64,000 nt of DNA from an uncultured delta proteobacterium (GCA_963847445.1 CAWJZV010000008.1:32001-96000); one strand, 5' to 3'. Positions 1 to 64,000 are shown, counted from the first letter of the stretch. A program made the numbers and translations. Notes: generated from the sequence alone by a model not told the origin.

Positions 1-376
1 GATCATCGGCGACTTCGATCTAAAAGTGGCGAAGCTCTATGATATGATTCATCCCGACGTCGCGGGCAGTTCCGTAGGGCGCACGGCCGCGGATAATCAG
101 ACCGTGCGTTCGGTCTTCATGGTCGGGCCGGACAAGAAGATCAAGCTGATGCTGACCTATCCGATGACGACCGGACGCAACTTTGACGAAGTCCTGCGCG
201 TCTTGGATTCCATGCAGCTCACCGCCAAGCACCAAGTAGCCACGCCGGTCAACTGGAAACAGGGCGACGATGTGATCATCGTTACGTCGGTTTCGGACGA
301 AGACGCCAAGAAAAAATATCCCCAGGGATGGAAAGCCTTGCGGCCTTACCTCCGCCTGGTATCGCAACCTAAGTAA
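1..376 (+). CDS. Peroxiredoxin, 1-Cys/Prx6 type (C-terminal part, 5'-truncated by window edge)
   Basis: TVRSVF..GPDKKIKL.LTYPMTTGRNFDEVLR.LDS.QL..ATPVNWKQGDDVII...PYLR is the Prx6 C-terminal signature. Confidence 0.9.
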   Translation, partial: IIGDFDLKVAKLYDMIHPDVAGSSVGRTAADNQTVRSVFMVGPDKKIKLMLTYPMTTGRNFDEVLRVLDSMQLTAKHQVATPVNWKQGDDVIIVTSVSDEDAKKKYPQGWKALRPYLRLVSQPK

Positions 377-388
377 GCTCGACCCTGG

Positions 389-430
389 CGACAACCAAAG
401 AGGCGCCACTCGGCGCCTCTTTGGTTGTCG
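389..430. terminator. 19-bp perfect hairpin after the peroxiredoxin gene (probable terminator)
   Basis: CGACAACCAAAGAGGCGCC-ACTC-GGCGCCTCTTTGGTTGTCG, 12 nt after the stop. Confidence 0.65.
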
Positions 431-586
431 GTGTCTTCCCGAGCGGTTGGTCCGAGGGCAATTTCATGAAGTTGGGAGACATCCGCGGGTTGCGGGTAAA
501 CTTGACGCTTCAATACCGATGGTGGTAGACCATCCCGTATAGGCAATTGTCGAGATTCGCAGAATCAGCCCAAGGAGGGAAAAATT

Positions 587-1648
587 ATGGCTGGAAACGG
601 TAGCGATGCAGGTTTCGAAGTTATTATCTCGTCGGACTCCCATGTGATGGAACCGTCGGATATTTTGGCCGAGCGGGCGCCCAACTCGTTTAAAGACCAG
701 GTACCGCGCTTTCCCAAGCTCCAGGTCGGCAGCAGCTTTCAGACCCATCCCGGTGGTTCGGACCCGACCCAGCGGATCAAGGAAATGGAAACCGATGGGC
801 TGAGCGCCGAGGTTTTGTATCCAACCTATTTGCTGCCGCACTACGCGATGGACGATGCGAAATTACAGGAAGTCAGCTTCCGCGCTTATAACGATTGGCT
901 GATCGAGTATTGCAACAGTTCGCCGAAGCGGCTGATCGGTATCGCGGCGATCGCGGTCTACAACATTGACGAGGCGGTTAAAGAGCTTGAGCGCTGCGCC
1001 AAGGCGGGCTTGAGAGGTTCGCTGATTTGGCAAGCGCCCCATCCGGATCTACCGTTGTACTCGGAGCACTATAATAAATTCTGGGCGGCGTCGCAGGATC
1101 TCAACATGCCGGTGCATCTGCATATCCTCACCGGCCATGGCTACCACAAGCAGACGGTGTTCGGTAATAAGCGCACTGGCGTGGAGGCCTACCGCGGCAG
1201 CGTGAATCTCAAGCTTAAAGAAGTCATCGACGACGTCTTTGAATTGATTTTTTACGGCGTGCTCGAGCGTTATCCCAAACTGAAAATCGTCAGTGTTGAA
1301 AACGAGATCGGCTGGATGCCGTTCATGATGCAACAGTGGGATTATTATTATAACCGCTTCAAGAAAGCGAATCCGCCGCCGTTTACTAAAAACCCGAGCG
1401 AGTATTTCAAGACGCAGATCTTCGGGACCTTCTTCCGCGACACCGTGGCCGGCCATAACTTTCAATGGTGGGGCCAGGACAACTGCATGTGGTCCAACGA
1501 CTACCCCCATGGCAACTCGACCTGGCCGGAATCGAAGAAATATATCGACCGCGACTTGGGCCATCTGCCGGCGGATATTCGTAAGAAGCTGGTATATACC
1601 AACGTGAAGCAGATCTATAACATCGATATTCCACATCCGGTGCAGTAG
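587..1648 (+). CDS. Amidohydrolase family 2 protein (LigW/ACMSD-like fold)
   Basis: SSDSHVMEP, PVHLH, ERYPKLKIVSVENEIGW and WSNDYPH motifs; SD GGAGGG. Confidence 0.88.
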   Translation: MAGNGSDAGFEVIISSDSHVMEPSDILAERAPNSFKDQVPRFPKLQVGSSFQTHPGGSDPTQRIKEMETDGLSAEVLYPTYLLPHYAMDDAKLQEVSFRAYNDWLIEYCNSSPKRLIGIAAIAVYNIDEAVKELERCAKAGLRGSLIWQAPHPDLPLYSEHYNKFWAASQDLNMPVHLHILTGHGYHKQTVFGNKRTGVEAYRGSVNLKLKEVIDDVFELIFYGVLERYPKLKIVSVENEIGWMPFMMQQWDYYYNRFKKANPPPFTKNPSEYFKTQIFGTFFRDTVAGHNFQWWGQDNCMWSNDYPHGNSTWPESKKYIDRDLGHLPADIRKKLVYTNVKQIYNIDIPHPVQ

Positions 1649-1675
1649 ACCGGCGTTTCGGTCTGGGGTGAAACC

Positions 1676-1727
1676 AATTGGCGCGCTAGCGGACGAGCAA
1701 AAGTCTGAGAGCGCGCCAATTTTTTTT
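1676..1727 (+). terminator. Probable intrinsic terminator
   Basis: AATTGGCGCGCT...AGCGCGCCAATT 12-bp stem followed by a T run. Confidence 0.5.
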
Positions 1728-1737
1728 CAAATTAAGG

Positions 1738-1900
1738 ATATCTCGCGCAAAGCACGCCAAGAGAAAGTCCAAGGCACGAAATCCGAAATCCCGAAACGAA
1801 TGTGAGGGTGATAAGCCAGAATTCAGAACATATCCGATCCGGATCCGGCGTTTTGGATTTTCCGAAATGACATTCTTTGCACCTTGAGTTTTTGCGGGGT
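1738..1900. repeat. Intergenic nested imperfect inverted-repeat element (CGCAAAG-type), related copy at 40647-40670
   Basis: ATATCTCGCGCAAAGCACGCCAAG matches the reverse complement of 40647-40670 at 22/24; inner GAAATCCGAAAT / TTTTGGATTTTC arms. Confidence 0.5.
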
Positions 1901-1972
1901 AAAAATCATTCAGTCGTTCGGATTTGATCGATTGTTCGGTGTCGTGAGATACCAGGAACAATAGGAGGTTTT

Positions 1973-3721
1973 ATGCCTGCTCGTTACGGATCTGATTTAA
2001 TTGTCGATTTGATGAAAGTATTGGGCATTGAAGCAGTGGCGCTGAACCCGGGCTCGAGCTTCCGCGGCATTCACGACTCGCTGGTCAACTACGAGAGCGG
2101 CACAAAGCCCAACCCCGAGATGATCCTCTGCTGCCACGAGGAAATCGCCGTGGCGGTCGCCCATGGCTACTTCAAGGCAACCGGCAAGATCATGCCCGCC
2201 ATCGTGCATGACGTCGTCGGCCTGCAACACGCCTCGATGGCGATTTACAATGCCTGGTGCGACCGAACGCCGGTGATGGTCATGGGCGGCACCGGGCCGA
2301 TGAATTCGAGCAAGCGGCGCCCGTGGATCGATTGGATCCACACGGCTCAGGTCCAGGGCAATATCGTGCGTGATTTCGTCAAGTGGGACGACCAACCCTT
2401 CGGCGTCGAAGCGATTCCATCGTCGATGATGCGCGGCTATCGCATCGCCATGAGCGATCCCCATGGGCCGGTTTATCTTTGTTTCGATGTCAGCGATCAG
2501 GAGGCGCCCATCGACAAGGAAATCCCTCTGCCAGATCCGCGCCGCTTTCGTCCGCCCGCGCCGCTGCAGGCGGAAGCGGAAGCGATTAAAGAGGCCGCGC
2601 GATTATTAGCATCGGCACAGAACCCGGTGATCGTCGCCGATTACGTCGGCCGCAATCACGACGCGGTTCTAAGCCTGGTGCAGCTTGCCGATCTCTTGTC
2701 GATCCCGGTGATCGATCTCGGCGCCCGGCTCAATTTTCCCAACACCCACGCGCTCAATCTCACCGGCAAGAATCAGGATCTCATCGCCAATGCGGATGTC
2801 ATCATGGGACTCGATGTCACCGATCTGTACGGGGCGCTGGTGAAACAAGACCCGGCGACGCATGCGGCGGTGCCGGCGACCAAGCCCGGTTGTAAAGTGA
2901 TCCATGTCACCTTGGCCGATCTCGCGGTGCGCAGTTTGACCAGCGATTTTCAAGAGCTGGCGCCGGTGGATTTGCCGATCGTCGCCAATACCAAAGTATT
3001 CCTGCCGGCCTTGATCGAGGAGTTACAGCGGCAAGGAAAGTTTTCCAAGAGCGTCGTCGAAGAGCGGCGCAAGGCGCTGGCCGCGCAGCATGATGAGATG
3101 CACGGGCGCTGGGAAAGTATTCTCAAGCGGCGCTGGGATGAAAAGCCGATCGCGCCGCCGCGCTTGGCCTACGAAGTCTGGCAAGCGCTTAAAAACGAAG
3201 ACTGGCTGCTGGTTGCCGGAGCGTTCCGTGGTTGGCCCAGCCGTCTGTGGACCTGGGATAAACCCGGCTTGTTCCTCGGCGGCTACGGCGGCGGCGGTTT
3301 GGGGTATGGTCCTGCGGCGTCCGTCGGCGCGTCGCTGCCCTATCGCGGCACGGGCAAGATTTGCGTCAATATGCAGCGCGACGGCGAAATGCTTTACACC
3401 CCCAGTGCCATGTGGACCGCCGCCAACACCGGCGTGCCTTTACTTACAGTCATGACCAACAATCGGGTTTACTATAATGACGTGGAGCATCAGGAAAACG
3501 TCGCGATCACGCGCGGCCGTCCGGTGGAGAATAAACTTGTCGGCATGGAGATGGCCAAGCCGGCGGTGGATTTCGCCAACCTGGCCCGCTCCTTCAGTCT
3601 GCACGGCGAGGGGCCGATCACCGAACCGGCGCAGATTCGCCCGGCGGTGGAACGGGCGATTAAAGTCATCAAGGAAGAAAAGCGGCCGGCGCTGGTCGAC
3701 GTGTATATGCAGATGATCTGA
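1973..3721 (+). CDS. ThDP-dependent enzyme (acetolactate synthase / benzoylformate decarboxylase-like)
   Basis: NPGSSFRGIHDS, CHEEIAVAVAHGY, ThDP motif RDGE..NN, C-terminal PALVDV; SD AGGAGG. Confidence 0.88.
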   Translation: MPARYGSDLIVDLMKVLGIEAVALNPGSSFRGIHDSLVNYESGTKPNPEMILCCHEEIAVAVAHGYFKATGKIMPAIVHDVVGLQHASMAIYNAWCDRTPVMVMGGTGPMNSSKRRPWIDWIHTAQVQGNIVRDFVKWDDQPFGVEAIPSSMMRGYRIAMSDPHGPVYLCFDVSDQEAPIDKEIPLPDPRRFRPPAPLQAEAEAIKEAARLLASAQNPVIVADYVGRNHDAVLSLVQLADLLSIPVIDLGARLNFPNTHALNLTGKNQDLIANADVIMGLDVTDLYGALVKQDPATHAAVPATKPGCKVIHVTLADLAVRSLTSDFQELAPVDLPIVANTKVFLPALIEELQRQGKFSKSVVEERRKALAAQHDEMHGRWESILKRRWDEKPIAPPRLAYEVWQALKNEDWLLVAGAFRGWPSRLWTWDKPGLFLGGYGGGGLGYGPAASVGASLPYRGTGKICVNMQRDGEMLYTPSAMWTAANTGVPLLTVMTNNRVYYNDVEHQENVAITRGRPVENKLVGMEMAKPAVDFANLARSFSLHGEGPITEPAQIRPAVERAIKVIKEEKRPALVDVYMQMI

Positions 3722-3785
3722 ACGAAAGAGTTCCAGTCGTTCCAACTGTTGCAAATGTTCCAGTCGTTTGATTCGAGGTGAAGTC

Positions 3786-4790
3786 ATGATTCGCTTTAAG
3801 TTAATTTCCGCGTTCGCTGCCGTGATTTTGATTTTGGCGCTGGCTGCCGCAGGGTTTGCGCAAAACAAACCCTTGAAAAAAATCCGCGTCGGTGTGCCGT
3901 CGGTTGGCATGGGCAACATTATTATCTTCATCACCAAAGAAGGTAAGCTGTTCGAGAAGTACGGACTCGACGCCGAGGTGATCACCGTCATGGGGTCGGG
4001 AATCGGCTCGAAAGCGCTCATCAGCGGCAATTTGGATATCATTCCCATTGCCACGCCGACCGTCATCGCCGCCAATCTGGCAGGTGCCGACATGGCCATT
4101 TTGGCGCACACCATGCCCGCTGTAGTTCACGCTCTGATGGTTCGGCCCGATATCAAACGTCCGGAGGATTTGAAGGGCAAAAAAATTGGCGTGTCGAGTT
4201 TGGGATCGCTGACGGATTTTTTGGTGCGATCGATCGCCAAGAAGAAAGGGCTCAATCCCGATCGCGACATAACTCTGATCTCAACCGGCGGCAGCGATGC
4301 CGAGCGCGTAATGGCGCTCAAAGCAGGTTCGGTTGAAGCGTCGGCGATGTCGCACCCAGGTTACGGCGTGGCCGCCAAGATGGGTTTTAGCATGCTCTGG
4401 GATTCCGCCAAGGAGCTCGACTACCCATGGATGGAAATCACCACGCGCCGCGCCGCGATTAAAAGCGATCGGGAGCTGATCATGCGCTACATGAAGGCTC
4501 ACATGGAAGGTATCGCGCTGTTCAAAACCAACCGCGACTTTAGCATCAAAGTCATCAAGAAGGTCATGAAAATGACCGACGATGAAATGGTGAATGAAAC
4601 TTATGACATCTTTTCAAAGATGTTTTTGCCGACGCCGTATCCCAATCACCCGGGGATGAAAATCAGCTTCGACTATGTCGCGATGACGCGCAACGACGTT
4701 TGGAGCCATAAGCCCGAAGAATTCACCGATCCAAGTTTCGTGACCGAGCTGGACAAAAGCGGCTTTATCAAGTCGCTTTATCCGAAATAA
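3786..4790 (+). CDS. ABC solute-binding protein, NMT1/TauA/SsuA family
   Basis: Signal peptide, GLFEKYGLD-like segment, DLKGKKIGVSSLGS, C-terminal ELDKSGFI..LY. Confidence 0.88.
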   Translation: MIRFKLISAFAAVILILALAAAGFAQNKPLKKIRVGVPSVGMGNIIIFITKEGKLFEKYGLDAEVITVMGSGIGSKALISGNLDIIPIATPTVIAANLAGADMAILAHTMPAVVHALMVRPDIKRPEDLKGKKIGVSSLGSLTDFLVRSIAKKKGLNPDRDITLISTGGSDAERVMALKAGSVEASAMSHPGYGVAAKMGFSMLWDSAKELDYPWMEITTRRAAIKSDRELIMRYMKAHMEGIALFKTNRDFSIKVIKKVMKMTDDEMVNETYDIFSKMFLPTPYPNHPGMKISFDYVAMTRNDVWSHKPEEFTDPSFVTELDKSGFIKSLYPK

Positions 4791-5009
4791 CCTATCGTCC
4801 CACGACGGGATTGAACCGATGCGCGCAGATAGCCCGCCCTCTTCAGCTTCGGCAAATTTAACTTCTTGGCTGGCGCGCCAGCTGTGACTTCAGCTTAGCG
4901 GGGGACGGATCTTTGCTTTTGCCAATCGATGACACACAACGCAGCGCCGCACTGCTGATGATCGTGTCCATCTCCGCATGATATCGCGACATCGAGAACG
5001 GACTGGAGC

Positions 5010-6195
5010 CTATTGAATCAGGTGGCTAAATCTCTTAACGGTGAAACTGCTCGTGTCGATCTTGCTTTTGCCGTCGAGGACTAGTTCCGCAAGCGCCTCC
5101 CCGATCGCCGCCGAGTGTTTAAATCCATGGCCTGAACAGGGAGACGCAATCATGATGCGATGGTTATCCGGGTGAACGTCTATAACGAAGTGCGAATCGG
5201 GCGTTGTCGTATACAGGCAACTTGCCGCGGCTCTGCAGCGATCGGAAATTCCCGGTAAACGGCGTTGTACATAATCGGCGTACATGGATTGCTCTTCTGC
5301 CATGCTGACCGCCCGGTGCGCGTGATCCGGATCGCTGATCGCGGTAAATTGCTCGGTGGCGATTTTGATCGTTTTGCCGTCGAGTGTTGGAAACCCATAG
5401 AAACCAAACCCGTCGCCCTTGGCAAAGATCCAAATGAAAATCGGCAAGCCGGGCGGCGCAAACATCGAGCGGCAATCTTCCCTGATGTCGAACCAGTACA
5501 TGACTTGGCGGTAAACCTTGAACAGATGCGCGTAGGCCGGCGGTAAAAAACCACCGATCCAGGGTCCGGTGGTGATGATGACCTTGTCGGCACAATAGGC
5601 GCCGCGGCTGGTCGTGACCATTACTCCGGAGTCCGCGCCGCTTGCGACTGACACAATGGTCTCGTCGAGTTTGAACAACTGCGCCGTGCTGGCGCGCGAG
5701 ATGCAGTTGGGCCTCGATACAAAGGTTTGGCCGTAGAAATCCCGTTTCGTATTCGAAGTAAGCGCGCTCATCGGTTACGGCGAACTGCGGATAGCGCTTT
5801 CTTATGTCCGCGGTGTCGAGGATTTCATGGCGGATATTGAACTTCTTTGCACAGCGGAAGGCTTGGTCTAAAAAATCACGCCGGCCGTGCATGACGGCCG
5901 CGCTGTTTTGACTCTCCAGGGTCAGGCCGCCCGTGATCGTCAGGAGCTCCCAGCCGGTGGCTTTTTCGATCTCGCGCCACAATTCATAGGAGCGCAACGC
6001 CAAGGGCACATACTCCTCGCCTTCTCCAATCGCCTGGCGAATAATCCGACTCTCGCCGTGAGATGAGCCGTTATCATGGGGCGGGGAAAACTGATCGAGG
6101 CCAAGCACTTTCTTAGCCCGTTTGGCCAGTTGGTAAAGCGCAGCGCTCCCCATTGCGCCGAGACCGCATACGATCGTGTCGAACTTATTGACCAT
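5010..6195 (-). CDS. solA: N-methyl-L-tryptophan / monomeric sarcosine oxidase (frameshift ~5672)
   Basis: GLGAMGSA FAD motif, GSSHGESRIIR, SCLYT covalent-FAD Cys, CSGHGFK; split over two frames. Confidence 0.85.
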
Positions 6196-6225
6196 TACTA
6201 TGTTTTTCGGCCCGCACCAGTCAGT

Positions 6226-8821
6226 TCACGCGTGCGCTTCGGCCCAATTGGCGCCGCTGTGCACTTCCACGGCCAAGCCGCAGCGCAGGTCGGCGGCTTG
6301 AGTCATTTCTCTTTCGATCAATGCGCGCGCCTCACTGACGCTGCCCGCTGGCACTTCGAAAACCAGCTCGTCGTGAACCGTCAGCAGCATTTTGGCGATC
6401 TGCTGTTTGCGCAATGCGGCGTCGACGTTGATCATCGCTTTCTTGAGAATGTCGGCGGCGCTGCCCTGGATCGGCGCGTTGAGCGCCATGCGCTCGCCCA
6501 ATGCGCGCAGCCGAAAGTTTGACGACTGCAATTCCGGCAGATAGCGGCGCCGACCGAACAGGGTCGTGGTAAAGCCGTCGACTTTCGCTTTCTCCACCTG
6601 GGCGGCGAGAAATTCTTTCACTCTCGGAAACTGCGCGTAGTAGGTTTCGACGAAAGTGGCCGCTTCGTCCATTTCGACGCCGAGCCGCTGCGAGACGCCG
6701 TAGGTCGACATGCCGTAAGCGATGCCGTAGGAAAATTGCTTGACCTTGTTGCGCATCTCCGAAGTGACGTTGCTCAATCCGACGTCATAGACTTTCGCCG
6801 CGATGGTCGCGTGAAAGTCGTGACCCTGCGCGAATGCCTGGCAAAACGTCTCGTCTTCGGAAAGATGCGCGAGCACGCGCAGCTCGATCTGGGAATAATC
6901 CGCCGACAGCAATACCTGCCCCGGCGGCGCGACGAAAGCGCGGCGGATCTGCCGTCCGAGATCGCCGCGAATGGGTATGTTTTGCAAGTTGGGCGCGCTC
7001 GATGACAAGCGCCCGGTGGCCGCCGTGGTTTGCTCGTAGGTCGTATGGATGCGCCGGCTCTTCGGATCGATGAGTCCGAGGAGCATCTCGCTGAAGCCAT
7101 TTTTGAGCTTTGATACCTCGCGGTATTCGAGCAGTGAGGCGACGATCGGATGGCGACCGGCGAGCTTCTCCAACTCAGCCGCGTCCGTGGAGTAGCCGGT
7201 TTTGATTTTTCTGGTTTTCGGCAACGCTAGTTTGTCGAATAGAATGCGCTGCAGCTGCAGGTTGGAGTTGACGTTGAATTGTTCGCCGGCGAGCTGTTGA
7301 ATCGTCTGCTCTAGGGCTGGTCATCTTCTGGCCGAAGTCGGAATTCAGGTTATAGAGATAGTCGCGATCGACAAGAATTCCGGCGTGCTCCATGCGCGCC
7401 AGCACCGGGATCAGGGGAAACTCCAGGGTCGTGGCAAGCTCCCAGGCGCCTTGCGCGCGGAGTTTCTCCTCGACGACCGGCGCTACGGCCCGTACCGCCA
7501 CGGCCCTCAGACAAACACTCTGCTTGTCGTCGGTTGCAAAAGACAGGGTGGTTTGCTCACCCGCTTGCGGCTCGCTCTTCTCCCCATCAAGGCTGACGCC
7601 TAGATAACGGCTCACGGTATCGCGCAGCTCGTACCCTGACGAGGAACCGGGTTCGAGGAGATAGGCAGCGATCTTGGTATCGCAATTCAAGGCTTCGATT
7701 TCGACGCCGGCGTCGAGGGCGGAACGGAAAAGTCCTTTGGCGTCATGAGCGATTTTTTGCCGGTTAGGATCTTTGAAAGCGTCGGCAAGCCTGGGTATGG
7801 CATCGCTCAATGGCAAAATACGCGCTTCTCCGTCTGCATCACTCACGGCAAGCCAATCATCATTCCAAGCAAGCGCGAGCGTTTCCCCCGGACGTAGATC
7901 GCTCGCCGAAGTCAACTCCGAAGTCGAGCTAATCTTCAGCGCGGGCGACGCCGCGTCACCGTGAAACTTGAGCGCCTTGAGTCGCTCGTGCAGGCTGCGA
8001 AGCTCAAGCGAGTGAAAGAGATTGCGCACCGCTTCCTCGTCCCACGCTTCGAGGCGGAGTTTCGCCGGATCGAGATCGAGTCGCACGTCGTCGAGCAGAT
8101 GGCCCAGCTCTTTATTGATCCGCACCTGACCGGCGTGGTTCTTGACCGCTTCGCGGAGTTTCGGTGTCAGCTCGTCGGCATGGACGATGACCTGCTCGAT
8201 ATCGCCGTATTTATTGATGAGCTGAGCTGCGGTCTTGTCGCCCACGCCGGGCACTCCCGGTAAGTTGTCCGCGGCTTCACCCTTGAGCGCGACGAAATCG
8301 ATCCACTTCTCCGGTGTCACGCCGTAGCGCTCGACTACAGTCGGCGGATCGTAGCGGATCACGTCGGAAATGCCGCGCCGGGTCATGATGACGGCGACGC
8401 CGTCGCGAACCAGTTGAAGAATATCACGGTCGCCGGTGACGATAGTCACCTCGCAACCTTCTTCTCGCGCATGCTTGGTCAAGGTCGCCAGCAGGTCGTC
8501 GGCCTCATAGCCTTCCAGCTCGACCATGGGAATCCGCAAGCTGGCGAGCACTTCGCGAATCAGCGGCAGCTGCTGCTTAAACAAATCCGGGGTCGCCGCC
8601 CGCCCGGCCTTGTACTCTGCGTAGCGGTCGAGGCGAAATTGCGGCGCGCCCTTGTCGAAGCAAACGACTACCCCTTGCGGTCGCTCGTCGGCGAGAAGCT
8701 TGATCAGCATCGCCGTGAAGCCGTAGACGGCGTTGGTCACTTGCCCGGACGACGTGACGAGAGTATCGGGCAATGCGAAAAAGGCGCGATAGGCCAGCGA
8801 ATGGCCGTCGAGCAAGAGCAC
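6226..8821 (-). CDS. polA: DNA polymerase I (frameshift ~7316; true start may be ~8856)
   Basis: 5'-3' exonuclease (LLDGHSLAYRAFFALP, YEADD, TGDRD), TGRLSS..PNLQNIP, motif A DYSQIELR, motif C VHDEL. Confidence 0.95.
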
Positions 8822-9016
8822 TTTATGAGCGTCCGATTTGGTCGATGCGCAGCCATCGTGCGGTTAGAGTTTTTTTAGTTGGTTTCTTCGCTTTGTCGGT
8901 CATGCAGTAACCCTAACCAGTGAATTCGTTTGCGGCAATATCGCGAGCCTTGAGCCGGGCAGAATTCGGCGCGATCTATTTCATATTTGTCGCTGAGTGC
9001 GCGGTGACAATATTCG

Positions 9017-9664
9017 TTAGTACAAGTTTCCTGCAAACACCCATCGGTCGAGATTATCGAAATAGGCGCGGCGTAAGACTAAGCTCATCGCCACGGCGCG
9101 GGCGGCTTTTGCTTGTTTCTCCGCGGTAGTTGCGTATTTGACTAGGATCTCAAACGGGTAGTTGCCATGTTGTTCTTCGTCTGCGTGGATTTTTTGATAG
9201 GGGGCGGTTATCCAGCTCGGTACGGTTCCCGCCTTCAGGCTTTTGGCGATAAGATAATCGGCCACGCCTTCGCCGGCCATTGGGAACGCGGCGATTCTTT
9301 CCACCGTGTCGGTTAGTCCTTCAAAAGCATTGAACATCGCCATCTGTGCCGGCAGCGGTTGGTAATCGTGGGGCGTGGCGCCTTTACTGCGCAGCGCTTC
9401 CTCGAGAAACCCAGCATGCTCGTACTCTTCGTGGGTCGCTTCGGCGAGGGTTTTCTTTACGTCCAGCTCGGGCGTGCTTTTCAGCCAGCCGCCGAAGATC
9501 TCGCCGGCGCGGATTTCGTTGAACAGCCGGCTCTGCATTACTTTGATACGCATGTCATCGTTGGTGAGCGGGATGAAGCTGTAGGCCGGCAGCTTCGCGT
9601 CTAGGTTCTGGCAGAAATCGGCAACCTGTTTTTCCAGCGATTTGGCGAATTCACGGCTATCCAT
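9017..9664 (-). CDS. Ferritin-like diiron protein of unknown function
   Basis: E...EExxH (HEEYEH)...E...DEExH (ADEEQH) four-helix metal ligand pattern; SD AGGAG. Confidence 0.72.
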   Translation of the reverse strand: MDSREFAKSLEKQVADFCQNLDAKLPAYSFIPLTNDDMRIKVMQSRLFNEIRAGEIFGGWLKSTPELDVKKTLAEATHEEYEHAGFLEEALRSKGATPHDYQPLPAQMAMFNAFEGLTDTVERIAAFPMAGEGVADYLIAKSLKAGTVPSWITAPYQKIHADEEQHGNYPFEILVKYATTAEKQAKAARAVAMSLVLRRAYFDNLDRWVFAGNLY

Positions 9665-9737
9665 GGGGCTCTCCTGTTTACCGGATCGACTTCCGGATCG
9701 GTTCCTGGCTATCAATTTGGTTTCGCCAGGTCAACGC

Positions 9738-10607
9738 TTAGCGGCTGGTGATCAGAACGACGCCGCCGACCATCAGGACTGCGCCGCCGATGATGCGCAG
9801 GTTGACGGTTTCGACCTTGCGCAGAAACAGCGCGCTGAAAAATACCGTGAATAGCGGCGTGGTGTTGAGCAAGGGGATGATCACCGACATTTGTCCGCGC
9901 CCCAAGGCGATGAAGTTGGCGACTTGCGCTGTGGTGGCAACCAGCGCGGCGCCAAGAAAGAAGTGAAAGCTGCTGCGGTGCATGCGCAATTGCTGTGTGC
10001 GGCCGGTGGCAAAAACGAAGCCCAACAAAAGCAACAGCGAAACGGTGGTGACCATCGCTACGGCGACAAACGGATCGGGGATGATCTGGAGTGCTTGCTT
10101 GCGCAGGGTCTGCGAGATCGCGGAGATCAATGCCGCGCCGATCGGTAACAGGGCGTCGATGTAGCGCCAAGGCTTGTCATGCTCCTGCTTGCCGGAGATC
10201 AGCCAGAGGCTGGCGACGATCAAAACGGTTCCGACATAGACTTGCAGTCCTGGCTGTTCGTTGAACACGAGCAGCGCGATGATCGCGGCGAAGAGCGGCT
10301 CGATGCCGCGCAGGGGACCGGCGCGGGCGACGCCAATTCGGGTGATCCCTTCGTAAAACAGCGCGCGGGCGAAAATCGGCTGCATGCAGCCACTGATCAA
10401 GTAGTAAATCATCGCCGGCGAGGTGAGAAAGTCCAATGAGGTCGTGGCGATCAGATAGCTCCAGACGCAGGTGATGGAGACGACATAGCTCATCAGCATG
10501 GCGGCGAAAATATTGGATTGGCGCAGGCCGAAGCGCACCAGCACCGAATCGATGGCCCAACCCATGGCGGAGAAAATCGCGACGATTTCAGCGAACAGCG
10601 GTGTCAA
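9738..10607 (-). CDS. DMT/EamA family transporter
   Basis: About 10 hydrophobic helices in two repeats; PLFAAIIA and PLFTVFFS..FLR..E motifs. Confidence 0.85.
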   Translation of the reverse strand: MTPLFAEIVAIFSAMGWAIDSVLVRFGLRQSNIFAAMLMSYVVSITCVWSYLIATTSLDFLTSPAMIYYLISGCMQPIFARALFYEGITRIGVARAGPLRGIEPLFAAIIALLVFNEQPGLQVYVGTVLIVASLWLISGKQEHDKPWRYIDALLPIGAALISAISQTLRKQALQIIPDPFVAVAMVTTVSLLLLLGFVFATGRTQQLRMHRSSFHFFLGAALVATTAQVANFIALGRGQMSVIIPLLNTTPLFTVFFSALFLRKVETVNLRIIGGAVLMVGGVVLITSR

Positions 10608-10776
10608 AGTAAGTCTCAGTGTCTGAGACTTTCAGATAAGCCGAGGCGGGCGGGATTTGCAACCGATGCTCCGATCTGGTCGATGGGCATCGATCGTGTT
10701 GACGATGCTGCTTGCGGTGATGGCGCGTCTATCCTAAGATCGGCGGTCTTTAACACTATTCGGCAAAGGAGAATCT

Positions 10777-11214
10777 ATGGATCCAAAAGCGCAAGTCGTG
10801 CAATTAAAAACTCAACTGGTGAGCGAGGGCCATACCCGCTTCATGCTCGCCGAAACCGATTTGATGACGCTGCGAATTCACTGCTATGCCCCTGGCATCG
10901 GCGAGAATGCCCTGCACGCGCACACCAAGGAAGATCATATCTTTGTGGTCTTGGACGGCACGGCGCAATTCAACACCGAACGCGACGGCCAAACAGTGCT
11001 GACGGCGACCAAAAATCACGCGGTGGTGTTGCCGGCGGGCAGTTACTATCAGTTCTGCAATTCCGGCCAGACGCCGCTGGTCATGGCGCGCATCGGCGCC
11101 GGTCCGGACAAGGCCGACCAGCGGCTCAATCCCGACGGTTCAGCGGTCCCAGGGCGTGCCCATGAGCAAGGTGTGGCCAAACCCAAACTGATCGAAGGGG
11201 CATTCTTCGAGTAA
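10777..11214 (+). CDS. Cupin domain protein
   Basis: LHAHTKEDHIFVVLDG and LPAG..Y.F.N cupin motifs; SD AAGGAG. Confidence 0.85.
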   Translation: MDPKAQVVQLKTQLVSEGHTRFMLAETDLMTLRIHCYAPGIGENALHAHTKEDHIFVVLDGTAQFNTERDGQTVLTATKNHAVVLPAGSYYQFCNSGQTPLVMARIGAGPDKADQRLNPDGSAVPGRAHEQGVAKPKLIEGAFFE

Positions 11215-11245
11215 ATTCCGAATCCTTTTGGTTTTGGGAGGGGGA

Positions 11246-11311
11246 CCAACCCGCGCCGGTGGGGGCTGGCGCGGGTTGGCCGGGGAGGAGCTTCCCCCTA
11301 TGGGGAAGTTC
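11246..11311. terminator. Two GC-rich hairpins between convergent genes
   Basis: CCAACCCGCGCCGG..CTGGCGCGGGTTGG and GAGCTTCCCC..GGGGAAGTTC. Confidence 0.45.
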
Positions 11312-11323
11312 GCAGAGCCTAAA

Positions 11324-11533
11324 TTAAGCGATGTCGCGCATGCGCGAAAAGGTATCTTGCAGCTTGCGCAGTTCACTGTTGAGCCAGCGTTGGTGCAAGC
11401 GGTGTTTGCTCAGGTGTGGTTGCAGCAGCGATTCGGGATACATCTTGGCACCGCATTGTTCGCATTTAACCGCACGAAATTCTTTGCGTTCGAAAGCGAT
11501 GACTTTTGAGTTTGCCGCTGCTGCCGGTTCCAT
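11324..11533 (-). CDS. 69-aa microprotein with C2H2 zinc-finger spacing
   Basis: CEQC-x12-HLSKH; strong SD GGAGGT upstream of ATG; own sigma54 promoter. Confidence 0.7.
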   Translation of the reverse strand: MEPAAAANSKVIAFERKEFRAVKCEQCGAKMYPESLLQPHLSKHRLHQRWLNSELRKLQDTFSRMRDIA

Positions 11534-11565
11534 CTCCACCTCCTGTCAAACTAAATAGAATCATA

Positions 11566-11581
11566 AGCAAGGCATATGCCA
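11566..11581 (-). promoter_or_regulatory. Sigma54 (-24/-12) promoter
   Basis: Minus strand TGGCATATGCCTTGCT, GG-N10-GC, 32 nt upstream of the ATG at 11533. Confidence 0.75.
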
Positions 11582-11659
11582 CCTGTTCAATTGTAAATAG
11601 GCGCTGCAAGACCCCAACTTCTTTGAATTTTCGCGCGATGGGAAAACTGACGGGCACTG

Positions 11660-11712
11660 TTGACAACGAGCAGTTGTCAGAGGCATGACGCGGTTGACAT
11701 AGCGTGCGTCAA
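11660..11712. promoter_or_regulatory. Two TGAC...GTCA palindromes, candidate enhancer (UAS) sites
   Basis: TGACAAC-N5-GTTGTCA (11661-11679) and TTGAC-N9-GTCAA (11694-11712), 80-130 bp upstream of the sigma54 site. Confidence 0.4.
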
Positions 11713-12126
11713 TTTGACAGATTGCGGTGCCGATGGGCAAAAGCTGCCAGCCGGATTGGCTGACGCAGCTGCCGGGGTGATTCTTACTGCTTAGTGAAAT
11801 TGTTTACGCGCCGAAGAAATTTACCGCGGTGGAGCGAAAAATATTGTCGCTTTCCTGGCGCGAAAATCCCGCGCGTGCCGTGAGCATGGAGATCATATTG
11901 GGCGATGTCCCATCGGGATAGGCTGGCCGTTTACGCGCAGCGGTTTGGCATGCGCCAATACAAAGGGCGCACGTGCCGGATAGTCGATGCGATAACGCTC
12001 ATCGGGCAGGGAAGCTCTTCGACGTTCTATGCACCGACGTCGCGCGGGAAAAAGCGTCGACGCGAATATTAAAAGATTTGCCAAAAGTGGCATCGCACGG
12101 GTTGTCGTTGACCTGGCAACGCAAGT

Positions 12127-13104
12127 TTAGCTCGGTGCGACCGCGCGGCGGCACGCAATGACGATGCGCTCTTGGTTCGGCAAAAACTGTTTTTCCAGCG
12201 TCGGTCCGGCCGGCACCGGTGCGAATGGGGCGGCGACCCGAACGATCGGATTGTCGAGGTAGTGGAAAGCCTCCTGCTGAACTCTGGCGACGATTTCGGC
12301 GCCGATGCCGCCATGTTCGACCGCTTCATGGGTGACGATCATGCGGCTGGTTTTCTTCACCGAGTTGGCGATGGTCTCGATATCGAGCGGCGAAATCGTC
12401 CGTGGGTCGATGACTTCCACCGAGATCCCTTCTGCTGCTAATTCTTTCGCTGCGGCCAGCGCCGGCGCTACCATGCTGGACAGCGCGACGATGGTGAGAT
12501 CTGTCCCTTCGCGCAGCAGCGCGGCTTTACCGATGGCGACGCTCTGTTCGTTCGCCGGCACTTCGCCCTTGCTCCAATAAAGACCGCGATGTTCGATGAA
12601 CACCACCGGATTGTCGTCGCGGATCGCCGATTTTAACAAACCTTTGGCATCGGCGGGATTGGCCGGCATAACGACTTTCAGTCCCGGCACATGGGCGAGC
12701 CAGGACTCCAGACTTTGCGAATGATGGGCGCCCATGGCGCCGCTGATGCCGCACTGGACGCGCACCGTCAGTGGAATTTTCAATTGCCCGCCCGACATGT
12801 AGTGCAGCTTGGCGGCGTGATTGACCAATTGATCCATCGCCAGGGTGATAAAATCGATGAACATGATCTCGATTACGGGGCGCAGGCCGGCGGTGGCGGT
12901 GCCGATGGCAAGCCCCATCACGGTGGCTTCGCTGATCGGCGTGTTGACGGTGCGGTTGACGCCGAAGGTTTCGGCCAAACCTTTGGTGACGCCGAAGGGA
13001 CCGCCGAGGGCGACATCTTCGCCGAAAATGTAGACCGCCGGATCGCGGCGCATCTCTTCTTCGAGTCCGGCGCGGATCGCTTCGAGATAGGTTTGTTCGG
13101 GCAT
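12127..13104 (-). CDS. 2-oxoacid/acetoin dehydrogenase E1 beta subunit (canonical)
   Basis: FGEDV, NTPISE, RPVIEIMFIDF, HHSQSLE, EVIDPRTISPLD. Confidence 0.92.
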   Translation of the reverse strand: MPEQTYLEAIRAGLEEEMRRDPAVYIFGEDVALGGPFGVTKGLAETFGVNRTVNTPISEATVMGLAIGTATAGLRPVIEIMFIDFITLAMDQLVNHAAKLHYMSGGQLKIPLTVRVQCGISGAMGAHHSQSLESWLAHVPGLKVVMPANPADAKGLLKSAIRDDNPVVFIEHRGLYWSKGEVPANEQSVAIGKAALLREGTDLTIVALSSMVAPALAAAKELAAEGISVEVIDPRTISPLDIETIANSVKKTSRMIVTHEAVEHGGIGAEIVARVQQEAFHYLDNPIVRVAAPFAPVPAGPTLEKQFLPNQERIVIACRRAVAPS

Positions 13105-13126
13105 GGTTGGTTGTGGTTCCATCGGC

Positions 13127-13150
13127 GGGCGCGGCATGCTGCGCCCCTAC
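13127..13150 (-). repeat. GTAG-type REP palindrome
   Basis: Minus strand GTAGGGGCGCAGCATGCCGCGCCC; same architecture at 31655, 31743 and 40611. Confidence 0.65.
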
Positions 13151-13159
13151 ATTAGGATC

Positions 13160-14137
13160 TTATGATGCCGTTGCGTACACTTGGCTATCGACTTCGATTT
13201 CTGCTGGCCACGGCGATGACAGAGAGAATGTCGCGGCTTTGTCGGCCAAGGCTTGGGCTTCGCTTTCCATCGCTGCCAGTTCTTTGTCGGTGAGCGCTTT
13301 CTGGCTTTTCAGTGCTCTGGCGACCCGGGCTATGGGATCTTTCTTCTGCCATTCGGCGAGCTGGGACAGCTCGCGGTACTTGGCCGGATCGCCTTCATAA
13401 TGGCCGCGCATGCGATGGGTCAGACATTCAACAAATATCGGGCCGTTGCCGGCGCGGCATTTGTCGACGGCTTTCGACATTACCGCGCGCACGGCAAACA
13501 GATCGTTGCCGTCGACGGTGTCGGCAGGAATTCCATAAGTCTTGGCATGCTGCGCCAGCCGCTCGATCTTGGTGTGCGCCGACAGCGGCGTGAACTCGGC
13601 GTAGCCGTTGTTTTCGCAGACAAAGATCACCGGCAGTTGCCAGAGGCTGGCGATGTTGAGCGACTCGTGAAACGGCCCGGATTGGCCGGCGCCGTCGCCG
13701 AAGAAGACGACCGCGAGTTGGCCTTTTTTTCTTTCTTTCGCCGCAAAGGCCGCGCCGAGGGCGAGCGGAATGGTGCCGCCGACCACGCCGGTGGCGGTGA
13801 TAAAGCCGCACTCTTTGGCGACGATATGCATGGAGCCGCCCTTGCCGCCGCAGTAACCGGTGGCGCGGCCGGCGATCTCGGCCATTAATTTATTTATGTC
13901 CGCGCCCTTGGCGATGGCGTGGCCGTGGGAGCGGTGGCCGCCATAGACCAAATCGTCATCGCGCAATAAGCTCAGCGCGCCGACGGCGACCGCTTCTTGG
14001 CCAATGCCCAAATGGAGCAAGCCGACGATCTGCCGTTCGGCGTAGAGCGCGGAGACTTTTTCTTCGAACGCCCTGATGAGCCACATGCGGCGCAGCAGCT
14101 CGATCACTTCCTTGGAGTTTGTTTGCTTAATGGCCAT
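13160..14137 (-). CDS. 2-oxoacid/acetoin dehydrogenase E1 alpha subunit (canonical)
   Basis: GQEA, HRSHGH, GKGGSMH, GDGA..CENN, THRMRGHYEGDP. Confidence 0.92.
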   Translation of the reverse strand: MAIKQTNSKEVIELLRRMWLIRAFEEKVSALYAERQIVGLLHLGIGQEAVAVGALSLLRDDDLVYGGHRSHGHAIAKGADINKLMAEIAGRATGYCGGKGGSMHIVAKECGFITATGVVGGTIPLALGAAFAAKERKKGQLAVVFFGDGAGQSGPFHESLNIASLWQLPVIFVCENNGYAEFTPLSAHTKIERLAQHAKTYGIPADTVDGNDLFAVRAVMSKAVDKCRAGNGPIFVECLTHRMRGHYEGDPAKYRELSQLAEWQKKDPIARVARALKSQKALTDKELAAMESEAQALADKAATFSLSSPWPAEIEVDSQVYATAS

Positions 14138-14204
14138 CAATCAAAGCGAGCCGCTGGCTGCTATTCGGCAGGTCATCGCAGATTTCAAGAACGCGAAATA
14201 GTGT

Positions 14205-15176
14205 TTACACCAGCGCCGCGCGCACGGCGTCCATGATGCGCGCCTCGGATGGGCCGATATGGGCTTCGAGCCCAGGGCTGTAGGGCACCGGCACATCGAG
14301 GGTCGAGACCCGGCGGATGGCGGTCTTGAGCTTGTCGAAGCCGGTCTCGGCGATGCGCGCGGCGATCTCGGCGGCGACGCCGCAGCTCTGATGGGTCTCG
14401 TCGGCGATGACGACGCGATGAGTCTTCTCAACCGATGCGAGAATGGTCGCGAGATCGAACGGTACCAAGGTGCGCGGGTCGACGACTTCAATTTCGATGC
14501 CTTCCTTGGCGAGTTTCGCGGCGGCTTGGAGCGCGACCTGGACGGTGTAGGAAGTCGCGATCAACGTCACATCACCGCCGCTGCGTTTGATGTCGGCGAC
14601 GCCGAAAGGAATCGGTTTGTCGTTCTCAGGGACGTCGCCGCGGATGTCCAAGAGCCGGGTGTGATCGACGAAGATCGTTGGGTTGTCGCTGGCAACGGCG
14701 GTTTTCAATAATCCTTTGACATCGCGCGGCGACGACGGGATGACGATTTCCAACCCGGGAACGTTCCACAGCATCGCTTGCGGGCTGCCCGAATGCTGCG
14801 CCGCGCCGCCGCCACGCAGTCCGTGAAATAGATGGAACACCACCGGCACGCGGGTCTGGCCGCCGGACATCGAATAAGCATTGGCCGCTTCGTTGGCGAC
14901 TTGAGGCCAGGCTTCATAGATGAAACTGCCGGTGCTCAAATCGACGATGGGGCGGAGTCCTGCCATCGCCGCGCCGGTGGCGAGACCGCAGAATCCCAAC
15001 TCGGAGATCGGCGGCGCAAACATTCGCGCGCTGAATTTCTTTTGCAGGTTTTGAAAGACGTGACGGTGCGGGCTCAAGCTCAGGAAAGTGCCGTTGATCA
15101 GATGGACGCGTTCATCGCCGCTCATGATCTCGTCGAGGGCTTCGAATTTAGCTTCGTAGTAAGCAAGTTCTCTCAT
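14205..15176 (-). CDS. E1 beta subunit, divergent paralog
   Basis: PPISE, GLRPIVD, AAQHSGSP, EVVDPRTLVPFD, VPVPYSP. Confidence 0.88.
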   Translation of the reverse strand: MRELAYYEAKFEALDEIMSGDERVHLINGTFLSLSPHRHVFQNLQKKFSARMFAPPISELGFCGLATGAAMAGLRPIVDLSTGSFIYEAWPQVANEAANAYSMSGGQTRVPVVFHLFHGLRGGGAAQHSGSPQAMLWNVPGLEIVIPSSPRDVKGLLKTAVASDNPTIFVDHTRLLDIRGDVPENDKPIPFGVADIKRSGGDVTLIATSYTVQVALQAAAKLAKEGIEIEVVDPRTLVPFDLATILASVEKTHRVVIADETHQSCGVAAEIAARIAETGFDKLKTAIRRVSTLDVPVPYSPGLEAHIGPSEARIMDAVRAALV

Positions 15177-15185
15177 AATTAACTC

Positions 15186-16206
15186 TTAGGCGAAGAAGCC
15201 TCGCTCCGCCTCTTCCGGTTTTGGATAGGGGCTGTTGACGGCGAAGTCGACGGCGGCGGCGATCACGGATTTAACCTGGCTCTCAATGGCGGCGATCTCG
15301 TCGCGGGTCGCTTGATTCGCTTCGACCAACTCGCGGACATAAACCAATAATGGATCGGCGCTGCGGTACCACTCGCGAGAATTCTCCGGCACCTGACTTA
15401 CGTCCCACGCCAAGCGCTGTGTCCGTCGGCGTCGGTACGGTCGGCCAGTTGGTCGCGCTGCCGGGATAGCGCACCGTCTGCGCTTCGACGAATTGCGGTC
15501 CCTCGCCGCGGCGAATTTTCTCCACCGCTGCCGAGATTGTCGCATGCACCAAGCCGGCATCGATGCCATCGATTTGTTGCGCCGGAATTTTATACGCCTT
15601 CGGCAGATCGGTGAGCGGATAGGCCGCCATGGAGCTCGATTGCGCCGCGGCCACCGCGCGGCCGGTGCCGTATTTGCCGTTGTTCTCGCAGAGAAACAGC
15701 ACCGGCAATTTCAAAAGTGACGCGATATTGAACGCTTCCGGTGCGGCGCCTTCTTCAAGCGAGCCGTCGCCGAACAGGCAAACCGTGAGGCGGCCGTTCT
15801 TCTGCGCTTTGGACGCGTAGGCGGTGCCGGTCGACAGCGGAATGATGCCGGCGACGACCCCTGAGCTATGGAGAAATCCCAGCGACGGCGCGACTGAGTG
15901 AAACGACCCGCCTTTGCCTTTATTCAAGCCGTCGACGCGGCCCAAGATCTCCGCGAAGAGCTGCTTCGGCTCGACGCCGCGGGCGAGCAGATGGCCATGA
16001 TTTCTGTGCGTGGTGAAGAGATAGTCGTCGGCGCGCAGGCAAGCGAGCGCCGGCACACCGGTGGCCTCTTGGCCGACATAGAGATGGTAGTGGCCGCCGA
16101 ACACGCCTTGGTCGTGCAGCGCCACGAGATTCTCTTCAAAGTGGCGGATGACGAACATCCGCCGGCACAGCTCCAACAGATTTTCTCTCGGTAAATTCGG
16201 TAACAT
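15186..16206 (-). CDS. E1 alpha subunit, divergent paralog (frameshift ~15420)
   Basis: GQEA, THRNHGH, GKGGSFH, GDGS..CENN; C-terminus DPL...SPYPKPE lies in the second frame. Confidence 0.88.
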
Positions 16207-16326
16207 GATGTTTCTGACTTATTTCAATCCACGGGGCTTTGTCAACGCCGGGAACGAACATTGACAAGCCATTCAAGGCGGGACTAAATGCCACTAAAGA
16301 TCGGTATTTCGACGGAGGTTTGAGTT

Positions 16327-17328
16327 ATGAATCTACCGCGCATGTGGCCGGCGCTTTTGCTGGCGAGTCTATTCACCCTTCCATCCACGCTCATCGCGCA
16401 GTCCCGCGGGCTCAAGAAAGTTCAAGTCGGTGTGCCCGCCATCAGCATGGGCAACATCGTCATTTATTTCACCAAAGAAGCGAAAATTTTCGAGAAGTAT
16501 GGCCTCGATGTCGAACCGGTGGCGGTGGCCGGTTCGGGTATCGCCTCGAAGGCGTTGATCTCCGGCAGCGTGCAAATCTCGCCGATCGCCACGCCGACCG
16601 TGATGAACTCGGTGCTCGCCGGCTCCGACATGGTGATTCTCGGCGCACACGATGCCAGGCGTCATTCAGTACTTGATGGCGCGGCTCGGACATCAAGCGC
16701 ACCGAAGACATCAAGGGCAAGACCATCGGCGTGACGACCTTCGGTTCGCTCAGCTGATTTTCTCGTCAAGTATCTGGCCAGACAGAAGGGGCTCAATCCG
16801 GACAAAGACTTCGCCATGCTGCAGATCGGTACCGACAGCGACCGGTTCATCGCCATGCAGCAGGGGCGGATTCCGATGGCGACCTTGTCGCATCCGAATT
16901 ATTTCTTTGCGCAGCGCGCCGGCTTTCACATCCTGTGGGATTTTTTCAAGGAGGTCGATTATCCGTGGAGCGAGATCGCCACCACGCGCACGCAGATCAA
17001 GCAAGACCGCGATTTGGTGATGCGCTACATGCGCGCTCATATCGAGGGCATCGCCCGCTTCAAGCAAGAACCGGAGTTGGGCAAGCGGGTGATCAAGAAA
17101 ATGCTGCGCTTGAACGACGATGCGATGGCCCAGGAATCCTGGGAGCTATTTGCCAAGCACCGCATAGCCGCACCCTATCCAAATATTAAAGGCATGAAGA
17201 CCAGCTACGAATATGTCGCGGCGACCCGGCCGGATATCTATAAGCACAAGCCCGAAGAGTTTATCGACGCCAGTTTCGTCGAAGAACTCGACAAGAGCGG
17301 CTTCATCAAGAAGCTTTACGAAAAGTAA
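16327..17328 (+). CDS. NMT1/TauA-family solute-binding protein, paralog of 3786-4790 (several indels 16645-16750)
   Basis: VGVPAISMGNI, FEKYGLD, DYPWSEIAT, HKPEEF, ELDKSGFIKKLY. Confidence 0.85.
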
Positions 17329-17337
17329 TTGGCAAAT

Positions 17338-18270
17338 ATGAAAGTCCGCATCGGGATACAGCTCGGCCAGTGGCCGAGCCGCGACATCCGGCCCGAGGCG
17401 GTGCTCGATCTGGTCGACTACTTCGAAGCACTTGACGTCGACTCCATCTGGGTGAGCGATCGGCTGGTCTCGTCGGCCTTAACCCTCGAACCGATCACGT
17501 TTCTCTCCTACATCGCCGGCCGGCTGCGCAAGATGAAGTTCGGCACCAGCACACTGGTGCTGCCGACGCGCAATCCGGTGGTGCTCGCCAAGGAGCTCGC
17601 GACGTTGGATTTTCTCTCCCAAGGAAGATTGTTTCCAGCCATCGGTCTCGGCGGCGAGGAGTCGAAAGACTTGCAGGCGGTAGGGATAAATAAAAAAGAA
17701 CGCGCCGGGCGCACCGATGAGATGATCGTGCTCATGCGCCGCTTGTGGACTGAAGAGAACGTAACCTTCGCCGGCAAATACTTTTCAGTCGAAGACGCGA
17801 CCATCATGCCGCGGCCATGGCAAAAAAACGGCCCGCCGATCTGGATCGGCGGGCGCAGCGAAGCGGCGCTGAGAAGAACCGGCCGATTGGGTGACGGCTG
17901 GCTGGTCTCGTCGGTGTCTGCCGGCGAAGTGGCAACGAGGGATCAATTCGATTCGTCGCTACGCAGCCGATGCAGGCCGACAGGTCGAAGAGGATCACTA
18001 CGGCGTGCTGATACCTTTTTACTTCGCTGACAATGCTGAGAAAGCTTTCGAGATCGGCGGCACGCTCGATCCGTCCGCGCGCCGATATGCCGACGAGCGA
18101 ATTCACCGCCTTTGGCACACCCGACCAAGTCCGCGCCAGAGTTCAAGCCTACATCGCCGCCGGCGCGACCAAGTTCATCATGCGTCCCTGCGGCCCGTTC
18201 GATGGCTGGCGCGAGCAAGTGGACCATTTTGGCGCGGGAAGTTATCGTGCCGCTGCAGACAGCGGTCTAA
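17338..18270 (+). CDS. LLM-class flavin-dependent oxidoreductase (indels near the 3' end)
   Basis: DSIWVSDR, RNPVVLAKELATLDFLSQGR, PPIWIGGRSEAALRR..RLGDGW, FGTPDQV. Confidence 0.85.
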
Positions 18271-18271
18271 G

Positions 18272-19282
18272 TCACACCTTTGCTGCGCTAGCTGCGGCCA
18301 TCGTCAGCACCGCCGCGCCTTTAATCTTACCGCCACGCAGTCGACGCAATGCTTCATTGGCTTCTTCTAACGCGAACTCCTGTACTTCCGTGCGCACCGG
18401 CACTTTCGGCTGCCAGCGCCATGAACTCTGCGCCGTCGCGGCGGGTTAGGTTGGCGACGGAAGTTACCGTGCGTTCCTCCCAGAGAATCGAGTACGGGAA
18501 AGACGGGATGTCGCTCATGTGGATGCCGCCGCAGACGACGGTGCCGCCTTTGCCGACAGCCTTAAGCGCTTGTGGCACCAATTCACCTGCGGGAGCGAAA
18601 ATAATGGCGGCGTCGAGTTGCTGTGGCGGTGTTTCGTTCGAACCGCCGGCCCATACCGCGCCTAAACTCATCGCGAAGTTCTGTGCTTCTGCATCACCGG
18701 ACCGGGTGAAGGCGTAGATCTCACGTTGCTGATAGCGCGCTACCTGGGCGACGATATGGGCGGCGGCGCCGAAGCCGTAGATGCCCAAGCCGTTTGCCGT
18801 TGCCGGCTTTGACCAGGCTGCGATAGCCGATCAGTCCGGCGCACAGCAGCGGCGCGGCTTCGGCGTCGCTGTAGCCGTCGGGAATTGGCAAGCAGAAACG
18901 CTCGATCGGCGACGGTGTACTCGGCGTAGCCGCCGTCGAGGGTGTAGCCGGTGAATTTGCCATGGTCGCAGAGATTTTCCTGGCCATTTCGGCAATACGA
19001 ACAGGTGTCGCAGGTCCAGCCCAACCAGGGCACGCCGACGCGGTCGCCGATTTTAAATTGACCGACGCCATCGCCCAGTTGCGCCACTTTGCCGACGATC
19101 TCATGGCCGGGGATGAGCGGCAGTTTGGCGTGCGTTAACTCGCCGTCGACAATGTGCAGATCGGTGCGGCAGACGGCGCAGGCGTGGACTTGGATCAACA
19201 GGTGGCCTGGGCCGGGATCGGGTGTGACGACCGAAGTTTTTAGTAGCGGTTTGCCGGGATGGGCGAGGACCATGGCTAACAT
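18272..19282 (-). CDS. Zinc-dependent alcohol dehydrogenase, AdhP-like (indels ~18900, 18785, 18400)
   Basis: [16 protein letters not shown], CxxCxxCx7C structural Zn site, [19 protein letters not shown]. Confidence 0.9.
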
Positions 19283-19390
19283 AGTTGCTTTTTAACCAAA
19301 CCGACGACGGAAACCAACTTATAATCAGAATACGCCACGCCGTGAAAGTCATGATATATTAGGCGTGATTTAAACTCTTGCCGGACTGTT

Positions 19391-19967
19391 ATGATCACGC
19401 GAATCGCCGCTTTGGCTTTACTCTGGGCAGTGGGCCTGAGCCAGGGGATTGCCGCGCAACAACCAAGGCAAGATGCGATCATCGACTGGTCGCGGGACAT
19501 CGGCTTGTTTGCGGCCAATTCACATGGCAAGTTTTGTTTGTCGATCGCTAATGGCGCGCTTAAGCCGGGCCAGGAGATCGTGCTCATCGGTGCAAGGCGA
19601 GCGGCGCGAGCCGGAGATACGCCGCGGCAAGATTGCGGCGAAGCTGGCGGCGTCTTGTGACCAAGCCAATCAGCTTGTCGGTGAATCCAGCTATCAGCTG
19701 AACGCAGGTAAGCTTGATACCGGCCGGATCTATTTCGCGCTGGCTGGCCGAGCGATCGGGTTGCGGGTGGCCGGCGCTGAAGTGAAAACTCGATTCGCCA
19801 ATCGTGATCTCGTTTTTCGCTCATGCCCGAGCACCGAGGGTTTCCATTTCAGTAGTTGGTCGGGAACCAAACTGAAGGAGCAAGCAATTTGGCGGCGCTA
19901 TTTCTATCTTGGCTATGATGTCGAGCCGACCTGCGCGGAGCGGGACTTTGAGGAGATAAAACCTTGA
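19391..19967 (+). CDS. Hypothetical exported protein (frameshift ~19600)
   Basis: Signal peptide MITRIAALALLWAVG; C-terminal CPSTEG.H...RYFYLGYDVEPTC in the second frame. Confidence 0.6.
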
Positions 19968-21089
19968 TCGAAGAATTAACAGACAAATTGCCTCAGCGGA
20001 TTTTCGCCGCGACCACCATGCTACTCGGATTCTTGCTGGCCGGCTGTGAACAGCTACCGCAGCTGCATTTGCCGCAGTCCCAGCCGCAAGTTGTTATAGA
20101 TACCGGTCCGATCGCCGACCCGGTATTGTCGGCGCCGGTGCGGGTGAGCCACAGCCCGGAGGAAAATGAAGACCCGAGCATGATTCTGGCGCGGGATGGC
20201 CGGTTCTACGTGGTTTGGTCTTCAAAACAGCGCGGCCGGGTGGATCTGTTCATCAGCAGTTCGGCGGACGGCCGCACCTGGTCCGACGAGCGGCGCATCC
20301 ATGATGTTCCCGCCGAGGATTATTATCCGTCGCTGATGCAGACGCGCGATGGTAGATTTCACCTAGTCTGGTGCCAACTACAAAGAAAAGAAGGCCGCAC
20401 CGATGTTTGGTATACCGCTTCGACGCGACGGCCGGACGTGGGACAAACCGCAGTCGATCACTAACCGAGGCATCGATTGGGCACCGACGATTTATGAGGA
20501 CGCCAAGGGTGTCTTGCGGATCCTGTGGTCGTCGCGCCGGTCGGGCAGCCGCGACATTTGGGTGACCCGCTCGCTTGACGGCGGCAAGACCTGGCTGTCG
20601 CCCGACCAGGTGACGCGCAGCTCCGAGGAAGACGACTTTCCCCACGCTCTGCAAGCGACGAGCGGCGAGCATTACCTGGTTTGGACCCGTTACCGGCGCG
20701 GTTCGGCGATGCTCGAGTTGCACAAAGACCGCAGTTCCGATGTCGTCCTCGCTACTTCGCGTGACGCTGTGGTCTGGTCGGCGCCGGTGGTGTCGTCGTT
20801 CGGCGATCCCGACAATAAGTTTGTCGACATCCTGCCGGCGGTCTTCCAAGACCCCGACAAAGGACAAGTCTTCGTCAGTTGGACTTCCGGACGCACCGGC
20901 GTGCGCGGCGATATCTTAGCGCGCAGCGTAACGTCGCCGTCATCGCATCTGTTCCAGTTAACCAGATCGGAGACCAGCGATTATTCGGCGAAGATCGTGC
21001 CGACCCGGCAATCCGGCGAGTACTTGATGGTCTGGGTGTCGACCCGCGAGGGCAAGCCCGATGTCTTTGCGCGCCGCTTCAGACTCTAA
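19964..21089 (+). CDS. BNR/Asp-box (sialidase-like propeller) lipoprotein (frameshift ~20420)
   Basis: Lipobox LLAGC; repeated SxDGxTW Asp boxes (SADGRTWS, DGRTWD, SLDGGKTW, SRDAVVWS). Confidence 0.75.
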
Positions 21090-21165
21090 CCGGCGATGAT
21101 GCGATGAATTGGCTGGGCTAATTTGCTAATTAGAACTTGCCAACTTGTTTAGATAGGCGATCCGG

Positions 21166-21470
21166 CTAATCGAGATCGATATCTTTCAGCGGTTTGGTGA
21201 GCGGTTCGTCTTTGGCTTTTTTGAACAGTTCTTGAAACTTTGCTTCTAAAACTTTCGATTTGTTTTTTTCCGCTTCGGCGAGCTGCTGATACTTTTCATC
21301 GCGCCGGCCGGCTTCTCCCTTGACCTGGTTCACAGCATCTTTCAAATTCACCGCCATGCGCGGCTGACAGGCATTTTGTGGTCGAGGACGACGGCGAGCG
21401 TCGGATCGATGGTCAGTATTGCGTCGCAGCAGGGACAGGCAACTTGGATGGTTTTATTTTCGTTGGACAT
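21166..21470 (-). CDS. Small hypothetical protein with CPCC motif and basic coiled-coil tail (frameshift ~21365)
   Basis: MSNENKTIQVACPCCDAILTIDP joins AVNLKDAV...KPLKDIDLD; SD AGGAG. Confidence 0.6.
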
Positions 21471-21482
21471 CGTCGACTCCTA

Positions 21483-21554
21483 AGGCGAGGCACGAGGCGT
21501 GAGGCATCCAGGATTCTAATTTACTCGTGTCTCGCGCCTTTTGCCTCATGCCTT
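21483..21554. repeat. Inverted heptamer arrays (GAGGC-type) forming an intergenic hairpin
   Basis: AGGCGAGGCACGAGGCGTGAGGCA ... GTCTCGCGCCTTTTGCCTCATGCCT. Confidence 0.5.
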
Positions 21555-21556
21555 CC

Positions 21557-21925
21557 TCATCCCCGCAACTCGATCTGTTCTCCGTCCGGGCCGGCAAAGA
21601 CGACCCGGCGCCAGCCGTTTTCCCGCGGTTCACGGGCGGCGGTATCATGGGGCGCGCGCAAGAGTTTGACGCCATCGCGCTGCAGTTGCTCGACCGTCTC
21701 GTTAAAACTGTCGGTCTCCAGGCAGAAATGGAAACCGGCCATCGCCCCATCGCTGTGGTGCGTCAGTTCAAGCACCGTGTCGCCCAATTTTAGATACCCA
21801 ATCTGCAGGCCGCCGCTACCGGTCTGGCGAAAATAATGTTTAAAGCCAAAATGTCGTTCGTAGAATGCCACCGAACGGTCAAGATCGGCGACATGAATGG
21901 CGACATGGTCGATGCGCTTGAACAT
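21557..21925 (-). CDS. VOC/glyoxalase family protein
   Basis: IDHVAIHVADLDRSVAFY, HFCLE, GPDGEQIEL. Confidence 0.88.
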   Translation of the reverse strand: MFKRIDHVAIHVADLDRSVAFYERHFGFKHYFRQTGSGGLQIGYLKLGDTVLELTHHSDGAMAGFHFCLETDSFNETVEQLQRDGVKLLRAPHDTAAREPRENGWRRVVFAGPDGEQIELRG

Positions 21926-22041
21926 GGCTTTCTCCTCGCTCCGAAGCATAGGCTTTTCGCCGCGGTGAAAGCAAGGATAATGCGCCAACGTGAAAAATTC
22001 TCGCCTTCGCGTTACAATGGCAGCGAATCAGAGCCGCGCTC

Positions 22042-22728
22042 ATGCCGATATTTCGCCTTGTTGACGACCTAGTCTTCCCACCGCCGGATTATGCCGATCC
22101 CAGCGGCTTGCTGGCGGTGGGTGGAGATCTGTCCAGCGAGCGGCTGCTGGCGGCCTACCGCCTGGGCATTTTCCCCTGGTACTCCGAGGACCAACCGATC
22201 CTTTGGTGGTCGCCGGACCCGCGTCTGACATTAGAGCTGGACGATTTCAAACTTTCGCGCAGCTTGGCCAAGACGATGCGTAAGGGGGTATTCAAAGTAA
22301 CCATCGATCGAATTTTCGAAGAGGTCATCGCCGCCTGCGCCGCCGTGCCGCGGGATGGTCAGAAGGGCACTTGGATTACCCCAGAGATGCAAGCGGCCTA
22401 CATCCAACTTCATGGTTTGGGCTACGCCCACTCCGTGGAGACCTGGTTCGACGGCAAACTAGTCGGCGGGCTCTACGGTGTGTCCTTGGGTAAAGCGTTT
22501 TTCGGCGAGTCGATGTTTCATCGCCACACGGATGCCTCAAAGGTCGCCTTGGCGACGTTGGTCGAGAAACTCAAAAGCTGGGGTTTCCAGTTCATCGACT
22601 CGCAGATGACCACCGAGCATATGCTGCGCCTAGGCGCGAAGGAGCTGTCCCGGCGCATCTTCCTCAAGCAGTTGCAGGCTGCGCTGCGCCATCCTACCAA
22701 GCGCGGCAAATGGCGCATTGACGAGTGA
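22042..22728 (+). CDS. aat: Leucyl/phenylalanyl-tRNA-protein transferase
   Basis: GLLAVGGDLS, AYRLGIFPW, WWSPDPR, AHSVETW, GGLYGV, FFGESMF, DASKVAL. Confidence 0.96.
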   Translation: MPIFRLVDDLVFPPPDYADPSGLLAVGGDLSSERLLAAYRLGIFPWYSEDQPILWWSPDPRLTLELDDFKLSRSLAKTMRKGVFKVTIDRIFEEVIAACAAVPRDGQKGTWITPEMQAAYIQLHGLGYAHSVETWFDGKLVGGLYGVSLGKAFFGESMFHRHTDASKVALATLVEKLKSWGFQFIDSQMTTEHMLRLGAKELSRRIFLKQLQAALRHPTKRGKWRIDE

Positions 22729-22735
22729 GCGACGC

Positions 22736-23268
22736 TTAACTCGCCGGCTTTTCCACTGCGTCGATCAAGCCCTCGAGAGATTTTTGCCCGGGAATTCCAC
22801 GGCGAGCAAGACCAAACTCAATAGCGACAAGGCGATCTGATCGCCGACGTAGCGGCCGAGAAACGCCAGAACAAAACCATAGACCGCGATCGCTTCGATG
22901 ATCGCGAAGATGACGACTTTGCGCGTGATGTAAGTCGAAATGATGTAGGCGGCGTTCTGTTCGTCGACGCCGTTGAATTCCGCCACGGCGCGAAACAGTT
23001 TGGTCTGGCGGGCATCGCGCCGGATCGCTTGAGGCGTGAGATTTTTCTTGCGCCAGTAGCCGTAGTATCCCAGATCGACCACAGTCAAGATCCAGAAGAT
23101 GATTCGCGATGGCTCGGCGATCGCAGGGTTGGTGCCGACGCTTGGGTTACCGAGGATCTGGCGCGCGATCACCAGATAAATCGGAATCGAGATCGCAAAG
23201 AAGCTCCATAGTATGACCGCGGCGCCGCGTTGGTCGAGCAAGATTGTTCTGAATTCGGGGCGAATCAT
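22736..23268 (-). CDS. Hypothetical membrane protein, about 4 TM helices (probable indel near the 3' end)
   Basis: Hydrophobic segments; AIIEAIAVYGFVL; SD AGGAGG before MIRPEF. Confidence 0.6.
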
Positions 23269-23411
23269 CGATCCTCCTGATGATTTTCTATTAACATATG
23301 GCGACCGGCTATGTCTCGTCGTATAAAACATTGTGAATCGGCGCCAATGATCTTGTTGTACTCGTAACACGATGATATAGGGCGCCCATAGACGCGATGT
23401 GAGGAGATCCT

Positions 23412-25004
23412 ATGGCTGAATTCGATATCGTGATCCATGGTGGCAGAATCGTCGACGGCACGGGCAACCCGTGGTTTTACGGCGACGTGGCGATCAAAGA
23501 TGGCAAGATCGCCAGCATTGGCAAGATTAGCCCCGAAGCGGGCGCGCGGGCGATTTCGGCGAAAGGGTTAGTCGTCACGCCCGGCTACATCGATATGCAT
23601 ACCCACAGCGATCAGCCGCTGGTCGCCGACGGCAACGCTGAAAGTAAAGTGCGCCAGGGCGTGACACTGGATATTATTGGCGAAAGCCAAACGGTGGCGC
23701 CACTGGCAGGCGCGATCCTCGAAGAGTACCGCGCCGAGCATCGCCAACGGCATGGCATCGAAGCTGATTGGACAACTTTCACCGGCTATTTCGACAAAGT
23801 CATGCAAAGCGGGATTTCCATCAACGTCGCCTCCGGCGTCTCGCCGCAACAGGTAAAGCGGGTCGTTTGCGGCTTTGAAGAACGGCCGGCCACTGCGGTC
23901 GAACAGGAAAAGATGAATCGCCTGGTCGCCCAGGCGATGGAAGAGGGCGCGTTGGGCTTGACCGCGGCATGGCATGCCAAGGGGCCGGAGAACACCGAAG
24001 AAGTGGTCGAGATGGCCAAGGTCGCCAAGCGCTACGGCGGCTACTACGGCGTTCACGTCGGCAGTGAAGGCTACGACATGATGGAGGAGCTGGCCAAGAT
24101 GCTCCGCGTGGCGCGCGGCTCGCAGATTCCCGTGCATGTTTATCACTTGAAAATGCGCGCCAAGGCGAACTGGGGCAGGATTCGCCAGGTGATCGCCCAA
24201 CTCGAAGAAGCGCGCCGCGAAGGTTTGGAAATTACCGCCAATCAATATCCCTACACGGCCATGCAGCATCCCTGGCGCCGGCTGTTTCCGCGCTGGGTGC
24301 AAGACGGGCCGGTGGGCGAGACTATTTCCCAATTCAAAAGCCCGGCGTTTCGCGAGCGGGTCACGCAGGATCGTGAGTTCAACCAGTATGTCGATGAGCA
24401 TGGCGGCTGGGAAGGCATCGTTGCCGCGCGTTTGGATACTGCGCCGTTAAAGAAATTCGAAGGCATGACCATCGCCGAGATCGCCAAGATCCGCGAGCAA
24501 GATCCGACCAGCGCCTGCTTCGATTTGATCTTCGAAGAGGGCGTGTTCATTCACGGCGTGCATCACACCATGAACGAAGACGATGTCAAATCGGTGATGC
24601 GCGTGCCCTGGGTGTCCATCGGTTCGGATGGCAGCGCGCTCAATCAGAATTTCCCCGGCAAGCCGCACCCGCGCAGCTTCGGCACCAATCCGCGGGTTTT
24701 GGGAAAGTACACCCGGGATGAAAACGTCCTGACGCTGGAAGACGCGGTGCGCAAGATGACCTCGTTGCCGGCGCAGGTGTTGGGACTGAAGGATCGCGGC
24801 CTTTTGCGCGAGGGCTTTTGCGGCGACGTGGTTCTATTCGATCCGGACACGGTGGCCGACACCGCGACCTACGACAATCCCAAACAGTATCCGAAAGGGA
24901 TTCCCTACGTGCTAGTAAACGGCCAAGTTGTTATAGATAATGGCCATCATACTGGAGCGCGGCCGGGACGAGTGGCGTATGGGCCGGGGTGGCGCGGCGT
25001 TTGA
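23412..25004 (+). CDS. D-aminoacylase (N-acyl-D-amino-acid deacylase) family amidohydrolase
   Basis: PGYIDMHTHSD, GSDG, KPHPRSFGT.PRVLG, AVRKMTSLPA, DRGLL. Confidence 0.9.
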   Translation: MAEFDIVIHGGRIVDGTGNPWFYGDVAIKDGKIASIGKISPEAGARAISAKGLVVTPGYIDMHTHSDQPLVADGNAESKVRQGVTLDIIGESQTVAPLAGAILEEYRAEHRQRHGIEADWTTFTGYFDKVMQSGISINVASGVSPQQVKRVVCGFEERPATAVEQEKMNRLVAQAMEEGALGLTAAWHAKGPENTEEVVEMAKVAKRYGGYYGVHVGSEGYDMMEELAKMLRVARGSQIPVHVYHLKMRAKANWGRIRQVIAQLEEARREGLEITANQYPYTAMQHPWRRLFPRWVQDGPVGETISQFKSPAFRERVTQDREFNQYVDEHGGWEGIVAARLDTAPLKKFEGMTIAEIAKIREQDPTSACFDLIFEEGVFIHGVHHTMNEDDVKSVMRVPWVSIGSDGSALNQNFPGKPHPRSFGTNPRVLGKYTRDENVLTLEDAVRKMTSLPAQVLGLKDRGLLREGFCGDVVLFDPDTVADTATYDNPKQYPKGIPYVLVNGQVVIDNGHHTGARPGRVAYGPGWRGV

Positions 25005-25077
25005 TTGCACGCCGCGCATTACAGACGACAAATTCCAGATTCCAGATTGACGATCAGTGCGCTTTGGGAGGCACCAA

Positions 25078-26765
25078 ATGGATTACGATTTACTGATAAA
25101 GAATGGCCGAGTCGTCGATGGCTCGGGATTACCGTCGTATGTCGCCGATGTCGGTATAAAAAATGGCAGGATCGCCGAGATCGGCCGGCTACGTGGCACG
25201 GCTGCTCGTACCATCGACGCCGACGGCTTCGTCGTCGCGCCGGGCTTCATCGATCACCATACCCATATGGACGGGCAGATTCTTTGGGACCCGTTCGGCA
25301 CCTGCGAACCGCAGCATGGCGTGACCTCGATCATCATGGGCAACTGCGGTCTGGCGCTGGCGCCGGTGAAAAACGGCGACGAGGACGCCATCGTCAAAAG
25401 TTTTGTCCGTGTCGAAGCGATCCCGCGCGTCGCGCTAGAGAAAGGCGTGCCCTGGGGTTGGAAATCCTACGGCGATTACTTGAACAAACTCGAAGGCAAC
25501 GTCGGCATCAACGTCGGCGGCATCGTCGGCCATATCGCCGTGCGCCAATTCGTCATGGGCGAAGAGTCGACGGAACGCAAAGCGACGACAGGCGAAGTCG
25601 ACAAAATGCGCCAAGCGGTGGGCGAAGCGATGGGCGCCGGTGCTTTCGGCCTGTCGACCAACCGCAACGAGCGCCATATGCGCGAGGACGGTCTGCCGGT
25701 GCCGAGCCGGTTGGCCGACGATGATGAACTGTTCGCCCTTTGCGAAGTGGTCAGCGCGTCCAACAGCGGCGTGATTCAGATGAACATGGGGCGCCACTGC
25801 GTCGAACAGATTCCCCAATACGACGAACTCGCCCGGCGCGTCGGCCGGCCGATCGTTTGGCAGAGCGTGCAGTATAAAGAAAGCGAGCCCGAGCTGTGGC
25901 AAAACATGCTGAACGGCATCGCCAAGACCTTTGCCGACGGCTACCAGGCCTATGGTTTGACTCATACGGTGCCGCTGATGCGCCACTTCACCATGAAGGA
26001 CGCGCAGATCTTCGACGAGTTTCCCGCTTTGGAAAAATCTCATGTTCCTACCGGAAGCGGCGCGCAAGCTGGCGTTCGCCGATCCGGCGACCCGGCAAAA
26101 AATGCGCGACGACATGGCCGAGCCGCGGCCGGTGTCGTTTCATAAAAACTGGGGTCGGGTGTTTGTCGAGCAGGTGGTCAAAGCGGAAAATCAAAAGTAC
26201 GCCGGCAAAAGCGTCGCCGATGTCGCCGCGCTGCGCAAGCAGGATGCGCTCGATGCGTTTCTCGATTTGTCGCTGGAAGAAGATTTGGCCACGACCTTCG
26301 AGACCACCAATCGCGGTTTCAACCCCGAGGCGATGAGCACGATCATGAAGAGTCCCTACGTGGTCATCGGCACCTCGGATGCCGGCGCCCATGTCCAGTT
26401 CGGCGCCGACTTCGGTTACTGTACGACGCTGCTCGGCATGTGGGTGCGCGACCGGCAGATGATCGGGCTCGAACAGGCGATCCACAAGCTGACATTCCAT
26501 GTGGCGTCGATTTGGGGCATCGAAGGCCGCGGTTTACTGCGGCCGGGATTCGCACGCCGACGTGACGGTCTTCGATCCCAAGACGATCAAAGCCTGCGCG
26601 CCGGAATGGGCCGACGATTATCCGGCGGCGACCAAGCGTTTGATCCAACGCTCCGAAGGCGTGCATTACACCATCGTCAACGGCAAAGTAATTTACGACG
26701 ATGGCAAGCTGAGCGGCGAGATGGCCGGCAACGTGCTGCGCAGCGCGGCGCATGCGGGGCAGTGA
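25078..26765 (+). CDS. D-aminoacylase-like amidohydrolase, paralog of 61551-63239 (indels ~26030, ~26555)
   Basis: PGFIDHHTHMD, GNCG, SDAGAH, TIVNG. Confidence 0.87.
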
Positions 26766-26819
26766 AAGAGCCGGGATTGGCCGCATAGAACGCAAGGGCC
26801 GCAATCAAATCTATTTACA

Positions 26820-26849
26820 AGGGGCGGGTTTGAAACCCGCCCTCTTTTT
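26820..26849 (+). terminator. REP-like hairpin with U-tract (terminator)
   Basis: GGGCGGGTT-TGA-AACCCGCCC followed by TCTTTTT. Confidence 0.6.
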
Positions 26850-26879
26850 ATGTGCCGATAAACAGTCTGGGAGTTACTT

Positions 26880-27833
26880 GTGGCGGGAAGTAGTTTATTA
26901 GCGCTGATCGACGACATCGCCTCGATCCTCGACGACGTCGCGGTGATGAGCAAAGTCGCCGTGAAAAAGACCGCCGGGGTGTTGGGCGACGATCTCGCGC
27001 TCAATGCCCATCAAGTCGCCGGCGTGCGCACCGACCGCGAACTGCCCGTTGTCTGGGCGGTGGCCAAGGGATCGCTCAAGAATAAGGTGATTCTCGTGCC
27101 CGCGGCATTGGCGATCAGCGCGTTGATACCCTGGGCGATCACGCCGCTGTTGATGATCGGCGGCGCTTATCTGTGTTACGAAGGCTTCGAAAAGATCGCC
27201 CACCAGTTTATTCATGACCCGTCGGCAGAAGCGCATCATAAAGAACATTTGCAAGCGCTGGTCAACCCAGCCGTCGATATGGTCGCCGTCGAGAGAGAAA
27301 AAATCCAGGGCGCGATCCGCACCGACTTTATTCTGTCCGCTGAGATCGTCGTGATCGCCTTGGGCACCGTGGCGACCGCGGCGTTCGGCAAGCAGGTCGC
27401 GGTGCTGTGCGCCATCGCCATCCTCATGACCGTCGGCGTCTACGGCATCGTCGCCGGTATCGTCAAGCTGGACGACGCCGGACTGCACTTGAGCCGGAAG
27501 AGCGGCAATGGACCCTGGCGCGAATTCCAGCGCGGCGCCGGCAAACTCCTGGTGAGTCTGGCGCCTTACTTGATGAAGAGTTTGTCCATCGTCGGCACCA
27601 TCGCCATGTTCATGGTCGGCGGCGGCATCCTCACCCATGGCATTCCCGGCGCCCATGAGTGGATAGAACATCTCGCCCATGGCGCCGGCGGGGTTCCGGC
27701 TGTAGGCGCAATACTTGAAACGATACTGCCGTACCTGCTGGATATCATGTGCGGCGTGCTTGCCGGCTTGCTGGTTTTGCTTGGGGTATCCGCCGCGGCA
27801 AGAGTTTTTCGCATGCTCAAAGGAGCCCGTTGA
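26880..27833 (+). CDS. DUF808 (YedI-like) inner membrane protein
   Basis: LLALIDDIA..LDDVA, KTAGVLGDDLALNA, RELPVVW, GAIRTDFILSAEI, IVKLDDAG. Confidence 0.9.
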   Translation: MAGSSLLALIDDIASILDDVAVMSKVAVKKTAGVLGDDLALNAHQVAGVRTDRELPVVWAVAKGSLKNKVILVPAALAISALIPWAITPLLMIGGAYLCYEGFEKIAHQFIHDPSAEAHHKEHLQALVNPAVDMVAVEREKIQGAIRTDFILSAEIVVIALGTVATAAFGKQVAVLCAIAILMTVGVYGIVAGIVKLDDAGLHLSRKSGNGPWREFQRGAGKLLVSLAPYLMKSLSIVGTIAMFMVGGGILTHGIPGAHEWIEHLAHGAGGVPAVGAILETILPYLLDIMCGVLAGLLVLLGVSAAARVFRMLKGAR

Positions 27834-28297
27834 AAGCCGTTTGGCTGATGTTCCGATACTTGCTCCCGGCGTTGATTCCCTCCTGGAGGTTTTTCGATTT
27901 CATCGCGCCGTCGCCGCGCATCGAGTTCGCCGTCGTCGCGGCAGTGGACGATCCGGCTATGCGCTGGCGAGAGTTTCGCCCGCGGCCGGCCCATTTGCCG
28001 GTCGCCGCGATGCTGCGGCGATTGCTGTGGAATCCGGTCTGGAATGAATCCTTATTCATGGTGAGCTGTGCGGAGAAGCTGCTCGATGAACCGTCCATCC
28101 GGCGCGAAGATGAGCTGCTGACGCGGATCGCCGCCACGGTTGCACGCGGTGAAACAGGCGACAAAACTACAGGTTCGAGTTATCTGAGATTTCGCATCGT
28201 AGTGCTCAAGCGGGAAGGCGAGCAGATCTCCCGGCGCGTCGGCTTTGTCTCCTCGGCGCGGCGGCTCGACGCCATCGGCAAGATTGGCGCGGTATGA
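27830..28297 (+). CDS. Hypothetical protein translationally coupled to the HTTM gene
   Basis: LIPSWRFFDFIAPSPRIE, LLWNP.WNE.LF..SCAE; start and stop overlap neighbours at both ends. Confidence 0.65.
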   Translation: MKAVWLMFRYLLPALIPSWRFFDFIAPSPRIEFAVVAAVDDPAMRWREFRPRPAHLPVAAMLRRLLWNPVWNESLFMVSCAEKLLDEPSIRREDELLTRIAATVARGETGDKTTGSSYLRFRIVVLKREGEQISRRVGFVSSARRLDAIGKIGAV

Positions 28298-28986
28298 ATT
28301 TAGACCTGGCGCTGCGCTGGAGTGAAATCCTCATGGGTTGCGCTTTTCTCCAGCAAGGCGCCGAGCATTTGGCCGCGCCGGCGAAGGAACGATGGCTCTA
28401 TATACCGCGTATGGTGCTGGCGCTCTTGCTGATCGCCGGCGTCCAACCACCCATCATCGAAGCTTTACTCCTGCTACTGGGTATGGCGATTTTGTATCGC
28501 TTTCAGGGGCCGTATAACGGTGGCAGCGACCGCATGAGCCTGCTCCTGCTGTTCTGTTTGTTGATGTCGCATCTCGCGCCGACTCGGCAGTGGCAAGAAA
28601 TCGCCCTGGGATATCTATCGGTTCAACTCGTGCTGTCTTATGCCATCTCCGGTTGGATTAAATTGTCCAATCCGGATTGGCGCAGCGGGCAAGCCCTGAA
28701 AGATGTTTTTGAATTCTCGGTGTATCCAGTCAGTGAGAGCATCCGTTCCTTAGCCAAGACACCGACCCTGTTGGTTGGCCTGTCATGGATATTGATGCTG
28801 TTTGAAATGCTTTTCCCGCTGGCTCTGCTCGATGCCACCTACTTGAAAGCGGCTTTGGCCGTTGCCGGGTTATTTCACCTGGTCAACGGCTGCGTCTTCG
28901 GTCTGAATCGCTTTCTGTGGATCTGGATCGCGGCCTATCCTTGCCTGCTGTGGTTTCAGCAACGGGTGAATTCAAACGTTTTCTGA
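28294..28986 (+). CDS. HTTM-domain membrane protein
   Basis: GPYNGGSDRM, SY..SGW.KL..PDWRSG, FE..FP, FHL..VFGLNRF.W. Confidence 0.75.
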   Translation: MNLDLALRWSEILMGCAFLQQGAEHLAAPAKERWLYIPRMVLALLLIAGVQPPIIEALLLLLGMAILYRFQGPYNGGSDRMSLLLLFCLLMSHLAPTRQWQEIALGYLSVQLVLSYAISGWIKLSNPDWRSGQALKDVFEFSVYPVSESIRSLAKTPTLLVGLSWILMLFEMLFPLALLDATYLKAALAVAGLFHLVNGCVFGLNRFLWIWIAAYPCLLWFQQRVNSNVF

Positions 28987-29006
28987 TCTAATTTCTACAG
29001 TCGAGG

Positions 29007-29490
29007 TCACCGTCCCAAGAAGATTTGGCCGAACTCTTTGGTGGTCTGCTCTATGATTGGGCCGATGAACTCGACATCGGCGTGGAAGATTTTTTTTCCA
29101 TCAGGTCGGGGAATTCCTCAGTCCCGCCGCCAACTCGGGTGAGCCGTTGGCAACATCGACGATATGCGCGCCTGTGAATTCGCTTTGGATACGCACCAGT
29201 TGGCGGTTACCAGAAACCCGCGTGGGCACGGGCTTTACGAACGGATAGCGCTTGCGGAAGACCTGCAGGAACGGCTCGATCTGTTGGGCTTGCAGTGTGC
29301 TGTAGAAATTAACCTCGCCTTCAACCTTGGCTTTCTCCGTCAGCGTTGCTTGCCGTTGCTCTGGTGCAAGTTTGCTGAGCCCCGCAAGAATCTGGCCGGC
29401 GGTCTCGGGCGCTACGCCGGCGAAAAGTGTTGCCGCGTGGCTAACCAGCGAAAACAGCGCGAGCAATACTAATAATAACTTCTTCATCAT
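29007..29490 (-). pseudogene. Internally deleted paralog of the adjacent solute-binding protein
   Basis: N-terminal ~125 codons and C-terminal DVEFIGPIIEQTTKEFGQIFLGR* both match 29522-30592; about 0.59 kb of the middle is absent (junction ~29115). Confidence 0.75.
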
Positions 29491-29521
29491 CGACAATTCC
29501 TGAGCTCATTCACTCGGAAAT

Positions 29522-30592
29522 TCACCTACCCAAGAAAATCTGGCTGAACTCCTTGCCGGTCTGATCCATGATCGGGCCGATGAAGTCGACGTCGACGAGA
29601 AAGGATTCTTTTTCCACCAACTCGGGAAATCTCTGCTTGACGCCTTTGCGCGCGACCACGCGGCCGAAGCTGGTGATGATCGCTTGGCCCTCTTCCGACA
29701 GCGCCCAGTCGTAGAACAGCGCGGCGGCGTGGGGATGGGGCGCATGGCGCGCCAGCATGAGTTTATTGGCCTGGGCGAAGTAGGGATCGAGAATCACTTG
29801 ATCGACGGGCGCGCCGCGCGCTTTCATGTCGAGCACCGTATGGCCCGACAGCACGATGGCGATGGGGCGTTCGCCGGCGCCCAGGAGCTGGCTCTGCGCG
29901 GTGCGACCGCGCATGAGTCTTAAATCCTGCTTGGCCAGCGCGCGCATATATTGCAGCGCCTTGTCCCGGCCCATATGTTTTTGCAACACTGCGGACCACT
30001 CGTAGGCTTCGTCGTCGAGAAACATGTTGCTTTTCCATTTGGGCTGGAGCAGCTCCTCGTAGGACTTGGGGACGTCCTGGCGCTTGACCATGTTGGTGTT
30101 ATAGCCAAGCACGATGGGGATGACGTAGAGCGACACGAAGTAACCGTCTTTGTCGCGATTCGGTGGGTTGTAGAAATCCCGCTGCGGCGAGAAATAGGGA
30201 TCGATGGCGCCGATCTTTTTGATCGCCGAAGCCTGCTCGGAGGAGCCGTTGGTAACGTCGAATAAGTGATTGCCGCCATTCATCTCGGTCTGGATCTTGA
30301 TCACCTGGCGGTTGCCGGAGACGCGGTAGGGATTGACCTTGATGAATGGATAGCGCTTTTGAAACACCCGGATAAACGGCTCGATCTGCTGCGCTTGCAG
30401 CGAGCTATAGAAAGCGACTTCGCCCTCGGCTTTGGCCTTCTCGATCAGTTGCTTCTGGCGCTGCTCGGCTGGCAACTTGTTCAAACGGGCGAGGATCTGT
30501 CCGGCGCTTTCCGGGGCAGCGCCCGAATAAGCTGCTGGAGCTGTGCTGCTCAATACCACCATGGCGAACAAAACCGCAAAATAGCATTTCAT
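29522..30592 (-). CDS. Extracellular solute-binding protein (Fe3+/SBP_bac_6-like)
   Basis: Signal peptide, AKAEGEV.FYSS, YNTNMV..PKSYEELL.PKWK, APHPHAAALFYDW.LS.EGQ. Confidence 0.88.
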   Translation of the reverse strand: MKCYFAVLFAMVVLSSTAPAAYSGAAPESAGQILARLNKLPAEQRQKQLIEKAKAEGEVAFYSSLQAQQIEPFIRVFQKRYPFIKVNPYRVSGNRQVIKIQTEMNGGNHLFDVTNGSSEQASAIKKIGAIDPYFSPQRDFYNPPNRDKDGYFVSLYVIPIVLGYNTNMVKRQDVPKSYEELLQPKWKSNMFLDDEAYEWSAVLQKHMGRDKALQYMRALAKQDLRLMRGRTAQSQLLGAGERPIAIVLSGHTVLDMKARGAPVDQVILDPYFAQANKLMLARHAPHPHAAALFYDWALSEEGQAIITSFGRVVARKGVKQRFPELVEKESFLVDVDFIGPIMDQTGKEFSQIFLGR

Positions 30593-30769
30593 CGCTGACC
30601 CTCCGAGGTTTTTCGACCATGCCGATGGGACTCCCGCGCCATTCTTATCCCAGCGCGCTGGGAATCTGTCAAGTGAAGATTCTTATTGCGCTTTCACGGA
30701 CAAATCATATTGACTCTAATTAGCTGATTCGATAGCGTCACGGCGACTAAACGTAGCTGGGAGGCCCGG

Positions 30770-31621
30770 ATGGAGCAGTTGAAACCAGTCAAAAGCGGCA
30801 AGGTCAAGGTCGACGATGTCAATCTCTACTATGAGATTTACGGCCAGGGCGATCCCTTGGTGTTTGTCGCCGGCACCGGGATCAGCTGCGCGCCCTGGCG
30901 GGTGTCGCAGGTGCCGGAGTTCGCCAAGCATTATCAAGTGGTGATTTACGATCATCGCGGCCTCGGCCGCAGCGACAAGCCGGATATGCCCTATTCCACC
31001 GAACTGTTCGCCAAGGACTGCGCTGGTTTGATGGACGCCCTCGGTATCCCGCGGGCGCATATGTTGGGCCACTCCATGGGCGCGCGGGTGTTGCAGTGGG
31101 TGGCGCTTAAATATCCGGAAAAAGTCCGCAGCCTGGTGCTTTCCGGGCCGGGCTCGGGGAAATACGACGAGTCTCTCGACTATCCGCGCGGCGTGCCGAT
31201 GGACGCGGCGCTGGAGATGATCGAGAAGGGTTATGAGAAATACCAGAGCGATCACTGGGGGCCGGGGTTCATGTTCAGCGAGAGTTTCATGAAAGAGCAC
31301 CCGGATGTGGTGAAGCAATATCAGGACTTGATCGTCGATGAAGTGCCGCCGCTGAAATGCTATCTGCGCCATGTGGTGGCGCGCCAATGCCATGAGACCA
31401 CCCACCTGATTCACAACATCAAGGCGCCGACGCTGGTCATCGTCGGCAGCAAGGATACCCACGAAGGCGGCACCGGCGATCATGTCGCGTCGGCGCGGGT
31501 GCTGGCGGCGAAGATTCCCGGCGCCGAATTGCACCTGGTCGAGGGCGGCCGGCATGGCTATCTGCGCGAGATGCCGGAGAAGGGCCATCCGCCGATCCTG
31601 GATTTTCTGCGACGGCATTAA
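30770..31621 (+). CDS. Alpha/beta hydrolase
   Basis: YDHRGLGRSD, GHSMG nucleophile elbow, GSKD, GGRH. Confidence 0.9.
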   Translation: MEQLKPVKSGKVKVDDVNLYYEIYGQGDPLVFVAGTGISCAPWRVSQVPEFAKHYQVVIYDHRGLGRSDKPDMPYSTELFAKDCAGLMDALGIPRAHMLGHSMGARVLQWVALKYPEKVRSLVLSGPGSGKYDESLDYPRGVPMDAALEMIEKGYEKYQSDHWGPGFMFSESFMKEHPDVVKQYQDLIVDEVPPLKCYLRHVVARQCHETTHLIHNIKAPTLVIVGSKDTHEGGTGDHVASARVLAAKIPGAELHLVEGGRHGYLREMPEKGHPPILDFLRRH

Positions 31622-31654
31622 CCAGGAAGAGACATAACCACAAAGGGACACAAA

Positions 31655-31678
31655 GTAGGGGCGCGATTCATCGCGCCC
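31655..31678 (+). repeat. GTAG-type REP palindrome
   Basis: GTAGGGGCGCGATTCATCGCGCCC. Confidence 0.65.
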
Positions 31679-31742
31679 TCGGACCGAAGAACGGGATTAA
31701 TTAACCGCAAAGAGCGCAAAGAACGCAAAAGGGAATCGGATT

Positions 31743-31765
31743 GTAGGGGCGACCGGCGGTCGCCC
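31743..31765 (+). repeat. GTAG-type REP palindrome
   Basis: GTAGGGGCGACCGGCGGTCGCCC. Confidence 0.65.
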
Positions 31766-31781
31766 TCTGCCGGTTGCTTCT

Positions 31782-33071
31782 ATGGATAAAAAAGAAATTC
31801 TCGACAAGCAGAAAAAATATTTATTCTCCTGCGTCGCGACTTACTACGACGAGCCCTTGGTCATCGACCACGCCAAGGATCACTCTGTGTTCGATGCCGA
31901 CGGCAAGGAGTATCTCGATTTCTTCGGCGGCATCCTCACGGTCAGTGTCGGCCATTGCAACGAAAAGGTGACCCAGGCGATCGACGCGCAGACTCACAAG
32001 GTCCAACATATGTCGACGCTCTACGCCAACGAGCCGCAGGTCAACTTGGCCGAGAAGTTGGCGCAGATCACGCCGGGCCGTTTGGAAAAATCCTTTTTCA
32101 CCAACAGCGGCACCGAGGCCAACGAGACCGCGGTATTGCTGGCGCAGATCTATACCAAGTGCCAGGACGTCATCACGTTGCGCCACAGCTATAGCGGTCG
32201 ATCGTATTTGGCCTTGAGTTTGTCGGCGCAGTCGAGCTGGCGCTTGATGCCCAACGTGGTTCCCGGCGTGCATCATATCGCCAACGCTTACTGCTATCGC
32301 TGTCCGTTCGGTCTGACCTATCCGAGCTGCGATTTGAAGTGCGCCAAGGACGCCGAAGAGGCGATTCAAACCATGACCTCGCAGGGGCGGGTGGCGGCAT
32401 TTCTCGCCGAACCGATTCAGGGTGTCGGCGGTTTCATCGTGCCGCCGAAGGAATATTTCAAAGAGATCGTCGGCATCATTCGCAAATACGGCGGCCTGTT
32501 CATCGCCGACGAGGTGCAGACCGGCTGGGGGCGCACCGGCGGCAAGATGTTCGGCATCGAGCATTGGGGCGTCGACCCCGACATCATGACCTTCGCCAAG
32601 GGCATGGCCAACGGCGTGCCCATCGGCGCGACCATCGCGACACCGGAAGTGGCCGACAGCATGCAGGGCAATACGATCTCGACCTTCGGCGGCAATCCGG
32701 TGACCTGCACGGCGGCGCATGCGACGATCAACGTCATCGAAGAGGAAAACTTGGTCGAGAACGCCCGGGTGATGGGCAACCGGTTGCGCGATGGTTTGGA
32801 TGCGCTGCAAGCACAAGTATCCGGTGATCGGCGATGTCCGCGGCATGGGCTTGATGCAAGGCATGGAACTGGTCGGCGAGACAGAAGAAGCCCGACGTCG
32901 ACAGCACCAAGCGGTTGATGGAATTGACCAAAAACAATGGTCTTCTGCTGGGCAAGGGCGGCACCTACGGCAATGTGCATGCGCGTCGCGCCGTCGTTGA
33001 ACGTCAACCAGGACGAAGTCGATCACGCGCTCAGGGTTTTGGATCAGTCGTTTGGCCAGTTGGGGCAGTAG
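31782..33071 (+). CDS. Class III PLP aminotransferase, AGXT2-like (indels ~32810, 32885, 32980)
   Basis: YLDFFGGI, NSGTEANE, AEPIQGVGG, IADEVQTGWGRTG, FAKG PLP lysine, TFGGNP. Confidence 0.92.
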
Positions 33072-33142
33072 TGATAACGGTTCAACACCAGGAAATCTGT
33101 GAGTGCTGATAAATCTGAGTTACTTGCTAGCTTTCGCCAGAC

Positions 33143-34146
33143 ATGAACAAACTCATTCGCAGAATCCTCGGCGCGATTCCAGTCTTGCTGGCCATTTCTT
33201 TTCTTATTTTTCTCTTGATGCATATTGCGCCGGGCGATCCGGTCACCTTGATGCTCGGCGACAATGCCACACCCGAAGATGTCGCCAGGCTGCGCAACGA
33301 GTTGGGCTTGGATAAGCCGATAATGGTTCAGTACTGGGATTTTCTCTCCCGCGCCGTGCGCGGCGACTTTGGCCGGTCGCTCAAGTTCGGCGAGCCGGTG
33401 ATCAAGTTGGTCGCCGAGCGGCTGCCGGCGACCCTGGAGTTCGCCTTCGCCAGCTTGTTTGTGGCGATTAGATCGCGGTGCCACTGGGCGTCTACTCGGC
33501 CATCAAGCACAATTCGTTGCTCGATCACGCCGGTATGAGCGTCGCGTTAATCGGTGTTTCCTTGCCGAACTTTTGGTTGGGCATTATGCTGATCTACTTT
33601 CTCGGCGGCCAGCTCAACCTTTTGCCGGTCGCCGGCCGCATCGAGTACGGCATCGACGATCCAGTCGATTACCGGCCTTTATCTTGCTCGATAGCTTGAT
33701 AACGGGAAACTTTGCGGCATGGCCAGCGTCGCTCAAGCATTTGCTTGATGCCGGCGTTTACGCTCGGGACCGCGCTCGCGGCGATCGTCACGCGGATTTC
33801 TCGTTCGAGCGTGCTCGAAGTGATGCGCCAGGATTACGTGACCACCGCCCGCGCCAAGGGGCTGAGCGAAAAAACCGTCATCTGGCGCCATATCGTGCGC
33901 AATGCATTGATTACGATCGTGACGATTCTGGGACTTCAGTTGGGCGCGCTTGCTCAGCGGTTCGGTGGTGACCGAAACGGTATTTTCCTATCCCCGGCAT
34001 TGGCGATCTGTTGATTCAGTCGATCTCGGCGCGTGATTATAAGCTTGACGCAGAGTCTTGATTCTTATGTTCGCCGTGACGTACTTCGCGTCAATTTGTT
34101 GGTGGATTTTCTCTATAGTTGGATCGATCCAAGGATCAAGTTCTGA
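33143..34146 (+). CDS. Peptide ABC transporter permease, DppB-like (multiple indels)
   Basis: APGDPV, GDFGRS, RLPATLE, SLPNFWLG, QDYVTTARAKGL EAA loop. Confidence 0.88.
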
Positions 34147-34986
34147 TGCTCTCTTTTCGTTATTTAAAAATCTGGGTGGGCGGCGCTATCCTGGCGGTGC
34201 TGGTTGTCTGCGGTGTCGCCGCGCCGCTGATCGCGCCGCGCGATCCGCAAGCGCAAACCTTGGAAGATCGCTGCGCCCGCCGCGTTGGACGGAAAACGGC
34301 TTGCAGGCTTATCTGCTCGGTACCGACAATTTGGGCCGCGACATGTTGAGCCGGATCGTCTACGGCTCGCGGATTTCACTGATGGTCGGCGCGGCCACGG
34401 TGATTTTCGCCGGGCTGGTCGGCTGCTACGCTGGGCGCGATCGCTGGCTACTTCGGCAGAATGGCTGATGATATCGTCAGCAAGATCTCGGAAATTTTTC
34501 TCGCCTTTCCGTTTCTACTGATCGCCATCGCAATCATGGCCTTTCTCGGCCAAGGCGTCGGCAATCTCATCATGGCGCTGATGCTCAGCCGCTGGGTGCA
34601 GTATTGCCGGGTGGTGCGCGGTGAAGTGTTATCGTTAAAGGAGCGCGATTTCGTTACGGCGGCAAAGGCGCTGGGCGGCCAGAGATTGTTATGTGCTTTT
34701 TCACCATGTGTTCCCAATACCTTAGCCAGCGTGACGGTGATCGCCACCTTTGGCATGGCCATCGTCATTATCACCGAAGCGAGTTTGAGTTTCCTCGGTC
34801 TCGGCGTGCCGGTGCATATCCCGACCTGGGGCTCGATGCTTGCCGAGGGACGCAGTTACATCAACCGCGCGCCGTGGTTGACGATCTTCCCCGGCCTGGC
34901 GATTTTTATTACCGTATTCGGCATCAATCTTATTGGGCGATGGCTTGAGGGATATTTTCGATCCCAAGCTGCGGCGACAGCGATAG
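34146..34986 (+). CDS. Peptide ABC transporter permease, DppC-like (multiple indels)
   Basis: LLGTDNLGRD.LSRIVYGSRISL, DFVTAAKALG, EASLSFLGLG, WGSMLAEGR, RDIFDPKLR; TGATG overlap. Confidence 0.88.
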
Positions 34987-35050
34987 AAACCGCAGTAATG
35001 GAGAATTGATAATTGAAAATGGAAAATGAAGATTCTCCGGAGGAACAATA

Positions 35051-36595
35051 ATGAACGGCAATCATGAATCGGCGCCAGTTTCTTCAAACAGAGCGCGACA
35101 GTAGCGGCCGGGGCGGCGCGTTGGGCCCTATTTTTTGCGCAATGCTCAGGCCGCGTCGCGCGATCGCGTGACGATTTTTCATTCGAGCGTGGCCGATTCG
35201 ATCCATCCTTATCAACCATAGCTCGAGCCCGATTTACGGCAACTGGCAGCATGTCATCGAGCCGTTGGTCGAGTACGATGTCGGGCGCAAAGATTTCATC
35301 GGCGTGCTTGCCGAGTCGTGGCAATTCCAGGGTAACAAGTGGGTTTTCAAACTGCGCAAAGGCGTCAAATTCCACAACGGCGCGACCTTTACCTCGAAGG
35401 ATGTCGTCTTTTCGATCGACAAGATGCGCGATGAAAAGGGCGGCAGCTTGCAGGCGCCGAACTTCAAGGATGTCACGCGAGATTCAAACCCCGGACGACT
35501 ATACAGTGGTGTTTCGTGACGAAGCAGCCGAATGCGGTGTTCTTGGATCGCTTGGACAATCGTTTCATGGTCAGCAAAGAAGCGGGCGACAAGTTCGGCG
35601 ACAAGCTCTATGAGAATCTCGATCGGCACCGGTCCCTATAAATTCGTCAGCTATCAGCGCGGCGGCAATTTGGTTTTCACCCGCAACGACAATTACTGGG
35701 GCGGCAAGGCGGTGATCAAAGAAGTCATTTTCAAAAAAGTTACCGAAGACGCCGCCCGACTTGCGGCGCTGGAATCGGGCCAAGCGGATTTCATCAACAA
35801 CGTGCCGGACCATGAAGTGGCGCGCCTGAAAAACCATCCGCGCGTGCGCATCGATCAAGTCGAAGGGCTGCGAATGTTTTTTCTGGCGATCAACTTCGCG
35901 TTCAAACCCTGGGACAACAAACTGGTGCGGCAAGCGGCGAATTATGCGGTCGATGCGCCGGCGATCGTTCGCAATATCTTCGACGGCATCGGCTATCCCT
36001 GCAATGGCCCGGTGGGCGCCAACGTGTCTCGGCGCCGATCCCAAACTTAAAGCGCTACCCGTACGATCCGCAAAAAGTCCAAAGAGCTATTGGCGCAAGC
36101 CGGTTATCCCAACGGCTGCGATATTCAGTTTTACTATTCCGCCGGACGTTATCCGAAAGACCGGGAAGTCTGCCAGGTGGTCGCGGCGCAGATGGCTCAA
36201 GGGCGGTTTTCGCGTCGAGCTGATCTCCCAGGAATGGGCGCTGTTCTGGGACAAGCAGGGGGTCAACGGCGGCCGGTTGCCGTTCTACTATATCGGCCGC
36301 GGCAGTTTGGCCGACGCCGACACGCTCTATGATCAATACTTTCGCACCGGCACGACCAAGCGCACTAACTACAGCAATGCCGAACTACGACAAGCTCATC
36401 GAAGAACAGCAGCACACGCCGGACACCAAGAAGCGGGTGCAGATCTGCTACAGCGAGGCCGGCAAGTTCATCATGGACGAGGCGCTGTTCATCCCGCTTT
36501 ACAATCTCGCCGACATTTACGGCGTCGCCAGGAATCTCGATTGGAAAAAGCGCGCCGACGAAAAAGTGAAGGCGTGGGATATGAAGATCAAGTAG
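35051..36595 (+). CDS. Family 5 peptide-binding protein, copy 1, Tat signal (many indels)
   Basis: NRRQFFK, LAESW, FKLRKGVKFHNG, GTGPYKFV, VRQAANYAVD. Confidence 0.82.
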
Positions 36596-36652
36596 GCTGG
36601 CTTGCACGTCGACTGAGTTGAACAATATTGCCGCGACGGCAAAGGGGGAGCG

Positions 36653-38187
36653 ATGAGTCGAACGGAAATATCAGTCGGCGAGAATTTCTCAAACACGGCG
36701 GAGTTGCCGGATTTGCCACATTACTAGGCGGCTCCATGGTCAAGCTGAGCTATGCCGCGAGCCGCGAGCGCTTGACGGCTTTGAGCAGCATCGGTCTCGA
36801 TACGCTCCATCCCTACGCCCATAGCTCGAGCCCGCAGTATGGTATCTGGCACAACATGATCGAGCCGTTGGTCGAGGTCGATTACGCCAAGCAGCATTTA
36901 TTACGGCGTGCTTGCCGAATCCTGGGAGTTTCAGGGCAAGCGTTGGGTGATCAAGCTGCGCAAGAACGTGCGCTTCCATGACAGCAGCCCGTTCACCGCC
37001 AAGGACGTCGTCTACTCGATCAACCGAATGAAGAACGACAAGCAGAGTCTGCAGAAGGAAAACTTTCGCGACTTTGTCGAAGTGCAGGCGGCCGACGATC
37101 ACACCGTGATCATCACCACCGAGCAACCGGTGGTGGTGATGCTCGACCGCCTGCAGAATCGTTTCATTCTCGCCAAGACCGGCATGGAAGCGCAGGGCGA
37201 TCAGGCGGAGTTAAAGCCGGTGGGCACGGGCCCGTACAAATTTCAAAGCTGGCAGCGCGACGGCAATCTGGTCATGGTGCGCAACGACAGCTACTGGGGC
37301 GCCAAACCGTCGATTCGAGAAATAGTTTTGCGCCGTGTGCGCGAGGACTCGGCGCGCGTCGCCGGTCTGCTCGGCCGGTCAGGGCGATGTCGCCAACAAC
37401 GTCCCGGTGGAAGAGCTGTCGCGTTTCGACAATCATCCGCGCATTCGCGCCGAGAAAGTCGAAGGCGTGCGCATGTACTTCCTCGCCATGAACGTGACTC
37501 ATAAGCCGTTCGACAACAAATTGGTCCGCCAGGCGATCAACTACGCTGTCGATCCGACGGTCATTATCAAGCATATTTACGAGGGCAACGGCTACGTCAT
37601 GAACGGGCCGATGGGTGCCAACGTGATCGGCTTCGATCCGAAGATCAAACGCTACCCGTTGGACTCAACAAGGCCAAGGAGCTGTTGACCAAGGCCGGTT
37701 TTCCGAACGGCTTCGAAATCAAGCTCTATTTCTCGCCGGATCGTTATCCGAAAGCGAAAGAAGTCTGTCAGGTGATCGCCGACCAGTTGGCCAAGGTCGG
37801 CATCAAGGCGGAGTTGGTCTCCCAAGAGTTTGTCATCTTCTGGGGTAAAGAAGGCGTCAACGGCGGCAAACTGGGTTTCTACTACGTCGGTCGGCCGGCA
37901 GCGGACGCGGATACGGTGTACGATCAGTACTATCGTTCCGGCGTGAGCCCGCGCATTCAATACAAGAATCCTGAGTTCGACAAGCTGGTTGACGAAGAGC
38001 AGAAAGACCGGCGGATGCCAAAAAAGCGCCTCGCCATGCTGCATCAGCTCGGGACGCATTCTGATGGAAGATGTGCCGTTCTGCCCGCTTTACACGCTTG
38101 GCGGAAATTTATGGCGTCGCGCGCAACATCAACTGGAAAGCCCGTCCGGACGAGAAATTACTTTATGCGGACATGAGGATTCGTTAA
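36653..38187 (+). CDS. Family 5 peptide-binding protein, copy 2, Tat signal (indels)
   Basis: SRREFLK, LAESWEF, LRKNVRFHD, GTGPYKF, VRQAINYAVD. Confidence 0.85.
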
Positions 38188-38198
38188 GAGGTTGCGTG

Positions 38199-39818
38199 AT
38201 GTCTCGAAGCCAGGAGAATCGAGCGATGAAGACAAAACCAATCGCGTTCGATCGCCGCAGATTTCTTAAGTATGGTGTGCTGGCCGGTGTCGGCGCCTTG
38301 GCCAACACCTCTGGCCCGGTTCAAGCTGGTCGGCGATCGAGGGAGCGCTTGACGATCCTCAGCAGCGTCGCCCTCGACAATCTGCATCCCTACGCGTACA
38401 GCTCCGGGCCGCAGTACGGCATCTGGTACAACATGATCGAGCCGCTGGTCGATGTCGATTTCGCCAAGCGCAGTTACTTTGGCGTGCTCGCCGAGTCCTG
38501 GGAGTTTCAGGGCAAAAAGTGGATCTTCAAGCTGCGTAAAAACGTGCGCTTCCACGACGGCGGCCGGTTTACCGCGGCCGACGTGATTTACTCGTTTAAC
38601 CGGGTGAAGAACGACAAGCAGAGCCTGCAGAAAGAAAACTTTCGCGATCTGGTCGAGATGCAAGCGCTTGACGATCATACCATCGCCTTTGTCACCGAAG
38701 CGCCCAATGCGGTGTTTCTCGACCGGCTGGAGAACCGCTTCATCATCAGCAAAAGCGCCACCGAAGCGCAGGGCGGCGAGCCCGGCGAACAGAAGCCGGT
38801 GGGCACAGGACCGTACCGCTTCGTCAGTTGGCAGCGCGAGGGCAATTTCGTCATGACCCGCCATGATAATTATTGGGGCACGAAGGCGGCCGTCAAAGAG
38901 ATCGTCATTCGCCGAGTTCGCGAGGACGCGGGGCGCGTGGCCGGCTTACTGGCCGGGCAGGGCGACGTGATCAACAATGTGCCGGTGGAAGAGCTGTCGC
39001 GTTTCGATAAGCATCCCAGGGTTAAATCGGAAAGGGTCGAAGGCCAGCGGATGTATTTCCTCGCCATGAACGTGACGCACAAACCCTTCGACAATAAATT
39101 GGTACGGCAAGCGATCAACTACGCCGTCGATCCGACGACGATCGTCAAGCATATTTACGAAGGCAACGGTTATGTGATGAACGGGCCGATGGGCTCGAAG
39201 GTGATCGGCTTCGATCCCAAGATCAAACGCTACCCGGTGGATGTGAAGAAGGGCAAAGAACTCCTCGACAAGGCGGGATATCCCAATGGCCTGGAAGTGA
39301 AACTCTACTTTTCGCCGGATCGCTATCCGAAAGCCAAGGAAGTCTGCCAAGTGATCGCCGACCAGCTCGCCAAGATCGGTGTCAAGGTCGAACTGGTATC
39401 GCAGGAGTTCGCGGTGTTTTGGGGCAAAGAGTGGGTCAATGGCGGCAAGTCGCCCTTTTACTACGTCGGCCGGCCAGCCACCGACGCCGACACCGTCTAC
39501 GATCAATACTATCGCTCCGGCGTCAGCCCGCGCATTCAATACAAGAATCCCGAGTTCGATAAAATTATCGACGAGGAGCAGCGCACCGGCGATGCCAAAA
39601 AACGTGTCGCCTTGCTGCATCAGGCCGGGCGCATCTTGATGGAAGACGTTCCGTTCGTGCCGCTCTACACGTTGGCCGAGATTTACGGCACGGCGCGCAA
39701 CGTCGGCTGGAACGCCAGGCCGGATGAGAAGATCCTCGCCGGAACGATGAAGATCCGTTTGACTGTCGCAATGTCGAGCGATTGTTTGGTTTCGATGCTT
39801 GCCCATGCGCGCAAGTGA
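38199..39818 (+). CDS. Family 5 peptide-binding protein, copy 3, Tat signal (true stop possibly ~39762)
   Basis: DRRRFLK; close paralog of copy 2 (KNDKQSLQKENFRD and YFSPDRYPKAKEVCQVIADQL identical). Confidence 0.9.
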   Translation: MSRSQENRAMKTKPIAFDRRRFLKYGVLAGVGALANTSGPVQAGRRSRERLTILSSVALDNLHPYAYSSGPQYGIWYNMIEPLVDVDFAKRSYFGVLAESWEFQGKKWIFKLRKNVRFHDGGRFTAADVIYSFNRVKNDKQSLQKENFRDLVEMQALDDHTIAFVTEAPNAVFLDRLENRFIISKSATEAQGGEPGEQKPVGTGPYRFVSWQREGNFVMTRHDNYWGTKAAVKEIVIRRVREDAGRVAGLLAGQGDVINNVPVEELSRFDKHPRVKSERVEGQRMYFLAMNVTHKPFDNKLVRQAINYAVDPTTIVKHIYEGNGYVMNGPMGSKVIGFDPKIKRYPVDVKKGKELLDKAGYPNGLEVKLYFSPDRYPKAKEVCQVIADQLAKIGVKVELVSQEFAVFWGKEWVNGGKSPFYYVGRPATDADTVYDQYYRSGVSPRIQYKNPEFDKIIDEEQRTGDAKKRVALLHQAGRILMEDVPFVPLYTLAEIYGTARNVGWNARPDEKILAGTMKIRLTVAMSSDCLVSMLAHARK

Positions 39819-39947
39819 ACATTGGCCCATATGGCGTGAGTTCTAAGTACGCCGACGTTCCGACGAGATTGTTTGCCGTGCGCACAAAATTGCACGTTTC
39901 GACAACAACGATTCACAGAAAATTTGAGAATCCTTCGCACCATTCCT

Positions 39948-39963
39948 TGGCATGCCCGTTGCT
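39948..39963 (+). promoter_or_regulatory. Sigma54 (-24/-12) promoter
   Basis: TGGCATGCCCGTTGCT, GG-N10-GC, 13 nt before the ATG at 39977. Confidence 0.7.
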
Positions 39964-39976
39964 CCCTGATTCTCCC

Positions 39977-40521
39977 ATGGCAACAGGGCTTCTCAACGCG
40001 GTACCACCGGCGCCGGCAAGGATGCGCTATGCTTCGACTCTGCGCTGTTTTGGCCAGTTTCTCGAAGGCATGGAACTCAAGGCGCTGGAAGTCAAAACTC
40101 ACAACGACGATTACATCCTGCAGGCGTGGAACAAGGGGACATCGATGACGATGGACCTGGAAAAGCATTTTCACGCCAGACGACGTGCAAAACTCGAGGC
40201 GGAGAAGCGCGCCAATCGCAAGCCGTTTTCCGGCCCGCCCAACATGCTGAGTCTGCCGCAAGTCTTGCGGCTGGCCGGCAACTATGTCGACCGCATACAT
40301 GGACGGCTGGTGCGGGTGTCGTGGCAAGACCAGTCGGACAAGATCCAATCGATCACGGTGCAGTGGGAAGCGAGCCAGGCAGGCCGAGAACAGGCGACTC
40401 ACAATTGTCCGTGATCGAAGAGTTGTGCATTCACATCTACAAGCAGCGCAAGAAAATCAACTTGGCTTCCGAACGCCAAGGCCACCGGCCCTTTGTCAGC
40501 GTCGGCAAGGCGAATCGTTAA
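39977..40521 (+). CDS. Hypothetical cytoplasmic protein (indel ~40390)
   Basis: MATGLL...YASTLRCFGQFLE...LRLAGNYVD...; tail IEELCIHIYKQRKKI in the second frame; promoter and terminator flank it. Confidence 0.6.
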
Positions 40522-40548
40522 AACTTATTAGCGCAATAATTAGCGTCT

Positions 40549-40583
40549 AAAAAAAAGGGCGACCCAGCGGTCGCCCTTTTTTT
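40549..40583. terminator. Bidirectional intrinsic terminator
   Basis: A8-GGGCGACC-CAGC-GGTCGCCC-T7 between convergent genes. Confidence 0.85.
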
Positions 40584-40610
40584 CGGGCGATCACCGCTCC
40601 GCCACCCCCA

Positions 40611-40633
40611 GGGCGTATGCCATACGCCCCTAC
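40611..40633 (-). repeat. GTAG-type REP palindrome
   Basis: Minus strand GTAGGGGCGTATGGCATACGCCC. Confidence 0.65.
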
Positions 40634-40718
40634 CAAGAGATCGGAACTTTGCGTGCTTTGCGGGAGATATTCCAAGTTTCGGTTGCGGCGATGGCGCGTT
40701 GTATTTGTTGTGCGCTCG

Positions 40719-42364
40719 CTAGGCCTGGTACTTCACTTCACCGCCGACCAAAGTCATCTGCGACCTTCAGTTCTCGAATCTTCTCGGGTTGTACGCGCGA
40801 AGGGGTCCTCGGCCAGGACCGCGATGTCGGCGAGCTTGCCGACTTCGAGGGTGCCCTTGTCATTTTCTTCGAAGCCGACCCATGACGCTGTGGTCGTGTG
40901 CATGGCGAAGGCCTCGGCGACGGTAATCTTTTCTTCGGGAATCCACACTTCGCCCCAGCGCATTTTACGGGACGCAGCGGTGGCGATGTCGCGCAGCGGA
41001 TCCACCGGCCAGTAGCCCGGCGAGTCGGAGCCGCCGGACATGATGACGCCGTTCTTCAACAGCGTGTGGAAGGGAAACGCCTTGGTCAGACGCCGTTCGC
41101 CGACGCAATCGAGAATCGCATCGCCGATGTAATAGGCAAAGGCGATATTCGGCACGGCGACGATGCCTGAGCGGACCATGCGACCGATCAATTTGGGCGT
41201 GGCGAGCCAGTTGCCCATATGTTCGATGCGATGGCGATGATCTTTGCGCGGCGAATGCTCGATGGCGTTCTCATAGGCGTCGAGCGCCATGTCGAAGGCT
41301 TTGTCGCCGATGGCGTGCACGCAGCAGCGCAGGCCGGCGTCATGGCAGACTTGCACGGTGTGGTTCAATTCATCCTGCTGGATTCTGATTATGCCATGAT
41401 TATGCTCGTCGTTTTCATAGGGTTCGTGGAAGCAGGCGTTGCGCCCGGTGATGCCGCCGTCGATGCTCATCTTGACGCCGCCGATGCGCAGCCACTCGTT
41501 GCCGAAGCCGGTGATGAGGCCCAGCTCGGTCAAGCTTTTGCTTTCGATCATCGATTCGATGACGCGCGGCAGGATGCTCACCCGGGCGTTCATGCGGCCT
41601 TCTTTATATAGTTCTTGGTAAGCGCGCACCGGTTCGGCGTAGCGGACGATGTCATGCACGGTGGTGACGCCGCGTTCGAGACATTGGTTCAGGGCGTAGA
41701 CGATGCCTTCTTTTAGCTGCAGGTAGTTAAACTCCGGCGCGACCTTTTTGAGAATCAACTGCGCCCGCTCATGGAGCTCGCCGGTGGGTTCGCCGGTCTG
41801 CGGATCATGTTTGATATGGCCGCCGGCGGGATCAGGCGTGTCACGGGTGATTTTCGCTGCTGCCAGGGCCAGAGAGTTGCCGATCGTCACATGGGCGCCG
41901 AAGGAGATCGACATCGGATGATCCGGCACGGCGCGGTCGAGGTCATGCTTGTCGGGGAAACGATGGTCACTGATGCGGAAGTCCTGCATCGGGCTGCCAT
42001 GAGAGACCAGCCAGGATCCCTTGGGCGCGCTGGCGGCGGCATTGGCCAGGCGCTGCAAGATATCCGACACCGAATTTACATCGACATAGAAGTCGCGGCA
42101 GTCGACCAGCTCCATCTCAGCCGTGCCTTTTTCCGATAGATGCACATGGGTGTCGGTGAGGCCGGGAATCGCCGTGTATCCCTTGAGATCGATCATCTCG
42201 GTGTCGGGCCCGGCGAAACGGCGAATATCCTCGAATTTTCCCGTCGCGACGATTCGCGATCCCGAGCAAGCGAGGGCTTCGCAGGTCGAGGTCTCGGTCT
42301 GGAAAGTGCGGATCTTGCCGTTGAAAAGAATTGCATTGGGATAAGGCAGCGGTCGGGATTTCAT
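40719..42364 (-). CDS. Amidohydrolase family 3 (YtcJ-like); indels in the last ~80 nt
   Basis: PGLTDTHVH, TPDPAGG, VKMSIDG, VHAIGD, HRIEH, GSDSP, GTLEVGKLAD. Confidence 0.9.
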
Positions 42365-42405
42365 TGGATGACTCCTTAAATCAAATTGCTTGGCGTTGAT
42401 GGCGG

Positions 42406-43462
42406 CTATCTTCTTTGTCCGAACAGTCGGCGGATCAACTGTTCCCATTGGCCGTATTTAGTTTCCAACTCCTCGATGGAATATTTCTCGTCGAGATAAC
42501 TCTTTTTGAAGCGTTGTTCCACCGTGCCGATATCGTCGCGCGGCGACCACAGGCCGCCCTTCATAATCACCTGCTGGCCTTCCTTGGAATGGATGTAGTC
42601 GAGCAGCAGCATGGCGCCATGGGGATTGGGCGATTTGATCGAAAGGCTCGAGTAGCCGACGTTGGTGACCACCGGTTCCAACGGGCGCCATTCTATCGGC
42701 GCGCCTTTCTGTTTATGAACGCTGACGTTGGCGTCGAAAATGGTCGGCGACAGTGGCACTTCTCCGGTGACGACTAAGCCGGATAAAGCGGCGCCGGACA
42801 TATCCTGCAAGCGTATATCCTGCTCGGCCAATTTTTCGACGAACTCGCGCCCCATGGCGTCCAGGGCGTTGCCGATCCAGCGCGTCCCCGAGGAGCTGGT
42901 CACCAAAGACATCTTGCCTTTCCATTTGGGATTGAGCAGATCGCGCAGAGTTTTAGGTGCTTCGGCCTGGGCAATGAGATTGGTGTTAAAGCCCAAGCCG
43001 ATGTATGTCTCACGGTCGCCGACATAGTGAAAACCGTTTTTGCCTTTCGACTTTACATCGTCAGGAAAAAAACGCGCCTCGGGCGAGTAGTATTCTTGCA
43101 GCAGGCCGTCGCGCTTGAGAATGCCCATCGCTTCCGGCGTGGTTTCGACGACATCGACGAGACTCCGGCTCGCTTTGGCTTCATCGGTCACGCGCTGCAA
43201 GAGATTCTTCGAATCATTGCGCCACTCGGCAACTTTGATGAACGGGTATTTCTTTTCGAAATCCTTGACGAAGGTGCGAAACCAGGTATGCGAGTTGTAG
43301 AAGGTGACCTGGCCCTCGCGCTTGGCGCCCTGCGACGAGAATCTTTTCGCGGTCGGCGCCTTGATAGAGGGCAATCTGCGCGACCGTAGTTGGCGCGCTG
43401 GCGGCAAAACTGTTTGTTGCCAACAAAACGACAATTACCGCTAACAATGATTTGCTCGTCAT
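42406..43462 (-). CDS. Extracellular solute-binding protein (frameshift ~43330)
   Basis: IALYQGADREKIL, GAKREGQV.FY, LLNPKWKGK, PIEWRPLEP, LDYIHSKEGQ. Confidence 0.87.
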
Positions 43463-43494
43463 GGGTTTGATTCTCTTCGCAGAGTAGGTGGCCG

Positions 43495-43523
43495 ATGCTA
43501 TGAGCGAAGCTTCGTCTTGTCAA
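43495..43523 (-). promoter_or_regulatory. Sigma70-type promoter
   Basis: TTGACA-N17-TAGCAT upstream of 43462. Confidence 0.55.
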
Positions 43524-43683
43524 TAGCGCTCGTGTGACTTGCCTCTGCATTTGTCAGCGATACTCAAAGGTTTTAGGCCTGTTGAAAATGATTAAAGCGC
43601 CGCGGCACGGCACAGGACGAGGAGACCCAACCGGTCAAGTCTGGAGTTAGCGAAACGGGGCGGGAGCTTTATACGATGTAAGC

Positions 43684-44703
43684 CTACTTCACCCCATAGG
43701 CAGCATAGAGCTGATCGATGAATCCGCTCTCATCGAGTTCGCGCATGATTCTTCCGTCGATCAGGCTTTCGGTTTTGAGGTCGGCGACGGCGGGGTTGCG
43801 CTGCGCCATCAGGCGCTGGACGTTGCGTAAACCTTCGAGCGAGGGGAATGGTTTGCGGTCGGTGGCTTGCTGCAGGTCCTGATAACCGCGCTCGGCGAGG
43901 TCCGGGTCGGTGATTTTCAAATTGCGCATGATGGCGGCGATCACGGCGGGCTTCATTTTGGGACTGAGGGCGTAGGCAACTCCTTCCAGCCATCCCTTCA
44001 CCACGTTGCGCGAGACGTCGGGCTGCTGTTGCAGAAAGTTGCCGCGGGCGACGATGCCGTTGCTGACGAAGGGAATATTGGCTTTGGACAGCTCGACGAG
44101 GATGGAAAAGCCGCGCGCCTTGAGCGTGTTGCTAAAGGCGCTGTCGACGACGATCGCGTCGACGGTGCCCCTTTCTAGCGCTTGGGTGAGCAGCGTTTGT
44201 TCGCCGGCGGCGACGACTTGAATCGAGTCGCGGCGCGGGTCGAGCCCCAAGTGTTCGAGGCCTAACAGTCCGGCCATCCAAATCGTTCCGCCGATCGCCT
44301 GAATGCCCAGTCGTTTGCCGCGCAGGTCTTTGCCGTCTTTGATCGACGAGCTGGCGACGATATCGAAGGGGATGCGGCTGGTGAACGTGCCGATGACCTT
44401 CAAATCCAAACCGCCTACCACGGCGCCCAGGGCGGTGCTGCCGCCGCTGTTGGCGAGCTGGATTTGGCCGGTGGCGAGAGTGGCGAACAATGCCGGCGCG
44501 CCGGGCATATAGACGGCTTGCAACTGCACCCCGTATTTCGAGAAGAAGCCTTTCTCACGGGCGAGCCATAGCGGGCTCACCCTGGCGCTGATGTTGGCGT
44601 AGCCGAGCATGACGTCTTGGGCGCCTGGGCCGCGCGCACCGTGTGCGGCGCCGCCAGTAGGCAGATAATACCGACAATCAGGCCGGCAGGTTTTGTTACG
44701 CAT
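43684..44703 (-). CDS. NMT1/TauA-family solute-binding protein (probable indels in the signal peptide)
   Basis: PLWLAREKGFFSKYG, DLRGKRLGI, PFPSLEG, ELDESGFIDQLY. Confidence 0.85.
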   Translation of the reverse strand: MRNKTCRPDCRYYLPTGGAAHGARGPGAQDVMLGYANISARVSPLWLAREKGFFSKYGVQLQAVYMPGAPALFATLATGQIQLANSGGSTALGAVVGGLDLKVIGTFTSRIPFDIVASSSIKDGKDLRGKRLGIQAIGGTIWMAGLLGLEHLGLDPRRDSIQVVAAGEQTLLTQALERGTVDAIVVDSAFSNTLKARGFSILVELSKANIPFVSNGIVARGNFLQQQPDVSRNVVKGWLEGVAYALSPKMKPAVIAAIMRNLKITDPDLAERGYQDLQQATDRKPFPSLEGLRNVQRLMAQRNPAVADLKTESLIDGRIMRELDESGFIDQLYAAYGVK

Positions 44704-44751
44704 GATATCCTCGGCAAATCGGCGCGGAAAATCGGGCTAGTACGCGTCAAA

Positions 44752-45831
44752 TTATTTCCGTCTCATAAACAACTTCTGCATCAGCCCTTCCCACTCGGCG
44801 TATTTCTTCTCGGCTTCTTCGACGCCATATTTTTCGTCGATATAGGATTTTTTGAACTTTTGCGCCAGCGAACCGATGTCTTCCCGCGGCGACCAGAGGC
44901 CGCCTTTCATAATCATCTGCTGGCCTTCTTTCGAGTGCATCCAGTCGATGAACAGCAGCGCCGCGTACGGGTGCGGCGCTTTGGCCAACAGGCCGGTGTA
45001 GGCGACGGTGGTGACCACCGGCTCCAGCGGGCGCCATTCCACCGGCGCGCCCTTTTGCTTGGCCTGCGTAATGTTGGCGTCGAAGATGGTCGGCGACAGC
45101 GGCACTTCGCCGGAGACCACCAGGCCGGCCAGGGCTGCGCCGGCCATGTTTTGGACCTTGATCTCTTGCTCGGCGATTTTCTCCAGGTATTCCCGGCCGA
45201 AGTTTTCCATCGTGTTGCCGATCCAGCGGGTGCCCGTCGTCGTGTTGACGATGGATATCTTGCCTTTCCATTTGGGATTCAGCAGATCTAGCATAGTCTT
45301 CGGCGCCTCGGCCGGCGTGATCGCCGCTGTGTTGAAACCCAAGCTGGCGTAGGTCTCGTAATGGCCGACGTAATGAAACCCATTCTTGCTTTTGGGCTTA
45401 ACCTCGTCTGGATAGAAGCGCGCTTCGGGCGTCCAATGCTCAAGAAACAGACCCTCCCGCCTCATCATGTCCATCTGCTCGCCGGTGGTGGCGATGATAT
45501 CGGCGAGATATTGACCGGCTTTGTTTTCCTCGATGGCGCGCTTGATCAAGGTCCGGCCGTCGGTGCGGTATTCGGTAACCTTGATGAAGGGAAATTTCTT
45601 CTCGAACTCCTTGGCCATGGTACGGTACCAACTATGGGAACCGTACAACATCATGGCGCCTTCCTTCTTGGCGCCCTCGATGAGAATCTTCTCCCGGTCG
45701 GAGCCTTGGTAGAGGGCGACTTGCGCGACTGTCATGGGCGCATTGGCGGCTATGACAGTCGCGCCATTTAACAGACACGCGGTTAACGCCGCCGATATCG
45801 TGCGGCTGTAATAGCTCTTGTCGATAACCAT
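44752..45831 (-). CDS. Extracellular solute-binding protein
   Basis: VALYQGSDREKILIEGAKKEG, LLNPKWKGK, APHPYAALLFIDW. Confidence 0.88.
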   Translation of the reverse strand: MVIDKSYYSRTISAALTACLLNGATVIAANAPMTVAQVALYQGSDREKILIEGAKKEGAMMLYGSHSWYRTMAKEFEKKFPFIKVTEYRTDGRTLIKRAIEENKAGQYLADIIATTGEQMDMMRREGLFLEHWTPEARFYPDEVKPKSKNGFHYVGHYETYASLGFNTAAITPAEAPKTMLDLLNPKWKGKISIVNTTTGTRWIGNTMENFGREYLEKIAEQEIKVQNMAGAALAGLVVSGEVPLSPTIFDANITQAKQKGAPVEWRPLEPVVTTVAYTGLLAKAPHPYAALLFIDWMHSKEGQQMIMKGGLWSPREDIGSLAQKFKKSYIDEKYGVEEAEKKYAEWEGLMQKLFMRRK

Positions 45832-45966
45832 GGTTTCTTCCTCTGTTAGTCGGCTTGATTCCGGCTTGGTTAACGTCGGCGCAGCAGGTTTTCCCATTGG
45901 CCTAGTTTCACTTCCATCTCTTCCGACGAATACTTTTCGTCCATCTAGTTTTTCTGCCGAATGAAA

Positions 45967-47049
45967 TTATCTTTTTCTGATAAAATGTTTTTGAATCAAC
46001 TCTTCCCACTCGGATAGTTTCTTTTCGTACTCGTCGACGGAATATTTCGCTTCGAAATAAACTTTCTTGAACTTCTGGTTGACCAGCGACTCGACATCGT
46101 CGCGCGGCGAGCTCAGACCGCCTTTGACAATGAACTGCTGGCCCTCCTTGGAGTGGAGGTAGTCGATGAGCAGCAGCGCCGCGTGGGGATGGGGCGCTTT
46201 GCTGACGATGCCCGAGTAGCCGACGTTGGCGATCACCGGTTCCACCGGCAGCCACTCGACCGGCGCGCCCTTGCGCTTGGCGACGAAAATATTCGAGTCG
46301 AAAATCGTCGGCGAGATCGGCACTTCGCCGGTGACCACGAGATTGGCCAGGGCAGCACCGGATAGTTTGTGAACGTTGATGTCGTGGCGGCCGAGTTTTT
46401 CAATGAACTCTCGTCCCGCCGATTCCACCACGGCGCCCACCCAGCGCGCCGAGGTGGCGCCGCCGGCCAGCGACATCTTGCCTTTCAGCCTGGGGTCGAG
46501 CAGGTCGTTGAGCCGCTTCGGCGCGTCGGCAACGGCGACATGGGTCGTGTTGAAGCCCAGGCTGATATAGGTCTCGCGGTCGGCCCAATAGAAGACGCCG
46601 CGTTTTCCTTTGGCCACCACGTCGTCGTCAAAAAAGCGCAGCTCGGGCGACGCGTGTTCTTGCAAAAGATTGTTTTTATGCAGCCCACCGATGTTGCCCG
46701 CGGTGCTTTCGACGACATCGGTGAGAAAACGGCCGGCGCGGTTCTCCTCGATGACGCGCTTCATCACATCGGCGCCGTCGGCGCGCCATTCGGCGACTTT
46801 GATGAATGGATATTTTTTTTCGAACTCTTGGGCGACCGCCTTGAACCAGGTGTGGGAGTTGTAGAAAACCACCTGGCCTTCTTTCTTGGCGCCCTCAATG
46901 AGGAGCTTTTCCCGGTCAGCACCTTGGTAGAGGGCGATCTGAGCAGCCGACACCGGCGCATTGGCGGCGCCCAGGCGGCTTGCGGTAAAGCTCGACGACC
47001 CCACGCAAAACGTCAGCAGAGCGAACTGAATCGCACGCAACCAAAACAT
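45967..47049 (-). CDS. Extracellular solute-binding protein
   Basis: IALYQGADREKLLIEGAKKEG, APHPHAALLLIDY; SD AAGGAGGT. Confidence 0.88.
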   Translation of the reverse strand: MFWLRAIQFALLTFCVGSSSFTASRLGAANAPVSAAQIALYQGADREKLLIEGAKKEGQVVFYNSHTWFKAVAQEFEKKYPFIKVAEWRADGADVMKRVIEENRAGRFLTDVVESTAGNIGGLHKNNLLQEHASPELRFFDDDVVAKGKRGVFYWADRETYISLGFNTTHVAVADAPKRLNDLLDPRLKGKMSLAGGATSARWVGAVVESAGREFIEKLGRHDINVHKLSGAALANLVVTGEVPISPTIFDSNIFVAKRKGAPVEWLPVEPVIANVGYSGIVSKAPHPHAALLLIDYLHSKEGQQFIVKGGLSSPRDDVESLVNQKFKKVYFEAKYSVDEYEKKLSEWEELIQKHFIRKR

Positions 47050-47084
47050 CGTCACCTCCTTGGTCAACTTGCCGGATAGCCGCG

Positions 47085-47113
47085 AATTTATGGATTGTCG
47101 CCTTATCTGTCAA
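47085..47113 (-). promoter_or_regulatory. Sigma70-type promoter
   Basis: TTGACA-N17-TAAATT. Confidence 0.55.
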
Positions 47114-47156
47114 TCCGAAACCGAACCCCTGTACGCGACGCGCTGAAGAAAAAGAT

Positions 47157-47184
47157 TGTCAACTTGGGAGCCCCCAAGTTGACA
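47157..47184. promoter_or_regulatory. 12-bp-arm inverted repeat containing outward-facing TTGACA boxes
   Basis: TGTCAACTTGGG-AGCC-CCCAAGTTGACA in a divergent intergenic region. Confidence 0.5.
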
Positions 47185-47254
47185 CAACGCGCGTTATTCC
47201 AATAGTCTAACCAGAGTTAGATCTTGGGCTGTGACGGAGTCGCTTAAATCAAAC

Positions 47255-47596
47255 ATGCCGTTATTCGAATATCGCTGTGGCAAGTGCGCAGCCATCACTG
47301 AGGCGCTGATCCAGCGCGCTGAGTCCAATGGCGGGACCGTAACTTGCGCGCACTGCGGCAGTGCGGCGGTGACCAAGTTGTTTTCGCTGGTGAGCTTCAA
47401 AGTCGCGCGCCGGGCCAAGTATAGCGACGAGTTTCTCGATAAAGCGAAGCCGTTTTTGCAGAGGCAAAGAGCGACCGCTCAGTATTTCACCGAAGGCCAT
47501 GGCTCGGACGATTCGAAGACGTTTGAGCTTGCCGAGCAGATTGGCAAGCGCATCGATCGGACACTGGCGAGCCAGTTGCCGACGCGCAAAAACTAG
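47255..47596 (+). CDS. FmdB-family zinc-ribbon protein
   Basis: MPLFEYRCGKC...CAHCGS...KLFS. Confidence 0.82.
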   Translation: MPLFEYRCGKCAAITEALIQRAESNGGTVTCAHCGSAAVTKLFSLVSFKVARRAKYSDEFLDKAKPFLQRQRATAQYFTEGHGSDDSKTFELAEQIGKRIDRTLASQLPTRKN

Positions 47597-47633
47597 CCGC
47601 CGCCGGCGCAAATTTTGTCGAGGGGGGCGAACC

Positions 47634-48770
47634 ATGTGGAACGGATTTAAAGTCATCGACTCGGATGCGCACCACCATGAGCCGCAAGATTTATGGGCGC
47701 GCTACGTCGAGCCAAAATTCCAGGATCGAGTGCCGCGGGTTATCGGCATGAAGCGCAACTTTTTTGTCTACGCGCCCGACCAAAAATTTTCGACAATGCT
47801 TGAACAGGGCGGCGACTATCGTCCGAACCACGACCAGTGGATGGCTGACAAGTATGGCGACGCTTACGACCGCTGGTGGTGCCCCGAAGTTCGTCTCAAA
47901 GACATGGATCGTTTTGGCTGGGATATCCAGGTGATTCTCTCAACTAACGGCAACCGCATCATGGAGGCCGCGCTGGCTGACGCGGAAGTCGGCCTAGCGA
48001 TGGCCCGGGCGTACCACAACTGGTGCTACGATTACGCCAGCGCCGACTCGGCGCGGCTAAAATTCACCGCCACGTTGGCGGCCGGCGACTCAGCTGGAAT
48101 GGTTGTCGAAGCGCGCCGTGCGGTGGAGCAGCTCGGCGCCGTCTCGGTGCGCAACCCGCTGTTGCCCAAGGGTAAATGGCTGCATGAGCCTGACTACGAT
48201 GGCTTGTGGCAACTCGCTGACGATCTCGATTTTCCAATCTCGCTGCATGGCGAGTCGCGCCACCTTAGAGCCGCGCCGTTTCGCGAACTGCGCGCCGCGG
48301 AGATCTTTAGCGCTCTCGATCACATCATCGGCTTTCCCATGGATAACATGGTGACGATGGCGCATTTTATTTTCGGCGGAGTTTTAGAACGCTTCCCGAA
48401 ACTCCGCCTCGGCGTATTGGAGTCAAACGCCGGCTGGGCGAATTTTTGGCTGCCCCGGATGGACGACCACTCCCATGGGCGCCGGCTCGTCTTGGGCGCC
48501 GGTTTGCCGATGAAACCGAGCGAGTATGTCAAACGGCAATGTGTGATCTCCGCGGATCCCGACGAGCCAGGCCTCGATGACGTCATCAAATTCATGGGTG
48601 ACGATAATTTGGTGTGGAATACGGACTACCCGCACCCGGATGCGCCCGATCCGGATAAGGTGCTGCCCTGGTTCGGCGCTCAACCGATCTCAGACGATAG
48701 CAAGCGAAAGATTCTGTGGGACAACGCGGTCCGGCTCTACGGCCCCCGCCTGTTGGAAAGAGCGCCGTAA
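47634..48770 (+). CDS. Amidohydrolase family 2 protein
   Basis: IDSDAHHHEP, ISLH, GGVLERFPKL...LESNAGW, WNTDYPHPD, ILWDNA.RLY. Confidence 0.88.
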   Translation: MWNGFKVIDSDAHHHEPQDLWARYVEPKFQDRVPRVIGMKRNFFVYAPDQKFSTMLEQGGDYRPNHDQWMADKYGDAYDRWWCPEVRLKDMDRFGWDIQVILSTNGNRIMEAALADAEVGLAMARAYHNWCYDYASADSARLKFTATLAAGDSAGMVVEARRAVEQLGAVSVRNPLLPKGKWLHEPDYDGLWQLADDLDFPISLHGESRHLRAAPFRELRAAEIFSALDHIIGFPMDNMVTMAHFIFGGVLERFPKLRLGVLESNAGWANFWLPRMDDHSHGRRLVLGAGLPMKPSEYVKRQCVISADPDEPGLDDVIKFMGDDNLVWNTDYPHPDAPDPDKVLPWFGAQPISDDSKRKILWDNAVRLYGPRLLERAP

Positions 48771-48822
48771 CCGCGGCGGTTTCTTGTATTTGAGACCCGC
48801 CAAGGTATTCAGGATAAATGCC

Positions 48823-49764
48823 TCAGCGCAGCTTCGCTTTGTTTTCCACCAGCCAGTTGGCGATGCGCGCGATGCCATCTTCCAAATATATCTTCGGTTG
48901 CCAGCCCAGTTCTTTTCTCGCCAGCGAGATGTCGAGCGGGCTGCGCAGCCGGTGCGGCGCGACTTCGGCGGCGTTGGGATGTTTGCCGATTTCAAATTCC
49001 AAGCTCGGCAGGGCTTTTTGAATCGCGCGCTGCAAATCGTCACTGACGTAGGCTTTGTCGAGGCCGATGTTATAGGCTTTACTGAGCGGGCCGGCGGTGA
49101 AAAGGGCGCGGCTGATGCCGTCGACGACATCGTCGACGAAAATTAAATCGTCCAGCGGGCGGGTGAGAAACGGCCGGCAGGGCTGGCCGAGGATGCCTTT
49201 TTTCAATTCCAACGGGATGCTGCGATAGAGTCCCGGGCCATAGACCGAAGAATATCTCAGGGCGACGAAGTCGACGCCATGCTTCTCCTGGTAAAAATTT
49301 CCCATCCATTCGGAGACGGTTTTCGCGGCGCGGTAGAAATAAGTCGGATAGATCGTCACGGCGTCGTCTTCTTTGACCAGACCGCCATCGGGTTTGTTGA
49401 CCTGGCCGTAGATCGACGCCGAGCTGGAATAGACCACACGCTGGATATTTAAGTCCTTCGCCGCTTCCAGGATATTGGTCATGGCTTTGTAGCAGTAGTC
49501 CAACACGGTCGGCGTCTCGTCGCGCGGCGGATGGGCGGCATGAAACAGATGGGTCGGCCGTTCCTTTTCACAGAGGGCGCGGAACGCGGCGCTGTCGGTG
49601 ACGTTCATCAAGTGGCTGGTGGCTTTGACGCCAAGTAAAGTGAGATCCGGCGCGCGCGGGACGACGTCGATGGCCACGACTTTGTGGCCTGCCGACTCCA
49701 TCAGCTTGGTGCAGTGGGAGCCGATGAAGCCGTTGGCGCCGGTGATCAGTACGGTTGCTGACAT
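48823..49764 (-). CDS. NAD-dependent epimerase/dehydratase (extended SDR)
   Basis: TGANGFIG, SSSASIYG, YRAAK (YxxxK), LRYSSVYGPG. Confidence 0.88.
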   Translation of the reverse strand: MSATVLITGANGFIGSHCTKLMESAGHKVVAIDVVPRAPDLTLLGVKATSHLMNVTDSAAFRALCEKERPTHLFHAAHPPRDETPTVLDYCYKAMTNILEAAKDLNIQRVVYSSSASIYGQVNKPDGGLVKEDDAVTIYPTYFYRAAKTVSEWMGNFYQEKHGVDFVALRYSSVYGPGLYRSIPLELKKGILGQPCRPFLTRPLDDLIFVDDVVDGISRALFTAGPLSKAYNIGLDKAYVSDDLQRAIQKALPSLEFEIGKHPNAAEVAPHRLRSPLDISLARKELGWQPKIYLEDGIARIANWLVENKAKLR

Positions 49765-49808
49765 GATGCCTCCTTAGTTGCCGCGCGTGGATTTCTCCCC
49801 ATCGCAGC

Positions 49809-50843
49809 CTAGTTTTTGCGATAAAGACCGTCGATGAAGCCGGATTCATCGAGTTTGCGAACGATTCTATTGTCGATGATCTCTTCGACTTTGGCATGGC
49901 TGGCTTTGGGATTGATCGTCGACATGATCCGTTGAATGTTGCGCAGGCCGTCCAAGGCGGCGTAGGGTTTGCGCTCCAGGCCGACGAGCAGATCCTGATA
50001 GCCGTCTTCCAAAAGCGCCAAGTCGTTGAGTTTCATATGGCGCGCCATGATTTGCAGCACGCTGTTTCGGTTCGCCGGCGCGGTGATGAACGCTTGCGCC
50101 TCGAACATCGCTTTCAACACCGCTTCGACGGTTTCCGGCCGTTCTCTGAAAAAACTACCGCTTACCGCCCAGGCGGTGTTGGTGAAGGGAATCTTGGCGC
50201 GCTGCAACTCGATCAGCACCGGCAACCCTTTTGATTTCGTCCGCCGGCTGAGAAACGGATCGAGCAGCGTGGCGTCGATTTGCGCCGATTCCATCGCTTG
50301 AGCGAGGATCGTCTGGTTGCCGATGGCGTTGATGCGGATTTGATCGCGGTGGGCGTCGAGTCCCAAATGTTCGAGGGCGAGATAGGCGGCCATCCACACC
50401 GTGCCGCCGATGCTGGTGATGCCGAAGCGCTTGCCGCGCAAGTCCTTGGCTTCCTTGATTTCCGGCCGGACCACCAGATCGTAGGTTAGCCGGTTGCTCG
50501 GACTGGCGATGATTTTGATATCTTGCCCGGCTGCCGCGGCGCCGAGCACCGGCGAACCGCCGCTGGCGGCGAACTGAACTTCGCCGGTGCTGAGGGCGGT
50601 CATCTGCATCGGACTGCTGCGCAGATAGACGACTTCGGCTTCGACGCCATGCTTGGCGAACAGGCCGAGCTCTTGGGCGCTCCAGAGAATCGTCGAGCGC
50701 GCGCTCACCGCCGACTGGCTGATGCGGACTTTGACCGCCGGTTTTGTAGTTTTCTCAGCGGCTTGCGCGCCATACCCCGACGCCGTTGCCACCCAGCACA
50801 GGGCAATGGCCAAGGCCCGGCAGCTCTTTAGCGGCGCGCTCAT
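49809..50843 (-). CDS. NMT1/TauA-family solute-binding protein
   Basis: GLFAKHG, DLRGKRFGI, KLDESGFIDGLY; paralog of 43684-44703. Confidence 0.87.
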   Translation of the reverse strand: MSAPLKSCRALAIALCWVATASGYGAQAAEKTTKPAVKVRISQSAVSARSTILWSAQELGLFAKHGVEAEVVYLRSSPMQMTALSTGEVQFAASGGSPVLGAAAAGQDIKIIASPSNRLTYDLVVRPEIKEAKDLRGKRFGITSIGGTVWMAAYLALEHLGLDAHRDQIRINAIGNQTILAQAMESAQIDATLLDPFLSRRTKSKGLPVLIELQRAKIPFTNTAWAVSGSFFRERPETVEAVLKAMFEAQAFITAPANRNSVLQIMARHMKLNDLALLEDGYQDLLVGLERKPYAALDGLRNIQRIMSTINPKASHAKVEEIIDNRIVRKLDESGFIDGLYRKN

Positions 50844-50850
50844 GCGGCAA

Positions 50851-51921
50851 CTAGCGCTTGCTGATGAACAGCTTGCGCATGAGTCCCTCCCACTCGTTCA
50901 TTTTTTTCTCATATTCTTCGGGCGTGTATTTGCTTTCGAGGTAGAGTTTTTTGAACTTTTGCTCCAACGACCCGATATCGCTTCGTGGCGAGCTGAGCCC
51001 GCCTTTCATGGCGACCTGCTGCCCTTCCTTGGAATGAATGTAGTCGAGAAATAGCAGCGCGGCATGGGGATGAGGCGACCCAAGCACCATACCGGAAATG
51101 CCGACGCCGGCGATCACCGGGTCCAAGGGGCGCCATTCCACCGGCGCGCCTTTTTGCTTGTGGGTCAAGATGTTGGAATTAAAAATCGTCGGCGATAGGG
51201 GAACCTCGCCGGAAGCGACGAGTCCGGATAAAGCCGCGCCTGAAATATTCTGCACATTGATCTCTTGGGCGCTGAGCTTCTCGAGAAATTCGCGGCCCAT
51301 CAGCTCGAGCAGCGCGCCGATCCATTGCGTTCCGGTCGTGGTTCCGGCAATCGACATTTTTCCTTTCCATTTGGGATCGAGATAATCTTTGATGCTCTTC
51401 GGCGCGTCCGCGGGCGCGATCACCTTCGAGTTGTATCCGAGGCTGATGTAAATTTCGCGGTTGGACCAGCCGTAAACGCCGTTTTTGCCTTTGAGCTTTG
51501 CCTCATCATCGTAAGCGCTCAGCTCCGGCGAGAAATGCTCATAGAGCATTTTTTCGCGCAACATAATCGCCATGTACTCGGGGCTGGTTTCGACAACGTC
51601 GGCGATGTTGCGGTTCGCAGCGATCTCCTCCGTGAGCCGCTTCAACAGCGCTTTGGAGTCGCTGCGCCAGACGTTGGCCTTGACGAAAGGATATTTCTTT
51701 TCGAACTCCTGCGAGACCGGGCCGGCCACCCATGTGTTTGACGTGTAAAAGACGACCTGGCCTTCTTTCCGGGCGCCTTCGAGTAAAATCTTTTCCCGGT
51801 CCTTGCCTTGGTAGAGCGCCAGTTCAACCGGCGACAGCGGTTTGGCCTGGGCCGCCAAGGAGGATGCGGTTGGTAGGCCGGCCATTAGCAATACAAAGAT
51901 CAGCAACGTTTTAGAAAGCAT
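50851..51921 (-). CDS. Extracellular solute-binding protein
   Basis: LALYQGKDREKILLEGARKEG, LDPKWKGK, SPHPHAALLFLDY. Confidence 0.88.
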   Translation of the reverse strand: MLSKTLLIFVLLMAGLPTASSLAAQAKPLSPVELALYQGKDREKILLEGARKEGQVVFYTSNTWVAGPVSQEFEKKYPFVKANVWRSDSKALLKRLTEEIAANRNIADVVETSPEYMAIMLREKMLYEHFSPELSAYDDEAKLKGKNGVYGWSNREIYISLGYNSKVIAPADAPKSIKDYLDPKWKGKMSIAGTTTGTQWIGALLELMGREFLEKLSAQEINVQNISGAALSGLVASGEVPLSPTIFNSNILTHKQKGAPVEWRPLDPVIAGVGISGMVLGSPHPHAALLFLDYIHSKEGQQVAMKGGLSSPRSDIGSLEQKFKKLYLESKYTPEEYEKKMNEWEGLMRKLFISKR

Positions 51922-51954
51922 CGAGCGATCTCCCTTGTTTGGCTAGATAATAAG

Positions 51955-53133
51955 CTAATCGAAGTAACCGTGCTTGTGCGCCCACAGCCATAGGTAGGCG
52001 ATTTTTTCATTGTAAAGCTCGGAATAGCCAACGTGGCCATAGCGTGGGATGAAAACAACATGGGCGCCGCGTGTGTTTGCGGCATATTTCCGCGCCCATG
52101 AACATCTCGCGCTTGTTTTCCAACGGCGCGCCGCCGTTGACCCAGTGGCCCTTGTCGTTTTCGCCGGCGACAAGCAAAACGCGAATCGATTGCAGCCAAT
52201 TCGCATCCGGTTCCTGTAAGTGATCGAAGTACTCTTCGCGCGGCAGGCCGGTGCGCTTGGGGTACTCTTCCAAGATGTCCCACCGCTGCGTTGTGCTGGT
52301 TATCGCACAAACTGGTTTTCATTTGGGAACGCAGCGGGCTGACCAGACGAATGTAATCGTCAGCGCCGCCCCACGGCGTTAAGTCCTCCGGATCGACGTA
52401 GCCTGAGTTTTTGAACGAGTCCGGGGAGCGCCGCGACACATGGTCCACTGGAATCTCCCGGTATTTTTCCGCGCCGGTCTGGTCGCGCCACTCCTTGCGC
52501 CAGCCGTCGGGGCCGCCGCTGCCAAATCCGACCAGGCCGATCACTTTGGTTCTCTTGCTGAAACGCGCCAGGTGCGCGGCCATGGGACCGCCGGTGGAAT
52601 GGCCGAAGCCGATGATTTCACGTCCCGCCAGATGTTGATCAGTAAGCGCCCCTGCCCCCTGGAGAATGACGTTGAAGGTGCATTTCAAATTGCGGTCAGC
52701 AATTTCTTCCTGACTCAGCTCTCGATCCATGAGATAGATCGGCATGCGCTCGGGGATGGGAACTTTCCACACGCCGCCTGGCGGGTAATGGCCTGGATAG
52801 GTGAGCGCGAGGACTTTGAAACCCCTGGGCAGCGACAACCCGCGCCAGACCGGGCCGTCCGTCGGGCGTCAAGTCCATGATCTTTTCACTGCCTGCGCCG
52901 CCGTGAAAAAAGACAAAGGCGCGGCGCGGATCGGTTTCCTGCTCCGGCGTGTACAGCGTGCCGTGCATGTCCCAGTCGTAACCGTTGCGCTGATAACGAG
53001 CGGTTACATCGGTGCTGGTAAACTTTCTGTCAGAGTAGGGTGGCGCGATGGCCAACCATTCGTCCCAGGTGAACTTCAATAACAGCTCGTCGGATTTCAA
53101 TCCATCTAAGTATTTTTCGATAGCGCTGGCCAT
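51955..53133 (-). CDS. Uncharacterised alpha/beta-hydrolase-fold protein (indels ~52825, 52270, 52090)
   Basis: FFHGGAG, YPGH, GHSTGG, AGEND and YGH motifs spread across frames. Confidence 0.65.
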
Positions 53134-53147
53134 GGCAGTGTCTCCGG

Positions 53148-53979
53148 TTACGATTTGCTGGCGTAGGTGTCGAGATAATACTTGGCGATCTCGCCTTTGG
53201 TGGCGAACCAAACATCGGGAAACCCTTTGGCGTAGCGAATGCATTCTTCGAACACGCCGATGATGTTGGGCCGGCCGCCGATATGGGCATGGACCAGGCA
53301 ATCGATCAGCTTGGGCGCGCCGGCTTGTCCTTCGGCGTAGAGACAATCGAAGGCGGCTTTGAAACTATCGAAATAGTCTCGCGCAGGGTTTTTGTGGGTG
53401 AACAAAAGGCTCAAATCATTGGCGTAATCGAGCCGCGGCATGATGATCAAAGGTTTGCCGTTGACCATGCGATGCTGCGGAATATCGGGCCCCGGCAGGT
53501 CACCGGTCCAAAAAATGCCTTCGTCGACGAAATTACCGAAGGTGATAGTCGTTGACGCGATGGCCGGGACTTACCCAGCCCACTGGACGTTTACCGGTCA
53601 CCGATGCGATGGCATCGAGCGTACGCTTGATCAACGCTCGTTCACTGGCGGCATCGAGCTCGGAAAGGGCCGTGTCGTTGACCCAACCGTGGCCGACGAT
53701 TTCATGGCCGCCGGCATGGAGCTCTTTCAAAGCGTCCGGAAAATCTTCGGCGATGCGGCCGTTGGTGTCGATGGTGCCTTTGACGCCGTTGCGGCCGAGC
53801 GCATCCATGATGCGCCAGATGCCGGCCTTGCCGCCGTATTCGCCGTAGGCGAGCGATGCGTAATCCGGTTTGCCCTCGCTGCGGCGATACTGTGAAGATT
53901 TTTCGAAAGCTTCGAAGGCAACGAAGAAGCTGACGGCGATCTTGGCGTTGTTCGGCCACTTGATCGGTGCGAGTCTCAT
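53148..53979 (-). CDS. Polysaccharide deacetylase family protein, PuuE-like (frameshift ~53545)
   Basis: WPNNAKIAV, YGEYGGKAG.WRI, HEIVGHG, RPVGW.SPG, HAHIGGRP, DVWFAT..EIA. Confidence 0.85.
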
Positions 53980-53992
53980 AATGGTTTCCTTT

Positions 53993-55007
53993 TTATTGCT
54001 TAGGCCCGCCGAAAATATTGCGGAACTGTTCGTAGTTTTTATTGAAGTCGTCGCCGGCGCTGAATTCGTCGATGACGAAAGTTAGTTTTTCCAAACCCTG
54101 GACGGTGGTCGGCACGGCGCGGCGAGTCGGTACCCGGCCAAAGGATGCGATGATTCTTTGTCCCTCTTCGGACAGCATGAAGTCGACGAAGAGTTTCGCC
54201 GCGTTCGGGTGCGGCGCCTTGGCGGCGACGCCGATCGGTTGGAACTTGGTGAAGACCGGATCCTGCGCCAGCCAATCCACCGGCGCGCCTTTGCGCTTGG
54301 CGTCCTCGGCGTTGTGAATGTAGGTGTTGAGCACCAGCGGAAACTCGCCGGCGGCGAGCAGGCCGGTGATGATCGTCAGCCCTGAATAAAGTTGAAACTC
54401 CTGAGCGCCGAGTTGCTTCATATAGGCCAAGCCTTTGTCCTGGCCCAGCCGTTTGAGCTTCCAGGAAAACCACTCGGGCTTGGTGTCGTCCATGCCGATC
54501 TTGCCGCGCCATTTCGGGTTGAGCAGATCGTCGTCGGCTCACCGGCACTTCGCTGCGCTTCACCATGCGGGTGTTGTAAGCGATGACGTTCGGCATCATG
54601 TAGATCGCCGCCCAAAACCCGTCGGCGTCGAAGAAACCTTTCTGCAACTGTTTGGTTTCGGGTGAAAGATATCTGGCCAACAGGTTTCTCTTCTTGAAAA
54701 AATAGGCTTGGGTCTCGGCGGACTGGACGACATCGAAGTCGAAGCGCCCGGCTTGGGTCTCGGTCATGATCTTGGTCAGCAGCCGTTCGCCGACGGCGCG
54801 AAACATGTGGACCTGCAGGAAAGGATACTTGACGCGAAAGGCATCGTTGAGCTTCTGCGCCTGGTCGACGGTCATCGAGGTGTAAAGGACGAGCGATCCT
54901 TCTTTCTTGGCCGCTTCGATCAGTGAGTCATGATTATTCGCGTTCAGCGGTGTTGCGAATAAAAGACACGATAAGACGCATAGCGCTAGGTGGCTGACTC
55001 TGTTCAT
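53993..55007 (-). CDS. Extracellular solute-binding protein (frameshift ~54540)
   Basis: AAKKEGSLVLYTS, YNTRMV, APHPNAAKLFVDFMLSEEGQ. Confidence 0.87.
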
Positions 55008-55101
55008 GGTTCTTGCCCCGATTGGAACTCGTGCCGGATACTATCAAGGCGTTAGCGAAAGGGTCAACCGCGTCGCCACGCGAAGTTTCCCCGCATGAAA
55101 C

Positions 55102-55130
55102 AAAAAAGGGATGCCGATGGGCATCCCTTT
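55102..55130 (-). terminator. Intrinsic terminator closing the boxB-like unit
   Basis: GGGATGCC-GATG-GGCATCCC stem with a T6 tract on the minus strand, 25 nt after the NuoF-like stop. Confidence 0.8.
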
Positions 55131-55155
55131 GATTAACCGGATCGAGTCTTATCCG

Positions 55156-56406
55156 TTAGGCCGTCGCGAGCAGCGCCTGGAAGTCGTCGGGGAAAAGCTT
55201 GAGGGCGCTTTCGATGGGCGGTCCGGGCATGGCGATCAAGTTACAGAAACCCTTGCCTTTGTTAAAAGCCAGCACCTTGCCGAACTGTTCAAGGATCGCC
55301 GCGTTACCCTGGCCTTGTTGAACTTTCTTCATCAGCATAGAAAGCGTGTTGGTCTCCATGCGGCAGGCGGCGCATTGGCCACAGGATTCGGCGGCAAAAA
55401 AGCCGGTGATGCGCACCAACTCGTCGACGATGGAATCGCCCTCGCGAACGATATGGACGACGCCGCAGCCGAGCATGGAACCGGCGTCGCGCATGGCGTT
55501 GGGTTCCAACGGCGTATCGATCTTGTCCGCCGGCAAGTAGGCGGATGACGGCGAGCCGGGCATGAGAGCTTTGATTTTCTTGCCATCTTTCAGGCCGCCG
55601 CCGCATTCTTCAATCAGATAGCGCAGCGGTGTGCCGAAGGGGAGCTCGTAGATGCCGGGTCTTTTTACCTCTTCGGTTTCGTTGAGGGCGAACAGCATGG
55701 TGCCGGGACAATCTTTGGTGCCGAAGCCGCGATACCAGTCGGCGCCTTTCAATAAAATGCGCGGTACGTTGGCCAGGGTCTCGACATTATTTACCGATGT
55801 CGGTTTGCCGAACAGGCCGACGGTGACCGGGAAGGGCGGTTTTTGCCGCGGCAGGGGCTGCTTGCCTTCGATCACTTCGAGCACGGCGGTGTCTTCGCCG
55901 GCAACATAGTTATGCGGCGCGGCGACGATCTCGATGTCGAGGTCGTAGCTGCTGCCCAGAATTTTTTCGCCCCAGTAGCCCGCCGTTCTGGCTTCGCCCA
56001 AAGCGTCGTTGACGCTTTTGATCGCCGCTTCGTACTTGGCGTTGATGTAAAGATAGGCCTTCGCCGCGCCGATGGCATAGGCGCCAAGGACTGCGCCTTC
56101 GATGACCAGATGGGGCAGGTTCTCCAACAGCACGCGGTCTTTGTGGCTGCCCGGTTCATCTTCGCCGCCATTCATCACCAAATAGCGCGGCAGCTCGGCA
56201 GCTTCGCGGGTAAACTGCCACTTTTTGCCGGTGGGGAACCCCGCCCCGCCATGGCCGCGCAGCCCGGCGTCGGAGATTATTTTAATTACATCGTCGGGGC
56301 TTCCCTTGAGGGCCTGGGTCAACGCTTCATATCCGCCGCGGGCCTGATACTCTTTCAGCCCTTCGCGGCCCTCGACCACGCCCTTGGGGAAAAGGATGCC
56401 TTCCAT
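55156..56406 (-). CDS. Stand-alone NuoF-like FMN/[4Fe-4S] NAD(P)H dehydrogenase subunit
   Basis: GLRGHGGAGFPTGKKW, EPGSHKDR, YVAGEDTA, NNVETLAN, SLBB region, ESCGQCAACR...C cluster ligands. Confidence 0.9.
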   Translation of the reverse strand: MEGILFPKGVVEGREGLKEYQARGGYEALTQALKGSPDDVIKIISDAGLRGHGGAGFPTGKKWQFTREAAELPRYLVMNGGEDEPGSHKDRVLLENLPHLVIEGAVLGAYAIGAAKAYLYINAKYEAAIKSVNDALGEARTAGYWGEKILGSSYDLDIEIVAAPHNYVAGEDTAVLEVIEGKQPLPRQKPPFPVTVGLFGKPTSVNNVETLANVPRILLKGADWYRGFGTKDCPGTMLFALNETEEVKRPGIYELPFGTPLRYLIEECGGGLKDGKKIKALMPGSPSSAYLPADKIDTPLEPNAMRDAGSMLGCGVVHIVREGDSIVDELVRITGFFAAESCGQCAACRMETNTLSMLMKKVQQGQGNAAILEQFGKVLAFNKGKGFCNLIAMPGPPIESALKLFPDDFQALLATA

Positions 56407-56409
56407 TGG

Positions 56410-56739
56410 TTAGAATACTCCAGTGTCGAGTAGTTGGTAGATCAATTCCTTCAACGACGAATCGATGGTGTCCAAGCGTTGCACATGGGGTGCGCCGGCG
56501 AGATGGGCGACGATGTCGTCGAGATCTTCGCTCTTGACGTGAGCGTACCAGTTTTTTTCAGGGTAGATCACAACATTGGGACCTTCCTGGCAGGCGCCAA
56601 AACACATGTAGGGTTTGACGTCGACATCGGTTAGCCCCTTGGCGGCAATTTTTTGTTGCAGTTCCGCCGCCAGCTGCTCCGATCCACGGGACTTACAATC
56701 GATATTCTGACAGACCAGACAGCTTTGGCTCACGGGCAT
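56410..56739 (-). CDS. Thioredoxin-like [2Fe-2S] ferredoxin (NuoE-like domain)
   Basis: C-x4-C (CQNIDC)...C-x3-C (CFGACQEGPNV.IYP); SD AAGGAG. Confidence 0.88.
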   Translation of the reverse strand: MPVSQSCLVCQNIDCKSRGSEQLAAELQQKIAAKGLTDVDVKPYMCFGACQEGPNVVIYPEKNWYAHVKSEDLDDIVAHLAGAPHVQRLDTIDSSLKELIYQLLDTGVF

Positions 56740-56812
56740 CTCCTTGGGGTTCTACTTACTAACGCTCGATTCGATATGCAACAGTTGATACGGCCAACAG
56801 CGACATGGCGAC

Positions 56813-57918
56813 TCAGTTCAACTGAATTTGCGAGACCCAGTCCTTGCCCTTGATGATTTCGGCGAGGATTTTTTCATCTTCGGCGTTGGGCAGAACTTCG
56901 TACAGGTGTTTCTGATAATCTTCGGTGCTGAGCAATTCGCCGGTGACGCTATAGGTCTTGCCGACATGCTCGCCGATGGAGCGGTTAAATTTTAGATCAG
57001 GCGCCTTCAGTTTGGCTTGGCCTTCCGGCACCAGCTGATTGAGCTGGTCGATCAGCTGTTGCGACTCGCTCATGTAATGTTCGCGGGCGAGATCGTTGAG
57101 TTTGTCTTTCTCCGCCGGCACGGTCGCGCATGTTCGTCGTAGCGGCCTTTGATACCCCAGGTATAGGCCCAATTCGCTGACGAGGAATGGTGGTGCCGAA
57201 CAGATCGTAGGCTGTGGAGAGCCATTTATTGAAATATTTTTGCACGATCGGCACGGGAATCTTTTGAGCTCTGAGTACTCGGGTCAGACCGGTGTGGCCG
57301 GTGAACATGTGAAAATGCTCTTCCTTGAGCATCGCCGTGACGCTTTCGGCAAGCGGGGCGAAGGATGAGTGGCTGAGCATGGTCAACTGATACTTGCCGT
57401 CGCGGTCGACAAATTCCGTGTAGGTGAAAAAGTCGAGCCAGTTGTTCACCGGCGCGTTGAAACGAGCCGAGCAGCCGGTCGCCGCGGAAAGCGCGGCGCT
57501 CGAGCATTTTACGCGCCTCAAGCTTGCCGGAGTCGCCAAAGTAGTTCACCAGCAGGTAACACATCTGCCAGCCATGGCGCATCTCTTCGCTGTTGACCCG
57601 AGTGAGCGCTTTGCGGTCGTATTCAGTGGGCGCGGTATCGAGCAGATTCTTTTGCTGTTCGACCGAGGCGAACTCGGTATCGCCCTGGTAGACGATCAGA
57701 TTCATTAGGGCGTCGCGGATCGATTGGTTGGGAATCTGGCCGACCCGCTGCCATTTCGGCTGACCTTGGAAGTCGCCAAACTCGATGTCAGGCGAGTGAA
57801 GCTCACCCAGCTTGGTTTCGAACTTGTAGTCGCCGAGCAGCGCCGCATCGTAGCCGATGTCTTTTTGCCATTGATGGAAATAGTCGATCCAGTCATCGAA
57901 GGTAGAGATTTTGATCAT
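56813..57918 (-). CDS. boxB: BoxB-like diiron aryl-CoA epoxidase, short form (indels ~57460, 57192, 57130)
   Basis: QGDTEFASVEQQ, TAP..YD, EEMRH, WLDFF...DRDGKYQL, F.PLA, EEHFH, DLFG, GIKGRYDE align with BoxB hallmark motifs. Confidence 0.8.
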
Positions 57919-57945
57919 GGACGGTCCTTTCGTCTTAAACAATTA

Positions 57946-57963
57946 TTCGAACGATCGTTCGAA
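57946..57963. promoter_or_regulatory. Perfect 18-bp palindromic operator upstream of the boxB-like gene
   Basis: TTCGAACGATCGTTCGAA, directly downstream of minus-strand TTGATT-N18-TATAAA. Confidence 0.72.
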
Positions 57964-58057
57964 CTTATTTATAACGCTTTGACATGGGAGAAATCAACTC
58001 GCCACCGGATCCGCTGATCACTAAGCCGCGGCAGTTTGGCACCATAAAGAGACCCAG

Positions 58058-60460
58058 TTAGCGGTACATTTCCAATAGCTCGACCATTTCAAGTTGGCGA
58101 ATTTGTTCAAACAAGATAGCGTTTGATTTCGCCGACAGTATCCATTCCGAGAACGATTTGGGCGGTCGTTTTGGCGGCTTGATAGCTGATCGAACGAATC
58201 GCTTTCTTGATCACGGGAAGATAAAGCGCCCCCATGCTGAACTCTTCCAGACCCATGCCAAGAAGCACCAGGGCGCAAAGCGGGTCGCCGGCCATCTCGC
58301 CGCACATGCTGACCCGCTTGCCGGCTTTCTTGCCGGCATCAATGGTGGCATTGAGCGCCGAGAGGACGGCGGGGTGCAACGGTTCATAAAGGTTGGCGAC
58401 TTTACGGTTGCTACGGTCAACGGCCAGGAGGTACTGGATAAGATCATTGGTACCGATGCTCAAAAAATCGACTTCGCGCAGAAAACGCTCAGCCAGCTGC
58501 ACGGCCGACGGGCACTTCGACCATGATCCCCAGCTCCATCTGCCGGTCGAACGGTGTGCCTTCCCGCTCTAATTCAACCTTGGCCTCGGCCAAAAGCTCT
58601 TTGACCTTTTGGATCTCTTCGAGACTGGAAATCATCGGCACCAACATGCGCACCGAGCCCAGATCGCCAACGCGCAATATAGCGCGCAGCTGGGTCTTGA
58701 AGATCTCTTCGACTTCTAAGGATATACGGATCGAACGCCAGCCCAAAAATGGATTGGGCTCGGTGGCGACGCTGCGCATGTAGCTGGGATATTTGTCGGC
58801 ACCGATGTCGAGGGTCCGAATGGTGACGGGTTTGTCCATCATGCCTTCGACAACGCGCTTATAGAGAGCGTATTGTTCTTCTTCGCTGGGAAAATCCCGG
58901 TGCGACAAGAACGGAATCTCGGTTCTGTAGAGGCCGATGCCCTGGGCGCCATGGAGATGGGCGAAGGCCACGTCGCTCAGCAGGCCGACGTTTGCGCACA
59001 GCGAGACCCGATGACCGTCGGTGGTTTCCGCCGGCAAGTCCTTGAGTTCGCCGAGTTCGCGGTTGAGCTCCGCATAGTCGCTTTTCAAACGATCGTATTC
59101 GCGAATAACCTCGGCGGTCGGATTGACATGCACGCTGCCGGCGTTGCCGTCGATGATCAATTGATCGCCCTGGTGCACCCGTTCCATCAGGTCTTCGACG
59201 GCAACGATGCTGGGAATTTCGAAGGACTTCGCCAATATCGAGGCGTGGGACGTGACGCCGCCGGTGGCCAAGATGATACCTCTGAATTTGTCACCTTCGA
59301 GCATGCTCAAGTCGGCGGGCGAGAGGTCCTGGGCGACCAGGATCGCGTCGTCGGGCACATCGTATTGTTGCCCATCACCGCCGGAAAGAGTTTCAAGCAA
59401 GCGTTGCGCGGCATCTTTAACATCGGCGGTTCGTTCACGCAGATAGTTGTTGTCGATCTTGGCGATGGATTCCAGGTAGCGCTCGAAGACCACCCGCACG
59501 GCATACTCCGCGATGAAGCCGCCTTTGCGAATCTGTTGCTCGATCTGGTGAATGATCTGCGGGTCTTCGAGGATCAACCGATAGACGTCGAAGATCGCTC
59601 CCTCTTCGGCGGAAATCAGCTCACTCATGCGCCGCTTAACGACGTTGATCTGGTCGATGCCGCGCTCCACGGCGCCGCGAAAGCGCTCGATTTCATGCTT
59701 GGGATTACGCGATTTTTTCTTTCTAATCGCGTTCAGTTCCATGCGCGGCTCGAGGACGAACGCGTGGCCGCGGCCAAAGCCGGGCGACGCCGCCAAGCCA
59801 GACAACCGGCCGCGCCATTTCTGCTTGGTTTTTGCCGACGTCTCCGGCGGCGTGCCTTCATAGGACGCGCAGCTTGCGCATGGCGTCATTCATGCGCTTC
59901 TGGTATTGCTTGCGCTCCTCTTCCTTGGAGCGCAGGTGGTCGCTGAGACGAGCCTGGAGGATGATGCTCGCCGCTTGTCCGGAAATCGTCGTCAAAAGCC
60001 GAATTTCATCGCGGGAAAACTCACGCCGGCGGGAAGTTTGTACGACGAGCACGCCTAATGGCGTTTTCTTCTCCAATAGCGGCACGCCGAGGAACGAGTG
60101 GAAATGTTCTTCGTGGGTTTCCGGAAAGTATTTGTAACGCTTGTGTGCCAGGGCGTCGACCACCATCACCGGCTTCATCTGCTCGATGACCAAACCGGTC
60201 AACCCTTCGCCTGTGGCCATGGACACTTTGCCGATGGACTCGGGGTCGAGGCCCATGGTCGCGACCAGGATCAAGCGATTTTTTTTGGCATCGAAAATAT
60301 ATAGCGAGCAGACTTCGGTCTGCATGCGTTCGGCGACGGTGGCGACCAGCCGATCCAGGGTCTCTTGCAGGTCGTGGGAATGGGTGATCAGCGTGCTGAT
60401 GTCCGCGAGTATGCCCAAGTGGGGATAGGTGGTGCGGGCGATCTTAGTGTTCTTGGCCAT
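58058..60460 (-). CDS. ptsP: GAF-domain PEP-protein phosphotransferase, EI-Ntr (indels ~59870, 58500, 58110)
   Basis: N-terminal GAF (EVCSLY, GEGLTGLV, SFLGVPL), TSH phospho-His, GLYRTE, RTLDIGADK, NPFLGWRSIR, SIGTNDLIQY, CGEMAGD. Confidence 0.93.
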
Positions 60461-60605
60461 GGTTGAAGATTAAAGACGAAGATAGAGTTTTCTATAAAAC
60501 ATAAATTTCACGGATTCGCCAGGCAGACTGCCGTTGTCGGTAGACGCCGTCTGTGCACGGACGGGCGAAACTACATTTTCACGCGCAGTATGCTATATTG
60601 CCGTC

Positions 60606-61016
60606 ATGAGTCAGATTGCCGGATTACGGGGTATGCGCCACCTCGCGCTCAAAGTGCGCGACCTGGCGCGCGCGAAACGTTTTTATCAAGATGTGCTCGG
60701 CATGGAAGTGGTCTGGGAGCCGGATGGCAAGAACGTTTATCTTTCCTCCGGCTGCGACAATCTGGCGCTCCATGAAGTTACCGATGGCTTCGCTCGGTCC
60801 GCTGAGGAACGACAGCTCGATCATCTCGGCTTTATCGTCGAAAGCATCGACCGGGTGCGGGAATTGGAGCAGGAATTCATTCGCCAAGGCGTAACCCTTG
60901 TCCATCCATTCAAGATTCATCGCGACGGCAGCGCGTCGTTTTACTGCGCCGATCCCGACGGCATCGTCATTCAAATGCTTTACGAGCCTACCTTGAGTTC
61001 GCAAAACATTAGCTGA
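60606..61016 (+). CDS. VOC/glyoxalase family protein
   Basis: MRHLALKV.DL...FY, LDHLGF, SFYCADPDG. Confidence 0.87.
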   Translation: MSQIAGLRGMRHLALKVRDLARAKRFYQDVLGMEVVWEPDGKNVYLSSGCDNLALHEVTDGFARSAEERQLDHLGFIVESIDRVRELEQEFIRQGVTLVHPFKIHRDGSASFYCADPDGIVIQMLYEPTLSSQNIS

Positions 61017-61159
61017 GGGACTTATGCTCTACGAATCCGAACGGGGCGATTTTTCGCTGCTGTTGTTGGGCGATGTCATGCCGACGCGGCGCTTGGCGGT
61101 ATTCGGCGAGGCAATAAATTCTCGTCAACCACTCAGGACGCGGCGAGTATTCCGTTATG

Positions 61160-61286
61160 CCTCTTTGGAAAAGAGGGGCTAGGGGAGATTTTTTTTCCAT
61201 GCGGCGCCACCGTGCAGAAGATTGTCGGTCTGCTGCGAACCCCCCACCCCAGCAAATCCCTCTTAATCCCCCTTTTTCAAAGGGGG
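61160..61286. repeat. Pair of oppositely oriented CCCCCTTT/AAAGGGG palindromic repeats
   Basis: 61160-61191 (minus AAATCTCCCCTAGCCCCTCTTTTCCAAAGAGG) versus 61254-61286 (AAATCCCTCTTAATCCCCCTTTTTCAAAGGGGG). Confidence 0.55.
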
Positions 61287-61550
61287 AGTCAGATCAGATC
61301 AGCTAGCTATTTATTTCGTCAGCTCCCGTGTACAGCAAAGCAAGTGTGTCGCATGTTTAGTTGCAAAATGGGAGAAAAGAAAACAGCGAGTCATTGTCCG
61401 CTGACTCCGGTGTCCGGCGAACAAGATATGCATGTCAGGTCTGCTTGACCGGGGACTGTCACTTCGATTAACGTTTGTCTTTCTAGGGAAAATGGGAAAA
61501 TCATCGACGCCGCGGGTCAACTGCGACGCAAAGCTAATAAGGAGCGCACA

Positions 61551-63239
61551 ATGTACGATCTTTTAATCAAGGGCGGGCGGATTTACGACGGCTCGGGGCT
61601 GCCGAGTCACCATGGCGATGTTGCCATCGCCGACGGCAAGATCGTCGAGACCGGACGAGTTAATGGCAGCGCGAAACAAACGTTAAAAGTCGACGGGCTG
61701 GCGGTGGCGCCGGGTTTCATCGATCCGCACACGCATATGGACGCACAGCTGTTCTGGGACCCGATGGGCACTTCGTCTTGTTTCCATGGCGTGACTTCCG
61801 TCGTCGTCGGCAATTGCGGCCTGAGCTTGGCGCCGGCGAAACCGGAGAACCGCGATTCCGTGGTGAAGAGTTTCGTGCGCGTCGAAGCGATTAGCCGGCG
61901 CGTGCTCGAACAAGGCTTTGAATGGCAATGGACTTCGACGGCGGAATATTTGCGCGCCCTGGGCACGCGGTTGGGGATCAACGTCGGCGCCTTGGTCGGC
62001 CATATCGCCGTGCGCCATTACGTCATGGGCGAAGACGCCGTCGAGCGCGCGGCGACGCCGGAAGAAATCATCAAGATGAAACAACTGGTGCGCCAAGGCA
62101 TGGAAGCCGGCGCCGTCGGCTTTTCCACCAATCAGAATCCGCGTCATATCCGCGAGGATTTAAAGCCGGTGGCGAGCCGGCTCGCTAGCGATGAAGAGCT
62201 CGGATCTTTACTTGACGTGCTCGGCGAGATGAATGCCGGCGTGGTGCAGTTGAGCGGCGGCGGCACCGACGCGCGCGGGCGCATCGAGTACGCCTCCGGG
62301 TTGGCGCGGCGCACCGGCCGGCCGGTGCTTTGGCAAAGCATTTCTCATAGTTGGACGCGGCCCGATCATTGGCGCGGCATGCTGGAAGCGACGGCGAAAG
62401 TTTTCCAGGAAGAAGGGTTGCCGATTTACGCCATGACTCAGGCCAAGCCGTTCGAGATGCGCTACAGCTTGCTCGATGCCCAGTGCTTCGATGAATTTTC
62501 CACATGGAAAACCGCGATGTTTAGCCCCGTGGACGTGCGCAAGCAGATGTTCGGCGATGCCGATTGCCGTAAAAAACTGCGCGCCGAGGCGATTGAAGAC
62601 AAATCGGCGTCGGTGTTTCCGCGGCGCTGGGATGTGGTCAACGTCGACCAGGTGAAGCTGGCGAAGAACAAATCCTTTGAACGACAATCGGTCGAAGCGG
62701 TCGCCAAGCTTCAAGGCAAGGACGGCTTGGATTGTTTCTTGGACTTGTCGCTCGAAGAGAATCTCGAAACCCGCTTCTCGCATATCACCACCCAGGGCGA
62801 TCCCAAGGCGGTGTGCGAGATTCTTAAACATCCGTCGGTGGTGGTCGGCCAGTCGGATGCCGGCGCCCATATGGGATACGACGCGCGCTTCGGTTACTGC
62901 ACCGCTTTCCTCGGCCGCTGGGTGCGCGATTACGGCATCATGAGCTTGGAAGAGGCGGTGTCGAAACTGACTTTTCGCGTCGCCTCGATCTTCGGTCTCA
63001 ACGACCGCGGCTTGCTGCGGCCCGGCATGGTCGCCGACATCGCGGTTTTCGATCCGGCGACGATCAACACGCAGGAGCCGGAGTACGTGCAAGACTTGCC
63101 TGGCAACGAAACGCGCATGATTCAAAAAGCCACCGGTGTGCCGTTTACCGTGGTGAACGGCACAGTGGTGATCGAGAACGGCGCGCCCACCGGCGCGTTC
63201 CCTGGTAAAGTGCTCAGGCCGACGGCGTGGAAGAATTAG
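61551..63239 (+). CDS. D-aminoacylase-like amidohydrolase
   Basis: PGFIDPHTHMD, GNCG, SDAGAH, DRGLLRPG..ADI.VFDP, PGKVLR; SD AAGGAG. Confidence 0.9.
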   Translation: MYDLLIKGGRIYDGSGLPSHHGDVAIADGKIVETGRVNGSAKQTLKVDGLAVAPGFIDPHTHMDAQLFWDPMGTSSCFHGVTSVVVGNCGLSLAPAKPENRDSVVKSFVRVEAISRRVLEQGFEWQWTSTAEYLRALGTRLGINVGALVGHIAVRHYVMGEDAVERAATPEEIIKMKQLVRQGMEAGAVGFSTNQNPRHIREDLKPVASRLASDEELGSLLDVLGEMNAGVVQLSGGGTDARGRIEYASGLARRTGRPVLWQSISHSWTRPDHWRGMLEATAKVFQEEGLPIYAMTQAKPFEMRYSLLDAQCFDEFSTWKTAMFSPVDVRKQMFGDADCRKKLRAEAIEDKSASVFPRRWDVVNVDQVKLAKNKSFERQSVEAVAKLQGKDGLDCFLDLSLEENLETRFSHITTQGDPKAVCEILKHPSVVVGQSDAGAHMGYDARFGYCTAFLGRWVRDYGIMSLEEAVSKLTFRVASIFGLNDRGLLRPGMVADIAVFDPATINTQEPEYVQDLPGNETRMIQKATGVPFTVVNGTVVIENGAPTGAFPGKVLRPTAWKN

Positions 63240-63385
63240 CAGGCTGCTGAAAAAGACCCTATGCTTCGTTGCGCTCAATCGCCTCGCGTCAACGTACTGC
63301 CGATGTACGCTCCGCTCGTCGATATTTCGCGCGCCTCGCCTATGGATCTTTTGAGCAGCCTGCAAGAGGCTTTTTCCGCAACCTG
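63239..63385. mobile_element. MITE-like non-autonomous element
   Basis: Inverted ends GCAGGCTGCTGAAAAAGA / TCTTTTGAGCAGCCTGC (63347-63363), a second right end TTTTTCCGCAACCTG, and no coding capacity. Confidence 0.55.
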
Positions 63386-63408
63386 GTAGGAGATTGGAAT
63401 ATGGAGTG

Positions 63409-64000
63409 ATGGGAAATTTGTTCAAGAGTTCAAAGGTTCAAGGGTTCAATCGGATCGTGCTTGGGTTTCTTTTCTTTACCCTTGAACCCTTGAACCTTGA
63501 ACGGGCATTCGCGCAGGCGAACTTTTATGCCGGCAAGACGGTCACCGTCGTCGTCGGATCGGCGCCGGGCGGACTTTATGATATCTGGGCACGGCTATTC
63601 GCTCGGAACATGGGGAAGTATATTCCCGGCAATCCGACCATGTTGGTGCAAAACATGCCGGGCGGCGGTTCGATGATCGCGGCGAATTATCTTTACGGCA
63701 TCGCCAAACCGGATGGTCTCACCATCGGCATGTTCCAGACCCATATGTATCTTGAGCAGCTGATCGGCCGGCCTCAGGTCAAGTACGACGTGCGCAAGTT
63801 CAACTGGCTCGGCTCCCAGGAAAAAGGCCAGATGATGCTCTACATCCGCGCCGACTCGCCGTATAAGTCGATTGACGACATCATCAAATCCAATGATGCG
63901 CCCAAGTGCGGCGGCTCCGGCAGTGCCGATCAGACGGCGTTATTGACTCGCTTGATCGAAGAAACCGTCGGCGGCAAATTCCACCGGATACTCGGTTACA
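63409..64000 (+). CDS. Tripartite tricarboxylate transporter substrate-binding protein (Bug/TctC), 3'-truncated by window edge
   Basis: Manual translation: AQANFYAGKTVTVVVGSAPGGLYDIWAR...IPGNPTMLVQNMPGGGSMIAANYLY..AKPDGLTIG; absent from the ORF track because there is no stop. Confidence 0.88.
   Translation, partial: MGNLFKSSKVQGFNRIVLGFLFFTLEPLNLERAFAQANFYAGKTVTVVVGSAPGGLYDIWARLFARNMGKYIPGNPTMLVQNMPGGGSMIAANYLYGIAKPDGLTIGMFQTHMYLEQLIGRPQVKYDVRKFNWLGSQEKGQMMLYIRADSPYKSIDDIIKSNDAPKCGGSGSADQTALLTRLIEETVGGKFHRILGY

Follow-up and report, generated by a model that had tools for sequence, protein, structure and literature searches.

A conserved gene triad joins a short BoxB-family diiron oxygenase to a [2Fe-2S] ferredoxin and a NuoF-like flavoprotein

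Introduction

Two described systems are closest to the locus reported here. In BoxAB, the benzoyl-CoA 2,3-epoxidase of Azoarcus evansii, the diiron oxygenase BoxB (3per/3pm5) is, according to passages of PMC4498308, a monomer with no structural subunit. The same passages describe BoxA as an NADPH enzyme with FAD and two [4Fe-4S] clusters, and BoxC as a protein that purifies together with BoxB and whose presence is required for relief of product inhibition. Parts of PMC5489048 give the iron ligands of BoxB as E120, E150, H153, D211, E240, and H243, and its benzoyl-pocket residues as Q116, T119, S123, F193, F203, F206, and T210, with Gln116 hydrogen-bonding benzoyl-CoA. The second system, the phenylacetyl-CoA epoxidase PaaABCE, uses several components, among them a diiron oxygenase and a reductase of its own, to epoxidize an aromatic CoA ester, as we propose for our locus; its PaaE is, in the passages of PMC4498308 that treat it, a phthalate-dioxygenase-reductase-type protein and hence not of the NuoF type found here.

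Here, we analyzed a 64,000-nt stretch of DNA (the window) from a soil bacterium. An earlier note on this DNA had suggested that it encodes a BoxB-type oxygenase coupled to a complex-I-derived reductase instead of BoxA, and our computed checks support that coupling, with electron transfer and substrate predicted: all the refuting conditions named in the note that could be computed came out in favor of the proposal. An oxygenase related to the benzoate-ring-opening enzyme would thereby be paired with an electron supply derived from the entry module of respiratory complex I, a pairing not described so far: full-text searches of the literature found no paper in which a NuoF-type reductase is coupled to BoxB or PaaA, in keeping with the earlier note, to whose author this electron chain was not known to be characterized.

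Results and discussion

Organization of the triad

The features of the locus are as follows (window positions).

57997..57968, minus strand: promoter-like element, TTGATT (57997..57992), 18-nt spacer, TATAAA (57973..57968)
57963..57946, no strand: palindromic operator, perfect over 18 bp, TTCGAACGATCGTTCGAA, between the -10 element and the ribosome-binding site
57918..56813, minus strand: short-form BoxB-family diiron oxygenase (BoxBs), 368 aa when read through, ATG at 57918, stop 56815..56813
56739..56410, minus strand: 109-aa thioredoxin-like [2Fe-2S] ferredoxin, stop 56412..56410, PF01257 36.5 bits (E 5.2e-9)
56406..55156, minus strand: 416-aa NuoF-like flavoprotein with FMN/NADH site, SLBB, and one [4Fe-4S] site, stop 55158..55156
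55130..55105, minus strand: intrinsic terminator, 25 nt past the NuoF-like stop, with an 11-bp stem (6 GC pairs), a 4-nt loop, and a T-rich tail

The three co-oriented genes, in the order oxygenase, ferredoxin, NuoF-like, were present at the coordinates reported earlier, with gaps of 73 nt (56812..56740) and 3 nt (56409..56407). All the other features described earlier were also in place; a point the earlier note did not mention is that the BoxB-like gene runs through three frames. The promoter and operator ahead of the triad and the terminator behind it were all seen, though a strict sigma-70 scan made no promoter call because the sixth and last base of the -10 element is an A. The triad is flanked on its 5' side by ptsP (GAF and PEP-utilizing domains) and on its 3' side by genes for solute-binding proteins and a polysaccharide deacetylase, so that, as had been remarked, no nuo, hydrogenase, or formate dehydrogenase gene is adjacent. 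Neither here nor in the relatives' loci did a gene for NuoG, a hydrogenase, a formate dehydrogenase, or the membrane arm turn up near the triad. The triad is best read as an operon complete in itself, encoding an NADH-driven diiron oxygenase of three components.

The control elements recur among relatives. Upstream of the orthologous oxygenase gene, most of 30 relatives have TTGATT or TTGACT and a TATA-rich -10 element at the same distance. The operator has the exact form TTCGAA-N6-TTCGAA in the window and in 16 of these 30; most of the remaining relatives carry the core CGAACGNTCGTTYG with variants of one to three bases, and one locus is cut by the contig start. The window operator is the only site with its core and center in the 7.19-Mb genome. 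Likewise, CGAACGNTCGTTYG occurs exactly once per genome in five complete relatives; in one of them (G001) the site precedes the oxygenase start by 44 nt. The terminator is strong, with a fold energy of -24.3 kcal/mol (z = -2.8).

Frameshifts in the oxygenase gene

The oxygenase reading frames span 57918..~57460 and ~57459..~57189, followed by a piece of ~60 nt and then by ~57127..56816. Relative to three relatives, single-base indels lie near 57459 (+1), 57188 (-1), and 57127 (-1). The pieces align well with P0001, an intact 368-aa homologue: identity is 95-97% for the first piece (first 155 residues), 97% for the second, and 87% for the third.

The gene might be truly broken in this strain and the system dead, leaving the ferredoxin and NuoF-like genes as remnants or in the service of something else. 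Such a pseudogene would fit the distribution of uncompensated indels, with three in the oxygenase gene (1.1 kb) and none in the two genes that follow it (1.6 kb), and none of the sequencing runs was identified as coming from the same sample (best match, 39% of words), which leaves room for it. However, the neighbors show breaks of the same kind, with ptsP split into three pieces and the downstream solute-binding protein gene into two, and about six uncompensated 1-nt indels within the 6 kb compared look like assembly noise. The frames, 87-97% identical to intact homologues, show no internal stop or decay. Moreover, the gene is stop-free in 22 of 24 same-genus genomes at 82-99% identity (21 of 23 without the unpublished G265), and contigs from three other runs have the intact form at all three indel sites. 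We regard a pseudogene as quite unlikely. Since relatives carry the gene intact and neighboring genes are broken too, the three frameshifts are most likely sequencing errors.

The oxygenase is a short relative of BoxB

The oxygenase pieces matched the benzo_boxB profile TIGR03225 at profile positions 82-195, 191-256, and 353-440, and the three window pieces scored 99.3, 72.8, and 31.3 bits. The intact P0001 reached 236.5 bits, under the equivalog cut-off of 499.1 bits. This score, a length of 368 aa against about 470-475 aa, and a boxC gene not found in this genome (best 50.2 bits against a cut-off of 712.3) rule out a BoxB orthologue. The label "BoxB-type" given to the protein earlier therefore holds for family membership and not for orthology: BoxB is by far the closest solved relative of P0001 (3per, E 7.7e-51), compared with E 2.8e-8 for PaaA. 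Measured against BoxB of about 475 aa, the oxygenase lacks ~100 residues, which are missing at both termini and in three internal segments.

The kinship with PaaABCE is looser. Both oxygenases belong to PF05138, the PaaA/PaaC ferritin-like diiron family, which was matched by the middle window piece (28.7 bits, gathering threshold 28.5) and by the homologue at locus L088 (44.6 bits) and is precomputed for nearly all full-length P0001-type homologues matched. PaaA is nonetheless much more distant in sequence (TIGR02156, 43.7 bits against a cut-off of 280), and no PaaB, PaaC, or PaaD gene lies beside the oxygenase gene here. The want of a PaaC-like partner gene is a likeness to BoxB as PMC4498308 describes it in part.

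Relative to BoxB, of the same fold family, the iron ligands are kept. In the 3per alignment all six iron ligands listed in the consulted parts of PMC5489048 are identical in P0001, and they are invariant or nearly so across the 44-sequence alignment A1. Of the seven pocket residues from the same source, five are identical (Q116, T119, S123, F193, and F203); in all short forms shown, F206 is changed to Y and T210 to V or I, with V in the oxygenase here. We checked both F203 and F206 because PMC5489048 names F203 in one place and F206 in another.

Genomic pointers to the substrate

In none of 30 loci is the triad bordered by a gene for a CoA ligase, a hydratase, or an aldehyde dehydrogenase, so the NuoF-linked clade offers no direct genomic pointer to its substrate. 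Elsewhere in the genomes, a benzoate-CoA-ligase-family gene was over its cut-off in all five tested, and the B subunit of class I benzoyl-CoA reductase in none of the five. Among 50 loci of the sister clade, an enoyl-CoA hydratase gene lies on the same strand within 300 nt in 15, a 4-hydroxybenzoyl-CoA-reductase-like trio occurs in seven (alpha subunit 977.9 bits against a cut-off of 994.55), and an aldehyde dehydrogenase gene with a TetR gene in eight. In Acidobacteriota, many sister-clade loci lie near genes for DUF5777 (22/50), a KAS III-like protein (20/50), and a sensor kinase (20/50).

These data bear on whether the same triad performs a different chemistry, that is, acts on a CoA thioester or another substrate that is not benzoyl-CoA-like, or carries out hydroxylation, desaturation, or deoxygenation as a new activity in the PaaA/BoxB fold. 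The score far under the BoxB cut-off, the shortened chain, the systematic exchange of the ring-lining F206 for Y and T210 for V, the failure to find boxC in the genome, and the lack of pathway genes beside the triad all point that way. So do the many Acidobacteriota sister loci whose neighbors are not aromatic genes, and a second, more distant oxygenase paralogue in this genome, which sits beside bicupin, cytochrome oxidase, and glycolytic genes. On the other hand, Gln116 and four other pocket residues named in parts of PMC5489048 are kept across the short forms, BoxB rather than PaaA is the nearest solved relative, and sister genes are directly flanked by enoyl-CoA hydratase genes (15/50) or share operons with 4-hydroxybenzoyl-CoA-reductase-like genes (7/50). 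We judge a different chemistry to be unlikely and favor a benzoyl-CoA-like aromatic CoA thioester as the substrate.

A NuoF-like protein distinct from respiratory and bifurcating subunits

All three domain models of the NuoF-like protein were over cut-off (PF01512, 1.1e-43; PF10589, 1e-15; SLBB PF10531, 8.4e-10), and with FMN/NADH, SLBB, and four-Cys [4Fe-4S] domains detected, its earlier description as a full NuoF-like protein was accurate. The [4Fe-4S] ligands Cys342, Cys345, Cys348, and Cys388 are invariant in 29 sequences. The NuoF core, the SLBB domain, and the N3-type four-Cys site are common to the NuoE/NuoF modules of complex I, NAD-linked formate dehydrogenase, NAD-reducing hydrogenase, and HydABC/NfnABC; the differences are that the partner here is an oxygenase and that the same genomes have a separate nuoF.

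A respiratory NuoF is ruled out by a TIGR01959 score of about 411 bits (410.8-411.2) against a cut-off of 558.65 and by the lack of nuo, hydrogenase, or formate dehydrogenase neighbors. The true nuoF of this genome, on another contig (C7), scores 623 bits compared with 410.8 for the triad gene, and the two proteins of this genome are 38% identical. Five complete relatives have three NuoF-family genes each: a respiratory one (566-576 bits), the oxygenase-linked one (402-409 bits), and a third (372-389 bits), which in the one relative read (G001) is a fused NuoE-NuoF adjoining a formate dehydrogenase alpha gene. The triad gene is thus not the sole nuoF, the case that would have spoken against the earlier proposal; every genome tested has a nuoF over the cut-off.

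Among solved structures, the best matches were NfnB (9n5u, 2.4e-100) and Thermus Nqo1 (3.3e-97). A bifurcating HydB/NfnB subunit is ruled out as well: the alignment is confined to residues 128-523 in NfnB (602 aa) and 159-554 in HydB (626 aa), so the N- and C-terminal extensions are missing, and the thioredoxin-like domain is encoded by a separate gene. Together, the NuoF core and the detached thioredoxin-like domain resemble a pared-down version of HydB/NfnB or of the entry module of complex I.

The ferredoxin and a proposed path of the electrons

The ferredoxin resembles the cluster domain of NuoE and the N-terminal domain of HydB. Its ligands Cys10, Cys15, Cys46, and Cys50, spaced C-x4-C-x30-C-x3-C as in NuoE, are invariant in 30 sequences, as are 10 residues of its C-terminal tail (residues 88-107). 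It covers only positions 68-144 of 145 in PF01257 and 72-147 of 148 in TIGR01958. The NuoE-like component proposed earlier is therefore borne out for the cluster-binding half with its four cysteines and not for the N-terminal half; a full-length NuoE is ruled out by that missing half and by 36.5 bits against a cut-off of 142.4. The best solved relatives are a free ferredoxin, Aquifex aeolicus Fdx4 (1f37, 9.5e-12; 110 aa compared with 109 aa here), and the HydB N-terminal domain (7q4v_B, 9.9e-11). Free ferredoxins of the clostridial and Azotobacter types are similar too, but the protein is far under their family cut-offs (fdxn_Clost, 46.5 bits against 150; fdxn_Azotob, 40.6 bits against 195), has the extra invariant tail, and is encoded 3 nt from the NuoF-like gene.

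We propose that NAD(P)H would donate a hydride to the FMN of the NuoF-like protein, that single electrons would pass on to the [4Fe-4S] cluster of this protein, and that the ferredoxin would carry them to the diiron center of the short BoxB-type oxygenase. Once reduced, this center may activate O2 and oxygenate a benzoyl-CoA-like aromatic CoA thioester, most probably by ring epoxidation. We infer the direction and route of the electrons, the nucleotide, the substrate, and the reaction. NuoF-like protein and ferredoxin together would replace BoxA, an FAD enzyme with two [4Fe-4S] clusters as described in PMC4498308, by an FMN/[4Fe-4S] protein plus a [2Fe-2S] ferredoxin.

The electrons could also take a different path. 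In complex I, cluster N1a of the NuoE domain sits beside the flavin; by analogy, the three proteins might assemble stably, with the ferredoxin as an off-path electron store on NuoF and the diiron protein in the place of NuoG, fed directly by the [4Fe-4S] cluster. The NuoE-type Cys spacing and Pfam/NCBIfam matches agree with this arrangement, the 3-nt gap hints that translation of ferredoxin and NuoF is coupled, and the invariant tail could be a docking element. However, the N-terminal half of NuoE is missing, the best solved relative is a free ferredoxin, and one sister-clade locus (L070) keeps oxygenase and ferredoxin without NuoF, consistent with a ferredoxin that has the oxygenase as its partner. 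This alternative appears improbable to us, and we retain the ferredoxin as the carrier between NuoF and oxygenase.

Conservation of the triad

The three genes form an invariable unit. Among 30 genome loci with an oxygenase 70-92% identical to ours, ferredoxin and NuoF-like genes lie directly downstream in 28, and the remaining two are cut by a contig end. Starting from the NuoF-like gene in 80 metagenome contigs and counting loci with room, the ferredoxin gene is upstream in 71/71 and the oxygenase gene in 51/51. The neighborhood proposed earlier is thus kept in both directions, including all 28 evaluable genome loci. The ferredoxin-to-NuoF gaps are mostly 3-9 nt. The flanking genes vary among the 30 loci (ptsP in 20, Leu/Phe-tRNA transferase in 13, deacetylase in 10).

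In a quick tree, a single clade (SH-aLRT 99) unites the 28 NuoF-linked oxygenases. Every NuoF-linked locus belongs to the same bacterial order, so the conservation is partly shared ancestry. In five Acidobacteriota genomes with a sister-clade oxygenase, the closest NuoF is only 40-42% identical to that of the triad and no orthologue of the triad ferredoxin was found (best E 3.5e-7, 32% identity); since they lack an orthologue of either partner, the oxygenase family can use other donors. Both observations would suit mere co-travel, in which shared ancestry or regulation links the genes, the NuoF-like/ferredoxin pair reduces some other acceptor, and the diiron protein is fed from elsewhere. Yet the triad stays invariant both ways while the flanking genes change, its genes are tightly spaced with one promoter and operator ahead and one terminator behind, and the pair has no other conserved neighbor that could encode an acceptor. 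We hold co-travel to be highly improbable, and functional coupling of the three proteins remains our reading.

Metatranscriptome contigs from two sets map on all three genes, and one RNA contig (56275-56881) spans the NuoF 5' end, the ferredoxin gene, and the oxygenase 3' end. These contigs are from related strains in other samples; DNA carry-over is possible, and contigs cannot prove a single transcript.

The earlier proposal also put this reductase in the place of BoxA. No boxA gene was found in this genome (best 32.9 bits against a cut-off of 459.2), and none was over the cut-off in the five complete relatives (best 27.9 bits), which upholds that part. Overall, we incline slightly toward the triad being an NADH-driven aryl-CoA oxygenase with a new type of reductase. 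That it is the first oxygenase system with a complex-I entry-module reductase, and that the short BoxB proteins are an unrecognized family, widespread in soil bacteria, that dearomatizes aryl-CoA esters aerobically without BoxA or BoxC, we put forward tentatively, as a possibility a little short of even. The short-BoxB family occurs in at least 596 species genomes, mostly of Binatia and Acidobacteriota, and automatic annotation labels its genes as ordinary benzoyl-CoA dioxygenase component B.

Layout and conservation of the gene triad

The earlier note described a BoxB-like oxygenase gene followed by genes for a thioredoxin-like [2Fe-2S] ferredoxin and a NuoF-like flavoprotein, and this observation proved real, with the added fact that the oxygenase gene carries three frameshifts in the assembly. 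The features of the locus, in window coordinates, are listed here.

Features of the triad operon
57997..57968, minus strand: promoter-like element TTGATT-18 nt-TATAAA, read from the sequence
57963..57946: perfect 18-bp palindrome TTCGAACGATCGTTCGAA, between the promoter-like element and the ribosome-binding site
ATG at 57918, minus strand: start of the oxygenase gene, preceded by a ribosome-binding site
57918 to stop 56815..56813, minus strand: BoxB-like coding region, matching TIGR03225 in pieces
73 nt, minus strand: spacer between oxygenase and ferredoxin genes
56739..56413, minus strand: ferredoxin gene, 109 codons, PF01257
3 nt, minus strand: spacer between ferredoxin and NuoF-like genes
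56406..55159, minus strand: NuoF-like gene, 416 codons, PF01512, SLBB and PF10589
55130..55105, minus strand: terminator hairpin, 11-bp GC-rich stem and T tail, 25 nt past the stop

The terminator hairpin had a folding energy of -24.3 kcal/mol (z -2.8). A strict promoter scan made no call at TTGATT/TATAAA, the -10 hexamer having A as its last base; the promoter hexamers and the palindrome recur upstream of the triad in most relatives. Within the window, the neighbors are ptsP upstream and solute-binding protein genes and a deacetylase gene downstream, and, as had been claimed, none of the genes close to the triad is of the nuo, hydrogenase, or formate dehydrogenase kind.

To describe the neighborhood more widely, we used P0001, an intact 368-aa homologue of the window oxygenase, and kept 80 genome loci, 30 with an oxygenase at 70-92% identity (mostly labeled Binatia or "Deltaproteobacteria") and 50 with one at 57-63%, the latter being a sister clade found mostly in Acidobacteriota. 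We observed ferredoxin and NuoF-like genes directly 3' of the oxygenase in 28 of the 30 closer loci, mostly 3-9 nt apart from each other; the two remaining loci are contig-limited, L036 ending at the oxygenase and L052 just after the ferredoxin. The flanks of these 30 loci vary (ptsP in 20, Leu/Phe-tRNA protein transferase in 13, deacetylase in 10). We also searched metagenome contigs in reverse with the NuoF-like protein, keeping 80 loci at 67-96% identity: wherever the contig left room, a ferredoxin gene lay within 60 nt upstream (71/71) and the oxygenase was present (51/51), bearing out the prediction of a conserved neighborhood. Among the 50 sister-clade loci, a full NuoF-like gene was never present and a ferredoxin gene was found in three: directly downstream in L070, upstream on the opposite strand in L089, and with eroded NuoF remnants in L065. 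In a quick tree, all 28 oxygenases linked to NuoF group together (SH-aLRT 99). Matches were seen in 39 of the 41 genomes searched from the window's order and in only 4 of a phylum sample of 251, and the triad was confined to that order among the genomes searched. Overall, the triad is a unit.

In L065, the ferredoxin homologue (52% identical) and the NuoF-like fragments occupy 9855-10918 beside the sister-clade oxygenase, and a 137-aa ORF holds half of the NADH_4Fe-4S domain; the fragments reflect either erosion of the reductase gene or, once more, assembly noise.

In two metatranscriptome runs, each from a separate study, we found contigs on all three genes, with 90-99% likeness to the window. 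One RNA contig (56275-56881) takes in the 5' end of the NuoF-like gene, the complete ferredoxin gene, the spacer, and the oxygenase 3' end, and another covers 56720-56998. These contigs come from related strains, with DNA carry-over possible, and uncovered bins (e.g., 57137-57330 in the sequencing run X15) are uninformative; the contigs give only a weak hint of co-transcription and cannot prove a single transcript.

Frameshifts in the oxygenase gene

The window oxygenase region is not a single ORF: its matches to TIGR03225 (benzo_boxB) fall in several frames, at profile positions 82-195, 191-256, and 353-440. Alignment to three relatives shows a single added base near 57459 and single missing bases near 57188 and 57127. 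The same comparison revealed further 1-nt indels, likewise uncompensated, at two places in ptsP (near 59866 and 58512), which is split into three ORFs (60460..59861, 59889..58492, and 58502..58110), and in the solute-binding protein gene downstream of the operon (near 54538), which is split into 55007..54042 and 54493..53996. The oxygenase pieces are 95, 97, and 87% identical to the intact protein, and the gene runs without stops, at 82-99% identity, in 22 of 24 same-genus genomes (21 of 23 without G265, a genome flagged unpublished). At all three indel places, the intact form occurs in contigs of other sequencing runs. The four runs compared represent related strains, as contigs only, and are blind to frameshifts in the source sample, to transcript ends, and to transcript level; no run from the source sample was found, the best one sharing 39% of sampled words. 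Because neighboring genes are also affected, the pieces are near-identical to the intact protein, and relatives and other runs are intact, we think that the three oxygenase frameshifts are assembly errors, and a pseudogene is improbable. Family analyses used the intact P0001, and the window pieces were left unjoined.

Across 54000-60500, we counted about one uncompensated single-base indel per kb of coding sequence. Given this density, fragmented gene calls are to be expected throughout the genome holding the window (G000), and indel noise may lie behind its completeness estimate of only 91.8%.

An oxygenase of the short BoxB clade

P0001 matched the solved benzoyl-CoA epoxidase BoxB (3per) with an E-value of 7.7e-51, compared with only about 1e-8 for PaaA. 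One paper (PMC5489048) lists the iron ligands of BoxB (E120, E150, H153, D211, E240, and H243) and its pocket residues, among them Gln116, which hydrogen-bonds benzoyl-CoA. In the P0001-3per alignment, all six of these ligands are kept, as are Gln116, T119, S123, F193, and F203 among the pocket residues; the changes F206 to Tyr and T210 to Val are systematic among short forms. P0001 scored 236.5 bits on the BoxB model, against a cut-off of 499.1, and at 368 residues it is shorter than BoxB (about 470), lacking both its N-terminus and its C-terminal extension as well as three segments in between. Given this sub-threshold score, shorter length, and missing segments, the oxygenase is not a BoxB orthologue.

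In a protein search with P0001, 3,599 of 3,706 candidate clusters matched at E ≤ 0.001. At 50% clustering, the family has 961 representatives, and a separate genome search found it in at least 596 species genomes. The best 120 of the 3,599 clusters are mostly 368 aa long and 88-97% identical, and several carry the source name benzoyl-CoA 2,3-dioxygenase component B. A quick maximum-likelihood tree built from 44 sequences placed the short forms apart from three of four canonical BoxB representatives; the fourth, P0153, had a very long branch and was unplaced. The short BoxB clade is abundant in uncultured soil lineages.

A candidate NuoF-type electron donor

The usual electron donors of diiron oxygenases are reductases of the FNR or BoxA type. 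No boxA was found: a profile search in G000 gave at best 32.9 bits against a cut-off of 459.2, and none of five complete relatives exceeded the cut-off (best 27.9 bits, a ferredoxin-motif match); boxC in G000 likewise reached at best 50.2 bits against 712.3. A separate nuoF is present: a true nuoF lies on contig C7 (623 bits), and the window copy is 38% identical to this respiratory NuoF. A frameshifted third family copy lies on contig C48, and each of the five complete relatives has three NuoF-family genes (566-576, 402-409, and 372-389 bits).

The NuoF-like protein scored 410.8-411.2 bits on TIGR01959 (cut-off 558.65), with glycine-rich FMN/NADH loops and invariant N3-type cysteines C342, C345, C348, and C388. 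Its best solved relatives are NfnB (9n5u, 2.4e-100), Thermus Nqo1 (3.3e-97), and HydB; relative to NfnB and HydB, it spans only their cores (NfnB residues 128-523 of 602). The ferredoxin covers only the second half of NuoE profiles and has a NuoE-type Cys pattern (C10, C15, C46, and C50) that does not vary across 30 sequences. Among solved structures, it is closest to 1f37, a free ferredoxin from Aquifex, and to the thioredoxin-like domain at the N-terminus of HydB (7q4v_B). Its C-terminal tail is invariant (L89, D93, L96, I100-D105, and G107) and falls outside the solved ferredoxin alignment; by inference only, this tail could be a docking element. The pair looks like a HydB/NfnB-type subunit cut to the NuoF core, whose thioredoxin-like domain has become a small protein of its own.

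Taken together, the triad is predicted to work like a multicomponent diiron aryl-CoA oxygenase, yet it is a member of neither BoxAB nor PaaABCE, with the NuoF-type flavoprotein as the putative electron donor of the diiron oxygenase. Electrons would pass either by way of the ferredoxin as a shuttle or by direct docking of the oxygenase on the NuoF-like protein. This would be a new type of reductase for an oxygenase. The computable tests named in the earlier note for such a coupling all came out in favor of it. That the coupling was not known to be characterized also agrees with our full-text search, outside which most subscription journals lie: no published BoxB- or PaaA-type oxygenase coupled to a NuoF-type reductase was found. 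The words benzoyl, aromatic, benzoate, and epoxidase are absent from the main text of the Binatota genome paper, and a SAR324 paper describes a ligase-BoxB-BoxC cluster, with NuoF not mentioned. If the NuoF-type donor is true, the uses of the complex-I entry module would widen beyond respiration, hydrogenases, and formate dehydrogenases, and enzymologists would gain a compact NADH-to-diiron chain.

In five Acidobacteriota genomes with the sister-clade oxygenase, we found no ferredoxin orthologue, and NuoF proteins were only 40-42% identical. Since partner orthologues are absent there, only the Binatia-type clade has the NuoF/ferredoxin pair, and oxygenases of the sister clade would have to rely on another donor. 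A GlpC-like CCG-domain iron-sulfur protein gene (313.5 bits on the model of anaerobic glycerol-3-phosphate dehydrogenase subunit C) converges on the oxygenase gene in 5 of the 50 sister-clade loci (L099 8156-9424; also L065, L089, and L106), and its product could be an alternative electron-transfer partner.

A predicted dedicated operator

The core of the palindrome, CGAAC-N4-GTTCG, resembles a LexA-box consensus. There are 17 such cores in G000, with no recognizable repair genes behind any of them, and only the triad palindrome has a GATC center and TT/AA flanks. In all five complete relatives, the CGAACGNTCGTTYG site occurs just once per genome, at the triad operon. Given this single-site distribution and the lack of repair genes behind the cores, we rejected an SOS box, and we predict that the palindrome is a dedicated operator of the triad.

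Candidate substrates

No CoA ligase, hydratase, or aldehyde dehydrogenase gene lies beside the triad in the 30 loci. Among the 50 sister-clade loci, an enoyl-CoA hydratase gene lies on the same strand within 300 nt of the oxygenase in 15. Some sister-clade operons read TetR, hydratase, aldehyde dehydrogenase, Mug-like protein, oxygenase, hydratase, and then a reductase-like trio; the trio is present in 7 of the 50 loci, and the aldehyde dehydrogenase, TetR, and Mug-like genes in 8. The second hydratase best matches cyclohexa-1,5-dienecarbonyl-CoA hydratase, and on the models of the three 4-hydroxybenzoyl-CoA reductase subunits the trio scored 977.9 of 994.55, 331.1 of 404.55, and 167.4 of 257.8 bits, just short of the cut-offs. 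The operon is tight in L088 (3310-12836; also L059, L082, L065, and L101), from Acidobacteriota and others, its Mug-like gene being of the uracil-DNA-glycosylase family. The sister-clade operon has the look of an aerobic pathway, so far undescribed, acting on hydroxybenzoyl-CoA or benzoyl-CoA.

A benzoate-CoA-ligase-family gene exceeded the cut-off in all five genomes examined (G000 and four complete relatives), and the class I benzoyl-CoA reductase B subunit in none of them. In one relative, where ORFs were chosen by third-position GC, the ligase gene, which is unlinked to the triad, has an aldehyde dehydrogenase gene on one side and xanthine-dehydrogenase-family genes on the other; these neighbors are suggestive of aryl acid metabolism. 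Given the retained BoxB pocket, the sister-clade hydratases and operons, the ligase in all five genomes, and the lack of a class I reductase B-subunit match over the cut-off, we regard benzoyl-CoA or a substituted aryl-CoA as the most likely substrate, which is the weakest link of the explanation. Two points speak against a classical box pathway: according to a review (PMC4498308), BoxC is purified together with BoxB and lifts product inhibition, and no BoxC was found in G000. Annotation pipelines name short BoxB genes benzoyl-CoA dioxygenase, and the tested genomes are without BoxA or BoxC; the function and electron donor of the clade bear on aromatic carbon turnover inferred from soil metagenomes.

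Other homologues in these genomes

We considered whether the third NuoF homologue is part of a Bam-type class II benzoyl-CoA reductase, prompted by an aldehyde:ferredoxin-oxidoreductase (AOR)-family gene 2 kb away. At the one locus read, in the complete relative G001, this homologue is a fused NuoE-NuoF beside formate dehydrogenase alpha (748.8 bits against 666.25), and we rejected that assignment. There (L198 9538-16161; G001:3738538-3745161), the AOR-family gene lies directly upstream of the fused NuoE-NuoF and formate dehydrogenase alpha genes, an unusual neighbor for an NAD-linked formate dehydrogenase, and a MobA gene stands in front of the array.

Contig C9 of G000 holds a small-ferredoxin paralogue (165981-166301; L108 9981-10301), 60% identical and about 170 nt from the contig end, with no BoxB-like gene upstream. 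On contig C28, a distant short BoxB-like paralogue (43354-44455; L107 7354-8455), frameshifted and 46-48% identical to P0001, has PFK/GAPDH genes on one side and a bicupin gene, then cytochrome c oxidase subunits I and III, on the other; no ferredoxin or NuoF gene lies beside it. The same contig (87997-94136) carries a homologue of the benzoyl-CoA-reductase/2-hydroxyacyl-CoA-dehydratase-family B subunit that is broken by frameshifts into three pieces scoring 56.5, 96.8, and 74.3 bits, each below the cut-off, with two crotonase-family genes a few kb away; this homologue is absent from the four complete relatives. Large-subunit matches to xanthine-dehydrogenase-family molybdenum enzymes number 26 in G000 and 29 to 41 in each of the complete Binatia-type relatives G001-G004, an unusually large expansion of this family.
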